From: Magallana gigas
Lineage: Eukaryota
Reading direction: 5' to 3'
DNA length: 64,000 bases
Assembly (NCBI RefSeq): GCF_963853765.1
Contig: NC_088855.1
Span: forward strand, 12,090,001-12,154,000
The notes beneath the pieces were generated by a model. It was given only the letters and a program-made list of their open reading frames with translations. It made no database searches and was not told the origin of the DNA. Below are positions 1 through 64,000 of this stretch, piece by piece (within the stretch, counting starts at the first letter, position 1; each line of letters begins with the position of its first letter). A program made the position numbers and the translations under genes.

Positions 1-136
1 TCATAAATCTTCTTATAAACACTATATAATCAAACAATAAATTATAACAAAAACAATACACAGCATGGTATCCCCTTGTAACAGAGCACATGAACTATGG
101 AAGGTAACTGGAAAGATCACAATTTTTATTTCTTAC

Positions 137-1830
137 CCGGGAACACTTAAGCTGAAGGGATATTTTTTCCAGCTTTGAAACAGCTTCTGAGCACAGATTA
201 CAGCCATCCCCTTCTAATGCCATGCTGTTCAACAAGACAAAAATGTTGCCCTGAATTTCCACCATTTGTACAGAGGGTGCAGAAAAGGCTTCTTCAAATC
301 TCTTGTGTTTCTGCTCTGTCATCCTGCATTGTACATATTGAGTTCACATTAGCATACAGTGAAATAGAAATTGAATCAATGTCATGCATTCATCACGATA
401 TTAATTGAAACAAGATTTGCTCAATGGTTTGACAATATAAAGTTGGTGCAATCCATGGCAAAATGAATGTACACAAAATTCTATCAGTATGACTTTTATT
501 TTACAAATAAATTTACTTACATGTAATGGAAGCCTACATCATGATTTCCAGTGACTGCATAAGTTTCAACACCAGGTGGTGTTGCAAACATTTGTTTAAA
601 ACGTTTAACATGATAGTTAAACTCTGCTTTTGAACACCATTTCCCTTCATCTAGAAGATCACCTGCAAATATTAATATGAATATAACATTATACAATTAC
701 ATTTATAAAGATTTACACCCAAACTCATTTTGATATTTGAAATAGCATAGAGGAGGATTTGGTGTATTAATACTATGGAACATACAAACTCAATACAAAT
801 TACCTAATATAAAAACTACATCTGGCCTATGTATAGTCATGCTGGTTTGGAAAGACCTTTCCATTTGCCATTCTCTGTAAATACATTACATGCAACAAGT
901 AATGAAACAATAATCCAGCTTTTTACACTCTTTAACATTTTTATTAAGTATGTAAGGTAGACTGACACTGGAATGCTTAGTCCATATAAAAAATGATCTG
1001 ATATTTCATGCAATATGTATCAGATTATCTTTTATAACTTGCCAAAGAAAGACAATACTGACAAAAACATATGCTCACTTTTGTATAAAATTATGTACTA
1101 ATGATATCAACAATATAGCAACATGATAGTAATAGCAATTATTAATATCAATACAAAAACAATGATATCAACATGAAGGCATATAAGGCCTTGGAGCATG
1201 AAAATATTTTTCAGCTAATAGATAAGCAAATCCACCTTCCTTTTGTTACAAACTATTATACATACTACATCTGGTACCAGGATATGTGATACCATGAACT
1301 CTAAACTCAACATGTTTTATGATACTGTTATACTGAATCAATACCCATAGGATAATGTTGATTTCAGCTTAGAAAGGGAAATATCTGAGTTGTCTCAATA
1401 ATTTCCGAACAACCCTCGTATGATCTTGAAATTATTGGTTTTTGATACACTTTTCATATAGCTGTGTAAATACCGATATATTGATGGTACAAATTACAAA
1501 ACCATAGAAAGATTAGAGAAATGTAGCCAGTTAACTGTCATTGGCAAATGTTTCCCCATACCTTCTCAGCTTGTCAAACCAGTGTCCTTCTCTCCATCCA
1601 AGTATGTGAGTGTCAGCTATTATCATAACTTTCAGCGGGTTTGATTTTGACGGAGCTTGTAGAGTATCCACGTCTAATATTGGCCATTTGCAGAATAACA
1701 AAACAATGAAGTAATGGAAAAATTCACAGTAAAGCAACAAACAAATGAATAAAAAGAAAAAGCGAAAAAGTCTTCGGGTTCGCAAAAGGAAACAGAATAG
1801 TTCTGGTATCTGAACAATAATCCAACCCAT
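137..1830 (-). CDS. MPPE1: Metallophosphoesterase 1 / PGAP5 (GPI remodelling), 5' part; gene continues beyond the left edge
   Basis: Exons 1830-1562, 874-804, 662-521, 323-137, all GT-AG and phase-consistent. Translation has an N-terminal hydrophobic segment, then ADTHILG...WFDKLRREWQMERSFQT...VFILGDLLDEGKW...GNHDVGFHY...VLLNSMALEGDGC, the calcineurin-like metallophosphoesterase motifs of MPPE1. Confidence 0.93.
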
Positions 1831-2345
1831 GGCTACATATTGATTAAAAGAAACATTTGAGTCTTGATGAAATATCGTTGCATAAAGAATGAACTGACGA
1901 AAAGATGTGGCTACATTCAGTTCTATTTATTGTCTGCAGGGTTACTCCATAAATTTTCTCAAGATGTGCTATATGTTTGTGTTTGTCCGTGCTACATAGA
2001 GTTCGATTTTTCTCATTCCTGATCACCGGTATTCTAAAATGATGATTGCAACGGCAGAATCTCAAACCAGGGACGTATATACGTCTCTGCTCAAACAAAT
2101 CAAAACTGACAAAAGTCTGAAAAGAAACCAATGGAGGCTGCCATGTTGGATAAAATATACAAGTCAATCATGTTGGGTTTATGTTCCGGACAATTATTGT
2201 AAACGTTTAAATTTTGTCATTTATGTATCATTCTTTGCAAAATTCAATTATTTAATTTCAATTATAAATGTCCTGTTTATGACATTATTTTAATGTCGAT
2301 TTTTTGTAGCCTACGCGGTAGAATATGTTCGATTTTTAGTCATTC

Positions 2346-2353
2346 ACTTCCGG
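2346..2353. promoter_or_regulatory. ETS-type motif ACTTCCGG in the divergent MPPE1/MATCAP interval
   Basis: Exact ETS/GABP core between two divergently oriented genes. Confidence 0.4.
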
Positions 2354-5132
2354 GTTATTGCCAGGGTTAAGCGTCATGGGGGATATACTGATATAGCCTA
2401 CTTTGCAGGTTTTCAAGTGTAGTGTATTCATGTCTTCAAATACTGCAAGGTTAGATGAATTGTCATTGAGTTTATGTTTATATTTAGCAATTAAATCATC
2501 TGTTGTCGTCTAATTACAATAATGTTGATGTGATAAAGTTATTCTTCTTTTCCTCAACATGCTCAATATTATCATAAAAACTGCATATATTTTCCTTTTT
2601 TATAGAGATCAATTCTGGTACTACTTTAACACACAATTTTCTTTGTATCGGAACTTTGAATTCATTTATTTGGAAATTCATTTATACAAATGATATCACA
2701 ATTACCGTTTTAAAAATGAACTGTTTAATATCGCTTTTAACCCCCCCCCCCCCCTTTAAAAAAATGTGTATAGAAGTTTCTTCCATATTTTCAAAAGGAA
2801 AGACAATCATACTTTATTTCTATTTTCGAAACATATTTGTATAGCAAGCAAGCCTCTATAGTTTTCACCTTAATTATTAGGACTAATTTAAGGTGCTAGA
2901 ATGTTAACCTTTCGTAAAGGATTAATCCATTCTATTGTCACAAACTTTTTAAATAGAATGCAATGCTATTAGTGTGATTGTTAATGCTTTGCAAAGTTGT
3001 ACAGAATATCATGAAGTAAGATTACAAATCAATCTATTATGTCAGTGATAAAAATCTTAATTGATTTTATGCAATCACTTCACAACTTTGCTTATATATT
3101 TATCTCTAGTATGATGATGACATGGTGGAGGTGTGCTTGAAATATTTTGCATAGGTTGATGATCATGCATATTCTTATTAAATCGTAAATGTCATTAATG
3201 AATTAATTGATTTTAAGATAATGAGTAACTTAGTTATGGTGTTATATGGGACACCTCCATATTTTGATGTGTTTCCGATGGAAATTAAAAAAAACAATAA
3301 AAATCAAGAATGATTATATAATTAAAGTTTCTTCTTTCCTGAAATCCTTACCTAATAGCATAGCGCAGTGGGTGAGGGCATTACAAACAGATCTGTCAGT
3401 CAAATCCAGCTGGTGCTTTTCAATTTTTACCTTTATAAAATTTTAACATATTTTAATTTGATATTGTTTACTTTTATCCACATTAATATTGTCAAGTGTC
3501 CCATACTACCTTAAGCAACTTTTCAACAAGAAAATCTAGTATATAGTAAAAGGATGATGACTATACATGTATATATAGTCTGTCCCAAGTTATTGCCTCC
3601 ATCATTTTTTGATAATTTAATAGAATTACACATACCTTTGAAAGATATATTATTCTTCACTCATAAAAGTTCATAGGAACAAAGACAAATTTCTTACGAA
3701 GATTTATAACGGAATATGTTTACATACTTTCTATATTCCGAAATCTCTTGGAGTACCTCGTACAATTTTTCAAACTTTTACCAGTATTTCATGGCTGATG
3801 CAAAACAAAATCCCCGTAGACTTTCTATTTTTGGATGTGTATTGAAAGCTGAAGCAGTAAGGGGAGGGGGCATTTCAAAACAGATAATCTGGACATTTTT
3901 TATATTAGTGGATGAACGTAGTTTGAGCACAAAGGTATTAATGATTATCAAAATATAATCAAGCGAAAAATGGAGGAAGTAAAAACTCAGGACAGAGTGT
4001 AGTACATATATGATATTCCATACATTCCTGATAGCAGACTTATAGATGCAAGGACATAACTGTGAGATTGATTGAGGTTGTTTTACAAGTGATTTTGGGG
4101 AAATGCACATGGATGTAAATTAATACAGTTGGGTGTATTTTCTTGGCATTTTTAAGGCATATTCAGTGCATATATTTCTTCTATAAACTAATGAATTTTA
4201 GTAGAATGAGTAAATATGTAGGATCCAAATAATATATGTATATATTAATATATGTATATAATATATCCAAATATGCAGGATCCAACAGTCAATTTATTTA
4301 TCCATTTATAATGCCATGTATGGGGGGATTGTCTGATTGAAAAAAAGAGCCTATAACAATGTTTCTTCTTTTTTATAAAGAGCAAATATCACCTTGAACC
4401 AAATACAATCGTTACCCTTTCATTAGTATTTCTTCAAACTCTGATTTTAAGAAATTACTTCTTCATTGAATAAGAAGTCTAGAAATGAATTTAAATACTG
4501 TAGATTTAAAATCCTTTGTTAATTTAACTACCGAAAATGTAGAAGTAAGTAAATAAGCCTAGAGTATTCATTATTACTGTTATGTAAACACAACAGATTT
4601 TCTGAAATACAAGCTACTAACTGTTGTTATATAAATAAATCATTATTTTGAAACTATTTGATTAACTATATCAACTAAGATGCCTTTGATTTGTACATAC
4701 AAAAACATGTACTAGTAAAGCTTTCCATTAGGTCTTTTATTGAAGTGCATTCTAAGTGGCGCCCTAGTAAATATTTAAATAGAAATTTACTATCAATAAA
4801 AGTTTGGATTTTATTCAATTTCAACTTGACTGTATCCCCATAACAGTGGCAACACAAGCTGAAGAAGTCGTGTTTCTAATGTTTTATTGATCATGTTGAT
4901 TGTAAATCAAATTCAATTACGGTACATGTGTCTCTATATCCAGATTCCTTTAAAATCAATATGCAGCAGTGTATATCAATTTATATATCATTATGTTTTA
5001 TATCTTTCAGGATTTTAGTGAAAGAAAATTACTGGAATTAAAGGTAAAAATCCTGGATATGACGTGTCTTGCAGAAAAAAGTGTGGAAAATTGACAAGTG
5101 ATTTGAAGATTGTTTTATCAAATTCCTGAAAA

Positions 5133-8100
5133 ATGCCTACCAAACTGGTGAAAGAGATTGCAACATCCACTTCCTATTCTTCCTTCTTTGCTCCTGTGAA
5201 CTCTCATTATGATAAAGGAAGGAAGAAAAAACGGAAAAAGAATGCCAGAAACAAGGCACAGCAAGTTACTGTCACCATCAAGTCGCTGGATCGACCCAAA
5301 TCAGACATTGGCTTAAAATTGGACAAGTCCTTCAGTAGAACCAATACATGTGACAGCTTGAGCTCCACCAAACTCCCCTTCATTTACAGTAGAACGCCAC
5401 CTAGTCCCCGGTTACTGACTCCTTTAAATCGGTCACCGCCGGCTCTGTCTGTCAACAGTGTCCCCACCGCCTGTGAGCGGAGGAAAAAACTCCCACTCTT
5501 AGCTGCCATAAAGCCAGACAACGAGAAAGCGGAGAAGGAGAGATTCATGCGTGCCAACTTTCTATATAATCCATACTTTGTGTATAAATTTCCTGCTGAG
5601 CCTGAAGTGTTAGAAAAGTGTAGTCAACCCTCTGATCGTTTTATAAATGAGGTAACAAATTTCATTTTTTGTCTTCTGGTTTACTCTTTTTTTTAAGTAA
5701 ATCGGTCATATTAAGTCAATCCAAACATCAGGTATGCTAGTTTTGCACATAATAATTTGGCAATTTTTTGGATGTTTCAGGCCATATTTATCATGGAAAA
5801 TGCACTAGAGAAATATGGAACCTATGAGGAATTTGAGGTGCAGACAGGGGGACAAGTTTTAGGGAGACCTCAGATATTGAATATCATCAAGAGGTACCTG
5901 AAGCGTGAGGAGCTAGAGGATGACATCATCCTGAACCTGACAGATGAGCTCTTGTCCCGAGGATCAATGACCAGAAACAAGGGGAAACCTCAGCTTAATG
6001 TCAGGACGGTCAACCTGAGAGAAATGTGGGTAGAGGGACTACTACGCCATGAATTAGGTGAGTTAGTCAAACCTCAATATCTCAAACTTAACAGCTAGGG
6101 CCAGAAATAAATGTAGAGGTATCTAACTAAAGGATTAAAAAAATCTAGAATTAATTAGGCAAAGAAACGATGAATGGGATTTCCATCTTTTATTGACACA
6201 ATTACAATCAAATACATGTGACCTTTATGAGAAAAAAGATGAAAAGAGAGAACACTTTTTATTGGGGAGACTGCATTCTCTTTTCATGCAAGTCTATGTA
6301 GTAGATATCTAGCCTGTTCTAGCAAATATTGAAAAGATCACAATGAAAACTATTAACTTATGTTGTTAAATTTTAGTCCAAAAATATTTAGAAATGCTGC
6401 TCCATGTGAGCTAGAAACATCATAATCATAAATTTAGACACAAGGCGTCACAGACACACACACAACAACACTTGTTAAAGATTTATTTGCAGTGTTAGGT
6501 ACTAGCATATAAATGTATAATTAGGAGAATCTCTGAAATGGTAAGTCTTCAGAAAAAGTAATAATTTATATACAAGTAATTGTGTATGTATATATTAGGT
6601 AACACTGTTTCTTTATTGTACGTGGCAGGTACACACCATTTGAGAAGTGTAAACAACAGATATCAACCATGGAGTAACTGTAAGGTACGGAAGGACATGG
6701 GGCTACGATCCATGAACCCAACAGAGGAGGGACTTGCATCCCTACACAGTGTTCTGTTCCGTAAAGACCCATGTCTGTGGCGGGCGGCAGTGTTGTATTA
6801 CACCGTTTACAAAGCCTCACAAATGTCTCTGAAAGAGGTGTTCAAAGATCTGGGTCAGTATGTGCAAGATCCGAACGTCCGCTGGGATTACTGTATACGA
6901 GCCAAAAGAGGCCAGACAGATACTTCAAGACCAGGTACATACTGTCTTATATTTATGCCCCTCTTCGAAGAAGGGAGGGCATATTGCTTTGCTGCTGTCG
7001 TTCTGTCTCTCTTTTGGTTGGTTGGTTCACTAGTACTGTAGTTTCCGTTCAATTTCTTATTTGAGGTTGCACATTTTGAAATGAAATATGGAATACAGAT
7101 TTATCTAAATAATATCTAGGTCAAGTTTTATTTTGGGTATGATCAAGCAATTTTTGACAGAGTTATGCACCTTGGACTTAGAAAAATTCCAATTATTTGC
7201 AGTTTCCGGTCATTTTCTTCGCAGATGTTTCCTTTGGAGGGGGGCCATAAGTGTTTCACAAACATCTCTTGTTTTAGTGTTTAAAATTAGATTTTAAACA
7301 AGTTATTCCCTGTGCTGCTATGTTGTATCATTTGTACCGGTACGTGTGGTACCGGTATGTGTGGTACGTAGGTTTTGACCAACAAATTCAAAATGTTAAG
7401 CAGGAATTCTGAATCCAACAGTACTTGTTTATTATGCATCATGGTATACATATTGCTAATCTATATTAAAAGATTATAAGCGAGTATTTATTCCTTCTGC
7501 ATAACAAAACTTGTACTAACAGTACTGTATATGAGAAGTGACAATGTACACAACGTAGACAATTGACAGATATAATGGTACATGTAAACATGTCAGTTAG
7601 TTAGTTGATAACTGCATATGTTATAATTGCATGAGATAGGAATTGTTAAAAATGTTAAATATGAATAGAAATTTATTAGGAATCAAAATGCTGAAAAGAA
7701 GAATGCAATATATGAAGTTTAAAATAAGGAAACAATAATTACAAACAGTTGGCTAGAATGCAGGGCTAGAAATTATCATTAAGTCAGTCATGGCACTGTT
7801 GGACTTTCAACTATACATGTACTACAACTATTTCACCACACTGGTCAGTGGACCAATATAACAGTATAGGGAAAAGACTGGAAAAAATACTGAGCAGAAG
7901 AGCAGTGCTCTAGCCCTGGCCCAAATCTAAAATTTACTAGTTCCAGATCATCAAATGATTAGAGCTCTGCAGTATGATAGATTTAATCAAGTTGGCATGC
8001 AACATTGCAGCCAAAGGGAAATAACTTTTGCTAAATTTGTTTCTCTTGGAGAAAATAATGCCCTCTGGATCATTTTATTCAAATGATCTATGACAACAAC

Positions 8101-8534
8101 GTAATTATTACTCAATGCATGCACTTAATGGCATGACAAAACTAGTAAAATATATGAAATTTATTATTTTCCTCTCTGCACTATCTGGATTTCCAAAAAA
8201 CATGTAGCGCTGCACATGTCAAGTAAATTAAGAGAACTTGGATAAGTCAGAATTAATTTTCAGTCGACATGAATTTTCAGGTGCATTTTGCAAAGATCAA
8301 GTTTATCTGGATGGAGCTCTGCAGTTGTTGAAGCACAGAAGACATATAGACTTCCAGTTGTTGATCCGACTAGGGAAGATTGCCTGGCAAGATATCGATA
8401 TACTGCGCCCTTACGCTGAGCTACAAGATACCCAGGTTCCTTTCTTCATGGAAGACATGACCGCCTACAGGAAGCACTTGGACAGAATAGCGGAAGCCAA
8501 TGGCCTAACAGATGAAATCTTAACGGCTATATGA
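5133..8534 (+). CDS. MATCAP1: Microtubule-associated tyrosine carboxypeptidase family protein (MATCAP / KIAA0895-like gluzincin)
   Basis: Exons 5133-5651, 5781-6057, 6629-6934, 8281-8534, GT-AG and in phase. In-frame TGA at 5127-5129 supports the ATG. Motifs EGLLRHELG|THHLR (HExGxH), NPTEEGLASLH, RWDYCIRAKRG and FCKDQVYLDG match the family. Paralog (MATCAP1 vs MATCAP2) cannot be resolved by eye. Confidence 0.9.
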
Positions 8535-8691
8535 TCTAATCCGTGAAGATTGCAGCTGAAATCCATGTGTCAAATATTTATAGAGAACTTGTTGATTATT
8601 TTTTTTTTATGGTGATAGTACACGTAATTACATCAAACATTTGGTTTTATTAATGTTATGCTTTTTATTTTAATTGTTTTGATATTGTAAA

Positions 8692-8696
<5 letters not shown>

Positions 8697-8727
<31 letters not shown>
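8697..8727. repeat. (TA)n microsatellite
   Basis: Uninterrupted TA run just after the MATCAP stop codon. Confidence 0.9.
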
Positions 8728-8730
<3 letters not shown>

Positions 8731-8847
8731 TATCAATTACGTGTATTGTACTTTGGGAAGAGGATGGGTCTGCCAAATGATTTTCAGCTCTTCAAAACGG
8801 AGATGATATTTTGCCTAATATATATTGGGGTAACTGTTGGTTTGTTA

Positions 8848-9069
8848 CTGTAAATTCCTAATTAAACGCGAGGAATTAATATCCGCGTAAAAGAAGAAGA
8901 GAGAATCCCCTCTTGCGAATTCTAAAATCTCGCTCTTAATTATGGGACACATGTCAACTACATGAAACTATGATAAAATTTTGGCATTCGCAATTTTATG
9001 TTCTCGCGATTTGATGGAAAATCATTGAATCGGGGAATTAAGTACTCACGTAAAATAAGGAATATACAG
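8848..9069. mobile_element. TA-flanked MITE (CTGT...ACAG termini)
   Basis: TA|CTGTAAATTCCTAATT ... AATAAGGAATATACAG|TA: imperfect TIRs with TA duplication. Confidence 0.75.
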
Positions 9070-11636
9070 TATTGAGGTAGTTTAGATAAGCTGGAAGCAG
9101 GAACATTATTGTCAATCATTAAAAGTGCTATTTGATGAGATTGAAAATGTTGACTTCACAGATAAAAACATTGGTAGGATTATCTGATATAATAATACCT
9201 AGCTTGAATCTAATTCAACTGTAGGAGAAACCTTTAGGGTTTTATAGTATGGAACACCATAACTATATTTTCAATATAGGTACTTGCCTAGTTTGCCACA
9301 AGTTTTTTTTAAAGTAAGATGGGGACAGATTTATCTTTATACAAGTTTTGTTATCCAGTTTTATGTGAGATGTGTTGCATATTTCTGGAGTGAAATATTC
9401 TTTTTTGGTTGTGAAAGTATTACCGGTAGGTATTTTGTTTCTTCTTTTTTTGTACTTGAAGTACATTTTATTTTACAATATATTACCTTCAAATTTTAGC
9501 ATTATTTTATGGTTGTGATTTTTTTAATCAATAGAGGTTGTGATAATCATATTATTATTATTTTAGTTAATTATTTTGCTGTTAAAAATAATTGTTGATT
9601 ATACATGTACATGTATAAAAAAAACTTGTTAGATATGACAGTGAATACATTTACAAGAACTTTCAAGGCAGTGTGGAAGCTTTTAAAATTGAGAATTAAA
9701 TTTGTGTTAGTGAATCCTAGAATTAATACTTGATATGTTCTAAATGATAGGTAAAGTATTGCATTAATGAACTAACTTAATACACATAGAGCTATAACTT
9801 CTGGCCTACTATCAACAATGTTCATGGATATAGAAATTATAATTCTTTTGATAATCATAGTTTAACAAGTACACCAATCTGTTTGTCAAATGCGAGGACA
9901 ATTAAGATTTTCTCATGCATATTTTGAAACAAGGAATGATTTCCAAGTGCAAAAAAATTGACTATTGTAGGAAAATGGCACTTCAAGCTGTGATATTGAT
10001 ATAATTGATGTTAATGTTTGAGCTCTAGCTAGATTAATTACAAGTAATGATGTGATATATTAGATCTTGGTACTTGTAAATGTATAGTACTCTGTGTTAG
10101 TAGCTCCATGCATTTTTGTGCACACTAGGACAATTTTTCTTTCATATCAGTTGAACTTTTAGACTTTAGACCATATGTGTGACATAAATAGGGCATTTTT
10201 ACCGTACAAGTGTAATCATGTGTTATTTGTTTCTGTTGGTATATGATGTGCCAGGTGCTGTAGAAATATTGATTCCATTAATTGATAATTTAAGATTGCT
10301 AGAAAGTGCCATTTTAGGAAGACTTTTGAATTTGAGAATATTTTTATGCATGCATTTTGTTTTGCAATGCAAAATTGAAGATGAGGAAAGTAAAACCACT
10401 CTACAGAACCATAAGAACAGTTAATGCATGCGGTAATTTGCAAATTGTAAATTTACGTCTTTTTTGCTTTTTCATTACATTATGCAGGTATGGCATATTT
10501 CTTAAATTGTCATGTGCTGTTAATTTATCACACTCAAAGGATTAAAAAATAATTCGATCCATCGTCCCTCATTTTAGATGAAGTTAGGTTGTCTGAGGAC
10601 CATCTGTCTGAACTAATACAATCTATAATAATTTAATTAAAAGAGTGAGTGGTTAAGAGTCATCAAAATCGATACACACAGGTTGATACTAATATTATTA
10701 AAATTGCTTCTATTTTAGCAAAAAAATTATTTCAAGTGAACCCAGTTTCTTAATTTAGTTTAAATCATTTGTACATGCAATATTGTGTTAATTATTTTTT
10801 GGTGATGACTTATTGATCATCAAAATTAATTTACGGCCTGCACACAATAATTTTTTCAATTTTAGATTTGTAACATCTTGAGTAAAATATTTTAGCCAAA
10901 CATTTCCTTTATTCATTGCATATGACAACTCATTTGTTTAAGCAAAAGCTTTTAAAGCTCTTCTTTTATTTTGTTGCCTAATATAGATAATAAATCTAAG
11001 ACTTGTTTATTGATTGTGTTGCGTTTCATTTTTAGCTCTCCTGTAGGAAGGGCTTTTAATTTTGTTCAAATGAAAGGCCAGTCTCTTTGCAAAGGGTAGA
11101 TAATTGGAAAAGAATGGTTTTAAAGTCTTCTTCTCCAGAACCACAGTAGGCCAATTTCAGCCAAACTTGACTGGGATTGAATTTGTCTGCATGACCTGGT
11201 GTGTTACATGTGGGACCAACGACGTACCAAGATATAAGCATTCATTGCTTAAAACGATTTTTCTTTTCAACTACAGCAATGATTGTACATTATTATTAAC
11301 TATAACTTTCAATGCCGGTAATGCATGCGCGGATCCAGAAAATTTGTACTAATGCTTGGGAGCATCGCTCCCACATGTCTATGTAAAAGTACACATCGTG
11401 TTTTTAAAAGGGGAGGGGTTACGGTGCATGTTTTGTACTGTTTGTATTTGGCGATGTATTTTCTGGGGTACGGACATGCACATTGCATTATTGGGGGGGG
11501 GGGGGGGGGGGTGGGGGGATTTTTCATTTTTATTATTATTTTTTTTATTTGGTTGAAATAGCGCGTTCTTAGATGACATAAGTCCTCATTTATGAAAGTA
11601 ATATCAATGAATAATAGAAACTCTTGACTCTTGTTG

Positions 11637-11829
11637 CATAGGCGTCTGAACTGGGGGGGCTTAGCCCCCCCACTTTTTTTGCTAAGTTAGACCTAACCAT
11701 TAGGCACATAGCAGAATAGAGGGTTCAGCCCCCCCCCCCCCCCCCCCCCCACTTTTTTTCGCAGGAAACATAATTGTTCCATAGTGTAAGTTTGAAAGAT
11801 TGTGAAGTTGGAGTCAAAGGCATATTAGC

Positions 11830-11876
<47 letters not shown>

Positions 11877-12072
11877 ATTAGGAATATTGTTATTTTCGAA
11901 AAAGAGAGAAATTTGGTATGCAAGATTTTTTTTTTTATTGGAACTATAGGATACAACCCCCCCCCACCGGATTAGGATTTTCATGATTTTGGGAATTAGG
12001 TTTTTTTCTCTCAGTATTTCCATCTAGCCCCCCCCCCCCCCTCCCACTTTCAATTTGCTTCCGACGCCAGTG
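11637..12072. mobile_element. hAT-like MITE with internal poly-C tracts
   Basis: Termini CATAGGCGTCTGAAC and GCTTCCGACGCCAGTG are imperfect inverted repeats. The 8-bp flanks TCTTGTTG and TGTTGTTA match at 6/8. Confidence 0.55.
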
Positions 12073-12625
12073 TGTTGTTAAAAAAAAACTGGAATTAAAC
12101 AATATAAAAATAATGTGTCTCGGTCGCACTCAATTTAACTTTTGATATCAGTTTCAATGCATCTAAATCTGAAGGGCATGAAGATGGGGATTTTTTGTGT
12201 GTTTTATTATATTTTTTTGGCATAACGTTAAATAATACGTATTCATGTCTATTAACTTTTAAATGTGTCCTAGCGACTTTTTTGGCAAACGTTGGAACAA
12301 ATTATAAAAATTATTAGATCTGTATATTTTATAGCATCAAAAAAACTTTTCATTTAACCCCTGTATTAAACTACATGAAAATATAATAAATAGCCTAAGT
12401 AATCGACCGTCTTAAAGCACTGTTGGGCACTCAAGACTTCTTTTCCACGAAAATCGTAGAGTAAACGAATGACAACTCTTGGTTTCCCATTGCAACTGGA
12501 AATGATGAAATAAAAAATGTGGTAAGCATATTCTGTAAAATATTCAATAATGAACCATGAGAGTTGCACAGCGGCATTTATGATTATGACTGACATGAGC
12601 ATCAATATTGCATGTATATGGTACG

Positions 12626-12770
12626 CCAAATTCACAAAAATGAGCTAAACATAGTTTCACAGTCAACTGTAGTTTACGGATCGTAAACTATAGTTATACC
12701 GACGTTAATCTATATTTCACGCGATAATCTATGTTTCACATCTGTAAACTATAGTTAACACTGAAAACAA
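12626..12770. repeat. Fragment of a dispersed repeat with AAACTATAGTT motifs
   Basis: CGCCA(A/C)ATTCACAAAAA(A)TGAGCTAAA...CATAGTTTCACAGT recurs near 56915-56960 with the same AAACTATAGTT motifs. Confidence 0.6.
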
Positions 12771-12811
12771 TCATAGAAAATACACCAGACTTCTTTCAAA
12801 TTTTTAGCATG

Positions 12812-12817
12812 TTTATT
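12812..12817 (-). terminator. Candidate polyadenylation signal (AATAAA) of MsrA
   Basis: TTTATT on the plus strand, ~86 nt downstream of the SECIS in transcript direction. Confidence 0.5.
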
Positions 12818-12902
12818 TGAACTAATTAAATTATTTTTTAAACACAAATTATATGTATATCATGCAGTTCAAAATTTTTTATATTTGTGTACAGAAATCC
12901 AG

Positions 12903-12975
12903 TTCTTTTTAAAACCATCATTTTCTTGAAGGATGAAAACATCTACCTTTTATCAAGAAAAATCATCAGAAAGAA
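12903..12975 (-). promoter_or_regulatory. Type II SECIS element in the MsrA 3' UTR
   Basis: Minus strand: UUCUUU-CUG-A-UGAU-UUUUCUUGA-U-AAAA-GGUA-GAUG-UUUU-CAUC-CU-UCAAGAAAA-UGAU-GGUUUUAA-AAAGAA. It has an AUGA core, 11 nt to the AA run, a perfect 9-bp helix II, a GAUG/CAUC apical mini-stem, 3' UGAU completing the quartet and a 6-bp helix I. It lies ~155 nt after the TAA stop. Confidence 0.9.
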
Positions 12976-13129
12976 ACGAAATTTGATCTACACAAGCATG
13001 AAAAACATTAAAACTGTATCACAGAAATATATCACCTGATTAAAAACTACAGGGGTGGAAAAAGTGGAATAAAAGAATATCACAAACAAAACAGTCAACA
13101 TATGATGAGAACTTCTCAGGTAGAATTTA

Positions 13130-15836
13130 TTAGAAATGTGGAGCTTTCTTCAGCTGCTGTTCAACGTAACCAAGTTGTTTTCTAGTCAGTGACATACCCT
13201 CTGTGTCCTGAAATTGTATTGCAGAATATATATGTCAGGCAAAAAATAAACATTTTTGTTCAATTCTATAACTTCAATAAATAGTATATTATTTATTTTG
13301 AAACAAGACATCACAGAGATGGTGATTATTTTGTAAAGTAAAATTAGGATGAAAGGGACAGGTATTGGACCATGCCTTGACCTTAACTTGACCTCAAAAT
13401 TAGTTCAAAAGTCACTGCAAATATTCTTCTCATGGGCATTTTTTGTCTTAGGTATAAACCAGATAAGATAATTGAAAAAATATGTGGTCAGGACAAGAAG
13501 TTTGCAACAAAATCAGCCAACCCCTTGACTCCAGGCTCAGAAACTTAAATTGTTCAAATTCACTGCCTATAAACCATAAATTCAAATAAGACCAAGTGGA
13601 GAGAATATAGGCTTCAAACACCCGGCCCAAATTTTGTAGAGTCCTGCAATGACATTGATCTCTGATCTTGAAACATGCACCTATTTACCTATAAACCGTA
13701 AATTCAAATAAGGCCAAGGGGAGAGAATAAAGGCTTCAAACACCCGGCCCAAATTTTGTAGAGTCTTGCAATGATATTGATCTCTGATCTTGAAACATGT
13801 ATCTAGGTCATAGTACATACTCCACCATTTTCAATCATAGAGATCATAGAGATGTTCTGACTTCAAATCTTGGTTCAAAGTCAATGCACACCCTTAAAAA
13901 TTGTCAGTAATCTTTGACAATGTCATTTGATACAGAAAATTTGTTTGAGGTTGCTGCACACCCCTTTACATGAAGAAAATCTGTGGGTGAAGTTCAAGTA
14001 AAATAAAACAGGAGAAGAATGAACTCTGCACAAGAGGTATCAGACATCTCAACAATGGCATGAGGCATACTCCCTATAGTCCTCTGTGTCTCCGCAGAAA
14101 GAGTTGGTACATCGAAAGTTTGAGCCATGAGGGAGATAATAATCATAGTGATTACGTTTTCCTATCAAACTTTACTTAAAAAACTATTAAATATTTAATT
14201 CCTATGTGTACATGTATTATAATTATCTCTTTAATGAACAATTCATATACAATGTCTTAAGACTCATCCACCGGGTATCGCTTTAAGTCAGCCTAAAGTA
14301 GGCAAATGTATATTTTCAACTTCCATTTCATAAAAATGATAGACAATCCAGTTGTTACCTTTAGGAAATCTTCATAGTCTCCATAGCCCCCGAGATACCC
14401 ATTCAACTTGCAAGCTAGTGCAGAGGAGATGATTTCTTCATCTGATAGGTTCAAAGTGTCCAAAATATCCCTATGCTGTCTCAGAATGTATTTTTGGTGG
14501 TAACTGTTCAAAAGAAAATTTGGTGATATCAATGCGAGGAAGGTATATATTGTCTTTTTTAAATGACAAAAGATGCAAACTTTCTGTGCATGTTATAAAT
14601 TTTCCAAATGGCATCAATATTTTCTACAATGACATGAATTCAATACATGGATTAAAATAAATCACTGCTTTTTTGATATCACATGTAACTAATTCATTAA
14701 TGGGAAAGAAATGTCCTAGTATAAAAAAGGCTGATTGATACTGATATAGCATATATGTAATTGGAAAAGAGGAATGAGCATATAAATACATTGAAAACTT
14801 ATGCTGGACCGGGAATCGAACCCAGGACCCCTGCAACTCTAAGCAGGAGCTCTACCACTTAGCTATCCAGGCCAATATCCGCTGTCCATATAGCCCCAAC
14901 TACTATACATATATTATGTGTAAAACTGCACTTAATATTACATGAATGATCAAAGATTGACTCACTTTTCAGCATTGTAAAAAGGTCCTGCCTGGACAAT
15001 TTTGGTGACAATGGGGGATACATGGTTTTTCTGTTGTTCCTCTCGAGTCTGCTCAGCCAGCATTTTCTGTTTGGTACTGTGATAGAAGATGGCTGACATA
15101 TACTGAGTGCCACGCTGGGAACAAGGATTGTGACTTTTCCAGAACTTGTTTAACAGTTCCTCATAAGAAACAACACTTGGGTCAAATTCCAGGTCCACAG
15201 TTTCTGTATGATCCCCTCTAGAAATCACCAAATAAAGATCAATTATGCTTGGCAGAGACATATGTAACATAGTATATATATAGTATATATGCATCCCTGA
15301 TGCTTGGTCACCTTAAACCAAATTATTTAAATCTCAAAATTTTCATTACTTAGATTTTTTTTATTATTACAGGTGCTTCCTTGAGGTGGACATTTAACAT
15401 TAAATAAATCAATGTAATGAATTTTACATTGTTCTGTTAATACATGTACTGTTAAATATGTAAATGACCTCTGACCCTGGTCCAATGCCCAACTGGAACT
15501 CCAGAGTGGTCAGTCCAGTCTCTACCACGTACCTGTTCACATCTACCTGTTCTTGTCTTGTCTTTGTACTATGTATCATGCATGTTCCATATACAACTTA
15601 AGGTAAGGATTATTGCCTTATTTATTACATGTACCATGTTTACAAAGTATCGGTTATACAATAACAATTATAGCTTACATGGTGCGATAAGTAGGATTCT
15701 GGGTGGTTCCCCCACTGAATCCCACTCTAGTTTTCAGAACACCACGGAGAGCTCCAAACTGGGACTCTGGGAACCAAAATCAGCTGAGGGCGAAAGTCGC
15801 TCTTGACAATCTGCCAATATCTGATCCTCCAGGCAT
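13130..15836 (-). CDS. MSRA: Selenocysteine-containing peptide methionine-S-sulfoxide reductase (Sec-MsrA), ~210 aa
   Basis: Exons 15836-15679, 15217-14966, 14503-14359, 13207-13130 (633 nt, GT-AG, phase-consistent). Protein: MPGGSDIGRLSRATFALS-U-FWFPESQFGALRGVLKTRVGFSGGTTQNPTYRTIGDHTETVDLEFDP...QYMSAIFYH...FYNAENYHQKY...KAPHF*. The in-frame TGA is codon 19, in the GCFW-equivalent motif. Confidence 0.93.
13301..14105. mobile_element. Helentron/HINE-like non-autonomous element with internal ~122-bp tandem repeat, in the last MsrA intron
   Basis: Starts AAACAAGA, has TGACCTT-type motifs and a two-copy repeat at 13566-13799 (period 122). Family assignment is by recalled resemblance to bivalve Helentron derivatives. 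Confidence 0.45.
14802..14873 (-). mobile_element. tRNA-derived SINE-like head in MsrA intron 2
   Basis: GGCCTGGATAGCTAAGTGGTAGAGC...GGTTCGATTCCCGG contains Pol III A and B boxes and a T arm, but has an 8-nt anticodon loop and only 5/7 acceptor pairs. Confidence 0.65.
15780..15782 (-). other. In-frame UGA, predicted selenocysteine codon (MsrA catalytic residue)
   Basis: Minus strand reads GCC CTC AGC TGA TTT TGG TTC CCA GAG. MsrA homology continues on both sides in the same frame (ATFA upstream; FW..E, TRVGFSGG and PTY downstream). Confidence 0.9.
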
Positions 15837-16087
15837 CTTTTTTTTTTCCCTTGGGACTGTACTATAAAGATTAAAACTTGATCAATGAAAATATATATTC
15901 TCACTCTCTATATATAATGTATAAGTATAAAAATGTACTTATATGCGCAAAGCTGTAATTCACGCATAAATCGTGTATTTTATAAAGATCTTACCAAATC
16001 AAAACTGACTCGAGCTCTATCTGCAATCCGACCGTGTTGTGTAATGTAAGATAAAGCGAAAGTACATTCGGAACAAAGTTTAGCTAT

Positions 16088-16095
16088 TCGGAAGT
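16088..16095. promoter_or_regulatory. ETS-like motif TCGGAAGT in the compact MsrA/GFOD bidirectional promoter
   Basis: Lies in the 421-bp gap between the two divergent start codons. Confidence 0.35.
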
Positions 16096-16257
16096 TTTAT
16101 CACTAGAACGTTTGTGTCTGACACGATTAACATTCTTAAATTCAAGAACATTAAAAACGTTGAGTTAAGAAAAACTTCCTTGAATATTATGGATTTTGGT
16201 GGCCTTTTTAATGTGTCTTTTCTACAAGATTTGATGGTCACTGCGTAAGCAGCAGAC

Positions 16258-17910
16258 ATGAGGAAAATGCTGCCAGGTTTTGGTGTCGTGGGAACTCCAA
16301 ATTCGGTCAGGGCGTATGTCCCACTTTTGAGATCATACGGTTTTAAAGTTGTAGCTCTTTGGGGCAGAACTAAAGAAGATGCTGCAAAAGTTGCAGCGGA
16401 ACTCAACATTCCTTTTCATTCCAGCAATGTTGATGAGGTAAACAATCTTTTTTATGGTATAGTATAATCAGATCAAGTTGCGCATATGCTTGAAATCACC
16501 AGATCACAGTAACCTTTTAGTTTCTGATTTTATTTTTTATCACTGCTGATCAGGGGTTTTCTTTAAACTTTATTGGTGAACCTTTTATTTACTACTGATC
16601 TAATAATAAGGAAAAAACATATTACAAGCAATAAATGCTTGAATAATACTTTGAAATGACCGTTTTTATTGGAGGGGGTATATGGACATAAAGAAACCCT
16701 ATTTTTGTCATTTAATACTTCTGTTTAGAGCTTAATGTGATTAACAGTGATCAACTTTGAATCATTTCAGGTCTTGCTAAACAAAGATGTTGATATTGTT
16801 GCAGTGACGTGTGCTCCACATATGCAAGCTCCCATTGCAGTCAAAGCCCTTGGTATGCAAATACATGTAATTCAGTTTCAGACAAGCATATATAATAGAT
16901 ACGCATCATATTTTAAATACAGACTTCCCATCAAAAATGTATTATGTCTATGATCTTTTAAGATTTATTTTTATTTTTTTATAGGTATAGGTAAACATGT
17001 TATCTGTGGTGCGCCAGCAGGGCCAAACCAAGTGGACTCCCTCCGCATGGTCAATGCAGCCAGATACTACCCACGACTGATGTCCCTGACAATCTACGGA
17101 CTGCGATTCCTGCCTGCTATTGACAAAATGAGGCAGCTGATTGTGGATGGCTATGTAGGAGACATAAGTATTTGTGAGGTCAAAGTTCACTTTGAAAAAA
17201 TTAAAAGAGATCAGTTTGATTGGATGTGTGATGGCACCATGGGAGGCGGTCTTTTGAATGAGATTGGCAGCGATATCATAGATGTGATTGGTTATCTAAC
17301 AGGACAGAAGGCAACAAAAGCACATGGCATGCTGAAAACATACACAAAGCAGACTGAGAAAATAAAAGGAATTCGAGAGATAACAAGTGATGATTTTTGT
17401 ACTTTCCAAATAGAACTTGACCAGGGGTCCTGTGTAACTGCAACAATCAATGGTCATATTGCAGGGCCATTTCAACAAGAGATAATGGTTATTGGGAATA
17501 AAGGCAGACTGACTGTCAAAGGAGCTGATCTGTATGGGCAAAAAAATGACCAATCAAAAGAAGAGTTGTTGCACTTTGACCCTATAAACTTTAAAGAGGA
17601 GGAGCGACATGGAGTGTCTGAAAAAACACGCACTTTTATTCCTACTCCCTACCTAAAGGGAATTATAAAGTTCATCGAAGCCGTAAAAGATGCATTTGAC
17701 AAAGAAGAAGAAAGACAGAGCTACTGCACCGACCCAGTAAGACCTGCAGCGTCATTCGAAGATGCTCTCTATGTGCAGTCTGTGGTTGAAGCCATCCGCA
17801 AGTCCAGTAAAACCAAACAGTGGATCAAGGTGGAAGTTTTACAGGAAGAGCCTGATCCCAACAACTTTATGTCGCCTTCTCTCCGACGTAGCGCTTACAC
17901 AGTTCAATGA
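16258..17910 (+). CDS. GFOD1: Glucose-fructose oxidoreductase domain-containing protein (GFOD1/2-like), ~395 aa
   Basis: Exons 16258-16437, 16771-16852, 16985-17910 (1188 nt, in phase). MLPGFGVVGT...GFKVVALWGRT...ALGIGKHVIC...AARYYPRLMS...GGGLLNEIGSDIID...SDDFCTFQIEL matches the GFOD (Gfo/Idh/MocA) family. GFOD1 vs GFOD2 orthology is not resolvable. Confidence 0.92.
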
Positions 17911-17998
17911 GCAACTTATGGAAACTACGCAAAATACTGAAAAATGTTTACACAGTTCAATGAGCAACTTATGGAAACTACGCAAAATACTGAAAAAT
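17895..17998 (+). repeat. 53-bp tandem duplication spanning the GFOD stop codon
   Basis: TTACACAGTTCAATGAGCAACTTATGGAAACTACGCAAAATACTGAAAAAT occurs identically at 17895 and 17948. Confidence 0.9.
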
Positions 17999-20900
17999 TA
18001 GCTCAGGTTTAAAAAGTAATTTTTTTAACAAGAGTTCAGATGTTAGCGTGATTTGTCTTTTTGTTCCATACTTATTACTGTCAAAATGGCTATAATTTCT
18101 CTCGTCTGACCAAAATGGAAGGAGGGATAGTTGATGCCCTCATCTTCCTTCACCCTGCATTCCATATGCATGTGTTTAAAAAGTATTTCTCCTCTTTTTA
18201 CCAATTTCTAATGGGGAAACAAACTTAAGGACTACATGATATTAAATTTCATTAGATTTGACCCATCATTGATTTTTATTTTAATAGAGTGTTTTTTCCA
18301 AAGCAGTATTTTGACTTTTTTGGTTTGTTTTGTTTGTATTAATTTACTGAACACTGGTCAATCATATTTACACACATTAACTGTATTACTGTTTTATTCC
18401 TCTTCACTGTTACAGTAGTCCATGTATGTTTAGTCTAGTCAAAATCTGTGATAATACATGTATCAATTGTGTTACTCGGTTTGTGTACTCATTATTGTAT
18501 AAGTCTTTATTTATTTACCGTCCCGGCCAACACAGAGCTTGATCACAACATAGCTACCAAAATAATCATGATGCCTGGCTATTCATATTTGTTTAATTTG
18601 TAAACTGTCTGAAATTGTAGCTTTGATTTTGAAGTCAAAGATAGTAGTTATATGTTAATCTGTGAATAGAACTGAACAAAAAATTTCTGTATTTTTTTAC
18701 ATTGATTGATATTTAGTAAATGGTTATTCACCAGTCTTTTTTATCCAAAACCTGGTAATTCAAGAAAAAGTAAAAATTCTAAACTTTTCAATCATCACAA
18801 TCGTAAAGTGTACTTTGTGGTTCTGACATGTAATTTGGGATATAAATCAAAAAACATGTAAAATCAGCTAAGAGTCAAATTAGGAATCCAAGGGGCTCTT
18901 ACAATTTTTACCTTTCCAAAAATTTTCAAAACTGATTTTTTCATTAGCTATTGTGATTTAAATATTCTAAAACGGTGAAAGTACCGGTATTTTGATTATC
19001 GGATTCTTTTAGCCACATTAATATTGACAGGTGTACCATACCACGGTTTGTACCACCTTAACTTGCACTTGAAAAACTGGTGACTCTTTGACACCGCTAA
19101 TGCATACAAACATGCACACACAGTGTTGGTGGGTTTTTTTCACGTTAGAGCAAAATAGATGTGGTTTTTAGAAAGTTTGTGCTCACACAAATTTGTGTGC
19201 ATGATATTTTTGATGTATTTATGTGTAATAATATACAGCTTTACCAAGCACTGCCAATAATCATATGTACCTCACCAAATGTAACAACTCAAAGTAGACC
19301 ATTTACAAGTGTATTGTCATGTTCCCTACAATATGATATTCTCCATGTTTCTCTCAAATCAGAATCATTAATTGACACCCATATATACCTTTACAATCTC
19401 TGTACATTCTTTTGACAAATGTGATATATCCATTTTTTTTGCCAAGGCAATACCGAAATTTTAATTGTTGTACATACAAATATGTCATTGAGACATTATC
19501 ATGAATAAATGGCTATTTTTTCTCTGCAGGATGCAATCTGTGTACATTGTACAATCATATCCTATTTAAAAATCTACTCAAATCAGAGGCAACAAGGATA
19601 ATTTAATGGCTTTGTAGATCTGAATTTTACTGCCGATAGTTTGTGAATGGCATATATTAAAAATATGCCATGTTTGTGTTTTCCGTTCTTTTTATTTCAC
19701 CGTTTTCAGCAGTTTGAATCTTAAAGTACCTGGATAAAAAAGTGTAATGCCTACAATATTATACAAAAGAATTTTATGTATGAACTTGGAATAATCTTAA
19801 CAATTACATATGGACAATTGATACTAAATTTACACCAATGACACAAAAAAATGCAGAACATCTTGAACTTCTCAAAATAGACACAAAAACCTCTGTCAGC
19901 TAACTTAGGAAACCCACAGTAGCTGCCATATTGAATTGTCAGTTAATTTTACTGAAATATATATATTGTAGGTTGCACAGCATGTATACACATACCAGCA
20001 TGTAAATATCATGTATCGTTCACATTATTTTAGATATTTTACAAAACTTTGCTATTTATTTATTCAAGATCTAAAATGTAGTTAATTGTATGATTAAAAT
20101 GAAGAAATATACACATTATATCTGTAAGTCTTATTCAACTTTACCAGTAGATCCAATCGAATATTTTGTTCAAATTAATATACATCCCAAAATTGTTGCA
20201 TTAAATTTAAATTTTTCAAATATGAGGAATTTTCAATTTTGTATAACTTTTAAAGGTTCAATATTTGTACATTTTAAGAATCTCTTTCCTGACACTGGAA
20301 TTGTTTCATTTACTTTGTAGCATAAATTTCTTGTTTCATAACTGTATCTCATAGTTTTATTCGGATTTCCTGTTTATGTTGTCAGGCCAGAAATGAAAAT
20401 AAATTAATTTATCTTCTTTGATGTTTTTTAATTTCCTCTTGATCCACTGGAGGAGCTATTATAGACTTGTGGTGCAGTAAATCTTAAATCGTAAACAGGT
20501 CATGAACTGGGACAAAGGTCACCATTCACTCTAATGACCTTTAGTAATCATTACCCATCTTTCCTCATCTTTTGTTAATGATATGTTATCAAACTATCTG
20601 GTCAGTGTATATGCGTTTGGACATACTGTGGTTTCATCAATATTTGTTGGCATCAATTTATGTTGATTTTTTCATATTTTATGGTAATCATAGTTCCTGA
20701 TCTTTATTACCATTTTGTACATGTATATTGCATTGTGGTTTAATCCAATATCATATAGTGTCATGATATATGATTATTGCATATGTCATGACATTGTATA
20801 ATACTTGAAATCGTATCTTATATGATATTGCATCATATGGTAAGATATTGTTTTTTGTTATACTTTCATGTTAAATACTGAAATCTGATTGGTTAAGACG

Positions 20901-21075
20901 CAGTTAATAATATTTTCTATTACCCTCAGCGTTAGCAACGCACTTAGCAATGGGTAACATTAAAAAATGTTACATGCACGAAAATTATGCGCGTACGGTT
21001 TGCTGTAGAATTTACGTTATTCCTATATAAAAGCAGTAAAATTTTCTTAAAAATTAAAACATTCAGTATAACAAA

Positions 21076-21205
21076 ATAAATAGTGCCTGTTTGGGAGGAT
21101 AACAGTTGAAATTGACACCCCTCGAAAACCATTGTCAACCGACGCGAAGCGGTTTTCTCGGGGTGTCAATTTCAACTGTTACCCTCCCAAACAGGCACTA
21201 TTTAT
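21076..21205. repeat. Long internal palindrome (~45-bp arms) of a non-autonomous element inside a degenerate AT-rich pentamer tract
   Basis: ATAAATAGTGCCTGTTTGGGAGGATAACAGTTGAAATTGACACCC (21076-21120) is the reverse complement of 21161-21205 with one mismatch. The centre contains CGACGCGAAGCGG. Confidence 0.85.
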
Positions 21206-21619
21206 ATAATATGATACAATAATGTATTATAAGACATGATAAAATACTGTACCATGTTATATGATACAATATTGTACCATGTAATATGATATTGTATCAT
21301 ATGGTATTGTGTTAAATGATATTGTATTACATCAAACAATATTTTATCATACAATTTAAATCCTATCATGTGATACAATTTCATATAAAAATATCACCTC
21401 ATATAATACAATATTATATCATGATTTTATATAATATCATATTAAATATTTAATAATAACATGATACAATATCATATAATACAATGCAATATTATACAAT
21501 GCTGAAGTATCGTATTGTACAATACAATATCATTTTAAACAATATTATTAATCATATGATTCAATACCATAGGAATATTAATAGGAATTGTTATATCAAA
21601 AATCACATCTACATGTATC

Positions 21620-23000
21620 AAGCAAGTTTGAGTGAGGTAGGACATTTTTTCTTAGCATCCTTGATAATGGAGATTAGGCTCAGTATCTGAAGCTAGCCTT
21701 GTGTTTCAAAACCAAATTAAAGTTACATGAACCATGAATGAAAGTTGGTCAGGACAGCATTTTTACCAATATTCAAACCTGCATTTACCTCTCTAGCATC
21801 TGAAACCTATGGCTTAGATTCAGCTTCCCATCATATGTGATGCATCAATATCACAAGATGCTTAATTCATAATCCAAATTTTGTAAAAATTTATCTAATA
21901 ATAATTAACATTTTTTATCTAATTATTTATTATCATTTATTTCAACTTTGAGCATTTAAAGCTCATCAGTATTGAACACAAGTATAAACATATGCGAGGC
22001 ACGCAAAATGAAATACCACCTGCTCTAAAAACTGTAACCAGCTCCAAAACCCTTAATCTCATTCAGCATCCAAAATCTATGGCTCTGATTCAGCATTCAA
22101 GCTGTCAGGTGCATAAGTGATTCATAAGATGCATCATCCATGCAAGTTGAAGTAAGGACCAGTAGGCAGATATAGTCATCAAAGGGAACCAGTGCTCCAA
22201 AAACCTTTACCTCCTCCAGCATTCGAAACCTATGGCTCAGATTCAGCATTCAAGCCTGTCAAGAACACACCATCCATGTAAGTTTGGTGAAGATAATACT
22301 AAGCAAGATATACATGAAGTCATCAAAGGGCAAACTTTAACCAGCTCCAAAAACCTTAACCTCCTCAAGCATCCGACACCTATGGCTTAGATTCAAGCCT
22401 GTCAAGTGCATAAAACCATTTTATTAATAACAAGACCTTAAACTTTTGGAAGGATTAACTATCTTTTTCTTGCATCAAAACAAGTTACAATGATGTTAAT
22501 TTCGAGTAAAATATGCAGAGATTGGTAGTCTTAGCTCAGAAGCCAGACAAATCTTGTTGATTTCAAAGAGCCATAGCTGAGTGGCCAGCAATGGAATAGA
22601 CAAGCCTACATCGCATTGCTATTTGACACAACTACACAAAGTCCAAGCTTTTGTTAAAATGAATCTAAGTATCATATGCACCATCCGTTTAAGTTTATTT
22701 AAGATAGGACGAGCAGTAACTAAGATATGGCTATCAAAGGGCACCTGCTTTAAAAACTTTAACCAGCTCCAAAAAACTGAACCTCCTCCAGCATCTGAAA
22801 TTCAGGCCATAGATTCAGCATCCAAGTCTTTTAAATCCATAAGTAACTCCTACAGATGCACCATCCATGCAAGTTTGGTGAAGGTGGGATAAGTAATAAC
22901 TTAGATTCAGACCTGCTCCAAAAACTTTAACCTGGTCCGAACACTGATGCTGTGGTCATAGCATAAGCTTTCCCGACTTTGTCTTGGTGAGCTAAAATCT
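21620..23000. mobile_element. Helentron-like element with a diverged ~150-bp internal tandem array
   Basis: About five diverged units containing (AA)CCAGCTCCAAAA..CCTTAACCTCCT.CAGCAT..GAAACCTATGGC..AGATTCAGC and CATCCATG.AAGTT, ending ...GGTGAGCTAAAA. Confidence 0.55.
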
Positions 23001-24546
23001 AATGAAAATTGTGTCAATTTCATGGATCGACTCCTCCATAAAGTATCTAAAATTTAGTGTTCAATGCAACAATGAGGAAACCACCAATGAATATTTCATT
23101 TTGTGGAATCATAATATGAGTTTTAACACATAAATGTATACATTACTAACACAGAGCGGTACTTTAGTACAGTTTATTAACTTAGCTGTGCACTCAATAC
23201 ATATAGAACTTGTACCAGAAACATTCGATCTATATTACAATGTTATCATCTACAGAACAAGATGTACAAAATCAATGACCCAGCTACTCTTAATTTTTAA
23301 AATAAACATGAAACGGAAGCAATGATACATCAACAACCAGTGCAAAGGTCAAAGTGTTAATTTACCAAAAAAATAGTAATTGCCAAAGTACAACCTATAA
23401 TTTTTTAAACAATTTTATATTACCTTGAAAACATTGGCCTATTTGACAAATATGACTTATGAAATTATATCAACTTAAAAAGAGAAAGTAAAACATAGTA
23501 ATTAATATTTTTCTTTCCAATGAGATGTTGTTGTAAATTTGGTTTCTAATATTTACATATTTAGTTTTTTGAAGAATTTGAAAGAAAGTTTACCTAAAGA
23601 AATTTTCAGCATTTACTTCTTACTTTTGGGGTTTAGTATCTTTAAAAAATAGTTTTAGTAAAATTTTATCTTTATCTACAATTATTATTACAGAAACAGA
23701 ATACAACACAAAATAACAACAAAATTAACATGAGAACTGGTACCAAAGAACATGTACATATTTCTTGCAGATATTTTTCATTCATAGCTTACTTTGCACC
23801 AATATCTTGCACCTGTTGTAGCACTGGATTAAGGACATTTGTTACAGCCAACTGGACAAATAATCATGACAAAAATACTTTCAGTTAGAAACTCTCTATA
23901 GGATGCTAAACACAAAGTAGGATCATGCAAGCATTTTAAATTTCTTAAACAGCCCATTAACGTAAGCTTGGAACATATATTTAAATTATCATTCAAATAA
24001 AAAAAATTATCATCCATGAAGCACGACAAGTCTCTATCATAAGCGGCACCTTGCTAAATTTGGGTTTCTGATAATCTATAACACACATGAGTAAAATTAA
24101 GGAATTGGTTACTAGTTTTCTGTACAAGCGCTCCATATAACTATCTTGAGTCTAGAAAATTGAGTGGTGCATTGGTATGTGCAAACTCACATTGTAGCAC
24201 ATGTGTATTGACAAATTGGACACATTGTGAATTGAAGAAGGCATGTAAAACAGCCAACGACAGGAAACATTATATTATCTTATTCAATGACTAACAAAAT
24301 TATACACCTTTCCATAAATATAAAAGAAAATCATTCCAATTTTTTTCTCTTGCAAAAATTAATCAAAAGTTCTGCATTCATAGTTTTTCAACAACAAAAA
24401 AAAGGTGGACAATAGAAACAATCTAATACAAGCAGGAATACCAAGAAAACTGGTATCAAAGGCTGTATGGATACACAAAGTCACTCTTGCAATTGGTACA
24501 TTTACACTTGATTGGGATTTTTTCTTACTTTTACTATCTACATTTT

Positions 24547-27500
24547 CTAAGCTGCAAAGTTGAAGACCGCTAGCCTGAAAATTTCATGCATGATAAAAAA
24601 CGCTCCTCCCGCTTCTGGACGAAGTTGAAAAACATGAGAAAATCCTAAGGGTTTGTCTTGATCCGCCTGTAAATATAACACATATGTATTAACATTTTTT
24701 ATCTAGATAATTAAATTAAAACATGCATAAACTAATAAATACTTGTGCATGTACATGCATAAACTGTAGTATTAACTAAAATCATACTTTAGCTTATACA
24801 TCTGATTCATTAAAACAAGATAGGAGGCAATATTGAAACAGGTCTTATACTTAACGAAAGAAATAATCTAAGTCTAGATATTTGACCTTTAACCTATGAC
24901 CTTCTGAAATCATAATCAATATAGGTGCTCAACTACTTAAAGGATACATATATATATGTACCAAGTTTGATGCACAGGCAACTAACATTACAAATATTTC
25001 TTTTTATTGAGAGATTATTTCCTCTACTATAATAATAACAAGGTTTGTCACAGTCAACAGTTGCTATTTTAAATTTTTTTCACTATTAAACACCATCTAC
25101 TAACAGAGAACAAGATGAAATCCTGACATATTTTGAGATCTGAATATATGTACTGGTACTAGCCATAAAATATGGAAATGACCTACTTTTAGGTCATGAC
25201 ATACCATATATCCCCCAAGATGCATCAGATTTTGATACGTTCTTGTCAATATTAAAAATAATGCAAAATCCATGTGGGTTTTTTTCCTTTAAAGATAAAA
25301 AGCTTTCTACTGGTATCTATCATCTTAATCAGTCCACTAAATTCAAACATAAGCTAACCTGAAGTTGTCCTAAGACCATTATTAAAACTCCCCCATCCAA
25401 TGTTGGTTGGCAATCTGTTTTCGTTATCACATGCTGAACCTGTTGGAAAGGTAAATTCTGCAAGAAAAGACAGAGAAAACTGAGTACAGTGTGACCAACA
25501 TTAGCAAGGAATCAAGATTTTTATTAATTATCATATCATGTATGACATGATGAATATTATATTCTAATAAGATAACAAAAGAAGCTTTGCAGATATTCAA
25601 TCACACTAATGAAGAACATGTTATTGAAATTAATACGCTGACCATTTTTGCAGTTTTTTACACAAGGTACGCATTTAAAAAATTAAGTTTGATACAGTTT
25701 TTTATAACCTAATACCAAGTCACTGGTTTACAATTCTGAGTTATCTTATAAAATACATGTATCTAAAATTGCATAATTTATATACCCTGATTTTTTCACA
25801 AATTGCATCTTTGCCTTGCTTCTGGTCATCTTCAAATATTAATAGAGCATCAGGCTGGAAACAAAAATCGAGATCAACAGTGTTATAGAGCAGTAACCAA
25901 TAGACTAAAGAATTATGTTTTAAAGATTCAATTTTACAATACTCAAGAAAACATCAAAGGAAATATATTTCATAAGTCCCCCATTCTTACAATACATGAA
26001 GTAATCAATGCTTGAACCAAAAAAAAAATTATCAAATTATCAACTTTGAATAAAGGCACTAAACAAATCCAAAACCAAATATCAATCCAAAAGATTTATC
26101 CTCTGCTATAGTAGTTTATAACTGCATTTTCACAGTTGTGAAAGTAATCTTCAAGATCAAAACATAATTGCTAGAGCTGTTGCTGCAGAACAGTGAAAAT
26201 ATGAGTTGATACACCATTAAAGCCCATTTAGATACTGTTTCGTACAAGCAAATAACTTGCAAAAATTTTAGATTTGGGCTTGTTAACCTCATTTCTTAAC
26301 ACAATCTGTGGAAACAACTCATAACATATTATACCTCTGAATATATCGTAATAATTATATCTGCAAAAATTTTACATTTGGGCTTGTTAACCTCATTTCT
26401 TAACACAATCTGTGGAAACAACTCATAACATATTATACCTCTGAATATATCGTAATAATTATATCTGTTTACTATAATCTCAGCCTTTCTCATTAACACT
26501 CTCATCATTCTTAAATAATAATAATTATAGTACCCAGTTTATTCAATGTTTAATTTTCCACAGGAATATAAAGTCACTGTTATCTAGATTAATTGTAAGT
26601 AAACATGAGATGTCAAGGTGAAAAGGCAGAATAATTTTCATAGAAAGAACCAGTAGATAAATTCAAAACTATGTTTGGGAGACTTAAAAATGTCTGTAGC
26701 AATTGATTTTATGAAACAATCTATCAGTAGCATAGATTTAATTATATTATTATTTTTCCTAAATTCATTTTACAATTTTACCAATTCTATCCAATAAGAG
26801 CCCTCTCCTTTTCGTGTAAGTGGGTGTATGTGTGGGTAAAGGGGGGAGGGGGGGGGGGGGGGGAATCTGAGGGCTACAATATGCAGTTTTGCAAAGAGGT
26901 TTAGGTCTCTCTTGAGTCTTCTAAAGTGGAGATTTCGGCTTTTTGAAATTTAGGAAGACATTTATAATTGAGTACAATAAGGTTTAATAGTCCTCCCAAG
27001 TTTAAAGAAATAATTGACATGGGCACTGTATGCTAAAATTGTTGACCACTGTCCATCCATGTTTTAATCAGAAACTCAGCCTACCATATAGAAAGTATTT
27101 GGTCGACATATTGTGATTAACTCCATAAAATGAATTAATATGGTGATCTTCTTAATTATTATCTGACTACCAATTTTTTTGCATTCAGACAAGTCAGAAT
27201 TTGAGTTCCCTTGCCCAAAGAGCAAGTGGATTGAAAAGTTAAAGTTGAATACTTACAAACCAATACCACAATGAATTCTCTAAAGATATGACATACCAAA
27301 ACCACTTGAGTTATTGTGAATATTGTATGTTAATATGATGAAAATAATTGCGAATGCAATCTTTTTTTAAGAGAAGTTGTCATTGAAAGAAGATAATTCA
27401 AAAAAAGAAATGGAAAAGGAGTAACTTTAAAATCATTATTGATTACAAAACTAAATATCATCTGGTACGAAATATTTCCACGTTATATATAAAACTACAT

Positions 27501-27686
27501 AAAAACCATCCGTATAGCCCAAAGAAGTATAGGTTCCACAAATATAAATCCTTTACAGAAGTGCGTGCTCACATGATAAAACTGTGAAATTTTGGCTCCC
27601 CTTTCATCTCCGTTAGCACAACTGTCAAAAGCCTGATAGTAGGCTGTAACAAAAGCTGTTCCTATGTTTTGAAAATTTGGGTTCAT
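24547..27686 (-). CDS. NUTF2: Nuclear transport factor 2, 133 aa
   Basis: Exons 27686-27573, 25854-25786, 25457-25359, 24666-24547 (402 nt, all phase 0). MNPNFQNIGTAFVTAYYQAFD...LIFEDDQKQGKDAICEKIRNLPFQQVQHVITKTDCQPTLDGGVLIMVLGQLQADQDKPLGFSHVFQLR...HEIFRLAVFNFAA* is a typical NTF2. Three of the four exons are absent from the ORF track. Confidence 0.93.
26258..26467. repeat. 104-bp tandem duplication in NUTF2 intron 1
   Basis: Near-identical copies starting TGCAAAAATTTTA at 26258 and 26362. Confidence 0.9.
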
Positions 27687-27750
27687 GCTGTATATTGTGC
27701 CTAAAGCACCTTTTCCAGAGGACTCTTGGAGAAATTTTGGATAATATCCT

Positions 27751-27775
27751 AGATGGCGCGTTCTAGTCCGGAAGT
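27751..27775 (-). promoter_or_regulatory. NUTF2 core promoter: ETS motif (ACTTCCGG) followed by YY1-like CGCCATCT
   Basis: CCGGAAGT at 27768-27775 and AGATGGCG at 27751-27758, 65-90 nt upstream of the ATG, an arrangement typical of housekeeping promoters. Confidence 0.5.
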
Positions 27776-28284
27776 GCAGTTACTTGTTAAGTTGTACAAT
27801 AAACAATTCATAGTAAAAGATAATGCGACTTTTTTTTTTTTAGGCTGAATGCAATTCTTTGTTATTTTGGGGCTTATTGGTTCACGTGCTGATTAATACA
27901 GTATCTATTTATGATTTTGAAAATATGGTTTTCAGGGACATATTCATCAAAAATATTAAAGAAAAAAGGTAAAGTAAAAAATTTCTTTCTACAGCCAATT
28001 AATAAGTTAACAAAAATTTTAACAAATTTGAAATTCAACATGCTTAAATTTTTCCATTTCCAATAAGCTTCATTTCTGTAATACTGATGTTGAAGATGAA
28101 CATCATTTTTTATTTGTACATGCCAGTGTATGTCCTCTTTATGTTGTGTGTCCTCTTTATTAACAACTACGAAGTGAATATCGTTCACTTTTGAATAACG
28201 CAGGTTCTTAACCCAGCAGATGTTAAATCAACACATATGAAGAAATACTTGCACCTCTGATATTCATCAAAGACTCTGAAAAGT

Positions 28285-28287
<3 letters not shown>

Positions 28288-28332
<45 letters not shown>
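28288..28332. repeat. (CT)n microsatellite
   Basis: Uninterrupted CT run. Confidence 0.9.
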
Positions 28333-28335
<3 letters not shown>

Positions 28336-31300
28336 AAAAAAAAATCAGAATTGTATGGTGAAAGTAGGGGTAGGTTCCTTTGATGTTTTATTCATATTTT
28401 TATCGGTATAATTTTTTAAATGTTCATCTATATTAAACGATATATCAAATGATAGAGTTCTACCCCCCCCCCCCCCTTAATTTCGGATTTCTTATTCTTC
28501 TTTTTTTAGTCTCCAAGATGATAAATTTTGGGGAAAGGGACTGTAGATTGGCTCCCTATCGAAATAATAAATATATATATATTTTATTTAATCGGTAGAA
28601 AGCTAGCCTCTAAAACGTGTCAGAAGTTAAGTTAAATATATCAATCAAAAAAGATGTAATAGACAGGGAACGCATTCACACCATTTCTTAAATTATTCAT
28701 GCTAAAAATAAATCTTGATTTATTTCGGAGAACGCGTTTGAAGCTTTATTTCGCTTTATATGGTTGTGGGAAAACTCTTAACATTTTGCAGAGTGGAAGC
28801 CTTGTCTAGGTAAAAAGAAAGCCTTTTTAAAAAAATAAGCAAAGAGTACTAGTCCCCCTCCCCTATTCATAAAAATTGGGGGAGCCATCCTTTTAGACCC
28901 CCTTCCTCCCCAGACCAAAAGGGATTCAACCTACATGTATAACATTTCTCTCGCTTGTCCAAATACTTTCAGACGCCCGTGTACAATTTCACAAATGATA
29001 TATACACACTTTAAAGACTGAAATATTTTGTAAAAATGTAGAAATATACGTAATATGATTTTTTTTTTCTCTCTTTGAATATCAACATTATTTGAATATG
29101 AAGGTTGTGTGTATTAATTTTTGTAAGAACATTAAAGTATGCCATAATAGATTTGTTTGACAAATGTACATAATCACTTTTCTTCATCGATTTAATTTTA
29201 GTTTAAACAATATCGTCAATAATTATCATATATGAATATACTTCTAAATCAAACATATCATTGATAAATAAAAAAAATTATGAGTTGATAAGAGGTTCAT
29301 ATCTAAAAAAAATTCTATATATAATTTCTTGGTGGAGATGTTGGAATATGTTGGCGCATGGACTATACATCAACCGCCAACTCTATATATGCATTTATTG
29401 ATGCAGATTGTGGAATTTTTCTTCTCTTCTTTTTTTTTACAAGGGAAACTCAACAAAGAAAACATCTCTTGGGTGAAACAGATCAAATTTAAAGAATCAA
29501 CGTTTCAAAAATGTAAAATCAACCTCAAGATTTGGTGGCGGAAGGGGTAAGAGTTTGTTTGTGCCTTTTCCCACTTTTTTTAATGTGAGCTTTTCGTTAA
29601 TTTTTTGCTCGATCGTCATCAAATTCCATGCATGCTAGTGAAGTTGTCTCAATTAGTAGGTTTAGGTCAGACTATGCAAACAATTTCAATTAGTGTAAGA
29701 ATGTTTTACTAGGGTTAAGACGAGTTCAAATAGTTGGTACCTTTTTAAGAATAAGCATATACATATACATGTGTAAATTTGGTCGTACAATTGTAAGTCG
29801 CAAGTTCTTTTGTAAAACGCTATCAAGAAATATTAAATATATATTGCCCTGTCTTGTTTCTACCTTTGTGTACACATTACAAAACTAATTTAACTGTTTA
29901 AGTGGCAATCTAATATATTACGATTAATAATAAAAATTTGATGTATGACTGAATTTTTTACTTTTAAAGTCTATGATCATTCATACTGCTGGATCAAAAA
30001 GTGACTTAAAAAAATATTATTAATTTTTTTGCGTGCGTTTTAGACACGTGAATCCCCCCCCCCCCCCCCCCCCCCCCCAAGCGGTTACTGAGCACAAATT
30101 CATGTAGCGCCAACGCTTTATGGAAGAAAAAAGCAACACTCAAATGTTTTTTTTTCTTTCTATAATTTCTTAGAATAAGTTCTGGCATTATTTTTTAATT
30201 AGAACTAGCATTTTTTTTTAAATGTCTGCAGTGATGGTACGTTAGATTAATTTTGTTGCACATATCTTATCGTCTATCTGACTCTTTATAAAAGGGACAC
30301 AAAACACTATTTTGTTCTTTTCAAAAGAGACACACAGGTAATCTATTAAAAATCTTTCCGCTGACAATAAACAAGGATTAGGACGAGTAATGACGAAACT
30401 GATAAGGCGTATAACTATTCTCGCTGGCCAGCGCAGGTGGGAAAGTCTTTAGCGTGTACGGGAGATAACTGCGTGCGCCTAATCGGAAGTGGAAGGGATA
30501 CAGGTGCGGGACATTTGTTGTTAGTGGAGCTACGAGGAGGGATATGTTTTACATGCGTGTGTGATGTAGATTTTAAACGCCACAGGTATGTAATTATGGC
30601 TTCATAATTCACTTGAAATTGGCACCGCAGCATTTATAATTAAGTTGATCATGTAGTTGATAAATGTAAGCACTGCCGAGCAGCTTCGATTTTGGAGTTA
30701 TGTGAAACTTTTTTTTTATAGTAGTAAATATCTCTGTTGTGGCTTGATACAAAGAAAAGTTTAGGGTGTGTTTACTGTTCACACCTTAACAATGGGGTCT
30801 CTTTAATTGAAGATTGGGAATGGAGATTAATACATACCCATCACAAATCTCTGGAAAACTTCGAAGTTGACAAAGCCGATCTACTTTTTTTAAATGTTTA
30901 CAAACATTTCAGAACATGTACGTATTTTAGTGCACCAGATTAAAAAACCTCGTGTCAATGTTTATCACCCTACTAATGAATTAATCTCAACAAATACTGA
31001 CAATCTTGTCGTTTTTCAAACATGTTTATCTTTATTCCTTCAAATTTATAAAATGATTGTATCAAGTTTATAAATTCATTTTTATTGAAATGTATGATAC
31101 TGAATTAAAAAAAAAAACATTGATAACTAAATGTCCTCAAAATAGTTAAATAACTATATTTTTAATCATTAAATGAATAAAAATCAGCATGAAGACCTTT
31201 TATTTCAAAATTTGAATATTTTAAGTGATTTTTAAAAAAAATTATACATACACATTAATATTTTTTTTTTAAGAATACATAAGTATGATTATTATTTTTC

Positions 31301-31491
31301 AGACACAGCAAACAAAAAATTCATAAGCGTTCATATCATTTTAACACCATCAGCATAATTATGAATTAAATTTGACAATCCATGTATATAATTATGACAA
31401 AGTCTAGACTGTAGCATCTTTCAAAGTGCGAATATTTCTACTTGTTTTCGCATAATAACATCTTGTGTATTTTAATATTTCAGATCCCACG

Positions 31492-34400
31492 ATGAGGAAT
31501 AAAATATTCTTGGCCTGTGCAATAGTGCTTGTGGTGTGTGTTTCGTGGGCCGTGTGTTGTGATGAAGGCGTATGTGTTAGTATCGTCAGCAAATGTCTTT
31601 TAATCAAATCATGTGACTGTGATATGACCAGTCTAAAGAACTGTACGTGTTGTAAAGACTGTCAACTGTGCTTGTCCAAGTTATACACGGAATGCTGTTC
31701 CTGTGTCGGTTGGTATTTTCACTTTTTCTTTATGCTGCTTCATAGTGCGCATATTCTTTTATTCTGTTTATTGAATCATTAAATGATTAACCCTTTCTTA
31801 TTTAATATCAAATCGATTGTTTCTTGGTACATGTAAATCATTACACATGAACTAATTTTCCCTCAGATACACCATTAGATTTAACTGTACATAGTAAAAG
31901 ATTTTACCAATTTTGATGAATATTAAAAGCCACATAGCTTGAAGAAAATCATAATTATAATGGTGATATGGTTAGTGTAGTAAAAACGAAAAGAATCTTT
32001 GTCATTATGTTGTGAATGGTTATAGATGAGATCTTTTGACATCTTGCACATGTGAGCATTCCAGGGGAGGAAACTGGCATGCTCTCTGCCTTTGATCCCC
32101 CACGTTACATAACTAGCAGCACGGAGCAAGCATTGTTAGCCAGGACTTACCAGTACAGACACACCAAACCTTGTCAATAAATACATGTTCTAGGATTAAA
32201 AAAAACACACACCCAAATTTACAAAGGATTAGCATGCAGTAAAATTTTTGAGGTGGGATAGAGTGTTGTGGGATTTTGGGGAGTGTGTGTTTTGTTGGAG
32301 GAAATCAACATTATTGTGAGATTTTGGGAGTGGATGCTTTCTGGGAGGAAATCAACCTTGAAAATAATTTATTTCTCTAACATTTTCTGCAAAACTCTTT
32401 AAGTTGTAAGAGAATCTTAAAATCTCTGACAGAGGTCTTAAACTGGGTGTCAGATTCTATGCAGAGCACAAGCCCCAGCAGTTATAGTTATACATATACC
32501 AGTTAATTTAGTTATTTACTGGCTAGGATGTTCATACAACCAAGTACTACGGGGGTAATCATTTACTGTATAAAATGCATGTTACACAGATATCAATTAT
32601 GTCAAGTATTTGTATATACATTTGTGTCAAAACAAATTCTCTAAGACCTACGATATTGTTCATCTAACAGGAATTGAATTTTTGTTGAAAATAATAGGTT
32701 TGTGTCCAAAGCCAGATCCAGATGACGATTTACAAGATGGCAGCACGATAGAGGACTTACACGACCCTATTCCAGAACTCTTTAATGTGTTAACAGAACA
32801 AGAGGATATAGAAAAGAGATGGACAACATTCATATTGCCTGTGCACTTTGATGTCCTCGCACACAAATCTAATCATGGAATTCTTGATCTCTCCAAAGGT
32901 AAGGTGTGTCACATAATGGCCATCCATCAGTGTTGAAGATAACAGCTGATTTATAAACAAGGCTCAAGATTCTTGGTCCATATATCTCGTTGGAAGATTT
33001 CGCAAATACCCAGGTATCCGTGAAATGGCTATATGTAGAAGTTCAAGGAGATGGTTGTAAATTTTTCACGAGAGATTTTGCGTTATCGGGGAATCAGTAC
33101 GTTATCGGGATGAGGGGATTGCTTTTTAAATAGACGGTAGTTAGATAAAGTTGAATATGGTAAGGGGATATTGTACCATGTTGACATCTGTACTGTGCAG
33201 TCTTTAGAAATACCGGTAGACATTCCTTTGTAGCAAATATGAAAACACATTCATACATTAATCTTGAATGACAGCTTATTAATTGGATCAAGAATACATT
33301 AACTATTTATATTGCTGTGATGAGATTACTTGTTAATAAATGATTTAGTGTTCTTAGATGTTTTAGTGAAATTGTAGTGGAGTTGGGTGTCACTTACACA
33401 TTAATTAAAAAAAAATCTGTAGTTGCTTATCCATGTCAATTGTTTTACATTACAAGAAATCAAGTAATCAAAAATGTTTTCACAAAGCTATCAGTTTTTC
33501 ATTAATTTCAAATCCTGTGGCTATAAATTAGTAAGAAGACTCTCTCCTTTTGAAAAACCACACACGCTCAATTCAGCAGTGCATAAACTTTAAAAAGCAA
33601 TATTAGATTCATGAAAATCGTTAGAGCAGCATTTAAATACAGGTTCAAGCTTTTAGATGTGAAAAATTTAATTTGTGTAAAGAAATTGATTTTTGGCAAG
33701 TTTTACAAAAATCATTATCTATGCATCACATGACCACTCAGTCAGTTTATGTATGGACAATATGACTCATTTTTCAGAAATTGAGAAACTTAAGGAACTT
33801 TTTATGTTATACAATTTGTATGATGGATGGGTCATTTTAGTCAGAAGAGCGACATCAGCCTATAGCAGAATCTTGAATATTTGATTTTTCCTTAAGTCTG
33901 TTTGGTTCTTGTAACTGACTTGAATTTTAAAGGTTTCCTCTTGAAACACCTATAGACCGAAAATAAAATGCAATGCAAGATTGAATATGAAACCGCACTT
34001 TCTATATACATTATATTTTTCTATTTCATTACATATCATATGAAAGGTAATAAATCATTGATATTTAATTAAAAAAGAAATCTCCTCTTTAAATACATTT
34101 AGATCATGTTACCACATTTTCTCGCATAAACTCGCATAAAGTAAAAGGTTACTAATTTAGCTGTGTGTTGTCAAATAACTCCCACTTACCGTAACATGCT
34201 TTAAGAGTACAAATCTATTGCTGTTGAATGACTTTTCATTAATATAATTCCATGATTCAATTGTCAAGGAAAGATACTATATCAAACAAATTATTTAAAA
34301 TCTTACAATTGTATAACCACATGTCATTTATATCAAAATAACTGATATCTCGAGATGGCAGGACATCCAATGTCGACTGGTGCAGTTCTTTTGTTGGATT

Positions 34401-37400
34401 CAGAGATATTGTCCTATTGGCGACATTCTGGAAGTACCAGTGTCGCCAGTTGTGTTATGTTAGATATAAACTCTTTAGACTGTATTTATCACTGTGTGGA
34501 ATTTTCTAATATTGGACAGTCATTGTTGCTTCTCCCAGACATATCTCTTTTGAAGCCAAAAATTAAGGAATGGGTTGAGCGTTACTTCTTCACCACAGGC
34601 AAAGTGAGAATTTTTTTTTTGTGGGTAAGAAGTGATATAGCTTATAGATTGGAAATTTAATGTCTTATTGAGGTCTACGTAGATTGAAAATTTATTTACG
34701 AACAACCATTGTGATGTGTGATTTTGCAGATTTGAGCTATTTTGATTTGTTCATTTATGATTATAAGTTCAAAGACAACTGTAGAGAATAAAGTCGTGAA
34801 ATATTTCATGGACTATTAGAAAAACAGGCAATTAAATGTTCCTGTGAGGCCTCCTATAATTATACTTTTTATAGAAGCAAACTATAATACATAAAATGAA
34901 TTGCCCACAATTGGTGTACTTTTAAATCAACTATTATAATGGTTGTTTTTCTATATATCAGAATTTTTTTACGTTCTTGTCAAAAAAGAGTGACTGTGGG
35001 AAAAAATATGGCCAAAAAATAAAGGGGTCCAACTTTTCATGAAATGCATTCGACAGCTCTGAGTGACAAAAAGACAAAGGAGGTTTTGACATACAGAAGC
35101 AGAGCACAATGTGCTGTATACTGTTTGAGTAACTCCTTATCTTTTTACGTATTACAAGGCCTTGTGTCGTGATCTGCACAATTTCGAACAATCAGCAGTG
35201 TTGTGCAGCATGTCAAACATTGAAAACGATATCTTAAGAGAACCAAATTAAGCGGACATTCTAGATGAGTTTAAAGCTTTCAGTGGCATGCCAAATTACT
35301 TGAAGGTCAGCACAGTTTTTAATGTGTTTCCACCCGCTAATTTATCAAGCCTTTGTTGGTTTCCGGCTCTTGTCCCAGAATTTTGGAAGTTTTCTCCGTT
35401 GTTTTAAAATTTATTTTCGTACCTGACACCAATGAAACGAATGTGTCTGCATAGAAAAGAAACATAAGCACAGTTTATCAAACATGGATAGACAAAATGA
35501 ATGGTTTTTACTGTTCTGTTTGCCTTTCAAAAGACATAACTAAATCAAGGATAAGTAAGCTAGACCACAAATATTTTACTAAAAAAGAGAAATTCATAAA
35601 TTTTGGAACAAATGAGTCAGAATAACTGAAAATTTGTTGTAGGGCATTTTTTCTGATGTGTGATTCAGCTGAAACAAATCTTATTGCTATTTTATTGAAA
35701 CAAGATGTACCTGTCATCAGATAACCACATTAACTTAATAACAAGGTAAAACGTATTGTTGCGGTCTATATTCCTTGATCCAGGGTTAAGGATGACACTT
35801 CCGTTACGATTTTTGAGAACATTTGCTTCATGCTCTGTGGCCGTCTTTTTCTATTCTCCAGGTACTGACAAGTAACCTATCAGTTTTACAGTGATTGTCA
35901 CAACCCATATTACACATGCATGTTACATAGCCATAAACCTTCACATTGTGAGAATTTTGATGGAGTAATTTTTATGGTATGCATATTTTGTATGCTTCTT
36001 TTAAAGATTATAGGGAGCAAATTTGTTGATATTCTCTGCAACATTGATCAATAATTAGTATAAGTTACCATAGAAGTTATTTGGAGTTTTATAAAATTGA
36101 GAAAGAGGGTGGAATTACAGTAATTTTTGAATACCGCGCGGCGCGACGCAGTATTAAGATAAGTATAGACTCCCATATCAGGTCAGAGCTCTCTAAATAT
36201 TGTGTATTGCATGGTCAAAGACCAAGTGCCTCTTTTAACAATCTAATTGTTTCATCTCTAAAGATATACAATTGCAGCTTTTGATAGTAATCAAGATATT
36301 GCAATGCAACCAACCAAACAGCTAGGGTGAGGGTGTGTACTGGTAATCTGTTGTTTATTGCTCTGTTTAAATTGTGGTGTTGAATTGTCCTTACTTGTTA
36401 CATGTCACATAGGACAAAAGCATGAATTTTCTTACTGAATGAAAATAGCATGGAAGGAAAATTTCTCACCAATGATTAAGTTAACTTGCAGCTATTATAC
36501 ATGATTGTACTGTTCATCTGTTTATGCAGCTATTTTAAAAAAGTATTATTCTTGGTTGAGCTTTCACAAAAGCTGACAATCTCTTTGATCAACGATTAAT
36601 TTCAAAGGGATACGCATATACTTTCAGTTCCCTTTGACTAAAATTTTTACTGCAATTAAAAGCATTGGAATATGAGCTTTACATAATTACATGATTGAAT
36701 CATTCAGATTATTCATTATCCATGAGGACCACACATATAGATTTTGATCCACATGACCATTTTCATGTTGAATTCAAAGTAAAAAGCCATGATATCCTAC
36801 TGCCTTTTTTGACTTCAATTATTTTTGTACATCAAGATTTTCCAATTAGCTTTGAATGAGCTATGATATTAAATATGTGGGCTATGCAGACCACCAGCGG
36901 GAAAAGGCTACTTGAGGTACCGCGATATAACTTCTCCTCTTTTTCCAACAGCAAAGGTTACCTGTGGTATATTAGTGCTCTTCTTTGTCCATTAGTAAAT
37001 GAAGTCCTAGCTGTCTTATTAAGGATTGCCTGATGAATCACATGCTGCTAATTTGATCCAGGATAAACACTTGATTTAGGCTTCGGTCTGGTGGGTCCTA
37101 GATATATATCATGTTTTTGTGGTATCCTTTTGTGGCAGAGACATGGTTTGTTATTTTTTCATTAGGTTTAGTTGTCAGTTTTATTTGTTCCTCCTGATTT
37201 CTTGAGCTGAGTGACTTGTCATTAATTCTACTTACAGTGTATGGTTCAAATAATTCCGATTCTTCTAGGTCTGTGTACGTCTGCTCTATTTGAACCATTG
37301 TAAATACATGCATGTATAAATTTCCTTTATTGGTGTAGTAACTTAGATATAACTCTCATACTGCATGTTATAATGAAATGATTATAATAGATCTTTTGGG

Positions 37401-50025: not shown

Positions 50026-53000
50026 TCACTTAGATGAACCAAATCCATGCAAGCTTTGTGAAGGCCCAAGACCTGGAATAAACAAATGTAATGTTAAAAA
50101 TTTTGGCATGCATAAAAAATATTTTAAAAAGCCAAAACTACAAATACTGGTCCTGTAAGTAACTTGTTGGATTTGCATTGATCTCCATAAATTCAATAAA
50201 TATAACACCAATTTTCAATGATAATTTTGTTTTTGGTTTAATCAAAAAAAAATAATTTTCATCAAATATACCAGGTATGTGACACTATACCCTGCTAAGA
50301 CCATTTTCCCCATAAATTTACCGGTATGCATCTTTGAAGCTATGAATTTTACTCATTCCGAAAAATCAATTCTCTTGAATATTAATGTGTTAATAAGAAT
50401 TACAACAATACTAACCAGACCAAGGTGAGCGGTTGGCCAGAGGATCACTCCACTGCATGGATACAGGGCGGTGAACAGGGACCTTCTCTGGGGGTTGTGG
50501 GTGAGGCTTCACTCCCTGGGCTGTTTGTGACCACGTCTGTTTTGGGGGCCAAGTATTTGTTGAATGCTTGTCAGACTTACTCGAATCTTTCTGACTGTCT
50601 GTCTCCTCATCACTGCTCCCTCCTGGACTATTTAATGGAAAAAAATGTGCGCATATCATAGAAGCTATAATTATATTTTATCCAGTAAATGCAATGAATA
50701 AAGAGTTGAAGATGGTAGTTACTTTGCTTCTAAAGCATTCACAAGGTCCAGCCCCATGGCAAAGAATGGCTCCCCACCAGATGAATCATCAGAAAGATCG
50801 TCCGAGTCCTGAAGGGCAGACCAGCTGCTGTGTAAAATGTCTGAGCTGTTAACAAATTAAAAAAAAATGAATATATTCAGATATCATTAAACAAAAGGAA
50901 AAATTGAAATCACATTGAAATTTGATAATTGAGGGAATCTACATGTACTTGAAAATTTTGCTTTTTTGGGGAAAGAACTTTCATATCAAAACTTATAAAT
51001 CATCGAGTCATATTTAAACTTACCCTTGAGAGGACGGCAAACTCTTGGTAACCCAAGGTCTATATTTAGGTTCAGGGTATCCCCAGGGATATCCTGAAGA
51101 TGGATGGCCTGCATGCATGTTCATCAATTGTCTTCCACCACCCATGGTTCCATCCTTTGTATACTGCCTAGGAATGGTGGCACTTTGACCCCCTAACTCA
51201 TGGGAACTAGTGAACTGACTAGACGGAAGACTGGATCGGTGAGGCCAAGTGTTTCCTCGCAGAATCCCAGAAAAATCCAAAGCTCCATCTGACCTTCGCT
51301 GTCCTTTCACTACCTGGCCGAGTCTGGTGCTGTCATCGCTCCCGCCTGGGGAAGGAGTGCGCGATGAAAACCGAGAGGAGAGACTGAGTCCAGGCGAGGA
51401 GTTCCTGGAGGAATACAGAGAAGGCACAGTCAGGTGATTTTCATGGATTGTCTGCATCTGAGAACCGGTCCCGGGAGCAACAATCCCTGAAAGTAAGTTC
51501 ACGACAGAGTCCAGCTCTTCTTCCGTGGCAAGTGGATTTCTTTCTATCACGTTTTGTGTGGTGATTTCTGGCAAGAGAATACTATCATCTATAGATGCTG
51601 GCATACAGTCTGGTTTTTCATTTTCTTGTACAGGATCTAGACCGATGTGTACAAGAATTTCTGGTTTGTTTAGCACATGAACATCTCCTTGGGGAGCCTT
51701 TAAGTTAGGTTTATCTAAGTCTACATAGAAGGCACTGTTACTGTCATTTTCTGCGCTCTTTCTATCAAACAAAGACAAAAATGAGGATTTCAAATTTTGC
51801 TTTGCTTGAAGCTTTGGGGATGCAGAAGGACTCCTCTTCTGGGGTGAAAAATTCAGGTTTGGAGGCGATTCTCTGACCACCAAGTTGAGATCGGTCATTT
51901 GCTGAAGAACATCTTTGGTTTCTGTGGTTTTGTAATTTTGGACTAGTTTGCTGAGCAAGGACGAGATGGTTACAGAACACAGCTGATGGTAATCAGACTG
52001 CACCTTCAGGAACAAGAGAACACACTGGCATAGCACCTGTAAAAGAAAAATAATGGTACCACTTCTTACAACATGAAAGACACTTCAAATGTCCCTATTT
52101 TATTACAGTTAATGATCATGATATGTTCCTATCACTTCATCTCTAGATCTCCCCTAACTAAACCAGTTAAAGGGGCATGGTCACGATTTTGGTCAAATTT
52201 TATTTCTCTGTTTTTATTATTTACAGTGCTTTAGGAAAGCATTTCTAATGATCAAATGTAATTTGAGAGTCAGTCGTAAAGTTATAAACAATACACAGGG
52301 TTTACAATTCTTTGTCATGTAAACAAGGCTCGTGCCCTGTTTTTGTTTACATAGGTTCAATATACCACTAAAAATCTTTTTCAAGCTGATTAGTCTATCT
52401 TCTTATTCATTTTAAGCATAAATAAACAGTTCCTAACATTTAACACATTCATTTTATGTCTGAAATTGGAATTTTCACTTCAACAGTCAAAATGTAAAAA
52501 AAAAAAGCTTTGTTTACAATGCAAAGAATTGCAAGCTCTGTAACTTGCTTATAACTTAATGAATGAAAACCAAATTTTGGTTGCCAATTAAAAATGCCTT
52601 TCTGAAGCATTGTAAATATTAAAATCAGAAAAATAATTTTTGACCAAAGTCGTGACCATGCCTTTTTAAACCCAAGAGTAAATATCTCATTATGAATTCT
52701 TAACTTGCTTAGCAAAAATATAACAATATCCCGATTCTTCTGTTAATAAAAATCAATGAAAGTATGACAACTCTAGAATAATTTTATTTCTTGTCCATAC
52801 AAACTTCTGTAGTCAGTATTACTCATTAAAGTGTTCCAGACTTTAAATCAATAAGCATGATAAATAATATGAAAAGAAATGTAAATAATAACATTTTTTG
52901 CATAACTGTAAAACATGAGTTAAAGTGAAGTCAAAATTTACCTGTAAATGTGAATTCGTTTTCTCAACATTTTCCACTGACTCTAAATGACTTCTGAGGC

Positions 53001-53667
53001 CAATTAAAAGCTTCTCTATTTCCCTAAGTTTTCCTGATGGATCAATCCCATTGCTACTGGCATAAATGACATTGAAAGCTTGACTGGTCTCCAGCCCCAG
53101 ATGCTGATAGTCCGAGCCACACAGACTGTTACAGAGGGAGTCCACTAGATGGGTGCCGGCCCCATCAAACTTCTTCCACACATCCATGTACTCCACCACC
53201 CCTAAAAGACAGTACAGGTACATGTACAATAATTTCATTCATAGTATGGGCCCAGATGGCATAAGAGTTTACAAAGATAAGAAAGTCCTACATGAAAGAT
53301 TAATCCCAAATTTCCATAAAGAATATTGGCAATATTGCACTCGAGTTGTAGTGGCAGTGTCACTTCTGCATACATATAAAGTGAGTGGAGTAGATCAAAT
53401 AGCCATACGTGATAATTTTGTGTAAATTTAAATTAAAATATCGTTTAAATGGTGTTGTGGGAGTAAAGCATTAAAGTAAAGTAGAGCAACACAATGCCTT
53501 TAGTATAGCCCTCAGAAATCTATTTTGTGTTAAATTAATGTTGTACCTTCATAGCAATTTTGCACAGTTTCCAAAATGGTTTTCATTGGGTTTTGCATAA
53601 GTAATTTTGGTTGGTTGTCTCCTGAGAAATTACGTCCATTTCTTAGACTTCTTTTATGACTGTCCAT
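50026..53667 (-). CDS. Uncharacterized ~591-aa protein: predicted helical N-terminal ~170 aa followed by a long Ser/Pro-rich low-complexity region
   Basis: Exons 53667-53547, 53201-52942, 52036-51024, 50845-50723, 50627-50416, 50072-50026 join in phase with GT-AG ends (1776 nt). An in-frame TAG upstream supports the ATG at 53667. A probable non-coding first exon lies near 54609-54660. No family recognised. Confidence 0.75.
52171..52665. mobile_element. Kolobok-type MITE (TTAA TSD), copy 1, intronic
   Basis: TTAA|AGGGGCATGGTCACGATTTTGGTCAAA ... TTTGACCAAAGTCGTGACCATGCCTTT|TTAA. Confidence 0.8.
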
Positions 53668-54672
53668 CTTCAGGATTTTCTGCTAAAATCTGGGCATAGA
53701 AAAACCTTGGCCTCATTTCCCCGTAAACTCATCACTTTCAATCCAACTGTAAGACCATCTGCATTAAAACAATTCTCTGTTGTGTAGACAACAGCACTCC
53801 TACAAAATAAGACAAATGCATGATTAGAATTTAATCAACAGAAACCTACAGAATACCATAACATTACCACTCTGGCTATTCATACTTCAAATCATATACC
53901 TGTACCTATTGGATGTATTTGTCCTAAAGTGCCCATTAGTTCTTATTTATTCCTAATGACCTATCCAAGATAACACAGGCCCCAAGAAAGTCAAAATTGG
54001 ATTTACCAAGTTTAGCATGTTTACAACTTAGCAATCAGATTAATCATTGTTTATATAAAAAGGTTTTCAATGAAAAAATCAGTATCTTTGGAATTTTTGT
54101 GTTTTATTTCTGTGTATTGGTATGCCGATATGCGCAAAGAATTTGAATGACATTTACAGGCAGCCTAATTCAATGGGATGCTACATTTTGTAGGCCATTT
54201 TACATCAATCACAGTACAAGTGGTATCATCTTATGCAAACTAAATCTATCACAACCTTTCTCTCACCGTCAAATTTCATCAAATCATACAAGCTGGGGTC
54301 AGGGAAGCCTAGGATTATATAAATCCTGCCTCATTTATTTGTTGTGCACTGACACACAACGATGTTACAATAATGAAAACACCACTTATTCTATAATTGT
54401 GCATCATTTGACCCTAAAAATATCATAACATTGGTTTTAAAACGGAGAATTTCCAATATAATCTTCTTGTTAACAGGTTAAGTCAACCTACACCAAAAGG
54501 TGTCAAACAAATGGATCATCGCTGAAATAATAATATCAAGAATAATAAATCAATTGACCTGGGTATATATTGATACATAATGAAAACATAATAGTATCTC
54601 TTACAATACCTCTTTATGTTGCCTTATTCACCTCTTGAAATCTGAATCATCTTTGGATGCTAGGTTTCTGTA

Positions 54673-54680
54673 CCGGAAGT
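54673..54680 (-). promoter_or_regulatory. ETS motif at the likely promoter of the uncharacterized gene
   Basis: CCGGAAGT just upstream of a candidate first exon ending in GAG|GTATTG near 54609. Confidence 0.4.
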
Positions 54681-54954
54681 AGATGCATCCCTTTTAATTT
54701 TAGTAACTTGTACATGAAATGATGGGTAGCAAGTCGTTTCGGCCGTTTCTCATTTGGGATCGTGGTTTGTTCGACCCGGGCTATGTTATGATATTCGTCG
54801 TTTTGGCATTAGATACCTAGTCTTTTTGGCCGGAGATGATATATTAATATTGTTTCATTTCTCGTGTTGTTTTTTTTTTAAATGAAGTTTGTTCCCATCC
54901 AATCATCATATTTTAAAATTTCCGCAATTTAAAATTACTATAATCCATTATTAA

Positions 54955-55447
54955 AGGGGCATATGGTCACGATTTGGGTCATAATTTGTTTTTCCGTTTT
55001 TAATTTACAATGCTTCAATAGGGCATTTCTAATGGTCAACCAAAATTTGATTTTCAATTGTCGAGTTATAAGCGAGATATACAGCTCACAATTCTTTGTT
55101 ATAAAAACAAAGCTCATGTCAGGTTTTTCTTAATATTTTGAATTTACAGGTTTAGATCGAAAATGAATGTGACAAATGCTAGTAACTGTTTATTCATGTT
55201 AAAAATAAATAAGCAGATAGAAAAATCGGCTTAAAAAGAACTTCACTGGTTTACTTAACCAATGTCAAAAAAAAAAAATGGCACGAGCCCTGTTTACATA
55301 ACGAAGAATTGTAAGCTATGATCTTGCTTGTAACTCTACGATTTACACTCATATTTTGGTTGATCATTAGAAATGCACTATGTAAGCTTTGTGAACAATA
55401 AAAATAGAAAAATAAAATCTCACCAAAATCGTCAGTGATCATGACCT
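54955..55447. mobile_element. Kolobok-type MITE (TTAA TSD), copy 2, more decayed
   Basis: TTAA|AGGGGCATATGGTCACGATTTGGGTC ... GATCATGACCT|TTAA. Internal sequence resembles copy 1 (TTTCTAATG.TCAA, ACAATTCTTTGT, AACAA.GCTC). Confidence 0.7.
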
Positions 55448-55805
55448 TTAAAATGAATCGTAAAAGATATGGCAAAAAAGTTAAAATTGAAAATTAAGAG
55501 ACACAAATGAAGAGAAGATAATTGGCGTCAAGGAGAATTATATTTGCTGATCTCCAAGTCATCACGATGTTAGGTACGTTTTTATTTTTTGTATGTCAAC
55601 GTTATTGAGTTATGTTTTAAATCAATTCACCATGCAAGTTACAATCATGATTAATGAACGTAGTCTTCATATTTGTTATGATACCAACCGTAAACTATAT
55701 AGTTATCGCCTCTTTTACTATAGTTTTTATCTGTAAAACATATTTATGTTCGTTAGCTATAGTTAAGACTTGTTAATCAAACAAAGTTTCACAATCGTGA
55801 AACTC

Positions 55806-56873
55806 GGGGCGAATTTATTGATCAAAAACTAGTTTTGGTTTTAATTCGGTTTTGCTAACTTTTCATTTATTTGCAAAACTGGATTAGAACTAGTTTTAAA
55901 CTAAAACTAGTTTTTGTATTTATTGGCTTTTAACTGAAACAAGTTTCCAGGAAACCTAAAACCACCTTCGAGTGCGGTTTCGGGGGTTTTAAATCCTTTT
56001 AAGATGGCGGAGAGGTGTTCGAAAGAGAGTTGTTGATACTCAAGTGTGGCACATGTAGCAAAGAATGAACTCAGCGAAGCATATGGGTATCGTTCTAACG
56101 TTAAACATATGGGTCTCAAAGGATCTATGATAGTACATATAGTACTGACCAAAATAATAATGTGGAAGAGAGCGATTCCATTAATACAAACACTGAGAAT
56201 TACCCTTTGCAATTTACAACAGGCAAACGAAAAACTTTCAATGTAGTTGATGAAAAAAAAAGAATTCATTGAAAGATCTGCTCATAACTTTTTATTTAGT
56301 ACACAATATAATGCATGTAATAAGTTCGCCTGTCTATTTCATTGCTGGCCATTCAACTACGGCTCTTTGAAATCAACAAGATTTGTCTGGCTTTTGAGCT
56401 AAGACCATGCACGTAATTAGTGGATATTTCACTTGAAACCAGTGTCATTTTTAACTTGTTTCAAACGCCTAGGGTGAATCAAATGATCTCTATTGATATA
56501 CGTGTAGAAAAATGAATATTAATATAGTTTTTATAGCAGCATTCACTTTTCCAAAATATTGAAATGGTGTTAAAAGCCGATTTTGAAATGGGTTCGCAGA
56601 ATAACCTAATATGTAGGTATTGCTAGGAAAAAAATTGTCTACACTGTTTAATAAAGACTTTCGTGCAAATGCAGATGAGTTCAACAATTATTTTCTTTAA
56701 ATTTCAAGAACAAATCCAGTAGGTATGCGAGTGCAATGACAGCCATTTTTCTAAGCTAACTTTCCATTTAGTGCTAAACCTTCAAACAACCCAACTGGTT
56801 TCAAACAGATATGAAACTATTATCAAACCATAAACCTAAACTCAAACTAGTTTGTGATTAATAAATTCGCCTT
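55806..56873. mobile_element. Non-autonomous TIR element, possibly PIF/Harbinger type
   Basis: 30-bp TIRs GGGGCGAATTTATTGATCAAAAACTAGTTT and AAACTAGTTTGTGATTAATAAATTCGCCTT (26/30). It interrupts an AAACTATAGTT-motif repeat. TSD unclear. Confidence 0.6.
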
Positions 56874-57348
56874 ATGAGATAAACTATATTTTGCAATCGC
56901 AAACATATGAACGCCACATTCACAAAAAATGAGCTAAAATAAACATAGTTTCACAGTTGAAAAATTAGGTTTATCGACTTTTAACAATAGTTTACGCACT
57001 GCAAACTATAGTTAACGATTAGTTGTTAGCTATATTTTTCATCTGTAAAACCATATTTAACGGTTGCAAACTATAGTTTACAAATTCTAATCTAAGTTTT
57101 TCTGTCTTTAATTTAACGTTAACGATAGTATTTGCTGATAAGTGTTGATTTATATCTATAAACTTTAATTTACATCAGCTAAGAGTTGTTATTTATAGTT
57201 TCACAACCATGAAACTACTAGTATAAATATCATGCAGATATTATAGTTTACACTTCTGAAACATAGATGTTCGCGATAACTGTGGTTTTCTTTTTGTGAA
57301 TTTTGCGGGCCATAGTTAGGGAGGAGGGTCGGTTCGGGTTCTATATTT

Positions 57349-58373
57349 GGTATCAGGAGAAAACGTACCCAAGAGAAAACGTACCCAGGAGAAAACGTAC
57401 CCAATCTCTAGGGTACGTTTTCTCCAGGAGAAAACGTACCCGGGTACGTTTTCTCCAAGAGAAAACGTCCCCTATGAAAATCATAATTATACTACTTAAC
57501 AGTTTTTAATACTTTTAAATACTATTTTGCATAATAAATATACAGAAATGTAAGAGTTTTATAGATATATGAATTTAATACTTTATAATTTTAAAGGGGT
57601 TGGACATATTAAACAATTTTCAAATGCTACTTTAATGCATATTTCAATGCATAGATGTATAGAAATATATTCATTTTATGAATAATATAATAATTGTAGC
57701 AACTTTTATTTTAGTACAAAACAATGACCTGTCACAAAGTGTTATCTGACTACTTCTTCTAATTATCCATTTATCGGTAGCCTTACCGATTTGAGTTTCT
57801 CCATGCGAGATCCCCTGATTTTAATTATAGTGATAATCAATTAAATACTTGAGCAGCATGTCATTGGCGTCAGAAGCAAATTGACTGTTCAATGTTACAT
57901 TTCGTAGTTGTTTCCATGTGGACTTGGTTTTATTAAGCAACTTTGTTTTATAGATAAAAAAAAAAAAAATAACGCGATATCGACTTCTTGAGATACTCAT
58001 CATTTAGTCCTCCAAATGAGATTGCTATAAAAACTAATTATTTAACGATCTCGTTTATGGTGTATTAATTGTCGACTAATTAAACTGCTCAGGCAGTTAT
58101 GTGTATGTTACAAATTATTGTCTTAATAATTTAAGTACGTGACTATGCATTTAAAAACAACAGCAAGAAATGCTACAAATGTTCATTGTATATTTTATTT
58201 TGTTTCATTTAAGAATATCCATGAAAACCATTATTTATTATTTTCATAGGGTACGTTTTCTCCAAGAGAAAACGTACCCAGGTACGTTTTCTCCTGGAGA
58301 AAACGTACCCTATAAATTGGGTACGTTTTCTCCTGGGTACGTTTTCTCCTGGGTACGTTTTCTCCAGCATTCC
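57349..58373. mobile_element. Foldback-type element with ~130-bp modular TIRs built from AGAAAACGTACCC units
   Basis: Mirror-image clusters of AGAAAACGTACCC/GGGTACGTTTTCT at both ends; (C)TATATTT is duplicated on both flanks (7-8 bp). Confidence 0.8.
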
Positions 58374-58611
58374 TATATTTTCTGTAAGTTTGTTATTTTT
58401 CACTTTGAATTGTTCCGAGTCTGGGGTCCAAATTAGTTGTTTATTTTCCAGATTCTAGATGATTTTGACAGCAAAATATCAAATGTTCTTGTTTTACTTT
58501 TATTGATAAATACACGTAAGTACAATACCAGGCTTTATAAATGTTGATTATTGCGGACGTTAAATCGTATATGTGTTTTACTTTACATGAAAAAGTAACC
58601 CAATTGTAATA

Positions 58612-59874
58612 CCGTATAACGGGTAATTTTTACTGCTGTAATTTTTTACGAATTTGTCATAAAATAGGGTGATTTGAATTTTTACGCGTTATTATTTTAC
58701 GAATTGGACATGTCCGTAAAAATTAAAATCATCTGTGATTGTGTTTATACTAGGGATGTCAAATCGGTCAATTTTTAGTACTCGGTTACTCTGACGTATT
58801 TCCGATCGAGTATCCGGGTACTCGGTAAGAGTGTAAATAAATATGAACAAGTACATTGATAACTGTAAAACCTTGGTAACTTTTGTAGAAATTCCTCCTT
58901 ATTTTTAAGATGAGTGTGATTTAACATGTTTGTCGTTCCCCCCGTATAGAATAAGTTTACTTCGCACAGCTGACATTTTACGTATTTGAACCTTTGAAGT
59001 CGGTGGTGGCATTTTAGGTCTGTTCAATTTCTCAACTGTGTGCTATTTAATTCATATAATAGACTATATAAACGACGATGTTCAGGGAAAACAATTCATT
59101 AAAGTAAGCCAAAAATAAGGGTAGAAGACAGCCAAAGGTGGGAAAAGCTAGGTAACAGGTGCTTGGTCACGATAATTACTATATAAACACTGCCACAGGT
59201 GATTACGGTCATTTAGCATATTTAGAGGCGTAGGGTATCCTAATTACTCTATGTTCAAGTGCAGTGGACATTTTAAGTTTTAAAACTGATGTTTTAATGC
59301 ATTATTTAATAAACTTAGAAATATTAAAAAATATACATCCGAGTAACTGAGTACCGATTTTAGTATTCGATACTCGGACGTTCGATCAAGTACCCGGTTA
59401 ACCGGGTACTCGTTGACATCCTTACTTTATACATTTAACTTTATTTCATATGTGATATACACTTTACTTATTCCTATTTATCTGGGTATTATCATTGATG
59501 TACACCATGTGCTCATCTCATTTCGATTTACCGGGATAAAAAGAAAGACAACTCCATTTCAAAATTTTTTTCTCTGTCTCTCTTTCTTTCTCTCCCAACC
59601 AAAAAAGACATCTAGCTACTAACGTGGCATTATATGTAGTTTTAAAAAATACTCAAGTCACCACGTGACCAAAAACGATAAATATACCTACATGTACAGC
59701 CGTCAGGGACTGAGCTGAAGGTCATGAACATTACTCTCATACATACGATGTAGAAATTTACGTGCGGTGTTTTTTTACTTCTGTGAAAATTTACGCGTTT
59801 AATTTTTACGGATTTATAAAACTCGTAAAAATTAGTAAAAATTAGCAGCACGTAAAAAATACCCGTTATACGGG
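58612..59874. mobile_element. Tc2-type MITE (CCGTA terminus, TA flanks) carrying a nested hAT insertion
   Basis: TA|CCGTATAACGGGTAATTTTT ... AAAAAATACCCGTTATACGGG|TA, with subterminal TTTTACG repeats. Confidence 0.75.
58751..59424. mobile_element. Ac-like hAT MITE nested in the Tc2-type element
   Basis: TIRs TAGGGATGTCAA and TTGACATCCTTA; 8-bp flanks GTTTATAC and CTTTATAC (7/8); subterminal (G)TACTCG repeats. Confidence 0.85.
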
Positions 59875-60082
59875 TATGTTTTTTAAAAATGTGAAATATA
59901 TTTTATTCATAAAAAATAATAACTGCGTTAAATTTGTTTACATATTATATAAATTGTTGATAAATGACTACATGTAGCTCAAAGTAATATATAATTTATT
60001 GTAGTGTCCTTTCTGATATATTTCATTTTATAAAATCAAATATACAACATGACTAGTCATGTTGTATATTTGATTTGATAAA

Positions 60083-61088
60083 ATGAAATATATCAGAAAG
60101 GACAGTAGGACAAGGGATGATAAGACTAGAAAAGTAATATATGTGGAAGAAACTGTACCCTTCTACAACCTGGGTGATTCTCGGCGTTTCTTTGCGGTTT
60201 CAAGAGCAACATTTGAATGTATATGTAGAAATATAGCCCACTTTCAAGAGTTACAACCTGGTTGGACCGAAGGAAGATAATTTATTTCAATAGATAAACA
60301 TTTGTGAATTACCCCATGTTATTTAGCAACCCAAGACAGCATTCACAACATATCTGATTCAATGTCACTGAGTCCTCTAAAATCAGATGTCGCACAAGAA
60401 TCAAAGACATTTTTGTTAATAATCTTATGAAAGTCACGAAGTAATGGACAAGTTTGAGCAAAAACAAAATTTTTCCAAATGTATTCGGTGCTACAGGTGG
60501 TACCCATATTGCCATAAAAGCCCCTAAAATCATTCAGAAACTTATGTCAACAAAAAGGGTTTTCTCTCAATTTTAATTTTAAATCTTGCAAGGACTCAGA
60601 GAGGTATTTAGATTTGTCGTGATGGTCAGGAAAGCTGCAACAATGCCAAGGTGTTGAAAAATACAGATATATGGGGAAATGGTTTGAGAGTTTGTGGCAA
60701 TGGGCATTTTCTTAGAAATGATCCTTATACATTGAGAAGTTGACTTCTTACTCCCTATGGTGACACAGGACGTCTGACACCTCAACAAAGGAATTCAAAA
60801 TTTCGTCATTCAGGCACAAATGTAGCAATAGAACGAGCATCTGGGTGTCTGAAAGGACGTTTCAGAGAATAACGATATTTGGAAACTTCAGAACTAAAAA
60901 CGTCTGTTGAGGTCTTTATTTTATGTCGCATTATTCATAATGACATTATATGCATCCTGAACAATGAAGATGTGCAAGAGTATTTTGAAGACAACCAGCC
61001 AGGACTTAATGTGCCCCACAGAAATTTAGTAGACATTCAGGCAGAAGGACTAAGGAAACGTGATTACATTGCTCTGCATTTACCTTAG
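60083..61088 (+). pseudogene. Decayed PIF/Harbinger DDE transposase (HARBI1-like)
   Basis: FPNVFGATGGTHIAIKAP (60472-60525; DGTH motif mutated to GGTH), TYVNKKGF, LLTPYGDTGRLTPQQRN and IERASGCLKGRF (60828-60863), with many stops and frameshifts. Confidence 0.85.
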
Positions 61089-61677
61089 GTGATGCATTCC
61101 ACAACCTGACTTGTGATTTAGTACACATGTACATGTATCAGCATGTGACTACATATGGTTCAACTTGTGTCTTGATTTGTTAGTACACAATTACAGAAAA
61201 CATTTATAATCATTGGTGGAAACTGTTTTATCAAAGACAAGTATATATATTTAATCATAAATAAAAAATAACAATAAAAAAAATAAAAAAAAATTGTATT
61301 GTTTATATTAACAACGGAATAAAACAGACATTGGCACTATTAAAGTAAAAGGAAACAAGAAACAAATACAATAATGTGTTGTTACACTTTGCTTATGCAT
61401 TAAGAACATAAGCATCGATCCTTACATATAAGAGAAAATTTTAAATAATCTACCTAATATTTCCCTTTCCACGATGGTTTTCTGTACTAGTAAGTACAAG
61501 GTAACATGAATGTTCAACATTTGAAAACTTTTATGGATATGCTGATTTGCTCCCTACACATAGAACACTTATTACCAGTAAGACTTGGTGCACATTTCAC
61601 ACAGGCTATCAGATGTCAACATGGAACAAATACAGTTTCTGCGATTTTCTCATCCGTCATGCATATTTTGCACTCGT

Positions 61678-62250
61678 CTATAAAGGATATATAAAACACA
61701 TTTGTAGAAAATTCAATTTTATCATGTTTTTACTTTTTTTTTGGCTTGCTTTTAGAATTTCCATAAAATTTCTATACATTTCCAGTTTTTCACGGCGTCT
61801 CCTTTTCACTTGTTCTTCAAAATGCTGACACTCAATCTTTATGATTTGTTCCAAGCTATCCACAACATCATTTGTGGGGCGTATTTTTAAATTCTAAGTT
61901 TTACTTTTCGGGAGACACACATTTTCTTTTAGAAGAAGTTGTCGGGGTGTCGGGTCACTTCCTTTTGTGCTTGATTTGGTTTCCGTGTTCCACTTGTTTT
62001 CTGTTCTCGTTCATACATTCTGGTTGAACACTGGACTTGGCTGCCATGAATTCTAATTTCTCTTTATAAGGGTAATTTCTTCTTTCTACCACTTTTGTTT
62101 TTGCCGTTTTGATCGTTCATATTCTTTAAACCTCGCACCAAAGTCTTCTTGCGATCTCTGCTCTACTACAGTGTTGACTTTACTGTAACCGTCAATACTG
62201 CAATTAGTGTTATCTTTGTATGTGACGTCCTCGGGTCTTGAGCTCAATAT
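61678..62250 (-). pseudogene. Decayed Harbinger ORF2 (Myb/SANT trihelix-like DNA-binding protein), convergent with the transposase
   Basis: Frameshifted segments KTLVRGLKNMNDQNGKNKSGRK and NYPYKEKLEFMAAKSSVQP resemble the trihelix C-terminal helix. The tail QVKRRRREKLEMYRNFMEILK resembles typical ORF2 C-termini. Confidence 0.55.
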
Positions 62251-62859
62251 TTATTTTGTGTCGAGCCCTTGAATTTGTAGTGTGAGGAGGGCTCATGGCA
62301 TTGAAAACTTTGTACTGATTTTTAAGTGGTTGAAACTATTAAGTTCTAAATTGTCTAACGTCTAACTTTTAAAATCCACATTTATCGTCTATCATATATC
62401 GTCATCTCTCTATCATCAATTCATTTATCATAAACTGTGTGTTAGTCACCTCAAAAATAAAGACGCATTTACAAGAATACAGTTTCCTTTTCATCGGCCA
62501 CTACAAATTACAGTGTGTAAACAATCCAGTAGATAATGGAAGATGATGGAGAATGAGAAGAACAGAATCATAGGAGTGAACGAAATAAAAACATTACTCA
62601 AAAAGGTTCTGAATTCACTTTGGAAAATAAAATAAAGAACAGAGAAAGGTGTTTCCAGATATTATCAGCACTAAATCTACAGAAATTGTTATTCTCATCA
62701 GAGTACAAAGAACCAGTAAAAAGAGTCTTCTCTTTTAAATGCTTAGACAAATATGAAGAGTTCCTTCTGTCTCAAGATAAAGTTGTCTCCGATTAAGAAA
62801 AAATTCAAAAGAGAGATGAACACCTCACGAATTTATATAAAACAGTCAGTAGAGGATTG

Positions 62860-63120
62860 GTTCACAAAACACTCAAAAAGTGTTATAATGGATAGCAGTT
62901 CAGTTACTTTCAGCACAAGTATGAGAAGTAGTTATTCGCAAACGAAGTTTGAGGTCGGAGAAAAGCTATATTACAGCCTAAATTAGCATTGCTTCTGAAG
63001 AAAAAACGGAAAGAAGCCAAGTTACAGTTTAAGCTGAAAGAAGAACTGGATATATACAAACAGCTATAAAAATATGTGTTGTGAGAACTGAAATAATCGA
63101 GGAACTTGAAGAAACCGAAC
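62860..63120 (+). pseudogene. Possible LTR-retrotransposon (BEL/Pao-like) gag N-terminal relic
   Basis: Ser-rich SSSVTFSTSMRSS followed by coiled-coil-like LALLLKKKRKEAKLQFKLKEELDIYKQL, with stops. Compositional resemblance only. Confidence 0.25.
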
Positions 63121-64000
63121 TGTGAGTGGAACATCTGCCTTTTGCCTTTATTAACAGTGGCAACATAAATACAGAATCAGGTAAATACCATTCTACTTAC
63201 AAGAAAGGTGGCGAAATGTGGTTTATAAAGTTAAGGGGGAAAAAATCTGTTAAATTTCAAAACTTATTAAACATTGTCCGCAAAGAAGCTAAAAAGGCTT
63301 TGTGCAACAATGTGGTTTATAAACTTAAGGTAACTCCGTACCTATAAAATCATGGGTTCAAAGTTAAAAATTTAACTTTTTTTTAACTTATTGGACTTGA
63401 ATTTCATCAAAAAATAAATAAAATAGATATGTATCCATACTATTTAAGATGTAAGGTAATAAAAACCAAAGGCTGAAATTATCATCTGAAAATCACACTT
63501 TTTTTGTTTAAAAATTAAATTTAAGTGGATGGATACTTGTTTGTCTATTTAAATTTCATTGCTTACTATGCCAGAAAACTAAAATTAATTTTAAAAAAAG
63601 AAAAAAATCTTTACATTAGAAAAATAATAGCATTTAGATATATCACTTAGAGAAAAGTAGAAAAGAGTCATTTCCCTTTGCCATTATTGAATTATGTCGA
63701 ATATAAGGATGAAAAACGCTTATTAAATATCTCCAAGTAAACAATGATTTGAGTTTTTGATGTGCACCTATGATAACATAGAAATAACAAATCTACTTGC
63801 AAGAATTTTAATGAATTCATGGTTTATGTAAAATGTATGACGTCACAGGAGGGTGGATTTACTTTAAGGACAAAAATCTGTTAAATTTCAAAACTTCGTA
63901 AACATTGTCCGCTAAGAAGCTAAAAAGGCTTTGTGCAACAATGTTCAAGGGAACTTCACAACATGATCAGTTGTTACAAGGCCCCAACTTGCCGAACACA

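Follow-up and report, generated by a model that had tools for sequence, protein, structure and literature searches.

Does the hairpin encoded on the minus strand at positions 12975–12903 of the window (the whole 64,000-nt stretch of oyster DNA analysed here, or 128 kb when both strands are counted) act as a SECIS, and is a UGA codon in the gene that carries it read as selenocysteine (Sec)? An initial annotation, drawn from the letters of the window, had proposed both. We consider it highly likely, judging from sequence, that the hairpin is the SECIS of a four-exon, 210-codon methionine-S-sulfoxide reductase A (MsrA) gene and that it serves the in-frame Sec UGA of that gene. The direct basis of this reading is the anatomy of the hairpin, its place in a spliced mRNA, the conservation of UGA and element alike, and the likeness of the element to the other SECIS of the genome.

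A hairpin with the anatomy of a SECIS

The element and the polyadenylation signal that follows it are composed of these parts:

12903–12975, minus strand: whole candidate SECIS element, with helix I, internal loop, AUGA/UGAU quartet, helix II, AAAA and apical mini-helix
12970–12975, minus strand: 5′ arm of helix I, UUCUUU, which pairs with 12903–12908 in the unconstrained MFE structure; TCTTT is invariant in four oysters
12963–12966, minus strand: AUGA, 5′ half of the quartet (SECIS core), invariant in all oyster orthologues
12953–12961, minus strand: 5′ arm of helix II, UUUUCUUGA, with nine Watson–Crick pairs to 12921–12929
12948–12951, minus strand: unpaired AAAA (AAR motif), which starts 11 nt after AUGA
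12932–12943, minus strand: apical mini-helix (predicted helix III), GAUG 12943–12940 with CAUC 12935–12932 and a UUUU loop
12921–12929, minus strand: 3′ arm of helix II, UCAAGAAAA, partner of 12953–12961
12917–12920, minus strand: UGAU, which completes the quartet on the 3′ side; its GA does not vary among oysters
12903–12908, minus strand: 3′ arm of helix I, AAAGAA; AAGA is invariant in oysters
12812–12817, minus strand: AATAAA, predicted polyadenylation signal; the RNA contig ends at 12815

Read 5′ to 3′ on the minus strand, the element is CGUUUCUUUCUG-AUGA-U-UUUUCUUGA-U-AAAA-GGUA-GAUG-UUUU-CAUC-CU-UCAAGAAAA-UGAU-GGUUUUAA-AAAGAA. AUGA (12966–12963) stands opposite UGAU (12920–12917), and the two abut the 9-bp helix II directly, an arrangement in which the quartet would take up non-Watson–Crick geometry. 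Both the nine Watson–Crick pairs of helix II and the 11-nt spacing to AAAA fall within SECIS norms (about 9–12 bp and 9–12 nt, respectively); the element is very A+U-rich (28% G+C), and its apical part after AAAA comprises 18 nt. The sequence features that the initial annotation had listed for this strand are all present at 12975–12903 with their coordinates confirmed, as is the AATAAA that it had placed downstream of the hairpin at 12817–12812. The hairpin shares with eukaryotic SECIS (RF00031, SECIS_1; bound by SBP2) a site in the 3′ UTR, the AUGA...GA quartet, a 9-bp helix II, AAA(A) at 11 nt, a predicted helix I below the internal loop and association with an in-frame UGA, and it differs from the model in being A+U-rich and in falling below the Rfam reporting level, as do most of the SECIS tested in this genome.

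If the hairpin works as other eukaryotic SECIS do, the tandem G·A quartet of AUGA and UGAU would form a kink-turn and recruit SBP2, eEFSec and the Sec-tRNA, with helix II setting the unpaired AAAA at its distance of 11 nt. The ribosome would then read UGA 15782–15780 as selenocysteine, and the outcome would be a full-length selenoenzyme in place of a stop after 18 residues.

A kink-turn can be read in another way, namely as part of a conserved 3′ UTR stem-loop that looks like a SECIS and has a different role, whether as a binding site for a kink-turn or L7Ae-type protein, in mRNA stability or localisation, or as a C/D-box-like RNA. The 5′ side, CUGAUGA, resembles a C box; the hairpin shares with the kink-turn of C/D-box snoRNAs (C box RUGAUGA, D box CUGA) the 5′ UGAUGA and the tandem G·A geometry; Rfam C/D snoRNA models give weak matches over it, at 12–17 bits; and the Rfam SECIS_1 model is silent. 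Those snoRNA scores are, however, far under the gathering scores of 43–60 bits, the D box is absent on the 3′ side, and the hairpin has an exonic UTR context and is without a snoRNA-like guide region. Moreover, the gene whose sense-strand UTR holds the element has UGA as its catalytic codon, the conservation of the element in oysters falls exactly on AUGA, on AAA at 11 nt and on GA, and a covariance model built solely from SECIS (R3, described below) ranks it first in the window. We therefore hold a stem-loop of other function to be very improbable. Identity as a C/D-box snoRNA was rejected: CUGAUGA is C-box-like, but no CUGA D box lies downstream.

The hairpin lies within the spliced MsrA transcript

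Exons and untranslated sequence of the MsrA gene were placed as follows:

15679–15836, minus strand: exon 1, coding part, from ATG 15836
15780–15782, minus strand: in-frame TGA, a predicted Sec codon where the catalytic Cys would stand (ATFALS-U-FWFPE); unchanged in the RNA contig
14966–15217, minus strand: exon 2 (GDHTETVDLEFDP...), placed by RNA joints and translation
14358–14503, minus strand: exon 3, with joints 13206/14358 and 14503/14966, GT..AG; junction ambiguous by 1 nt
13130–13206, minus strand: exon 4, coding part, with TAA stop at 13132–13130
12815–13129, minus strand: 3′ UTR, minimum extent by RNA; the contig is unbroken over 13206–12815 and continues, by splicing, into the exons upstream

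A 902-nt contig from an RNA library joins 15790–15679, 15217–14966, 14503–14358 and 13206–12815 across introns that are all GT..AG, and it differs from the genome in not a single letter, the in-frame TGA included. Raw stranded poly(A) reads from public RNA runs contain the same joints, and their strand fits minus-strand RNA. These RNA data add the exon at 14503–14358, which a plain reading of ORFs misses, and give a spliced ORF of four exons and 210 codons that ends at TAA 13132–13130. Because the spliced contig runs from the UGA exon to 12815, the hairpin is part of the mature MsrA transcript and lies in its 3′ UTR. Polyadenylation upstream of 12975, which the initial annotation had named as grounds for giving up its reading, is not what the RNA indicates, since the contig reaches 12815. 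The distances given at the outset also hold: the element begins 154 nt past the TAA stop (about 155 nt had been estimated), and the UGA placed 2.8 kb away in the genome is found at 15782–15780. In the mRNA, the AUGA of the hairpin comes 163 nt past the stop and 742 nt past the UGA.

Just beyond the 3′ end of MsrA, positions 12600–12780 of the window are a repeated element that attracts RNA reads from elsewhere; the reads there are many, lie on both strands and continue into unlike sequence at 12617–12664 and 12774. This repeat may be the reason that the RNA contig stops at 12815.

A predicted selenocysteine codon at the catalytic position

Translation of minus-strand frame 2 gives MPGGSDIGRLSRATFALS, then the TGA at 15782–15780, then FWFPESQFGALRGVLKTRVGFSGGTTQNPTYR, so that the peptide spanning the predicted Sec site reads ATFALS-U-FWFPESQFGALR. 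Within MsrA, the protein falls in the GDHTE subfamily (PF01625, PMSR, together with PF20939). Homologues of the Cys form have Cys at the position of the UGA (P0019, GCFWG; P0020, ACFW). The TGA itself is kept at no fewer than 11 orthologous loci, with coding conservation on both sides; these are the loci of C. virginica (L009), Ostrea edulis (L010) and Saccostrea echinata (L011), a Saccostrea-like transcript (L012), a transcript from a Crassostrea congener (L033) and six further invertebrate loci (L002–L005, L007 and L008).

Database models of the gene are shorter. The RefSeq C. gigas model, XP_011433133.2, has 118 aa and is 100% identical to the window over the matching part, and this 118-aa part carries PF01625 and PF20939. 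The RefSeq MsrA models of C. gigas, O. edulis and S. echinata are all 118 aa long and start at an internal Met, the upstream exon with the in-frame UGA being omitted from the models of these three oysters, which were the ones checked. Truncated gene models of this kind are the usual mis-annotation of selenoproteins. MsrA-like RefSeq or GenBank models of 116–134 aa occur in C. gigas, O. edulis, S. echinata, scallops, Dreissena, Mytilus and Mya (P0156, P0161, P0163, P0168–P0174).

The short models could also be taken at face value, in which case the SECIS would be a relic of a selenoprotein that is no longer made, with UGA terminating translation or with a downstream start as in the 118-aa RefSeq model. 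The internal-Met models of C. gigas, O. edulis and S. echinata agree with such a loss, as does the modest score of the hairpin with a generic SECIS model (below), but a 118-aa product would lack the catalytic residue along with half of the PMSR domain. Furthermore, in-frame amino-acid conservation flanks the UGA in all oysters (MPGG..RLSRATFALS-U-FWFPE..), the MsrA mRNA is spliced and expressed, and TGA and SECIS have been retained together as far as Ostrea and Saccostrea. We accordingly give the loss of the selenoprotein very little credence.

Decoding of the UGA as Sec, for which the initial annotation had cited the SECIS as independent support, is still a prediction, now backed by the spliced mRNA, by the position of the UGA at the catalytic Cys and by conservation in orthologues. 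Very probably, then, the product of the gene is a 210-residue selenoenzyme with an active-site Sec and not the 118-residue fragment of XP_011433133.2. Since Ostrea, Saccostrea, scallops, mussels and clams share the same truncated annotation, the whole bivalve MsrA family is probably mis-annotated.

One of the invertebrate loci (L008:10001-14195) holds two tandem MsrA copies, and a Sec-type active-site exon (ATFALS-stop-FWFPE) lies in the second copy, at 13738.

Conservation of the element among oysters

A homologous element is present in C. virginica, O. edulis, S. echinata and the Crassostrea congener, and it is the best-conserved part of the UTR. In C. virginica it reads ATGA-A-TTCTCTTGA-T-AAAA...TCAAGAGAA-TGAT and lies at +166 nt from the stop, the same offset as in the window. 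BLAST alignment of the UTR with the orthologous loci is essentially confined to the SECIS region. The transcript of the congener, which is 93.5% identical overall, matches the window at 72 of 73 positions of the element as against 191 of 216 (88%) in the flanking UTR (Fisher p 0.008), and the sole change within the element turns AAAA into UAAA, which keeps AAA; UAAA is the counterpart of AAAA in O. edulis also. A search for a SECIS in the invertebrate transcript L002 found none, and contigs L005, L006 and L012 are too short for such a search.

Several of the differences among oysters preserve pairing. At helix II pair 12959/12923 the window and Saccostrea have U-A, where C. virginica has C-G and O. 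edulis has U-G. In the mini-helix, the GAUG/CAUC of the window corresponds to GUUG/CAAC of O. edulis and to GUUA/UAAC of S. echinata, with one pair being A-U in some oysters and U-A in others. O. edulis and S. echinata each have one extra 5′ nucleotide, which on the predicted fold could bulge out while the helix gains a base pair at its foot. Across the four oyster sequences, 93% of cells pair, compared with 44–70% when the partner is slid; two pairs have double changes, a count that is matched by 78 of 500 shuffles and is not statistically significant. The covariation check suggested at the outset therefore yielded structure-keeping changes in a few pairs and fell short of significance with four oyster sequences; on these alignments we regard covariation as suggestive and not as proof.

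Rarity of the hairpin and its folding energy

Might such a hairpin have arisen by chance in an A+T-rich UTR? The UTR has a G+C content of 26–28%, and the unconstrained folding energy of the hairpin is ordinary, with a z of only −0.84 and 36 of 200 shuffles folding equally well; with the quartet kept open, z is −2.1. Against an origin by chance, a strict SECIS pattern (ATGA, 9–12 nt, AA, a helix II with 8 or more pairs and no gaps, NGA) has a single match in the 128 kb of both strands, and that match is the hairpin at 12975–12903. Second-order Markov simulations give 0.33 chance matches to the pattern per 128 kb (about 0.003 per kb per strand) and an expectation of about 0.0008 for one strand of this 315-nt UTR. 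A looser, energy-based scan likewise returns the hairpin as the best site on either strand of the window. In addition, other oysters preserve the element at an unchanged offset within diverging flanks, and because of these conservation data the chance reading, which we judge extremely improbable, can be regarded as effectively refuted.

The energy of the upper stem, −9.3 kcal/mol, is within the range of seven SECIS candidates found beside other selenoprotein genes of this genome (−7.1 to −16.4 kcal/mol). Helix I (UUCUUU/AAAGAA) is present in the unconstrained MFE structure, and when the quartet is constrained to be open the MFE structure swaps it for a local 3′ hairpin. We favour helix I as it was first drawn because both of its arms are conserved in oysters and the competing GGUUUU is not.

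The gapless pattern is a strict one and failed to pick up the SECIS of GPx_a, GPx_c, DIO_a, DIO_b and SelO_a in this genome. For DIO and GPx, the energy-based finder and covariance model R2 (below) recovered what it had missed; for SelO_a, none of the gapless pattern, the energy-based finder and model R2 found a SECIS.

Searches with SECIS covariance models

Infernal with a eukaryotic SECIS model had been proposed as a check. The Rfam model SECIS_1 (RF00031; gathering score 35 bits) gave no score: there was no match at E up to 10 in 10 kb, 201 nt or 85 nt around the hairpin, nor any at the orthologous loci of the other oysters, and an element of the distant orthologue L003 received 24.2 bits. 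As a control we used selenoprotein genes of the same genome located by an in-frame TGA or by family (three GPx, two deiodinases, Sep15/SelM, SelP and two SelO). Downstream of eight such genes (loci L013–L021), RF00031 reported only the two SelP elements, at 26–29 bits and thus below the 35-bit threshold, and genome-wide it found one site above threshold (L001, G000:C2:56415651-56415717, plus strand, 37.9 bits). Given that the control on other selenoprotein genes failed too, the silence of RF00031 at the MsrA hairpin is uninformative; the model is insensitive in this genome. RF00031 reports almost none of the SECIS tested here, which makes it a poor screen for molluscan SECIS.

We therefore turned to models built from oyster elements. 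Model R1, made from the elements of C. virginica, O. edulis and S. echinata with the window sequence excluded, has its best match in the window at the hairpin (12901–12976, minus strand; 47.1 bits, E 2e-8), and the next best match in 128 kb scores 15.3 bits. Model R2, a first rough model from the SECIS of other selenoprotein genes of the genome, recovered the three held-out GPx elements at 14.6–24.8 bits and placed the MsrA hairpin ninth, at 12.0 bits. Model R3, realigned from ten non-MsrA SECIS (two DIO, three GPx, Sep15/SelM, two SelP, SelO and L001), ranks the hairpin first in the window (12907–12978) with 19.2 bits and an E of 0.18 per 128 kb, followed by matches of 17.4 and 17.3 bits. R3 also gives the MsrA element as the top hit at the loci of C. 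virginica (29.1 bits, E 0.001), L004 (19.6 bits) and O. edulis (15.9 bits), and it scores the elements of S. echinata and L003 at 11.6 and 11.4 bits. The modest score of the window copy can be put down to its 8 extra apical nucleotides and its A+U-rich helix. As an independent model, R3 lends modest backing to the membership of the window copy among SECIS.

Several by-products of these searches were set aside. An alignment that used R1 as a scaffold for unrelated SECIS (A4) was discarded, as only SelP1 and SelO_b aligned properly, and L032, an opposite-strand candidate near GPx_a with 19.9 bits, was dropped for being without the 3′ GA. A search of the genome with PF10262 (Rdx) gave zero matches, probably by reason of short exons. 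Elsewhere in the window, positions 37922–37987 (plus strand) are SECIS-like, with 18.8 bits from R2 and 17.3 bits from R3, the motifs AUGA...GAA...UGAU and a helix that is rich in wobble pairs and contains two mismatches; the sequence upstream shows no evident coding ORF, and the likeness is probably due to chance.

Variation in the apical part and in the AAR motif

The initial annotation had called the hairpin a canonical type II SECIS. An extra apical helix is indeed predicted by folding, both in the GAUG/CAUC reading and in the MFE alternative, but the label does not extend to C. virginica, which is without the apical mini-helix. The elements of the window, O. edulis and S. echinata share the layout of a form 2 SECIS, in which the bulge of the AAA region is followed by a 4-bp mini-helix with a loop of 3–4 nt, whereas the C. 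virginica element (L009:8190-8256) is without 8 nt of the apical part and folds as the open loop of form 1. With form 1 in C. virginica and form 2 in the window, the form of the SECIS is not fixed even within a genus.

The S. echinata copy (L011:7911-7983) keeps AUGA, helix II, the mini-helix and UGAU, and the in-frame TGA of its gene is kept as well, but it has UUCAGG where other oysters have (A)AAA, and the AAR motif is missing. This copy may be decaying, may owe its sequence to an assembly error or may be a non-canonical SECIS; if it does function, it would be a case of an animal SECIS able to do without an AA (or CC) motif. The switch between forms 1 and 2 by an 8-nt indel, together with UCAG for AAR in an S. 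echinata gene that retains its UGA, might be taken as rapid remodelling of the oyster MsrA SECIS, a proposal that we find doubtful on the sequences at hand.

Relation to known selenoproteins

An oyster selenoproteome was reportedly published by Baclaocos et al. in 2019. Sec-form MsrA has been characterised in Chlamydomonas and, with a SECIS, is reported to be widespread in marine invertebrates (PMC3473315; PMC4244043). It has been described with a SECIS from a sponge, a placozoan, a cnidarian, an annelid and amphioxus (PMC3473315), and from a centipede, Daphnia, a tick and amphioxus (PMC4244043). With the Sec-MsrA of Chlamydomonas and marine invertebrates the oyster protein shares the PMSR domain, membership of the GDHTE subfamily, a predicted U in place of the catalytic Cys and a candidate SECIS in the 3′ UTR. 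Lottia gigantea, the mollusc examined, had no MsrA selenoprotein (PMC3473315); in contrast, an MsrA selenoprotein is predicted here in oysters and, from the truncated annotations, in many other bivalves. The oyster MsrA SECIS is a well-supported instance of a known system in a mis-annotated gene, and it is of use mainly for annotation. Biologically it is ordinary, given that Sec-form MsrA with a SECIS is already known from algae and marine invertebrates.

The neighbourhood of the gene

A divergent neighbour on the plus strand at 16258–17910 encodes an oxidoreductase of the GFO_IDH_MocA type, and C. virginica and S. echinata have the same neighbour upstream of their MsrA, which indicates conserved synteny. 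Intron 2 of MsrA holds a tRNA-like sequence (14800–14873, minus strand) that scores 40.2 bits with the Rfam tRNA model and to which ARAGORN assigns an anticodon of four bases (agag); a repeat of tRNA origin or a pseudogene is the probable explanation, and tRNA-like matches also occur within the O. edulis and S. echinata loci. The window further contains a run of about 35 C residues at 11839–11875 (plus strand) and a long run of G near 30060–30100 (minus strand).

Follow-up and report, generated by a model that had tools for sequence, protein, structure and literature searches.

What is made from a gene for methionine sulfoxide reductase A (MsrA) in which the codon for the catalytic residue is TGA? 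Such a gene lies on the minus strand of a 64,000-nucleotide stretch of the Magallana gigas genome (NC_088855.1, positions 12,090,001 to 12,154,000; hereafter the window). With a probability of roughly 94%, we consider the locus to encode a functional, expressed, two-domain selenocysteine (Sec) MsrA of 210 residues, in which UGA at codon 19 is recoded by means of a SECIS element in the 3'UTR. On this reading the gene is functional, has five exons (one 5' noncoding and four coding), and runs from about 16052 to 12806. Its features are as follows:

15995 to 16052, minus strand: 5' noncoding exon, spliced to 15861 in transcript contigs; 5' end approximate
15679 to 15861, minus strand: first coding exon, with 25 nt of 5'UTR, ATG at 15836-15834, then 52 codons plus 2 nt; contigs X12 and X1
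15780 to 15782, minus strand: in-frame TGA, the predicted Sec codon (residue 19), at the catalytic position; alignment, RNA contigs and conservation
14966 to 15217, minus strand: coding exon 2, PMSR core (GDHTETV...FYNAE); Pfam PMSR match and RNA junctions
14359 to 14503, minus strand: coding exon 3, YHQKY motif and start of the helical domain; PF20939 match and RNA junctions
13130 to 13207, minus strand: coding part of the last exon, DTEGMSLTRKQLGYVEQQLKKAPHF, ending in the stop TAA at 13132-13130; RNA junction and translation
12806 to 13129, minus strand: 3'UTR of about 325 nt; contig X12 record 8 ends at 12806, with AATAAA at 12817-12812
12918 to 12966, minus strand: candidate SECIS element, with AUGA-U (AUGA from 12966), a 9-bp helix II (UUUUCUUGA/UCAAGAAAA), unpaired UAAA(A), a mini-stem and loop, and U-GA-U (UGAU to 12918)

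Translated on the reverse complement, 15679-15836 gives MPGGSDIGRLSRATFALS*FWFPESQFGALRGVLKTRVGFSGGTTQNPTYRT, its one stop being the TGA at 15782-15780. The original prediction had proposed that this hidden first coding exon, when read through, gives ATFALS-U-FWFPESQFGALR with Sec as residue 19; translation from the ATG at 15836-15834 bears this out, and the codon count is correct. The exon ends AT|gtaagc in phase 2, and the predicted in-phase splicing to three further MsrA exons is seen in RNA at 15679|15217 (4 raw reads and 2 contigs), 14966|14503 (2 contigs), and 14359|13207 (6 raw reads and 2 contigs). All 3 junctions have canonical GT..AG ends, and the reads are strand-consistent. Upstream of 15862, the transcript contig letters map to 16025-15996 in the noncoding exon, which has a GTAAG donor after 15995 and is joined to an AG acceptor at 15863-15862; the leader contains no ATG in any frame. 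The last coding exon begins at 13207, 1.15 kb downstream of exon 3, and encodes a C-terminus that agrees with the Crassostrea virginica protein and aligns with the C-termini of homologs. A nearer candidate for the last exon at 14292-14257, with a good acceptor and an in-frame end (...ADLKRYPVDES*), has no RNA junction and was rejected because every read and contig joins 14359 to 13207.

Placement of the TGA at the catalytic position comes from both profile and alignment evidence. The 33 residues following it match positions 9-40 of the Pfam PMSR profile (PF01625; 32.1 bits against a cut-off of 23.7, E 1.7e-07), and since the match begins at position 9, the TGA corresponds to profile position 8. 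In the alignment this column is Cys in all 7 Cys-type homologs, with FW directly after the TGA, so that the codon sits where the original prediction had put it, at the catalytic Cys of the G-C-F-W motif; the conserved flanks are ATFA..S upstream and FWFPE downstream. The TGA is also present in the mRNA. Two contigs from two independent runs carrying two species labels, X12 (depth 75) and X1 (depth 238), span 15679-15862 and retain it unchanged, as do the reads. Raw-read depth over exon 1 is low, about 1x in one run, and support for the TGA in mRNA therefore comes mainly from the assembled contigs.

A SECIS-like element of canonical form lies 163 nt into the transcribed 3'UTR, and it was found by pattern scan before the extent of the 3'UTR was known. 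A strict initial scan, inflexible in its requirements for helices I and II, had missed the element, which then emerged both from a more permissive scan and from a formal pattern run alongside shuffled controls. On dinucleotide shuffles the formal pattern gave 2.75 matches per 128 kb, the expectation per window, which translates to about 0.007 chance matches in the MsrA 3'UTR. The other pattern match in the window, at 60809-60773 on the minus strand, has a short helix with a mismatch and is probably a chance occurrence at this rate. The Rfam SECIS models found no match at the gathering threshold across the whole window, nor at E values up to 10 in a 2.4-kb region and a 131-nt slice; the Rfam eukaryotic SECIS model is vertebrate-based, and many invertebrate elements are missed. 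Helix I is weak, consisting of A-U pairs only, and the element folds no more stably than shuffled sequences do (z = −0.39), a comparison that is uninformative here because the element is AU-rich. The genome also contains two adjacent tRNA-Sec genes with anticodon TCA (ARAGORN; Rfam match of 77.3 bits).

Comparison with C. virginica provides a record of what has been retained since the two oysters diverged. The orthologous protein is 87.6% identical over 177 aa, synteny with GFOD1 is conserved, and the C. virginica genome has TGA at the equivalent codon. Of the 18 codons upstream of the UGA, the two species have 3 in common; another 12 show synonymous differences alone, and in the remaining 3 the residue changes. 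The codons on either side of the UGA are under purifying selection. Intron 1 does not align at all between the two species, and in the 3'UTR the SECIS is the sole alignable segment. It keeps AUGA, UAAAAG, and UGAU, and one U-A pair of helix II has become C-G through a compensatory double change.

An in-frame TGA occupies the same codon in 7 further loci from other species, 6 of them transcript contigs (L002, L003, L015, L017, L019, and L021). The seventh, L001, which we take to be from Capitella and which is apparently the Capitella gene of the Sec-MsrA literature, shares with the oyster gene a phase-2 intron directly after ...NPTY..(M/T). Scanning recovered canonical SECIS elements in the 3'UTRs of L003, L004, and L019, and one was recognized by eye in that of L021; the scan found no clean canonical element in the transcripts L002, L015, and L017, the last of which has an imperfect candidate (AUGA..AAA..UGAU) at 714.

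Several other explanations of the TGA have to be weighed against recoding. A single wrong base in one assembly would give the same picture if the true codon were TGC or TGT for Cys, but X12 and X1 show no difference from the genome at 15780-15782 while reporting differences elsewhere (two in all, one synonymous at 15810 and the other a 1-nt change in poly-A length at 15838), and the C. virginica genome carries the same codon, which makes an assembly or sequencing error a practically negligible prospect. A true nonsense mutation has in its favor that TGA is normally a stop and that a canonical Cys-type MsrA paralog (GMGCFWGAE) on another chromosome of the same genome could cover the function of a decayed Cys-MsrA, whose transcript would then yield only an 18-residue peptide. 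We regard such a pseudogene as very improbable, given that the gene is spliced and expressed, with a conserved SECIS in its UTR and purifying selection on the codons both before and after the TGA. Retention of the TGA in C. virginica and the 7 further loci, one taken to be an annelid, and thus seemingly across phyla, effectively refutes it.

The UGA might instead lie in a 5'UTR or short upstream open reading frame, with translation starting downstream to give an N-terminally short, noncatalytic MsrA-like product. This is how RefSeq models the C. virginica ortholog, as a 177-aa 'peptide methionine sulfoxide reductase-like' protein beginning at an internal Met 15 codons past the UGA. At the equivalent position, however, M. 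gigas has a Lys (LKTRVGF), and no in-frame Met follows until residue 93, within the catalytic domain, such that the product would lack the nucleophile and much of that domain. The excess of synonymous-only over residue-changing codons before the UGA is also unlike a UTR, and a downstream start is accordingly highly unlikely. That a near-cognate tRNA instead reads the UGA through with an ordinary residue, either Trp or Cys, could be suggested by about 29 metagenome-derived database homologs that show W at the Sec position. Yet L021, the one W-type homolog checked at the DNA level, has TGA rather than TGG, its W arising because the gene caller used a code in which TGA is Trp. Trp could not serve as the nucleophile, and with both a SECIS and tRNA-Sec present, we consider insertion of a standard residue almost certainly wrong.

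If the UGA is recoded, Sec would be inserted at codon 19 by the 3'UTR SECIS, tRNA-Sec, and the usual eukaryotic factors. The protein into which it would be inserted is predicted from profile matches to combine a PMSR catalytic domain with the PF20939 helical domain of "selenoprotein MsrA". In addition to the match in exon 1, exon 2 matches PMSR positions 48-137 (78.5 bits against the same cut-off), and exon 3 alone matches PF20939 MsrA_helical after the YHQKY motif (28.4 bits; cut-off 23.7). The best PDB match is the C. oremlandii selenoprotein MsrA, with E 9e-14 over exon 2 and a weak match of the helical region to its residues 136-177. This Clostridium (Alkaliphilus) oremlandii enzyme, of the 1-Cys type (PDB 4LWJ, 4W8C; PMC4333827, PMC4479559), is the closest solved structure and shares with the oyster protein a shortened GDH(T/S)E..DP core and a YHQKY..(A)(K/R)(L/M)NGY helical C-terminal domain of the PF20939 family. 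Sec is its sole catalytic residue, as is predicted for the oyster enzyme. The two differ in that the C. oremlandii gene is bacterial, has its SECIS within the coding region, and encodes no Cys, whereas the oyster gene has introns, a 3'UTR SECIS, and two Cys residues, Cys85 and Cys168, neither of which is conserved. Canonical Cys-type MsrAs (GCFWG; E. coli 1FF3, bovine 1FVG, and human) share the PMSR fold family with the oyster protein and, presumably, its sulfoxide-reduction chemistry, but they use a Cys nucleophile, have a longer loop (VCSG.TGHAEVV in place of IGDHTETV), carry resolving Cys residues in the C-terminal tail, and lack the helical domain.

By analogy with characterized MsrAs, the selenolate would attack the sulfoxide of Met-S-O, releasing Met and forming a selenenic acid. 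Resolution of this intermediate would probably fall to an external thiol system, glutaredoxin/GSH or thioredoxin, as it does in the C. oremlandii enzyme, because the oyster protein lacks the C-terminal Cys of most of its Cys-type relatives. There is no Cys among its last 8 residues, while one occurs in that stretch in 11 of 14 Cys-form relatives, as opposed to 39 of 140 sequences that are Sec-containing, truncated, or unclassified (Fisher p = 3e-4). Cys forms may retain a C-terminal resolving Cys, while Sec forms may have lost it and come to rely on an external reductant like the bacterial 1-Cys enzyme. That Sec/Cys exchange in animal two-domain MsrAs is coupled to such a change of regeneration pathway, and that the oyster gene is the first properly modeled mollusc Sec-MsrA, is together a tentative proposal, and one we would lean slightly against. 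As for the effect of Sec itself, the expectation that it raises activity agrees with the C. oremlandii Sec form, described as 20-fold more active in the wording of PMC4333827, apparently relative to the Cys form.

As the original prediction acknowledged, Sec-MsrA is not a new class, and its occurrence in algae, bacteria, and many invertebrates is established. It is known from Chlamydomonas, bacteria, and marine invertebrates, with only Cys forms in vertebrates (PMC3473315, PMC4244043), and the invertebrate examples include a sponge, a placozoan, a cnidarian, an annelid, amphioxus, a centipede, Daphnia, and a tick (Jiang 2012, PMC3473315; Chipman 2014, PMC4244043). The marine invertebrate genes have the protein family, the UGA at the catalytic site, and the 3'UTR SECIS in common with the oyster gene. 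The Chlamydomonas reinhardtii gene, the founding eukaryotic example, likewise has a 3'UTR SECIS, its likeness to animal genes being taken from the literature (PMC4244043, PMC3473315). Neither Jiang 2012 nor Chipman 2014 covers a bivalve Sec-MsrA, and the single mollusc surveyed by Jiang et al., Lottia gigantea, yielded no MsrA of any kind. The Pacific oyster selenoproteome has been put at 32 genes (Baclaocos 2019, as cited in PMC8557442), and that list may already include this gene; ribosome-profiling data for the species are also described in the literature.

The oyster gene is a well-supported further member of an established enzyme class and involves no new mechanism. Its main value is practical, providing a correct model for a gene that gene finders drop or start in the wrong place. 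The suspicion in the original prediction that automated annotation truncates or mis-starts the locus holds for the C. virginica ortholog, whose RefSeq model is missing the catalytic residue; 'partial' RefSeq models from other phyla (Amphimedon, Lytechinus, and Acanthaster) start at the FW adjoining the Sec codon or one residue later; and the metagenome-derived proteins carry an apparently false Trp. Bivalve studies of oxidative-stress repair, selenium biology, or selenoprotein evolution that use such models would miss or misread the active enzyme. The corrected model gives proteomics and expression studies something concrete to aim at in an animal of commercial importance that is rich in selenium: a protein of 210 aa with U19, a SECIS in which a single compensatory change is seen, and ATFALS-U-FWFPESQFGALR as the tryptic peptide. 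It may be the first properly modeled Sec-MsrA in Mollusca, a phylum represented by Lottia only, with no MsrA found, in the published survey (PMC3473315), and it adds a mollusc to the taxa that retain the ancestral Sec-MsrA.

The first coding exon of MsrA, read on the reverse complement of 15679-15836, translates as MPGGSDIGRLSRATFALS*FWFPESQFGALRGVLKTRVGFSGGTTQNPTYRT and closes with AT/gtaagc. The TGA at 15782-15780 is the sole stop in this frame and directly precedes the FW of the G-C-F-W motif, and the 33 residues that follow it match positions 9-40 of the Pfam PMSR profile (E 1.7e-07). Because this match begins at profile position 9, the TGA occupies position 8, where full-length homologues carry Cys, in line with the original prediction of a UGA at the MsrA catalytic Cys; its coordinates, peptide and residue number (19) were also all correct. 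The predicted protein is 210 residues long, U being residue 19. Against PMSR, exon 2 scores 78.5 bits; exon 3 gives 28.4 bits against PF20939 ([quoted passage not shown]). The protein ends in ...KKAPHF and contains just two Cys, at 85 and 168, both non-conserved.

Reads from two poly(A) RNA-seq runs, together with two run-contig sets, were mapped to 12700-16000. Three minus-strand junctions with GT..AG ends were backed by RNA, each in reads and/or contigs, confirming the proposed splicing into three further MsrA exons.

MsrA splice junctions and last exon
15679/15217, minus strand, junction in 4 raw reads and 2 contigs
14966/14503, minus strand, junction in 2 contigs
14359/13207, minus strand, junction in 6 raw reads and 2 contigs
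Starting at 13207, minus strand, last exon, encoding DTEGMSLTRKQLGYVEQQLKKAPHF, with the stop codon at 13132-13130

A 1039-nt transcript contig (X12 record 8, depth 75) spans 15862-15679, 15217-14966, 14503-14358, and 13206-12806, and raw exonic reads have nearly all one orientation, as expected of minus-strand RNA in a stranded library. Contigs run 5' past 15862 into 16025-15996, indicating a short non-coding leader exon that has no ATG in any frame, the first AUG being at 15836. An initial gene model with its last exon at 14292-14257 was rejected, the real last exon beginning at 13207. The AATAAA at 12817 and the contig end at 12806 give a 3'UTR of ~325 nt.

Within MsrA intron 2, a tRNA-like element lies at 14800-14873 (minus strand; Rfam tRNA 40 bits; “tRNA-???” with a four-base anticodon in ARAGORN). 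Its coverage in reads and contigs has a depth unrelated to MsrA and loose ends at 14803, which suggests a multi-copy tRNA-derived SINE or pseudo-tRNA. Just past the poly(A) site, 12700-12775 contains repeated ..CTATAGTTTAC.. units, and the reads there have numerous loose ends, with joints of the “goes back” and “opposite strands” kinds; it resembles a repeat or inverted repeat of MITE or satellite-like type that is transcribed from other places in the genome.

An assembly error at the TGA is excluded, since contigs assembled from RNA runs with two species labels are unchanged at 15780-15782, though they report other differences: a synonymous AGA to AGG at 15810 (codon 9) and a 1-nt difference in poly-A length in the 5'UTR. 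The latter is in the A-run at 15837-15848, just 5' of the start codon, which is one base shorter than the assembly in contigs of both labels; either the run varies in length or it carries a homopolymer error, and in both cases only the 5'UTR is affected.

The strongest test of a coding TGA is the Crassostrea virginica orthologue, a 177-aa RefSeq “peptide methionine sulfoxide reductase-like” protein with 87.6% identity to residues 34-210 of the window protein. The orthologous site reads ATG...AGC TGA TTT TGG. Across the 18 codons upstream of the TGA, 12 differ only synonymously, 3 are identical and 3 change the residue, and intron 1 gives no BLAST alignment whatever between the two species. This combination shows that the frame 5' of the UGA is translated and under selection; neither a 5'UTR nor a dead gene would be expected to produce it. 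The C. virginica RefSeq model begins at a Met 15 codons 3' of the UGA, so the automated mis-start anticipated by the original prediction is verified in a sister species; the window residue at that Met is Lys, so the same downstream start is unavailable in the window gene. “Partial” RefSeq models in other animals are truncated in the same manner: those of Amphimedon and Lytechinus begin FWFPEAQ, and the Acanthaster model begins a single residue further on.

A GFOD1-like Gfo/Idh/MocA oxidoreductase gene (16258-17910, plus strand) stands head-to-head with MsrA, and the 5' ends, less than ~250 bp apart, suggest a shared bidirectional promoter region. The head-to-head arrangement is kept in C. virginica (locus L020: GFO gene 400-3335, opposite strand).

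When proteins were searched exhaustively with exon 2 as query, the homologues were of two kinds: many with a start immediately or some way past the Sec position, one of them opening exactly at FWFPEG, and full-length ones with an aligned Cys, such as ATFALGCFWGP and ATFAMACFWAP. DNA was fetched for eight homologue loci, and 7 of the 8 (L001, L002, L003, L015, L017, L019, and L021) have an in-frame TGA at the Sec codon with conserved flanks, the eighth (L004) being examined for SECIS only. L001, which we take to be Capitella from its accession, reads KATFGMS-TGA-FWFPEG and shares the phase-2 intron. About 29 database proteins have W at the catalytic position (P0307, P0310-P0312, P0317, and ~24 others; metagenome and transcriptome gene calls, ..MSWFWFPE..). 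In the sole case checked (L021, 111-818) the codon is TGA, read as Trp by the gene caller, so the W in these proteins comes from a Sec codon wrongly translated with a TGA=Trp code.

A SECIS scan of the 5 kb downstream, run before the true 3'UTR was known, ranked first by folding energy per nucleotide the element 12966 AUGA-U-UUUUCUUGA-UAAAA-GGUAGAUGUUUUCAUCC-U-UCAAGAAAA-U-GA-U 12918, which combines an AUGA/GA core with a helix II of 9 perfect base pairs, A's left unpaired 11 nt past the core, and, as in type II elements, a mini-stem. By the RNA evidence it lies 163 nt into the transcribed UTR. The formal pattern matches twice in the real window versus 2.75 times per whole-window dinucleotide shuffle (both strands), and its chance expectation in a 325-nt UTR is ~0.007. 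The C. virginica last-exon UTR is alignable only at this element, which keeps AUGA, UAAAAG, and UGAU with an apical part 8 nt shorter, and helix II, UUUUCUUGA/UCAAGAAAA in the window, is UUCUCUUGA/UCAAGAGAA there, with a compensatory U-A to C-G pair. Canonical elements occur in the 3'UTRs of L003, L004, L019, and L021. No Rfam SECIS model scores on the oyster element, its folding energy is no better than that of shuffles, helix I is weak, and three homologue contigs scanned yielded no clean SECIS; in our judgement, motif, position, and covariation outweigh these negatives. The second formal match, at 60773-60809 (minus strand; 8-9 bp helix, one mismatch), is probably chance, given the ~2.75 expected per window.

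The genome (564 Mb, 29 contigs) contains a tandem duplication of tRNA-Sec, in which both adjacent genes have the anticodon TCA (Rfam match 77.3 bits), and a canonical Cys-type MsrA (GMGCFWGAE) on a different chromosome, so Sec and Cys forms coexist.

Sec and MsrA loci elsewhere in the genome
L011 1501-1587 and 2681-2766 (C3 ~53.01 Mb), tRNA-Sec pair, 1.2 kb apart on the window's own chromosome
C5:21620965-21621230 and C5:21658179-21658649 (L005-L009), PMSR-matching loci, 37 kb apart

One of the C5 loci has the clear GMGCFWGAE exon; the other, whose six-frame match covers profile positions 66-152 only and contains TAG stops, may be either a further copy or a duplicate that has decayed.

The best solved-structure matches of the oyster protein are 4W8C, 4U66, 4LWJ-M, and 7C13. 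According to PMC4333827, 4LWJ and 4W8C are structures of the Clostridium oremlandii MsrA, a 1-Cys-type enzyme that natively contains Sec, with a distinctive C-terminal helical domain essential for activity and a Sec form described as 20-fold more active, apparently in comparison with the Cys form. Published occurrences of Sec-MsrA are in Chlamydomonas, sponge, placozoan, cnidarian, annelid, amphioxus, centipede, Daphnia, and tick, with Cys forms only in vertebrates and insects (PMC3473315; PMC4244043), which agrees with the distribution given in the original prediction; Lottia, the sole mollusc surveyed, had no MsrA (PMC3473315). For the Pacific oyster, PMC8557442 cites a published selenoproteome comprising 32 genes. 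Among homologues with a complete C-terminus, a Cys within the last eight residues occurs in 11/14 Cys forms versus 39/140 others (Fisher p = 3e-4), the 140 being Sec, truncated after Sec, or without an identified CFW motif, and a few neither clearly Sec nor Cys. These counts fit what is known of Sec-type Msrs, which tend to dispense with a resolving Cys. We infer that the oyster Sec-MsrA may be regenerated by an external thiol system.

These results confirm the observation behind the original prediction and support its interpretation. The oyster locus is a genuine selenoprotein gene that is expressed and belongs to an established family, with Sec insertion and activity predicted; its annotation merits correction, but the system is not of a new kind.
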